In this document: positions 1 through 24,575 of the stretch, piece after piece
Position numbering within the stretch: position 1 is the first letter of the stretch
How the letters are laid out: every line of letters begins with the position of its first letter
DNA from: Planctomycetales bacterium
GTDB taxonomy: Bacteria > Planctomycetota > Planctomycetia > Pirellulales > Pb10988
Assembly: GCA_050486385.1 (NCBI GenBank)
Contig: JBJHDE010000006.1
Coordinates: 1-24,575 of the forward strand
Length of the DNA stretch: 24,575 nucleotides
Reading direction: 5' to 3'
The notes under the pieces: model-generated
The model's database searches: none
Told to the model about the DNA's origin: nothing
Seen by the model: the letters and a program-made list of their open reading frames with translations, nothing else
Position numbers and translations under genes: made by a program

Positions 1-3000
1 TACGACGCGGATATGGTCCTGAGCCGGTTGACATGGGGCTCAAACGCCCGGCCCCTGGACGGGCGTCTCGATCAGGTGGCGATCTACGATGCGCCGCTCA
101 CGGCCGCCCAGATCCAGGCCCACTACGCCGCGGCCACGGCCACGACCAACGTGATGCTCAACCACAGCGGCAACAACTTCAATACGGTGGGCGTGGCCAA
201 CGGCGGCGACGTGTGGTTCACCAGCAGCACCGGCATGACGCTGGGCACCTCCAGCATCGAGGGCACGCTGACCCTGGAGTCCAACCAGGCCATCGACCAA
301 AGCGGGGCCCTCAGCGGGTCGGGCGGACTGACCAAGCGGGGCACCAACACCCTGACGCTTGACCAAGACAACAGCTACCAGGGCGATACCGTTCTGCAAG
401 AGGGCTACATCCGCGTGGCCCACGACAACGGGCTGGGGGCCGCCGGCACGACCTGGAACACAACCGACACGGCCATCATTCTGGAAGACGGCGTCACCGT
501 CACCGGCGAGACCCTGCAAGCCCAAGGCTCCGGTGGCACCCCCGTCCAGTTCCGCGGCGCGCTTTTCGCCGACACCGGGGCCACGGCCGAGTGGGCGGGC
601 GACATCTTCATCAACGATGACAACACTCGCATCGGCACCCGGGCCAATGCCACCTTGATCGTCAGTGGCAATATCCACAACGGTACGCATAACTTTGTGG
701 GCATCAGCGCCGACCAGAACACCGGCACCGTGGTGCTCAGCGGCACCAACAACACCTACACCGGTGTGACCCGCATCGTCCGCGGCACCTTGCAACTGGG
801 GGGCGACAATGTGCTGCCCACCGGCACCGTGCTGCGGATCAACCATTTCAATATCAACGAGACCTCGACGTTCGACCTCAACGGCTTCAACCAGACCCTC
901 GCCGGCCTGGATCGGACCGGCACCAGCGGCTCGGCGATCGTCAACAACACCGGCAACGCCGAGTCGACACTGACGTTGGCCGGCACCCAGCAGTGGACCT
1001 ACAACGGGGTGATCACCGACGCCAGCCAGGCCCTGCATCTGGTGGTAGCCGGAGTGACCCAGGAATTGACCGGCACCCTGACTTACACCGGCACGACCAC
1101 CGTCGAGACCCACGAGTTCCTGCACGATGACTTTGAAGCTTACGACTTGGGTGTCGTGCAGACCGGCGTGACCGGTGGCGTGTGGAACGGGTCGGGCACC
1201 GGTTTCGCCCGCATCGCCGAGGTCAGCGACAACCAGATCCTGGAGTTCGGCTGGAGCAACAATTTCCGCGGTGCCCACCGGGCCCTCGATGGCGGTATCC
1301 CCGCCAACGGTTCCGGTATTGTGTCCATGCGGATTCAGAACACCTCCGCGAATACGGCCTACTACGGTGTGACCAACGTGGGCAACCCGCCCACCTCCAC
1401 CAACATGACCTTCGAGGTCGCCCAGAGCCAATATCGGGCGATGGTGGCCCTGGTGGACGGCGGTGGGGGAACGCTCAACCTGCAGGCCCTGGACGGCACC
1501 AACATGGTGACCCTGGCGACGGGGCTGAGCGTCGGTCAGTGGTACGACATCGACTTGGTGATCGACAACGCCAACAATCGCTACGATGTGTATGTCGATG
1601 GCCAGAGGGTCAACACGACGCCACTCGACTTCCGGCAGTCGGTGTCCGGCGGTCTCAACCGCTTCTATGTCACTGGGGCAGGCGCGGAGTTTGTCGGACG
1701 GGTGGATGACATCCGCGTGGCCCAGGGCGGCAGCCTTTTGGTCAACACCACGCACACCGGCGGTGGCGACTACTATGTCGAATTGGGTGGCACGCTGGGC
1801 GGCAACGGCACGCTGGACCTGGCCAGCGGCAGCGGGCTGGTGGTCGATGGCACGCTCAACCCTGGCGATCCGGCCACCAACAATGGCGTTGGCACGCTGG
1901 ACCTGGTGGGCGATGCGACCATCAACGGCACCCTGGTCATCGATGTCAACGGCAGCGAGGTCGATGGCCTGACCGTCACCGGGACCGTCACGATTGGTGC
2001 CGATGCCGAGCTGTTCTTCAACGTGATCAGCGATCCCACCGAGTCGCTGATCACGCTCATCGACAACCTGGGCAACGACCCCGTGGTCGGCCAGTTCTTG
2101 GGGCTCGACGATGGCGACGAGGTCAGCGTCGGCGACCGGACCTACCGCATTTTCTACAACGGCGGCGACGGCAACGACGTGGTGCTGGTCGACGTGACGC
2201 CCCCGTCGGTGGTCTACGTGTATGCCGACTGGGCCCAGCCGGGCGGGCCGAGCCTGGGCGAGGTCGTCGACGGCGACCTGGAAGCCCCGGGCGTGCAGGA
2301 GGCCATCTTCGGGGTCTCGGCCTTCAGCACCATCAATGCGGCCATCGCGGCGCTCGACCCCGATCAGCCGGGCACGATCATTATTAACGCCGGCCTGTAC
2401 AACGAGACGGTCGTGCTGCCCGATACGCAGTCGATCGACGTGCTGTTCGTTTTTGGCGACAGCTTGATCGACGCGCTGACGGCTGCGGCCAATCACACCC
2501 TGGCCTTGGGCGGCTTCGATACTGATCACACCACCCCGGTCACCCTGACGCTGGGGAGCGGCAGCATCGCCGGCAGCATCTCGGGCACGGGCGGCATCAC
2601 CCTGACCGGTGGCGAGTTGACCCTGGCCGGGGCCAACAGCTACGAGGGCGAAACCCTCGTCGCCGCGGGACGGCTGATCGTGGCCCATGACCAGGCCCTC
2701 GGGGCCACCACCGGTGGCACGACCGTGGCCAACGGGGCCACATTGCGGCTGGCCGACGGCGTGACCGTCACCGGCGAACACCTGACCATCAACGGCACCG
2801 GCGGCGGCGTGGATGCGGGCGATAACCGGGGCGCCGTGCAGGCGGCCGCCGGGGCCACGGCCGAATGGGCCGGCGACATCCTGCTGGGTTCGCAGGACGC
2901 GTGGGTAGGCGCCCTCGATGGCGGGACGCTCATCGTCAGCGGCACCATCGACGATGGCCCCAACACCTTCCATCTGGTGATCAGCGCCTACAGCGAGACC

Positions 3001-6000
3001 GGCACCGTGGTCCTCAGTGGGACCAACACCTACGGCGGCAATACCGATATCGGCGGCGGCAACCTGGTGCTGGGCAGCTCGACCGCACTGCCGACCGGCA
3101 CCCTGGTCCAGCTCAACCGGTTCAACCTCAACGAGACCTCGCGGCTGGACCTCAACGGCTTCGATGCCACCATCCGAGGCCTGACCCGCGGCGGAGCCAA
3201 TGGGCAGTCGATCGTGACCAACCTGGGCAGCTCGGAAGCCACGCTGACGCTCAACGACTCGGACGATCACTCCTACTTCGGCATCATCACCAACGGCGCG
3301 AATGCCCTGAACCTGGTCAAGAGCGGCGAGGGTGCCCAGACGCTGGGCGGCGCCAACAGCTACGACGGCACCACCACCATCAACGCCAACGCCAGCCTGA
3401 TCATTGCCCACGACACGGCCCTGGGCACCAGCGTCGGCGAGGTGTTCGTCATGAACAACGGCCGGCTGGAACTCCGCGACAGCATCACCGTCACCGATCA
3501 AACGATCACCATCATCGGCAATGGTGGCGACTTCCTGAGCGCGATGCGGAGCATCGATGGAACCAATGTCTGGGATGGCACGGTGATTCTGGGGGCCAAC
3601 AACGCCCGGATTGGCGCCAGCAATGGCAGCTCGCTGGAGATTGCCGGCAACATCATCGACAACGGCACCAACCGCTCCCTGCAGATCCGCACCGACGGCA
3701 ACACCAATAGCCACGTGATCCTCAGCGGCAGCGGCAACACCTACGGCGGCAACACCGATGTGGTCGTGGGCCGCATGATCTTGGGTGGCGACAACGTGCT
3801 GCCCACCAGCAGCGTCTTGCGGATTGGCAACGATTCGAATACCAGCTTCGCGACGGTGGACCTCAACGGCTTTGAGCTGACCGTGGCCGGCCTGGTGGAC
3901 CTCGGCACCACGATGGCGCAGACCGTTACCAACACCGGCCCCAACGACGGCGTGCTGACGATTGCCAGCGCCGGGGACTTCACCTACGGCGGATTGCTGA
4001 CCGACGGCGGCGACGGGCAACTGTCGCTGGTCAAGCAGGGCAGTGGCGTGCAGACGCTGGCCAATGTGGCCCACGGCTACCGCGGCAGCACCCGGATCGA
4101 AGGCGGCACGCTGGCCCTGACCGGTAACGCCGCGATCGACACCACCAGCCGCATTGCCGTGTCGGGCGGGGCCCTGTTCGACGTCTCGGGCCGCAGCGGT
4201 GGCAGCTACGCCTACGCCGGACCAATCAGCGGAACCGGCACCGTGGTCGGCGGCTTCGCGCTGCTGACCGATGGCTCGCTGTCGCCCGGCGAAGACGACG
4301 GGGCCGAGACCGGCACGCTCAACTTCCAGGGCGAATTGGCTTTCGACTCGGGTTCCACTTTCTTCGTGCAGCTCGATGGCATCAGCGACAACGACCAGGC
4401 CAACGTCAGCGGGGGCGTGAACCTCAACGCCGATGGCGGCTCGGGGGCGGTGCTCGACGTTGCGTTGAACTTCATCCCGGGCGTGGGCCAGGTGTTTGTG
4501 ATTGTCACCAACACCAGCGGCGCCCCGGTCACCAGCACCTTCGCGGGTCTGGCCGAAGGCGACCTGTTCACCGTCGACGGGATCACCTTTGCCATCACCT
4601 ACCTGTACGATGCGGCCACCCAGAGCTTTGGCACGGGCAACGACGTCGCGCTGGTCGTGCCGTCGACGCAGATTGTCGAGGGCACCGACGGCGACGACAT
4701 CATTCACATTTACAACTCGGCCGATGGCAGCGAGGTGCTGGTCTCGATTGGTGGATCGATTGTGTTCCAGTTGGCCGCCGCTGGCCTGAACACCCTGATC
4801 GTGGATGCCAAGGACGGCGACGATGTGATCTTTATCGAGAACCCGACCGGCCCCAGCGATGACGATGGCCGCAGCGAGTTTGTCATGCCCGATGGCGGCC
4901 TCGAAATCCGCGGCGGCGGGGGCACGAATTCGCTCTCGATCAGCGACCATGTGCGGCTGGGCGGCGGGTCCCTGTTCGGCGGCTTCACCGTCGAGAACGT
5001 GCAATCCATCGAACTGGCTGAGGCCGACAACGGGCTGGAGATCGAGAGCCACAGCCTGAGCTTCGATGGGGCGGTGACCTTGCAAACCGATGTGTCGGTC
5101 ACCACCGTGTCGGCCGAGTTCCTGAACACCATCGACCGCGATGCGAGCGAGCCCGGCCGCCTGACGATCACCAGCGACACGCTCGTGCTGGCCGGCGATG
5201 TCGGCGGGTTGGTGCCGCTGGACGGCTTGTCCCTGCACCTGGCCGAGAGCTTCGTGCTGGGTGTCGACGTCACGGCCACCGGCCGGATCGAAGTCGAAGT
5301 CGAGGGCGAACTGGAGATCGCCACCGGCCGGTTGCTGCGAAGCCTGGCCGACGAGATTGCCCTGGAGGCCAGCGAAGCCTTCGTGCTGCACGGGGCGGTC
5401 CGAGCCGCCAACGACGTGTGGATTGGCGTGGCCCTGGGGGCCGGCCCCGGCCCAGGCGGCCTGGTGCAGATTGAAGGCGCCGCCGAGAGCGACACCGCCG
5501 CGGTGCGGATTCACACCGGTCAGGGCGACGACACGATCCGCTACATCGACCAGGTCACCGGCTCGGTCGAGTTGATCATCGATTCGCTCGGCGGTGACAA
5601 CCTGGTCCACCTGGCAGGCACGCCGGCCAGCGGAACGGCCAGCATCACCCTGGGCGACGGCGACGACACAATCGTGCTGGGCAGCGATGGCGATTCCATG
5701 GACTCGCTGCACCTGGCCGTCAGCATCGATGCCGGTGCCGGCGAGAACCTGCTGGAACTCCGCGATCACGGTCAGTCCGACGCCCGGCACTACGTGGTCG
5801 ATGGCTCGCAGTTCACGCGGGACGGGGCCTTGAGCGTGGCGTTCGAGAACGTCGGCACGATTCAACTCAGCGGTGGCGGCGGCAACGACCAGTTGGACGG
5901 TCTGGCCCTGGCGGCCGACGTGCGCTGGGAGTACGCCACCGGCGGCGGCGACAACTCCGTCCACCTGGGCGCTCCCGGCAACGCGGTGTTCACCGGACAG

Positions 6001-7353
6001 GGTCAGTTGAGCGGGCTGCTGGGCGAGTTTGTCCTCACCGGCGGCAGCGGCAACAACACCCTCAACCTGGACGACACCGCCGCGTCGAGTGCGACCCAAG
6101 GCAGCTTGAGCCACGACCAGCTCAGCGGCTTCGGAACCGGCGGCGTCAGCTACACGGGCTTCAGCAGCTTGAACCTGCACCTGGGCAGCGGCGACGACGA
6201 ACTGACCCTGCTGAGCACGGCCAACGGCACGTCGACGCTGATCAACACCGGTCTGGGCGACGATACCGTGGCCCTGGGCATCGACGACATGAGCCACCGC
6301 ATCCAGGCCAGCATCACTTCGCCTGGCGGCAGCAACACCCTGAGCTTTGCCAACAGCATGGCCACGGTCATGGACCTCGACGCCACCTCGGCCCAGGTCG
6401 TCAACGCCCGGGGCGATGAACTCACGATGCTCACGCCGTTTGCCAACGCGATTGGCAGCCCCGAGGCCGACCTGTTCTACATCAGTCCTTGGATGGACAT
6501 GCCGCGGAATGTCGACGGCGGACCGCCGCACCCGGTGGGCCAACCCGACCTGGACGGCAATTTCCCCTCGGGCGACCGGCTGGTCATCGACTCGCTGGGC
6601 AACAGCTACGCCTTGAGCCGCTTCCTGGGCGATGGCGTATTCACGGCCGATCTGCCCGGTGGAGCCGGCACGTTTGCCCCGTTGTCATTCCAGAGCATCG
6701 AGATCCTGGAGGTTGCCAACCAGGTGGATCTTCGCGGTCTGCCGTTCGACACCCAACCGGACATCGGGGCGTTCCAGGCCCTGGGCTTTGGCGTGCCGGT
6801 GCCGAGCGAGTTTGTCGGCGACGGCCTGCTGGACACCGCCGGCCGAGCCCCTTCGACCGACGATCCGCTGGCCCGCAGTGGCACCTCGAGCGGGGCCTCG
6901 GGCGAAGAGGCCGTCGTTGTGGTGCTGTACCGCATCACGCCCGAGGGCTTTGCCGTTCCGCTGGCCAGTGCCGGTGGCGACACCCTGGACGAAGCCATTG
7001 GCCAGCTTGAAGGCGTGACCTTGCCGCCGGGCGAGTACCGTCTGCAAGTGACCGTCGAGGGCGAGGAAGTTGCCGTCAGCCTGCCCGAGCCAGCCGGCGA
7101 CGATGGCGAATGGACCACCGAGCAGGTGCAAGAAGTGCTCGAGAGCTTGCAGCAAGAACTCTCGGAGTTGGGCGTCGAGATGTTCGAAACCAACGGCGAC
7201 GACGACCTTGGCCCCATGCCACTGGAGCCCGGCGCCACGGCTGCCGCCGCCGCCCTGTTGGCCGCCGCCGCGGTCCGCCGACTCGAACGTCGTCAGCGGG
7301 ACGAAGCCAACTGGTCGGATCGTCTCGACCAGTTGTTCGCCTCGATGAACTGA
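1..7353 (+). CDS. Giant surface/adhesin-like protein with autotransporter-associated beta-strand (PATR-like) repeats, ConA/LamG-like domains and RTX-like repeats; 5' end lies outside the window
   Basis: Frame 1 is open from base 1 (tac gac gcg gat atg) to TGA at 7351-7353, so Met at 13 is probably internal. Begins with LamG-type tail LDGRLDQVAIYDAPLTAAQIQAHY; many (L)xKxGxGxxxLxGxNxYxGxTxI/V repeats; two GGDGNDVVL/GTGNDVAL motifs (nt ~2161, ~4630); GxGDDTI/V repeats in the C-terminal third; strong GC3-type codon bias. Confidence 0.9.
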   Translation, partial: YDADMVLSRLTWGSNARPLDGRLDQVAIYDAPLTAAQIQAHYAAATATTNVMLNHSGNNFNTVGVANGGDVWFTSSTGMTLGTSSIEGTLTLESNQAIDQSGALSGSGGLTKRGTNTLTLDQDNSYQGDTVLQEGYIRVAHDNGLGAAGTTWNTTDTAIILEDGVTVTGETLQAQGSGGTPVQFRGALFADTGATAEWAGDIFINDDNTRIGTRANATLIVSGNIHNGTHNFVGISADQNTGTVVLSGTNNTYTGVTRIVRGTLQLGGDNVLPTGTVLRINHFNINETSTFDLNGFNQTLAGLDRTGTSGSAIVNNTGNAESTLTLAGTQQWTYNGVITDASQALHLVVAGVTQELTGTLTYTGTTTVETHEFLHDDFEAYDLGVVQTGVTGGVWNGSGTGFARIAEVSDNQILEFGWSNNFRGAHRALDGGIPANGSGIVSMRIQNTSANTAYYGVTNVGNPPTSTNMTFEVAQSQYRAMVALVDGGGGTLNLQALDGTNMVTLATGLSVGQWYDIDLVIDNANNRYDVYVDGQRVNTTPLDFRQSVSGGLNRFYVTGAGAEFVGRVDDIRVAQGGSLLVNTTHTGGGDYYVELGGTLGGNGTLDLASGSGLVVDGTLNPGDPATNNGVGTLDLVGDATINGTLVIDVNGSEVDGLTVTGTVTIGADAELFFNVISDPTESLITLIDNLGNDPVVGQFLGLDDGDEVSVGDRTYRIFYNGGDGNDVVLVDVTPPSVVYVYADWAQPGGPSLGEVVDGDLEAPGVQEAIFGVSAFSTINAAIAALDPDQPGTIIINAGLYNETVVLPDTQSIDVLFVFGDSLIDALTAAANHTLALGGFDTDHTTPVTLTLGSGSIAGSISGTGGITLTGGELTLAGANSYEGETLVAAGRLIVAHDQALGATTGGTTVANGATLRLADGVTVTGEHLTINGTGGGVDAGDNRGAVQAAAGATAEWAGDILLGSQDAWVGALDGGTLIVSGTIDDGPNTFHLVISAYSETGTVVLSGTNTYGGNTDIGGGNLVLGSSTALPTGTLVQLNRFNLNETSRLDLNGFDATIRGLTRGGANGQSIVTNLGSSEATLTLNDSDDHSYFGIITNGANALNLVKSGEGAQTLGGANSYDGTTTINANASLIIAHDTALGTSVGEVFVMNNGRLELRDSITVTDQTITIIGNGGDFLSAMRSIDGTNVWDGTVILGANNARIGASNGSSLEIAGNIIDNGTNRSLQIRTDGNTNSHVILSGSGNTYGGNTDVVVGRMILGGDNVLPTSSVLRIGNDSNTSFATVDLNGFELTVAGLVDLGTTMAQTVTNTGPNDGVLTIASAGDFTYGGLLTDGGDGQLSLVKQGSGVQTLANVAHGYRGSTRIEGGTLALTGNAAIDTTSRIAVSGGALFDVSGRSGGSYAYAGPISGTGTVVGGFALLTDGSLSPGEDDGAETGTLNFQGELAFDSGSTFFVQLDGISDNDQANVSGGVNLNADGGSGAVLDVALNFIPGVGQVFVIVTNTSGAPVTSTFAGLAEGDLFTVDGITFAITYLYDAATQSFGTGNDVALVVPSTQIVEGTDGDDIIHIYNSADGSEVLVSIGGSIVFQLAAAGLNTLIVDAKDGDDVIFIENPTGPSDDDGRSEFVMPDGGLEIRGGGGTNSLSISDHVRLGGGSLFGGFTVENVQSIELAEADNGLEIESHSLSFDGAVTLQTDVSVTTVSAEFLNTIDRDASEPGRLTITSDTLVLAGDVGGLVPLDGLSLHLAESFVLGVDVTATGRIEVEVEGELEIATGRLLRSLADEIALEASEAFVLHGAVRAANDVWIGVALGAGPGPGGLVQIEGAAESDTAAVRIHTGQGDDTIRYIDQVTGSVELIIDSLGGDNLVHLAGTPASGTASITLGDGDDTIVLGSDGDSMDSLHLAVSIDAGAGENLLELRDHGQSDARHYVVDGSQFTRDGALSVAFENVGTIQLSGGGGNDQLDGLALAADVRWEYATGGGDNSVHLGAPGNAVFTGQGQLSGLLGEFVLTGGSGNNTLNLDDTAASSATQGSLSHDQLSGFGTGGVSYTGFSSLNLHLGSGDDELTLLSTANGTSTLINTGLGDDTVALGIDDMSHRIQASITSPGGSNTLSFANSMATVMDLDATSAQVVNARGDELTMLTPFANAIGSPEADLFYISPWMDMPRNVDGGPPHPVGQPDLDGNFPSGDRLVIDSLGNSYALSRFLGDGVFTADLPGGAGTFAPLSFQSIEILEVANQVDLRGLPFDTQPDIGAFQALGFGVPVPSEFVGDGLLDTAGRAPSTDDPLARSGTSSGASGEEAVVVVLYRITPEGFAVPLASAGGDTLDEAIGQLEGVTLPPGEYRLQVTVEGEEVAVSLPEPAGDDGEWTTEQVQEVLESLQQELSELGVEMFETNGDDDLGPMPLEPGATAAAAALLAAAAVRRLERRQRDEANWSDRLDQLFASMN

Positions 7354-7377
7354 CGCCTGCCAACGTCTGGCCGTTGC

Positions 7378-7622
7378 CTGCAAAGGTTTACGAACAAGCC
7401 AAGAGGCACCGGGAGGCTCAGCACGGGGAACAGGTTGAACCGCCAAGACGCCGCCAAGAGCGCGAAGACGTCGTGTCCCACCTTCGCGTTCTTCGCGGTT
7501 CGTTCTCCTGATTCCGGCAGTCGATGCCGAAATGGATCGCGTGACTCAGGGTGGTTTGTTTAGCGCGATTGGACAACTGGGTCCAACTGTCTGATGTCCG
7601 CACTGTTCGAAGACTTGCGCAG
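7378..7622 (+). mobile_element. Dispersed ~245 bp repeat, copy A (MITE-like, non-coding)
   Basis: Colinear similarity to the reverse complement of 12739-12993 along its whole length; ends 7378-7396 (ctgcaaaggtttacgaaca) and 7604-7622 (tgttcgaagacttgcgcag) are imperfect inverted repeats (14/19 by hand count); central hairpin aagagcgcgaag...cttcgcgttctt. Repeat is directly visible, mobility is inferred. Confidence 0.6.
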
Positions 7623-7782
7623 GGAGCAGTAGCAGCGGCGGTCCCGCGGGCGTCGGCTATGGGCTCGATTCCCACCGAGGCGAACCCCGCCGCTCGGGCA
7701 AGGCTCTTGACCGTGGGAAGGACCAGCCGCCAGCGATGCCGTGTCGTCTGGGGAAGCAGTATCGTCTTGGGGGGTATGCCGA

Positions 7783-8025
7783 TCAGTAATCGGTCCGAGA
7801 CAGGCCGGCGATGGTGCCCAGAAACAGGCCGATGATGCAGCCAATGGCCACAATGATGAACTCGCCGGGGATGAGTTTCGTCAGCGGGATGCCGACGAAG
7901 GTGCTGAACTGCATGTCGAAGAACTGGATCATCCCGACGACGTTGAGCCAATTGTAAAGCCAAAAGACGTAGCCCAGGATGCCGCCGAAAATCAGGCCAG
8001 CGATGCTACTGGTCTTGTCGTTCAT
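7783..8025 (-). CDS. Small two-TM membrane protein (80 aa), hypothetical
   Basis: ATG at 8025 gives [27 protein letters not shown]...[25 protein letters not shown] with two hydrophobic segments; divergent from mnmG. ORF-track start at 8100 looks too long. Confidence 0.7.
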
Positions 8026-8295
8026 AATGGCGAAGCCTGCAATTGCCGAGGGTCCGGGCCACCGTGGTTGTCTGAAGAGACTGGTCCTGGGGCCCGCCAA
8101 GGGACGGATGGGAGGAATCGAGCGTTGGCCAAGCCGCCGGCCTTCCGCGACCGACCCTCGACGTTATCCTGCAGAGAAGACCGACGCCGAACCGCCCCAA
8201 AATTGAATCGAATAATCCGAGCCGCGGGCTGCCTACCGCGGTTCTTGAATCATCAACCCGATGGCCCGGGAAATCAAGCCTATTCACCGCCTGCC

Positions 8296-10146
8296 ATGAC
8301 CTCACCGAGTGTGTATGAGTACGACGTCCTGGTCATTGGGGCGGGCCATGCCGGATGCGAGGCCGCCGCGGCCTCCGCCCGGTTGGGGGCACGCACCGCC
8401 CTGCTGAGCTTGAGCTGCGACACCGTCGGAGCCATGAGCTGCAATCCGGCCATCGGAGGGGTCGCCAAGGGGCAGATTGTTCGCGAGATCGACGCCCTGG
8501 GCGGACTCATGGGGCGGGCGATCGACCAGACCGGCATCCAGTTCCGCTTGCTGAATCGCCGCAAGGGTCCGGCGATGCACAGTCCCCGGGCCCAGGCCGA
8601 CAAGAAGGCCTACCAGAACCACATCAAGGCCCTGATCGAAGGCATCGAGGGACTCGACCTGCGGCAAGAGACCGTCGAGGGCCTGCTGGCCGAGCCAACC
8701 GGCTGGGACGAACCCGGCCAACCAGCCTGGACAATTCGTGGCGTGCGGGTGCGGGGACCCGCCGAGTATCGCGCTCGGTGCGTGGTGCTGACGACTGGCA
8801 CCTTTCTGCAGGCCCTGATGCACACCGGCGAGAGCAAAACCGCCGGCGGGCGGGCCGGCGAAGGCACCACCGGCGGGCTCAGCCAGAGCCTCCGCGAGTT
8901 GGGCTTTCAGCTCGAGCGCTTCAAGACCGGCACACCCCCGCGGCTCAATGGACGCACCATCGACTACACACGGCTCGAGGCCCAGCCGGGCGACGACATT
9001 CCCCAGCCGTTCAGCTTTCTGACGCCGGAGATCACCCAGCCGCAGATTCCCTGCTGGATCACCTACACCAACGCCGCGGCGCACGAGTTGATTCGCGCGA
9101 ACCTGAGCCGCGCGCCGATGTATTCGGGTCAGATCAACACCACCGGACCCCGCTACTGCCCGTCCATCGAAGACAAGGTGGTGCGCTTCGCCGACAAGGA
9201 TCGGCACCAGGTGTTTCTTGAGCCCGAAGGCCGCGAGACCCACGAAGTCTACGTCAACGGCATCTCCACCAGCCTGCCCCGCGACGTGCAGGACCGTCTG
9301 TTGCCGTTGGTGCCGGGGCTGGAACGGGCCCAGATTATGCGCTACGGCTACGCGGTCGAGTACGACTACTCGCCGCCCGAGCAGTTGCAGCCAAGTCTGG
9401 AGACCAAGCGGGTTGGCGGCCTGTTTTTGGCCGGGCAACTCAACGGGACCACCGGCTACGAGGAAGCCGCCGCCCAGGGTCTGGTGGCGGGGATCAATGC
9501 CGCGCGACGGCTCCGCGACCAGGAGCCCTTCGTCATGGATCGCAGCCAAGGCTACATCGGCGTGCTGATCGACGACCTGGTGACCTGCGGCGTCGACGAG
9601 CCCTACCGGATGTTTACCAGTCGGGCCGAGTACCGCTTGCTGCTGCGGCAGGATAACGCCGATCGCCGGCTCACCCCGCTGGGGCGCGAGCTGGGCCTGG
9701 TCGACGACCACCGCTGGCGGGTGTTCTCGGCCAAGGCCGAGGCCATCGCTCGCTGGAGCGATTTCGTCGCCACCCGCCGTCACGAAGGCACGGTGCTGGC
9801 CAAATGGCTGGCCCGGCCCGAGACCGAGTGGTCGCACCTGGTGGCGTGGTATCCGGAACTGGCCGAAGTGCCCGGCGAGGTGGCCGACCAGGTGGCCTAC
9901 GACGCCCAGTACGCCGGCTACATCGCACGACAGCAGGTCGAGGTCGAGCGGCAACAGCGATTGGCCGAGAAGCGGATCCCCGAATCGTTTGACTATCAGC
10001 GGATTAAGCAACTCCGCAAAGAGGCCCGCGAGAAGCTCTCACGCGTTCGCCCCACAAGCCTGGCTCAGGCGGCCCGGATCAGCGGCATCACCCCGGCCGA
10101 CCTGGCGCTGGTCACGGCCTATCTGCATCGCCCGGCGTCGGCTTGA
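8296..10146 (+). CDS. mnmG: tRNA uridine-5-carboxymethylaminomethyl(34) synthesis enzyme MnmG (GidA)
   Basis: [19 protein letters not shown]-binding motif, [83 protein letters not shown]-like C-terminus. Start placed at ATG 8296 (in frame with ORF 7741..10146). Confidence 0.98.
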
Positions 10147-11458
10147 CCGAGACCGGCGGGCTTTTCAGACCCGCGGTGTTGACGGCCACAATCTCGTAGT
10201 CGGAGCCGTCCGGCTCGGCGTCAAGAAACTCCAGGGCCGGATGCTTGGGCTGCGGCGTGTCGTGATACGACAGGCCCTGAAACGGTTTGTGTGGGGCAAG
10301 TCCCTCGGGATGCTGGGCCAGGGGCTCGCCGCCCCGCAAAATGAGAAAGCCCGCCAGGCCGCTTTCCAGGTCGGCGGTGGCCCGCCACGCCAGCCGCACC
10401 GAGCCATCGTCCCGCCGCTCGGCCACGGCGTCGAACACCGGCGGCGGCTCGCTGGTGTCTTCCACAATCCCACTGGCCGTGTACTGCTCCCAGGCCTTGG
10501 CGACTCGGGCGTTGGGCAGCCAGACCGAGCGTTTCAGGTCGCCGTCAAACTCCGCGGCTGGCACCGCCCGCTCGCCACGGAAGGCCGCCAGCCAGGCCTC
10601 GGCCTGGTCGACTTTGCGGAGCTTCGCATGGGGGGCCTCGGCCGGGGGCAACCGCATCGCCAGGCAGGCATCGAAAAACGGAATGGCCAGGTACCGCGAG
10701 GTCCCGCAGTCGTGGCCCGAGTTGGGCCCCGGGGCAAAGCCAATCGGTGCCCCGCGGCCGCGATAGTCCTCAAACATGGCCACCGAGGCATTCCACAGCC
10801 CGCCGAATCGCGGGTCGCCTTCTTCCTTGGCGCCGGGATTGCTCATCATGGGAATGCCGAACATCGCCTCGGGCAGCTCGGGCTCGGGGATCTCGCCCTT
10901 GTTCCACACGCCGTAAGCCGTGCCCGATCGGAACCAGATGGCCACAATGCGCTCGGGGTACATGGTCTGCATCAGGCTCGACCAGAACGCCCCGCCCGAA
11001 TGCCCCCACAGGCACCAAGGCACGTCGCGGATCTCGGGCCGCTGGGTCTTCTCGGCCAGGTCGTCCAGGGCTTGCAAAAAGCGGTCGGCCGAGCCGTTGC
11101 GCGGATCGCACCACAGCCGGCAATTCGAGCCCTCGGGCTGTTCGATGCTGGGGCCCAGCAGGGCACAGTCCCACTTGGCGGCCAGGGCCTGCCAGTGCAA
11201 ATCGGCGGCGGCGGTCCGACCGCCTTCGCCGGCCCCTCGCCCGCAACCGTGCTGATGGACGATGATCCCGCGAATCCGCCTTGCGCCGTCGGGCACCCAC
11301 AGGCGATAGGTCACGGCGAAGGACAGCTCGCCTTCTTCGGTTCCCGGGGGATAGGCAACCTCGTGGATTTGGCCTTGGGCCGCCAAGGGCCCCTGGCCCA
11401 GGCCCAGCACCACGCCCGCCAACAGGGCCCACCCCATCCTTCGCCATGCCGTGTGCAT
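10112..11458 (-). CDS. Secreted alpha/beta-hydrolase-like protein with C-terminal fibronectin type III-like domain
   Basis: Signal-peptide-like N-terminus ([20 protein letters not shown]); GxSxG nucleophile elbow in WGHSGGA; candidate catalytic His in GHDCG; C-terminal VRLAW...[13 protein letters not shown]...[15 protein letters not shown] resembles FN3. Substrate unknown. Confidence 0.75.
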
Positions 11459-11605
11459 GCTACATTCCCTAACGGTTGCGATTGCGTCCCCAGACCCCAG
11501 CGGCCGCCCCGCCGCGGATTGGGCCGCGGCGGCCAGTCCGTAACATACGCACTGGCCGCGCCGACCCCAAGTCGGGGCGGGTCGAGAAACCGGACCGAAG
11601 GCCGA

Positions 11606-12229
11606 CTAGCTCTCGGGCGAGGGCTCCAGGGTCGATGAGCCTTCGGGCCGCTCGGGGTCAAAGCCCTCGGCAAAGGCATCGCGGAGCAAACGCAGACCGC
11701 CCCGCGTGAGTCGCAAGGCCCGATCGCCCTCGACATGCACGAGCCGCGCACAATCCGCCTCGGCGGGCGGGACGCCGGGTTCCAGGTCGAACAGCAGCGT
11801 CCAGGGGCCGTGTTCGCTATCAAAGCGGAGGGCCCATTGGGCGGCCGGGGGGCAAGTGGGGTCGAGCGGCTCGGTCCAGCGGAAGGTGTGATCGTAGACC
11901 AACGTCCGCCGCGCAAACGTCAGGGTGGTGCCCACGCCACGGACAATCGGCTTGCGCTCGACGATCCGCCAACGCCGATCGCCCCAAGTCACGGTATCGG
12001 CGTCGTCGTCGGAATCCTCGGCTGGTTCCAGCCGCCAGGCCTCGGCGGCCTCGGCGGTTCGCAGCACCTGGGCACCCGTCGTCCCCCAGTAGGCCCGCGC
12101 CTGGGCCGTCTGGCTGGACTGCCAAAGGTAGGTCCCCACCGCGGCGGCCAGTCCGCACAGCAGCAGGAACAGCACACTGAGTTTTCCGCTCACTCCCCGC
12201 GTCACGCCGTCGGGGCTGTCTGTCATCAT
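11606..12229 (-). CDS. Hypothetical membrane-anchored protein (~207 aa)
   Basis: N-terminal TM LSVLFLLLCGLAAAVGTYLWQ followed by a soluble domain; co-oriented upstream of the hydrolase gene. Start could be ATG 12229/12226 or GTG 12238. Confidence 0.7.
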   Translation of the reverse strand: MMTDSPDGVTRGVSGKLSVLFLLLCGLAAAVGTYLWQSSQTAQARAYWGTTGAQVLRTAEAAEAWRLEPAEDSDDDADTVTWGDRRWRIVERKPIVRGVGTTLTFARRTLVYDHTFRWTEPLDPTCPPAAQWALRFDSEHGPWTLLFDLEPGVPPAEADCARLVHVEGDRALRLTRGGLRLLRDAFAEGFDPERPEGSSTLEPSPES

Positions 12230-12411
12230 GGATCGCACCGCACCGGTCGGGGCCGAATTCCGCTAGTCGATTGTAGGCGCTCCGCCCGCCGTCAGCGACG
12301 CCACCCGGGTTGTCGCATCGGCGGCCCGGGTGGCCGGCCAGGGGGTGCTTCCTTCCTGACCGTCGGGCGTTAGGCTGGGGCGATTGATTTGCCCCGCGGA
12401 ATCCGACGAGC

Positions 12412-12654
12412 ATGCCCGACCGATTCGATCCCTATCGCGAAGCCTTGGTCCTGGAAGAGGACACCCGCTGGCCCGAGGATCTGCCCCCCTTAACGCAGGA
12501 TGAGCGGGTCGCCTTGGCCCGGCATCTGCACGGCCACGCCGACCAGGCCGAGCACCTGGACTACATCCGCCTGCACACCGGCTTCTGCCGCCGGATCACG
12601 GTCACGGCCGAGGACTTCGCACGATGGCGGGAGGGGACGCCCGGCGGTGAGTGA
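12412..12654 (+). CDS. Small hypothetical protein (80 aa)
   Basis: MPDRFDPYREALVLEEDTRWPEDL...YIRLHTGFCRRITVTAEDFARW; protein-like composition, GC3 bias, occupies otherwise empty space, ggaa motif upstream. Confidence 0.75.
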   Translation: MPDRFDPYREALVLEEDTRWPEDLPPLTQDERVALARHLHGHADQAEHLDYIRLHTGFCRRITVTAEDFARWREGTPGGE

Positions 12655-12738
12655 ATGACGGTCGCGACTGGGGCGGCGACTGGGGCGGCGATTGAGGTCG
12701 CCCAATCCCTGCGCCCCACTGGCTTCGAATGAATCTTT

Positions 12739-12993
12739 CGCACGCCTTCGAACCGTGCGGAAATCAGACGGCTTAACCTGTCTTGTCAAGCCTGCCGAAC
12801 AAAGCATCTCGTGTCACGCGGCCCATTCGGCATTGACTCCCCGAATCAGAAGGAACTCACCACGAAGACGCGCAGAGCGCGAAGGTGGGGCACGACATCT
12901 TCGCGCTCTTTGCGTCTTCGTGGTTCAACAGGTTTTGCCGCGGCGAGTCTTCCGGTGCCGTTTGGCAAGTTCGTAAACTCTTGCAGGCAACGG
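12739..12993 (-). mobile_element. Dispersed ~250 bp repeat, copy B (inverted relative to copy A)
   Basis: 12981-12993 ttgcaggcaacgg is the exact reverse complement of 7371-7383; further shared blocks gtttacgaac, ggcaccgg, gttgaacc, aagagcgcgaagaYgtcgtgYcccaccttcgcg, gtcRatgccgaa, cgcgtgac, gtctgatKtccgcacKgttcgaag occur in the same order. Confidence 0.65.
12859..12924. repeat. Long REP-like hairpin inside copy B
   Basis: accacgaagacgc-gc-agagcgcgaag ... cttcgcgctct-tt-gcgtcttcgtggt: 13 bp and 11 bp perfect stems separated by a 2x2 internal loop. Confidence 0.85.
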
Positions 12994-13069
12994 TAAGGCC
13001 CGGTCACGGCCGCCGACCTCATGCCGAGGCGCGACGTGAAGCCGGCCGGTGATTCACCCGCCGGGGTCC

Positions 13070-13570
13070 TCAGTCGAGCAATGTGTCGATTGCTCGTCGG
13101 AGCATCTTGACAAAGAGGCGACCGGCTGGAGCAAACAACAACCGGGTCGGGGTGAAGGGGCAATCCAGCGGCGAATGAAGCAGGCCCGTGTGGTCCTCCC
13201 ACGGATACTCGCAGTTGTCGGGACGCTGACCATTTCGCTTCATGGCCGGGTTCAGAATCTCGATTTCCTGGGCCAGGTGTCGGATGTACCGCATCTGGCT
13301 TTCCAGATTGACCTGCGGTCTTGAGCGAACAATCAATTCGCGAATCGCGACCGGCAGCGGCTTGGCAATATAGCCATGGCTGGTTTGCAGGGAGGACACC
13401 GCGGTTCCGGCACTGATCAGATAGGCTTTGCAGAGTTTCTCGCAGCACATCTGGAGCAACATCAGTCGATGGCACTCCTCGAAGGGCTCTTCATCCATCG
13501 CCTGCCACGCCTTGTAGTCCGCATCCGCTTGACGCGCGTAGGCGTAGGCCCATTCAGCGACGGTGCTCAC
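13070..13570 (-). CDS. HEPN-domain-like protein (166 aa), putative toxin
   Basis: Pattern ARQADADY...LQMCCEKLCKAYL...TSH...EYPW parallels the HEPN (PF05168-type) signature A..Dl..A...QQavEKalKA.l...ktH...RYp; recognised by eye only. GTG start overlaps the upstream stop (GTGA). Confidence 0.65.
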   Translation of the reverse strand: MSTVAEWAYAYARQADADYKAWQAMDEEPFEECHRLMLLQMCCEKLCKAYLISAGTAVSSLQTSHGYIAKPLPVAIRELIVRSRPQVNLESQMRYIRHLAQEIEILNPAMKRNGQRPDNCEYPWEDHTGLLHSPLDCPFTPTRLLFAPAGRLFVKMLRRAIDTLLD

Positions 13571-13905
13571 ACCTCACCCAGGGGATCAGGGCGAGGGATC
13601 TCTGGCCCGATACTCCACCCGTGCGGAAGCTGAAGGCGGTCGTCGCGGAGGTGATCGAACTCGACGGGGGTGATCTCCACGATCACACACCGGTAGGGGA
13701 TTCCCGAGTCCGGTGCTGGGGCGAAACCAATCGGCATCACTCCCGATGGGGCTGTGTACTGGTTGATTTCGAGCAGCTTGATCGGCTCGCCAGGATCGCG
13801 TTCCTGCGAATCGTCGCCGACAATGCGATACACATGCGTCAGCCCTTGCTCCACTTCGTAGTGTTTGAACGCTAAGAAACGTGCGATTTCGTCCTTGTCA
13901 GGCAC
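13567..13905 (-). CDS. Hypothetical protein (112 aa), possibly a degenerate minimal-nucleotidyltransferase-fold partner of the HEPN-like gene
   Basis: GTG at 13905 preceded by SD-like GAGGTGA; C-terminal VIVEITPVEF resembles the 'vlvyTpeEf' end of MNT domains but no GSxxxG/DxD motif is visible. 4-nt overlap with the downstream gene. Confidence 0.75.
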   Translation of the reverse strand: MPDKDEIARFLAFKHYEVEQGLTHVYRIVGDDSQERDPGEPIKLLEINQYTAPSGVMPIGFAPAPDSGIPYRCVIVEITPVEFDHLRDDRLQLPHGWSIGPEIPRPDPLGEV

Positions 13906-14106
13906 GGGCTCACCTCTAGCTGGGCTCAATGTGCTCGGGTCACCATAATTTTAGCCCGCCAGCCTCGCCGAGCCAATTACGGAACCTGACCTCCCGCCCC
14001 GACTGGGGCGCATCGGCACCTGGACCGAACAAACCGCGCCGCCAGTTCGCGACGCCGTCCACGTTGAGTCCGGACACTTCCCCCAAGATCCCCACCCGCA
14101 ACCCGA

Positions 14107-14451
14107 TCACTCGGCGGTGGCGGACTGCTCGACCGGCAGGCTCAGGGCCTCGTCCAGGGGTGCCGGGCCGTCCAGCGGCCAACCCAAATCGCGGAGCACC
14201 CGCGCTAAGTGGGCCTGGGCCGCGGCGGGCGTGCCGTAGCTGGAGAACTCCTTGAGCACGCGGCTTCGCGCCGGTCGCCCGTCGGAAGACTCCTGCTGCA
14301 TCTGCCGCCACAGCTCCCAGCGGAAGATGGGCACATCGGCCGGGGCATCGATGCCGATGCGGACCTTGTCGCCGCGGATGTCGGTCACGGTGATCACGAT
14401 GTTGTCGTCGATGACGATCCGCTCGTCGCGGGTTCGCGAGAGTACGAGCAT
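14107..14451 (-). CDS. csrA: Carbon storage regulator CsrA-family protein with ~55 aa C-terminal extension
   Basis: MLVLSRTRDERIVIDDNIVITVTDIRGDKVRIGIDAPADVPIFRWEL matches the CsrA consensus (MLVLSR..E.I.I.D.I.I.V..I.G.KVRIGI.AP..V.I.R.E); GGAGG 9 nt upstream of ATG 14451 (GTG 14457 is an alternative). Confidence 0.9.
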   Translation of the reverse strand: MLVLSRTRDERIVIDDNIVITVTDIRGDKVRIGIDAPADVPIFRWELWRQMQQESSDGRPARSRVLKEFSSYGTPAAAQAHLARVLRDLGWPLDGPAPLDEALSLPVEQSATAE

Positions 14452-14534
14452 GGGCACACGCCTCCAAACCGGTGCTGGGGAACGCTAGGCGAAGCCGCGA
14501 CCCCCCGCCATGAGGACCCGCGGATGATCCGTCG

Positions 14535-14975
14535 TCAGGGCCGCCCCTCGGACACTGGGCGCGACAGCAAGTCCACGCACAGCTCGTTGAGGCTCACCCG
14601 CTTCTCGTTGGCCAACTCCTTCAAAAATCGGTGCAAGGCCGGATGCATCCGCACGGTGATCGTCCGCCGGTCGCCGCCGTCCTCCTCACCCACACTCTCC
14701 GTTTCACCCTCGCTGACCAATTCGGCAATAAAGCGAATCGGCCGGCGCAATTGCGAAGCGACAAACTCGGTGACCAGCGTGCGGTACAGCCACACCGCCC
14801 CCAGATACTCCACCGGGGGACGACGCCGCTGGCACATCCAGTCGACCAGTCGCTTCAACGAGGCCTCGTCCCAACCGCCACAGGTCAGCAACTGATCGGC
14901 CGTGAAAAACGCCCGATCGGGAACGCCGACCGTTTCGTCAAACGCCTGCGGAATGGTGGACACGAGGGCACCCAA
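14535..14975 (-). CDS. Protein with C-terminal ribbon-helix-helix (HicB-like/CopG-like) DNA-binding domain
   Basis: C-terminal RTITVRMHPALHRFLKELANEKRVSLNELCVDLL fits the RHH pattern (beta strand + two helices, 'SLN' turn) seen in HicB-type antitoxin C-termini; N-terminal part unassigned. Start codon uncertain (TTG 14975 or GTG 14963). Confidence 0.75.
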   Translation of the reverse strand: MGALVSTIPQAFDETVGVPDRAFFTADQLLTCGGWDEASLKRLVDWMCQRRRPPVEYLGAVWLYRTLVTEFVASQLRRPIRFIAELVSEGETESVGEEDGGDRRTITVRMHPALHRFLKELANEKRVSLNELCVDLLSRPVSEGRP

Positions 14976-15749
14976 TTTGGTGAATCGACGGGCTGCGGCC
15001 TCCTTGCTATGACAGCAATGCTAGCTTCCGCCTGATTTTACCGATTGAAAATGCCCGAAACCGGCGGTTTTCCGGAGTTTCATTCAACTTTGTTCGCCTA
15101 TTGACAGTACGAACCGAAGCTGTGGAAAACTCGATTTTCCGGGGCGATTCGCTAGCCCTGCCCTTTTCAGCAGTTAAGTCGAGCCGCCGCCCCAGCCCCT
15201 AGATGCTGGCATGCGATTTGCTATGGCCATGCGTTCGATGGGGAGGCACATCGTTTGCTTCCCAGCCCCCCTCGGCACCCCCGCCACGCGCCCGCACCAG
15301 CCCGCATCGGCATCGCTCGCTCCCGTCCACAATTCCCCCACTGGGTCGAAGACTCTTGCGCCGGGCTTGAGGAAACGCGAGGGCTATGCCTTGAGTCGCA
15401 GCCTCCCACCCGGGAGGATCGGACGAGGCGCGTTGCCAAACCGCTGCGATTGACGGATACGATGACTGGCCAGTCGCGGCACAAGCGCTTTGCGGCCATC
15501 GGACTGGCCACTCCCCGCGACGGCCAGCGACCGGTATGACCCGATCGCGCGGGCCGAATGCCATGTGTGGACCAACAAGGCCGCAGACGACTTCAAATGG
15601 ATGATTGGAAGTCCAGCCCAGACTCTCAAGAATAGTGCCAGCGAATAGGGTGTCCTACTCAGGAGTTCCTCACCCACCACGTAAGCCTTCAAAGAGCCAT
15701 AGTGGGCTTTGGCCGGATGTTCGACTTTCACTTGGCAATGGAAGGGAGG

Positions 15750-15818
15750 CTGTTTACTGCCCCCCTGCGCAAGTCTTGGAAAAGTGTGGAAATCAGACGA
15801 TTGGACTCGTGTTGTCAA
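15750..15818 (-). repeat. Partial copy C of the dispersed repeat (3' ~70 bp)
   Basis: ctgtttactgcccccctgcgcaagtcttggaaaagtgtggaaatcagacgattggactcgtgttgtcaa aligns with reverse complement of 7570-7635 (ctgctactgctccctgcgcaagtcttcgaacagtgcggacatcagacagttggacccagttgtccaa). Confidence 0.75.
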
Positions 15819-15826
15819 AGCCCACA

Positions 15827-16026
15827 ACAATTCCACCAACCCTATCAACTCCATCAGCCCTCGGGCGTTAGCCCGGGGTTCTTCCCAAACATCCACCGCT
15901 TGGCAACTCGTCAGAAACCGGACGCTCACGCGTTTCGCGCTGATGATTCCTCGCCATCACAATTCCCCCAACCCCATCAACTCCATCAGCCCTTGGGCGT
16001 TAGCCCGGGGTTCTTCCCAAACATCC
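15827..16026. repeat. 68 bp direct repeat pair (15827-15894, 15959-16026) with an inverted REP-like unit between them (BIME-like)
   Basis: acaattccMccaacccYatcaactccatcagccctYgggcgttagcccggggttcttcccaaacatcc occurs twice, 132 bp apart, 3 mismatches; spacer 15915-15945 (aaaccggacgctcacgcgtttcgcgctgatg) is a diverged reverse complement of the catcagcc...gcgttagcccggggtt core. Confidence 0.9.
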
Positions 16027-16125
16027 TTTGACAAGGGAAAACCCGCCCCGAGTTTACGCCCCGTCCCGGGCGGTGAACGGTTACGTTTTGGGAGGAACTC
16101 TCTGGTCAACAACCGAGACGCGGTC

Positions 16126-16230
16126 GGCCGCTCCCCATGGGATTTTACGAACAAGCCAGAAGCTACCCAGCGGCTTGGAGCGGCGGAAACCGCAAGGACG
16201 CGAGGACCGCAAAGACGCCCGAGAGCGGCG
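16126..16230 (+). repeat. Partial copy D of the dispersed repeat (5' part)
   Basis: 16144-16158 tttacgaacaagcca is identical to 7387-7401; followed by aaccgcaaggacgc...aaagacgc resembling aaccgccaagacgc...aagagcgc of copy A. Confidence 0.55.
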
Positions 16231-16324
16231 GGGAACCTCGTGAGCTGGCGGATTGCGATGGCTGGGGTGTCGGGCTATGGTGGTGCGGGTTGGGTGGAGT
16301 GACGCTTGCAAGAAGGGGAACACG

Positions 16325-17788
16325 ATGCGCGGCTGGATGTTCGTAGCGCTAGTGCTGGTGCTGATGGGCCCGTTGCGGGCCGATGAGCGAAAGAATGTGA
16401 TTGTGCTGTTCGTCGACGATTGGGGCTGGACCGATGCGGCCTGCCTGGGCAGCGACCTGTACGAAACGCCCCACATCGATGCCTTCGCCGCCTCGGCCGT
16501 GCGGTTCACCGACGGCTATTCCGCTTGCACCGTGTGCTCGCCCAGCCGGGCGGCCCTGCTGACCGGGCTGTATCCGGCGCGTACCCGCGTCACCGACTGG
16601 ATTCCCGGCCACGACGCCAGCCGCAATCCCCGACAGCGGGCCCGCGTGCCCTTGCTGGTGCCCGACTGGACACAGAAGCTCGAACATCGACACACGACCC
16701 TGGCCGAGAGCCTCAAGGCGGCCGGCTACCATACGGCTCATATCGGCAAATGGCATCTCACGCCGCGTTCGGACGATCCCCAAGTGGTCAGCGAGTATTA
16801 TCCCGAGCGGCACGGTTTTGATATCAACATCGCCGGCAATCAGTGGGGCGCGCCTGGCAGCTACTTTTGGCCTTACAAGGGCCGGGGTGAAGGGCTGCGG
16901 CAGCGGGTGGCCAACTTCCCCGAGGGCGGCCAAGAAGGCGACTATCTGGACGAGATGCTCACCGATCATGCCGAGAAGCTGATTGAACAATGGAAAGATG
17001 AGCCCTTCCTGATTTACATGCCCTATTACCTGGTTCATACGCCCATTCAGGGCAAGCCCGAGCTGGTGAAAAAGTACCAGCAAAAGATTGCCCAACACGA
17101 AGGACCCCTGCGGCACAAGAATCCCGGCTACGCCGCGATGGTGGAAACCCTGGACGGTTCAGTCGGCCGGATTCTGGCCAAGCTCGAAGCGCTCGGCCTG
17201 GACGAGAAAACCGTGGTCGTCCTGACCAGCGACAACGGCGGGCTCAGCGTGTTCAACGGCCCTACGCACAATCACCCGCTCCGCGCGGGCAAGGGCAGCG
17301 CGTATGAAGGCGGCACCCGGGTGCCGTTTATGATTCGAGCGCCCGGAGTGACTCAGCCGGGCGGGGTGTGTGCCGAGCCGGTGATCGGCGTCGATATTCT
17401 GCCCACGATTCTGAGCCTCACCGGCACCACCGAGCACGGTCCCCAGGTCGAGCTTGATGGCCTGGACCTGACCCCAGTCTTGCGGGACCCGATGGCCCAA
17501 CTCGACCGCGAAACGCTGTTCTGGCACTATCCGCATTATCATCCGGGCGGGGCCGAGCCCTACAGTGCGATCCGCGCCCGCGATTGGCTGCTGGTGCAGT
17601 TTCATCATGACATGCGGGTCGAGTTGTACAATCTTCGCGATGATCTGGGGCAGACCCGCGACTTGAGCGAGACCGAGGCTTCGATCCGTGACCGGCTGGC
17701 GGCCCAGCTCAATACCTGGCGGAAAGACGTCGACGCCCAGATGCCCACCCCCAACCCCGATTATCAACCCGACGCGGCCACGAATTGA
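16325..17788 (+). CDS. Secreted sulfatase (arylsulfatase A-like, formylglycine-dependent)
   Basis: NVIVLFVDDWG, CSPSRAALLTG (CxPxR), GKWHL, SDNGG, GKGSAYEGGTRVP, ELYNL..D motifs; signal peptide MRGWMFVALVLVLMGPLRA; start at ATG 16325 after aagaagggga. Confidence 0.95.
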   Translation: MRGWMFVALVLVLMGPLRADERKNVIVLFVDDWGWTDAACLGSDLYETPHIDAFAASAVRFTDGYSACTVCSPSRAALLTGLYPARTRVTDWIPGHDASRNPRQRARVPLLVPDWTQKLEHRHTTLAESLKAAGYHTAHIGKWHLTPRSDDPQVVSEYYPERHGFDINIAGNQWGAPGSYFWPYKGRGEGLRQRVANFPEGGQEGDYLDEMLTDHAEKLIEQWKDEPFLIYMPYYLVHTPIQGKPELVKKYQQKIAQHEGPLRHKNPGYAAMVETLDGSVGRILAKLEALGLDEKTVVVLTSDNGGLSVFNGPTHNHPLRAGKGSAYEGGTRVPFMIRAPGVTQPGGVCAEPVIGVDILPTILSLTGTTEHGPQVELDGLDLTPVLRDPMAQLDRETLFWHYPHYHPGGAEPYSAIRARDWLLVQFHHDMRVELYNLRDDLGQTRDLSETEASIRDRLAAQLNTWRKDVDAQMPTPNPDYQPDAATN

Positions 17789-17967
17789 CCTCGGGGTATT
17801 GGCGGGACGACTGAGCCCCGCGTGTGTGGCTTGACGGCGCGAGTGGCTTGACGGCACGGCGACGATGCCGAATCATAGGGGTCTGACCCGACCGCCGCCG
17901 ATCGGCCCGCCTGGGCCTGCCCGGGGTGAACGGGTTTGTTGAGTGCCCCTGACTTGGAGGAATCCCC

Positions 17968-18555
17968 GTGGCGATTGTGACCGTACCGGACGAAGGGCGC
18001 AAGCTGGAGCAGACCGAGCAGATTGTGGACTTCTTGCGGCCGTTTGGCATCTGGTACGAACAATGGGACGTGGCCGCCCCGCGGGTCAGCCCCGAGGCGA
18101 CCAACGAGGAGATTCTGGCCGCCTACGAGCCCGAGATCGCCCGGCTCAAGCAGCAAGGCGGCTACGTCACGGCCGACGTCATCAACGTCACGGCCGACAC
18201 GCCCAACTTGCAGGCGATGCTCGACAAGTTCAACAAAGAGCACACCCATAGCGAAGACGAAGTGCGGTTCATCGTCAAAGGCCGCGGGGTGTTTCACATC
18301 CATCCCGAAGGCGGACCGGTGTTCGCCATCCAGATGGAGGGCGGCGACCTGATCAACGTGCCGGCCGGCACCCGACATTGGTTCGACCTGTGCGAGGATC
18401 GGCAGATCCGGGCGATTCGCCTGTTTCTGGATGCCAGCGGATGGACGCCGGAGTACGTGGACGATCCGGTCCACGAGCGGTTCCAGCCGTTGTGCTTTGG
18501 CCCCACCTACCTGGGGCCCGAGGTCGACACCGGCGGGCCAATCGTCAAACCGTGA
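17968..18555 (+). CDS. mtnD: Acireductone dioxygenase (methionine salvage, cupin fold)
   Basis: [11 protein letters not shown] and [14 protein letters not shown] metal-binding motifs, [18 protein letters not shown]; GGAGGA SD before GTG 17968. Confidence 0.93.
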
Positions 18556-19070
18556 GCCAGACGCATCCGGCCACTTGGGACGTAGAGCGGCTGCTGGCCG
18601 AGTGCCAGGAGCGGCGGTTGCGGCGTCAGGGGCCCGGTGGTCAACATCGCAACAAGGTCGAGACCGCCGTTCAGTTGACCCACGAGCCCACCGGCATTGT
18701 GGCCGAGGCCAACGAACGCCGCAGCCAACAGGAAAACCGGACCGAGGCCGTGTTCCGCTTGCGGGTCAAGCTGGCCCTGGAGGTGCGTTTGCCGCTTCCG
18801 CCCGCGGAAATGCCAGTGGAACCCAGTGAGCTGTGGACCGGCCGACGGCGACAAGGCCGGATTGAGTGCAACGCCCACCACGCCGACTTTCCCGCCTTGC
18901 TGGCCGAGGCCCTGGACACCCTGGCCCGCTACGCCTGGGAACCTGGCGATGCCGCCGAGGCCCTGGGCTGCACGAGTTCGCAACTCATCAAGTTTCTCAA
19001 GAAAGAGCCCAAGGCCCTGCTGCTGGTCAATCGGCACCGGCAGGAACTCGGCCGACGCCCCTACACCTGA
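18552..19070 (+). CDS. Class I peptide chain release factor-like protein (GGQ domain) with C-terminal helical/HTH-like extension
   Basis: [23 protein letters not shown]...RRSQQENR is the RF-1 domain 3 signature; GTG 18552 overlaps the mtnD stop (GTGA); C-terminal [17 protein letters not shown] looks HTH-like. Confidence 0.85.
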
Positions 19071-19117
19071 GCCTTCCCGGGCGATGTCTGATCGGTCCTG
19101 GGCGATCCCTGGACAAA

Positions 19118-19133
19118 TGTTTCACGTGAAACA
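19118..19133. other. parS centromere site 1
   Basis: Perfect palindrome TGTTTCACGTGAAACA, identical to the widely conserved chromosomal ParB-binding consensus. Confidence 0.9.
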
Positions 19134-19208
19134 ATCGAGTGAGCTACTCGGCTTTAGTCCTTTTGGCAGAAATCCCGGGCCATTCGGTGTCGCCAAACAG
19201 TGGACAAA

Positions 19209-19224
19209 TGTTTCACGTGAAACA
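19209..19224. other. parS centromere site 2
   Basis: Second perfect TGTTTCACGTGAAACA, 91 bp downstream; both are embedded in an identical 26-mer tggacaaatgtttcacgtgaaacaat (19110-19135, 19201-19226). Confidence 0.9.
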
Positions 19225-19256
19225 ATTTGGCCCACGGTCGCGGCCCCCGGCAAGGC

Positions 19257-19901
19257 TCAGCGGACGAGGCGGACCTTGTTGATGGCCGCTTCGAGCTTGG
19301 GCTTGAGCGTCTCGTAGCGGCGATCGAGCGAGCGGTTGAGCACGTTGCGGATCGTCCCGCGGAAGGCGTCGATGATGTCGTTGCTGAACTTCACGCCGTG
19401 CAGGCGGCCGTCGAGTTCGGTGATCTGGGCCTCCGACAGGCCGCGAAGGTCGTAGTGGCAGTGGCCTTCGATGACGAAGTGCCCGTGGGCCTCGCCCTTG
19501 ATCTTGACCGGAGGCAGCCGCGAGACGTCGACCTCGGCGATGAACTTGGCTCGCCCGTAGGCCACGAGCAAAAAGTCCAGCCGGTTGCCTTGAATGTCCA
19601 GCCGGCGGAGATCGATGTTGAGGTTCTGATCGGGGTCGTCCAGATACACCGTGGACTTGGTGGTACGGGTCCAACGGGCCACCGCCAGGCCCACGCGGCG
19701 GCGGCGGGACTCGACCCGCTCGTTGGTCCAGGCGGTTTCGGGACTGTCGTGCAGGGCCAGTTCGCGGTGAATGGCCTCGCTGACCAGCGTCCGCAACCAG
19801 TCGGGCGCGGGGATCGGGGCGTCTTCGGCGTGGGCCGATGCGGCCCAACCGATCACCACGACGGCAAGTGCTGGGGCGATGGTCGCCAAGACTCTATTCA
19901 C
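19257..19901 (-). CDS. Secreted hypothetical protein (~214 aa)
   Basis: GTG 19901 with GAGG upstream gives a signal peptide (NRVLATIAPALAVVVIGWAASAHA-ED); beta-rich core and long amphipathic C-terminal helix. ORF-track start 20093 overlaps thyX and is unlikely. Confidence 0.75.
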   Translation of the reverse strand: MNRVLATIAPALAVVVIGWAASAHAEDAPIPAPDWLRTLVSEAIHRELALHDSPETAWTNERVESRRRRVGLAVARWTRTTKSTVYLDDPDQNLNIDLRRLDIQGNRLDFLLVAYGRAKFIAEVDVSRLPPVKIKGEAHGHFVIEGHCHYDLRGLSEAQITELDGRLHGVKFSNDIIDAFRGTIRNVLNRSLDRRYETLKPKLEAAINKVRLVR

Positions 19902-20053
19902 AAGCGCGGCCTCTCTCACGGGGCGGACCCCAGCACCTTGGCCGGTGGGGCGGCTCGCTGAGCGAAGCCTCCACCGCGGCGGTGCCAGAAATGCGGAACC
20001 ACGGACTTGCCAGCCGTTCGCGGCGATCCCGAGGTGATCGCCGACGGTGCGGG

Positions 20054-20956
20054 CTACTCGACCAACCCCAGCCGTCGCAGCTTGGCCAGGCATTCGTCGC
20101 GCTCGCGGCAGCGGGTCAGGCCCTGCCAGGGCTCAGGCTGCACATCAAGCAAGTCCTGTTCCGAGAGTCGAGTTCCCGACCCCAATTCGGTGAGTTTTGC
20201 CGTAAGCCGTTGAATGACCGCTACATCCAGGCCGGTTAGATGCAATCCTTCCAGCCGGTAGTCGCGAAAGGCTTCCCAACACAAGGGCAACAGCGGTTGC
20301 ACAATCTGCTCGCCCAGCGTGGTCGCATAGGCCCGGATCTCGGCCTGGGCGTGGCTGTCCATTCGCAAGGCCAGAAAATGGAACAGGTTATGCAGATCGA
20401 TCTTCCAGTACGCCTCGGTGTACGTCGACAGCGGCAGGTCCTTGCGGGCTTGCTCGCGAGCCACGCCCGCGGCGATGCGGCGTTCGTACTCGGTGTGGGC
20501 GTGGCGGATCAAATCGGCCTCGCCCGCCGAGAGTTCGCGACCCAGCTCCTCGGGAAGCATGCCTTCGGAGCCTTGCCGGTTCGACGCCGATTGCGTCCGC
20601 CAAGCCTCGGCCGGCGTGTGCTGGGCGGTGTCGATGGCCAGCGAGTACCGCGTGCTGTACTCATTGACGTTGGCCGTGCGATGGCGAATCCACTGCCGCC
20701 AACAATCCATGGGCACCCGGACCAGAAACTTCAGCTCGACCATCTCGAACGGCGTCGAGTGCCGATGCCGCATGAGATAACGGATCAGCGTGCGATCGTC
20801 GCTGACCTTGCGGGTGCCGGCCCCGTAGCTCACCCGGGCGGCCTGGACCACGGCCGAGTCGTCGCCCATCACATCGACCAGGCAGACGAAACCATCGTCC
20901 AACACCGGAAATCGCTGCCAGCGGAGTTGTTCGAGCAGGTCCTGGTCGGCGGTCAT
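20054..20956 (-). CDS. thyX: FAD-dependent thymidylate synthase ThyX
   Basis: VQAARVSY, LMRHRHSTPFE, ThyX motif RHRTANVNEYSTRY (RHRx7SxR), REQARKDLP, HFLALR...HAQAEIR. Confidence 0.97.
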   Translation of the reverse strand: MTADQDLLEQLRWQRFPVLDDGFVCLVDVMGDDSAVVQAARVSYGAGTRKVSDDRTLIRYLMRHRHSTPFEMVELKFLVRVPMDCWRQWIRHRTANVNEYSTRYSLAIDTAQHTPAEAWRTQSASNRQGSEGMLPEELGRELSAGEADLIRHAHTEYERRIAAGVAREQARKDLPLSTYTEAYWKIDLHNLFHFLALRMDSHAQAEIRAYATTLGEQIVQPLLPLCWEAFRDYRLEGLHLTGLDVAVIQRLTAKLTELGSGTRLSEQDLLDVQPEPWQGLTRCRERDECLAKLRRLGLVE

Positions 20957-21251
20957 CGGCTTGGGCTCCCAGCAGGCAGAATCCGAGCATCGTGTCGGCC
21001 CGAGCCCTCGCGGTCAACCGGCGGGAATCGCCGCAGGCCGCATCCCCAGGAATCCACGGACGGATGGGGCAGACCAGTCCTTCGGCGGGGTCCTGGATTG
21101 TGGCCGGCAGAGCGGAACATGCTCGACCCGCGCAACAAAGCAGCCCCGCCAATCCCGACGTCGGACCAGCAGGGCTGCTTGATTGTCGTTCGCGCGAACC
21201 CGTGTTTACACACGCCCACGCGATCTCACTTCAATACCGGTGCGATGAACC

Positions 21252-23735
<2,484 letters not shown>

Positions 23736-23761
23736 TTAACGCCCCAAGAGCTAGAATTCCA

Positions 23762-23798
23762 ATGCATTCGAGGCCTTGCTTCGATGCATCCCGTGCAT
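23762..23798. promoter_or_regulatory. Putative OxyR/LysR operator in the katG-oxyR divergent intergenic region
   Basis: ATGC-N7-GCCT-N7-ATGC-N7-GCAT: four tetranucleotides at the spacing of the OxyR operator, forming two T-N11-A-like LysR boxes, ending 18 nt before the oxyR ATG. Confidence 0.7.
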
Positions 23799-23816
23799 CG
23801 ATCCCGGAGACCGTTC

Positions 23817-24575
23817 ATGGAACTCGATCAACTCCGCTACTTCCTGCGGATCGCCGAGTGGCAGTCCTACACCCGGGCCGCCGAAGAGCTGGGCATCTCG
23901 CAGAGTTCGCTCAGCAGGTCCGTTCAAAAACTGGAAGAAGAACTCGGCCAACCCGTGTTCGAGCGCCGGACTCGTTCGGTCTCGCTGACTGATGCGGGCG
24001 CGCTGTTGCAGGCCCGGGCCCATCAGGTGCTGGCGATTGTCGAGGACACCAAGGCGGAGATGACCGACGATGGACAAAGCGGCCGCATCCGCGTGGGGGC
24101 CATTCCCACCATTGCCCCGTACTTCCTGCCGGGCGTGCTGCGGCGGTTCTCCAGGGCGTTTCCCAAGGCCACGCTCATTGTGCAGGAACACACCACCGAC
24201 GCCCTGCTCCGCAGCTTGACCCAGGGCGAAATCGATCTGGCCGTCATTGCACTGCCGGTACCGGCGAAATACCTGGAAGTGGAAGAACTGTTTGACGAAG
24301 AACTGCTGCTGGTCCTGCCGCCAGACCATGCCCTGGTGAAAAAAGACAAGATTCGGCTCAGCGATGTCAAGCCGTATCCTTTTATCCTGCTGGATGAAGC
24401 CCACTGTCTGTCGGACAATATCGTTTCCTTCTGTCGACAGCGCTCGTTTCAACCGGTGGCCGTCGAGCGGACCAGCCAACTGGTCATGGTGCAGGAACTG
24501 GTTTCGCTGGCGCATGGAATCTCGATGATTCCGGCCATGGCGCGGAAGCTCGATCAGAGCGATCGCCGCGTGTAC
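23817..24575 (+). CDS. oxyR: LysR-family hydrogen peroxide-responsive regulator OxyR (3'-truncated by the window; absent from the ORF track)
   Basis: Hand translation from ATG 23817: [44 protein letters not shown] (LysR HTH), [14 protein letters not shown], and [16 protein letters not shown] with the two cysteines spaced as OxyR C199/C208; divergent from katG. Confidence 0.92.

Follow-up and report, generated by a model that had tools for sequence, protein, structure and literature searches.

A dispersed ~260-bp non-coding mobile element in a Pirellulales genome, its probable mobilisation by an IS630-family transposase, and its central palindrome

Two full copies and two fragments of one non-coding repeat lie in the window (i.e., the whole 24,575-nt stretch of DNA analysed here), raising the question of what kind of element it is and how it came to be dispersed. 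An earlier note, made from the letters of the window, had offered a non-autonomous MITE, a REP-carrying composite element, or a repeated structured 3′-UTR/ncRNA as options. The repeat, referred to as family 1, proved to be a genuine mobile element of ~260 bp without coding capacity and, apart from its central hairpin, of an ordinary kind. We put at about 0.78 the probability that it is a non-autonomous DNA transposon (MITE) of ~262 bp, mobilised in trans by a DDE transposase of the IS630/Tc1-mariner family.

Copies in the window and across the genome

Copy A (259 bp, 7371–7629, plus strand; nhmmer 260.6 bits, profile positions 4–273) runs from CCGTTGCCTGCAAA to TTGCGCAGGGAGCAG and starts 18 nt past the stop codon of the giant gene. 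Its right flank is TA-G (7630–7632) and its left flank reads GG, i.e., a decayed target duplication, and its central hairpin (7438–7500, plus strand) is formed by the arms AACCGCCAAGACGCCGCCAAGAGCGCGAAG and CTTCGCGTTCTTCGCGGTT around a ~14-nt loop. Copy B (~265 bp, 12729–12993, minus strand; 250.4 bits) is situated between convergent genes, about 76–77 nt downstream of the stop of the HEPN-like gene, and is bordered by TA at 12994–12995. Its 3′ tip is heavily mutated (ATGAATCTTTCGCAC in place of CTGATCCCTGCGCAA), and its central hairpin (12859–12924, minus strand) was recovered as inverted pair I5, with 29-nt arms that are 90% complementary across an 8-nt gap. Folding of both copies beat that of shuffled sequences (z = –3.0 for A and –4.9 for B). 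Fragment C (15754–15826, minus strand; profile 201–272, 49.3 bits, E 1.5e-16) corresponds to the 3′ terminal third of a copy and ends with GCGCAGGGGGGCAG directly followed by TA, and fragment D (16142–16218, plus strand; profile 20–103, 16.1 bits) is a decayed 5′ piece with a degenerate 5′ hairpin arm.

The repeat finder returned A and B as inverted pairs I1 and I2 (80–85% over 55–56 nt) and A and C as I3 (86% over 44 nt), so that by repeat finder and profile together the two copies and fragment C described in the earlier note are solid, with slightly revised boundaries. Fragment D is real but weak, since its match (E 1.9e-6) was obtained in a 3-kb search only and was missed genome-wide. The central hairpin reported for both full copies was recovered, and the distances of 18 bp and ~77 bp from the preceding stop codons were correct. 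Placement between convergent genes, claimed for both copies, holds for copy B; for copy A it hinges on a doubtful small minus-strand ORF at 7783–8025.

A profile search of the assembly (a MAG of 5.56 Mb, 86% complete, in 808 contigs) extended the repeat from these few occurrences to about 90 loci, i.e., 38 full and ~50 partial ones, far above chance. After merging, 93 loci covering 18.9 kb were counted, with an element length of 232–274 bp and a mean identity to the family-1 consensus of 84.6%. Pairwise identities of 74–91% (about 78%) indicate that the copies are old, hence their current activity is only putative. The element had been called undescribed-looking, and it still appears so, since neither the 40 relative genomes examined (among them the only two from its own taxonomic family) nor the scanned collections contained a copy, Rfam gave 0 matches at gathering thresholds for the whole window and 0 at E ≤ 1 for copy A, and the literature searched did not mention it.

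All full family-1 copies are intergenic, and 0 of 54 were located between divergent genes, even though divergent gaps make up 28% of intergenic bp. This confinement to intergenic DNA, together with the absence from divergent (promoter) gaps, is what one would expect were harmful insertions purged and TA rare inside genes. The copies point with or against the upstream gene at random (21 same, 24 opposite), so the direction shared with the upstream gene, which the two window copies had suggested, is not a rule of the family. The conserved terminal TAG/TAA and the long open frames had raised the idea of a coding function, which was rejected: the open frame varies between copies, indel lengths do not keep to multiples of three, and open frames are as frequent in the copies (about 81–82%) as in background intergenic windows (81%).

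Ends, target duplication and the candidate transposase

In an alignment of 32 copies with their flanks, conservation begins and ends abruptly at the element boundaries. When the 3′ end CTACTGATCCCTGCGCAAG of the consensus is reverse-complemented, 14 of 19 positions agree with the 5′ end CTACCGTTGCCTGCAAAAG, which bears out for the whole family the 19-nt imperfect terminal inverted repeats (TIRs) read earlier from copy A. The termini are flanked by Y-TA...TA-R (left flank: T at –2 in 40/50, A at –1 in 37/50, and C in 31 or T in 19 at –3; right flank: T at +1 in 46/57, A at +2 in 42/57, and G in 30 or A in 20 at +3), so that TA flanks occur at 74–80% of family-1 ends, and the pattern was repeated over 228 termini of all families together.

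Because TA is palindromic, flank statistics alone cannot tell a target duplication from an extension of the TIRs, but nested insertions can. Five independent insertions into other repeats, each compared with 14–88 uninterrupted paralogous sites, carried a surplus of 2 nt in 46/51, 31/50, 83/88 and 13/14 alignments, and the fifth (on contig C513) netted +1 in 22/25 alignments, where an independent 1-nt deletion close by accounts for the difference. These insertions were flanked by TA/TA, TA/TA, TT/TA and TG/TG, with a damaged end in one case. Insertion of the element thus makes a 2-bp (mostly TA) target duplication, a feature that the earlier note had proposed to look for. A search for an empty site in another strain found none; besides the present one, a single assembly with the gene next to copy B was found (Logan SRR31311414), and it matches the window exactly, comes from the same population, and breaks inside the hairpin.

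The termini are not private to family 1. They recur, over ~40 nt, in at least three further families without coding capacity (205 bp, ~450 bp and ~70 bp), and the terminus motif occurs at 230 sites vs. 15 in a reversed-sequence control. Family 1 and the 205-bp family make up 0.76% of the assembly. Contig ends that fall inside a copy of family 1 or family 2 number at least 56; these two families therefore account for at least that many contig breaks in the MAG, also mark intergenic DNA, and illustrate why the interiors of autonomous IS vanish from short-read MAGs. The AT-rich contig end C324:1–106, located behind an orphan terminus, overlaps no other contig.

The earlier note had suggested a search for IS or RAYT transposases with shared termini, and within this genome none emerged. 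Neither DDE_3 (by HMM) nor the HTH (by tblastn) of an IS630-family transposase was found in the MAG. Since assemblies of this kind probably lose short IS interiors, as happened in the Pirellulales MAG G188, the missing IS630 is not proof of absence. No ORF-bearing element with exactly these ~40-nt termini was present in any collection searched, and a weak HTH match on contig C137, adjoining a copy, came from an IS3-type OrfA fragment rather than from the cognate transposase.

The identical 15-nt tip with TA flanks nevertheless bounds an HTH-encoding IS in G188, where one contig end reads TTA directly followed by CTGATCCCTGCGCAAAGAAGGTGGA, an RBS and an HTH_23 ORF, and the other a stop codon followed by TCCACCTTCTTTGCGCAGGGGTCAG and TA. 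The interior of this IS is unassembled. Three things tie family 1 to IS630: the shared 15-nt tip, TA at the flanks, and a homologous 47-aa N-terminal peptide of this IS, whose HTH shares 61% identity with the one in a complete IS that also encodes DDE_3. Complete homologues were found in G014 (1092 bp, TA followed by CTGAGCGTTGCGCAACGAAC, HTH and DDE_3) and G144 (1138 bp, TA followed by TTGACGTCTGCGCAAGCAAT, HTH_23/HTH_33 and DDE_3 at 5e-25), both with the related tip CTGA/TTGA-N5-TGCGCAA, and DDE_3 marks them as members of the IS630 family. Past the 15 nt, the TIRs of family 1 and of the G188 IS diverge. A scan of the genome contig collection for the G188 TIR returned G188 and G169 only, and a scan of metagenome contigs for the G000-type terminus returned one chance match, inside a transporter gene.

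Via this IS in another Pirellulales MAG, we infer that the transposase acting on family 1 would be an IS630-family DDE enzyme. Such an enzyme would recognise the ~20–40-nt termini (tip CTGATCCCTGCGCAA / CCGTTGCCTGCAAA), excise the element and paste it into a TA dinucleotide (context YTAR), whereby the TA would be duplicated.

A MITE of another TA-targeting DDE family, e.g., IS5 (IS427/IS1031 groups) or a PIF/Harbinger-like one, would share the YTAR target context, would agree with the absence of IS630 from the assembly, and could call on an IS5-family IS that the genome does hold (C221, DDE_Tnp_1 at 3.8e-29 plus DDE_Tnp_1_2). However, the termini of that IS (GAGGCTGTCTGATAATT) are unrelated to those of family 1, which rejects it as the source; DDE_Tnp_4 was not found in this genome; the duplication is 2 bp rather than 3–4 bp; and the IS that bears the identical 15-nt tip has DDE_3-carrying relatives. 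We therefore regard such an origin as improbable. The MITE option of the earlier note, with an IS630-type enzyme as mobiliser, is supported by the sharp ends, the TIRs, the 2-bp duplication in five nested insertions, the lack of a consistent ORF, the many dispersed copies and the tip shared with a putative IS630-family IS.

The central palindrome

The arms of the central hairpin are two to three times better conserved than the rest of the element, with 4.6% and 6.5% substitutions vs. 14.5% elsewhere, and private substitutions are likewise rarer in them (1.24% vs. 2.25%, p = 0.004). As stand-alone palindromes, the 27-nt arms recur in 24/100 other Pirellulales genomes and in other Planctomycetota. 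The hairpin of copy A belongs to this Planctomycetota-wide palindrome motif, of which the arms (~27–30 nt) consist of three 8-nt periodic CGCNAAGN units and the loops measure from 12 to >170 nt. The centre of the element would accordingly be a captured copy of a palindrome that is otherwise free-standing in many Planctomycetota.

Covariation within family 1, for which the earlier note had proposed an analysis, did not exceed that in shuffles (4 double changes vs. 3.4 expected). Between genomes, 87% of arm positions were paired vs. 82.5 ± 1.0% with shuffled partners. In G038, the palindrome is situated between ordinary co-directional genes and has a U-rich 3′ tail. The conservation of the arms across Planctomycetota orders, the compensatory changes and the short post-gene gaps suggest, at the level of sequence comparison, that the palindrome is a conserved cis-element.

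These properties could in turn be read as signs that the whole repeat is a host-function element (a terminator, an mRNA-stabilising 3′-UTR module or an ncRNA) that was both spread and retained by selection on RNA structure and whose transposon-like ends are secondary. The strong folds of copies A and B, the arms being the best-conserved part and depleted in private substitutions as well, the covariation between genomes, the G038 palindrome, and the location of copies downstream of genes but never in divergent gaps all point in that direction. Against it stand the random orientation relative to the upstream gene, the lack of within-family covariation over shuffles, the absence of an Rfam match even at E ≤ 1, and an intrinsic-terminator scan of the copies that gave weak partial matches only, with no canonical U-tract. 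Moreover, exclusion from promoter regions is equally expected from purifying selection on a selfish element. A host-function origin of the repeat as a whole is therefore unlikely.

Spread as a REP/REPIN or “TIR repeat”-type element, in which a Y1 (HUH) tyrosine transposase (RAYT/TIRYT) works on single-stranded DNA hairpins, could draw on the Y1_Tnp gene that the genome encodes (C387, 75.7 bits), on the outer bases of the element (CTAC...GTAG), and on the strongly conserved hairpins in the elements (with one family-2 28-mer exact in 141 copies). It also has a precedent in R. baltica, another member of the Pirellulales, which is reported to possess numerous tyrosine transposases, each kind bordered by repeats of its own (PMC3733652). 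This reading is very unlikely, since the REP family flanking the C387 transposase is a different and unrelated one, which rejects this gene as the source; family-1/2 termini were near 0 of 3 Y1 matches; the ends read inward are CTAC- and not GTAG-tagged; and in five palindrome-rich relatives 0 of 20 Y1 loci were palindrome-flanked. The 2-bp, mostly TA, duplication also speaks against it; IS200/IS605-type enzymes are not known to make one. The REP-carrying composite of the earlier note thus survives in part: its central hairpin does belong to a palindrome family that exists alone in many Planctomycetota, but the link to RAYTs is absent.

Two known classes were likewise rejected for the palindrome itself. 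Integron attC sites failed because G038, G050 and G073, the most palindrome-rich genomes tested, gave only Xer-like partial TIGR02249 scores (≤79 bits vs. a cut-off of 265), and the GTAG/CGTC REP classes because of their too short stems and because the palindrome lacks their tags.

Family 1 is thus a new MITE family of a known type, whose palindrome cargo is unexplained. The palindrome was probably retained because it aids propagation of the element, or because the host benefits from, or at least tolerates, an RNA/DNA hairpin at the 3′ side of genes. More tentatively, the hairpin, rather than being debris, may represent an undescribed palindrome family with a cellular role after genes (e.g., bidirectional termination/attenuation, RNA stabilisation or binding of a conserved protein), captured in this lineage by an IS630-type MITE and multiplied ~50-fold, so that a selfish element would be spreading a functional cis-module across the genome.

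Comparison with known systems

For Pirellulales, for which no MITE catalogue was found in the literature searched, the analysis adds a MITE family and sister families with one common terminus pair, a routine addition by itself. The palindrome in the element centre is a more interesting lead than the MITE, and its ~50 MITE-borne copies would constitute a natural experiment on the expression of neighbouring genes.

A close parallel to the MITE is RUP, the repeat unit of pneumococcus, for which mobilisation by IS630-Spn1 has been proposed (Oggioni and Claverys 1999, reviewed in PMC2229807). Both elements are short, non-coding and intergenic, number about 100 copies, and insert at TA, often into other repeats or IS. 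The TIRs of RUP resemble those of an IS630-family IS, and family 1 has its 15-nt tip in common with the putative IS630-family IS of G188. The two sequences are unrelated, however, and family 1 is longer (262 bp vs. 107 bp). In addition, family 1 differs from RUP in that its cognate IS lies outside the assembly, in having several sister families with common termini, in its much more diverged copies (about 78% pairwise), and in its long central palindrome cargo of independent, phylum-wide origin.

The Correia/NEMIS elements of Neisseria share with family 1 the TIRs, TA termini, target duplication and location near genes. When transcribed they fold into long stem-loops, and the host genome has no known transposase for them (PMC2229807). 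They measure 107–155 bp, contain an IHF site and promoter elements, and are unrelated to family 1 in sequence and host phylum. Unlike in Correia elements, conservation in family 1 centres on the hairpin with its 27-bp arms, and IS630 can be put forward as the candidate transposase family.

Finally, the palindrome resembles REP/BIME/REPIN sequences in being intergenic, between co-directional or convergent genes, with paired arms and in many species. CGTC types have 8–9-bp stems, and REPs measure 20–40 bp overall (PMC3733652), in contrast with the ~27–30-nt arms and the 12 to >170-nt loops of the palindrome, which also lacks the GTAG tag and the RAYT association of REPs. The full 262-bp element is set apart from REP/REPIN by its TIRs and its 2-bp target duplication.

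Copies of family 1 and their genomic placement

In the repeat scan of the window, copies A (7371-7629, + strand) and B (12729-12993, - strand) were recovered as two inverted pairs (I1 and I2; 80-85% identity over 55-56 nt), while A and fragment C (15754-15826, - strand) formed a third (I3; 86% over 44 nt). Four-way alignment with fragment D (16142-16218, + strand) revealed a colinearity of ~260 nt between A and B, with C matching the 3' end and D, more poorly, the 5' end. When copy A was searched against its own assembly (5.56 Mb in 808 contigs, 86% complete), as the earlier note had proposed for counting copies, BLASTN returned 53 matches, of which ~41 spanned nearly the whole element (74-84% identity). 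A more sensitive BLAST search and nhmmer, run with a profile of 32 full copies, yielded 38 full and ~50 partial loci, many of the latter interrupted by contig ends; after merging, the family (referred to as family 1) comprised 93 loci and 18.9 kb. The repeated element that the earlier note had recognized is real and beyond chance. Fragment C matched profile positions 201-272 at 49 bits, whereas D matched positions 20-103 only weakly (16 bits) and in a local search only. Rfam gave no match for the window at gathering thresholds, nor for copy A at E <= 1.

No coding signal was found in family 1, and with a purpose-made dicodon caller (4239 genes, 80% coding) all full copies of this family and of its sister family 2 (see below) proved intergenic. 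Divergent gaps held none of 54 copies although they make up 28% of intergenic bp, and convergent gaps were enriched approximately three-fold. Relative to the gene ending toward the element, orientation was random genome-wide (21 same, 24 opposite), so that the shared direction of A and B, previously read as following transcription of the upstream gene, is a coincidence of two copies.

Two local arrays were also observed: in G000:C432:123-884 (in the own assembly, G000) a nested insertion is followed by a truncated copy (cut at profile position ~246) that is apparently duplicated in tandem, and G000:C273:6265-7416 carries three copies at ~500 bp spacing, each starting at profile position 20. 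Within the window, a gap of 1.4 kb (14975-16352), bordered by an RHH gene and by the plus-strand gene that comes next, is free of called genes, holds C and D in opposite orientations together with two REP-like repeats, and resembles a dumping ground for repeat debris. These repeats (15822-15894 and 15954-16026; family D7 of the repeat scan) are 73-nt direct repeats, 93% identical, containing CGTTAGCCCGGGG, the reverse complement of the REP (CCCCGGGCTAACG...) that flanks a RAYT-like Y1 transposase gene (G000:C387:2140-2484). D7 probably represents a REP family of its own, associated with RAYT.

Termini, target-site duplication and sister families

Alignment of 32 copies with 60-nt flanks showed conservation to start abruptly at CCGTTGCCTGCAAA and to stop at TTGCGCAGGGATCAG, flanked by Y-T-A on the left (T in 40/50, A in 37/50) and T-A-R on the right (T in 46/57, A in 42/57). 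Since TA is palindromic, such flank statistics alone cannot distinguish a target duplication from an extension of the TIRs, and paralogous empty sites were therefore sought. On contig C432, a full copy is nested in another at consensus GGCGGT-TA-GTTCTCC, with two surplus bases. A genome search with the joined flanks of each full copy identified four more insertions, into other repeat families with 14-88 uninterrupted paralogues each. Compared to these, the junction carried a 2-nt surplus in 46/51, 83/88 and 13/14 alignments; the insertion on C513 showed a net +1 in 22/25, because of a separate 1-nt deletion nearby. Flanks at the insertions into repeats were TA/TA, TA/TA, TT/TA and TG/TG, with one case having a damaged end. 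Family 1 insertion therefore makes a 2-bp, predominantly TA, target duplication. Together with the delimited ends, the TIRs and the many non-coding copies, this bears out the non-autonomous MITE, one of the options raised earlier. Directly beyond the decayed 3' end of copy B lies a solo tip-like CAATCCCTGCGCC (12702-12714), which may be what is left of the terminus of a different element.

The tip motif C[CT]G[AT]T[CGT]CCTGC[AG][ACT]AA occurred at 230 sites in the own assembly (vs. 15 in a reversed-sequence control), and its inward-facing pairs delimited a near-palindromic family 2 of ~205 bp (156 merged loci, e.g., G000:C57:10798-11002), a third family of ~420-465 bp and a mini family of ~70 bp. 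Common to all are the Y-TA flank and ~40 nt at the termini. In family 2, a subterminal hairpin 28-mer (GTGGCACTGGTGGCTTGTCCACCAGTGT) recurs 141 times without a mismatch and is far better conserved than the remaining sequence. By themselves, families 1 and 2 occupy 0.76% of the assembly, where 56 contig ends fall inside one of their copies. Both also insert into another abundant family, whose repeat measures at least 136 nt (AAGCAGTGTTGGAAACGGTTCACGTTGCCTGG...; e.g., G000:C5:13788-13920; 99 BLAST hits spread over 71 contigs).

Candidate transposase

Neither a DDE_3 (IS630-family) nor a DDE_Tnp_4 transposase domain was found in the own assembly. The exact tip was rare in 300 other Pirellulales genomes (<=4 per genome vs. 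39 here; control near 0). In one of these, the MAG G188 (JAICLL01), four contigs begin at identical offsets within the two ends of a single IS630-type IS, the interior of which is unassembled. Its left end reads TTA followed by CTGATCCCTGCGCAAAGAAGGTGGA, an RBS and an HTH_23-encoding ORF, and its right end a stop codon, TCCACCTTCTTTGCGCAGGGGTCAG and TA. The case illustrates how short-read MAGs lose such interiors: breaks at k141 strand them on short contigs, which are subsequently discarded. Another genome, G169, contains a 313-bp MITE with the same TIR, and a search with the N-terminal peptide of the G188 IS located complete relatives in G014 (1092 bp; TIRs TA-CTGAGCGTTGCGCAACGAAC; HTH and DDE_3 in two frames) and G144 (1138 bp; TIRs TA-TTGACGTCTGCGCAAGCAAT; HTH_23/HTH_33 and DDE_3 at 5e-25). 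YTGA-N5-TGCGCAA is the TA-flanked tip form in this clade of Pirellulales IS630-family elements. Because one clade member's tip is identical to the MITE tip over 15 nt, we infer from sequence likeness that family 1 would belong to IS630/Tc1-mariner. Scans of species-representative genomes and a metagenome collection failed to turn up an autonomous element bearing the MITE termini in full.

Mobilisation by another DDE family is a weaker reading, as the IS5-type IS on contig C221 has unrelated TIRs and DDE_Tnp_4 is absent from the assembly. Mobilisation by a RAYT/TIRYT is likewise weaker, given that the repeats flanking the Y1 gene on C387 belong to another, distinct REP family.

The central palindrome within and beyond family 1

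Both window copies folded better than shuffles (z = -3.0 and -4.9), in agreement with the central hairpin claimed for them. The arms are the best-conserved part of family 1 (4.6% and 6.5% substitutions, compared with 11% in the TIRs and 14.5% in the loop and remaining sequence). Variation among copies is mostly shared at subfamily level, and private changes are approximately two-fold depleted in the arms (p = 0.004). The covariance analysis suggested earlier gave no compensatory changes above shuffles in the 27-bp stem within the family. Together with the random orientation and the lack of an Rfam match, this renders a primarily RNA-based function of family 1 a weaker explanation than a MITE.

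Allowing up to 2 mismatches, the arm motif AACCRCSAAGRCRCSMAGRRCRCSAAG was present in 24/100 other Pirellulales genomes belonging to many families (up to 63 hits, about as many forward as reverse) and in 12/80 other Planctomycetota; the reversed-pattern control gave zero in every genome scanned. These palindromes stand alone, with loops of ~20-175 nt and neither consistent TA flanks nor IS630-type tips. Among 16 paired units, arm partners paired in 87% of cells (vs. 82.5 +/- 1.0% with shuffled partners), and 8/27 arm positions showed at least two Watson-Crick pair types. In G038, units occupy short gaps between co-directional genes, ~25 nt past the stop codon and ~20 nt before the next start. 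The two on its contig C4 (5508-5582 and 6464-6542 of the extracted region, 956 bp apart) both lie right after the preceding gene's stop and ~20 nt upstream of a minus-strand gene's start codon, and both bear a U-rich tail when read in sense orientation.

No Y1 transposase flanked the palindrome in five copy-rich genomes, no co-occurrence with integron integrases was seen, and the short-stem GTAG/CGTC REP classes do not fit it. The own assembly carries a partial integron-integrase-like gene (G000:C45:12805-13237, - strand; TIGR02249, 171 bits over model positions 210-313 and 28 bits over 1-43), which looks internally deleted or broken, beside an orphan tip-like motif (C45:13365-13379).

Since the arm motif is widespread as stand-alone palindromes lacking IS630-type tips, family 1 is a composite in which IS630-type ends enclose a captured palindrome of wide conservation. 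That the palindrome is conserved in the propagating lineages argues for its importance, be it in transposition or as an RNA/DNA hairpin tolerated or exploited by the host downstream of genes, and the interest of family 1 stems mainly from this phylum-wide palindrome carried inside. Family 1 is best read as a MITE mobilised in trans, comparable to RUP or Correia elements (PMC2229807), from which it differs in sequence and host.
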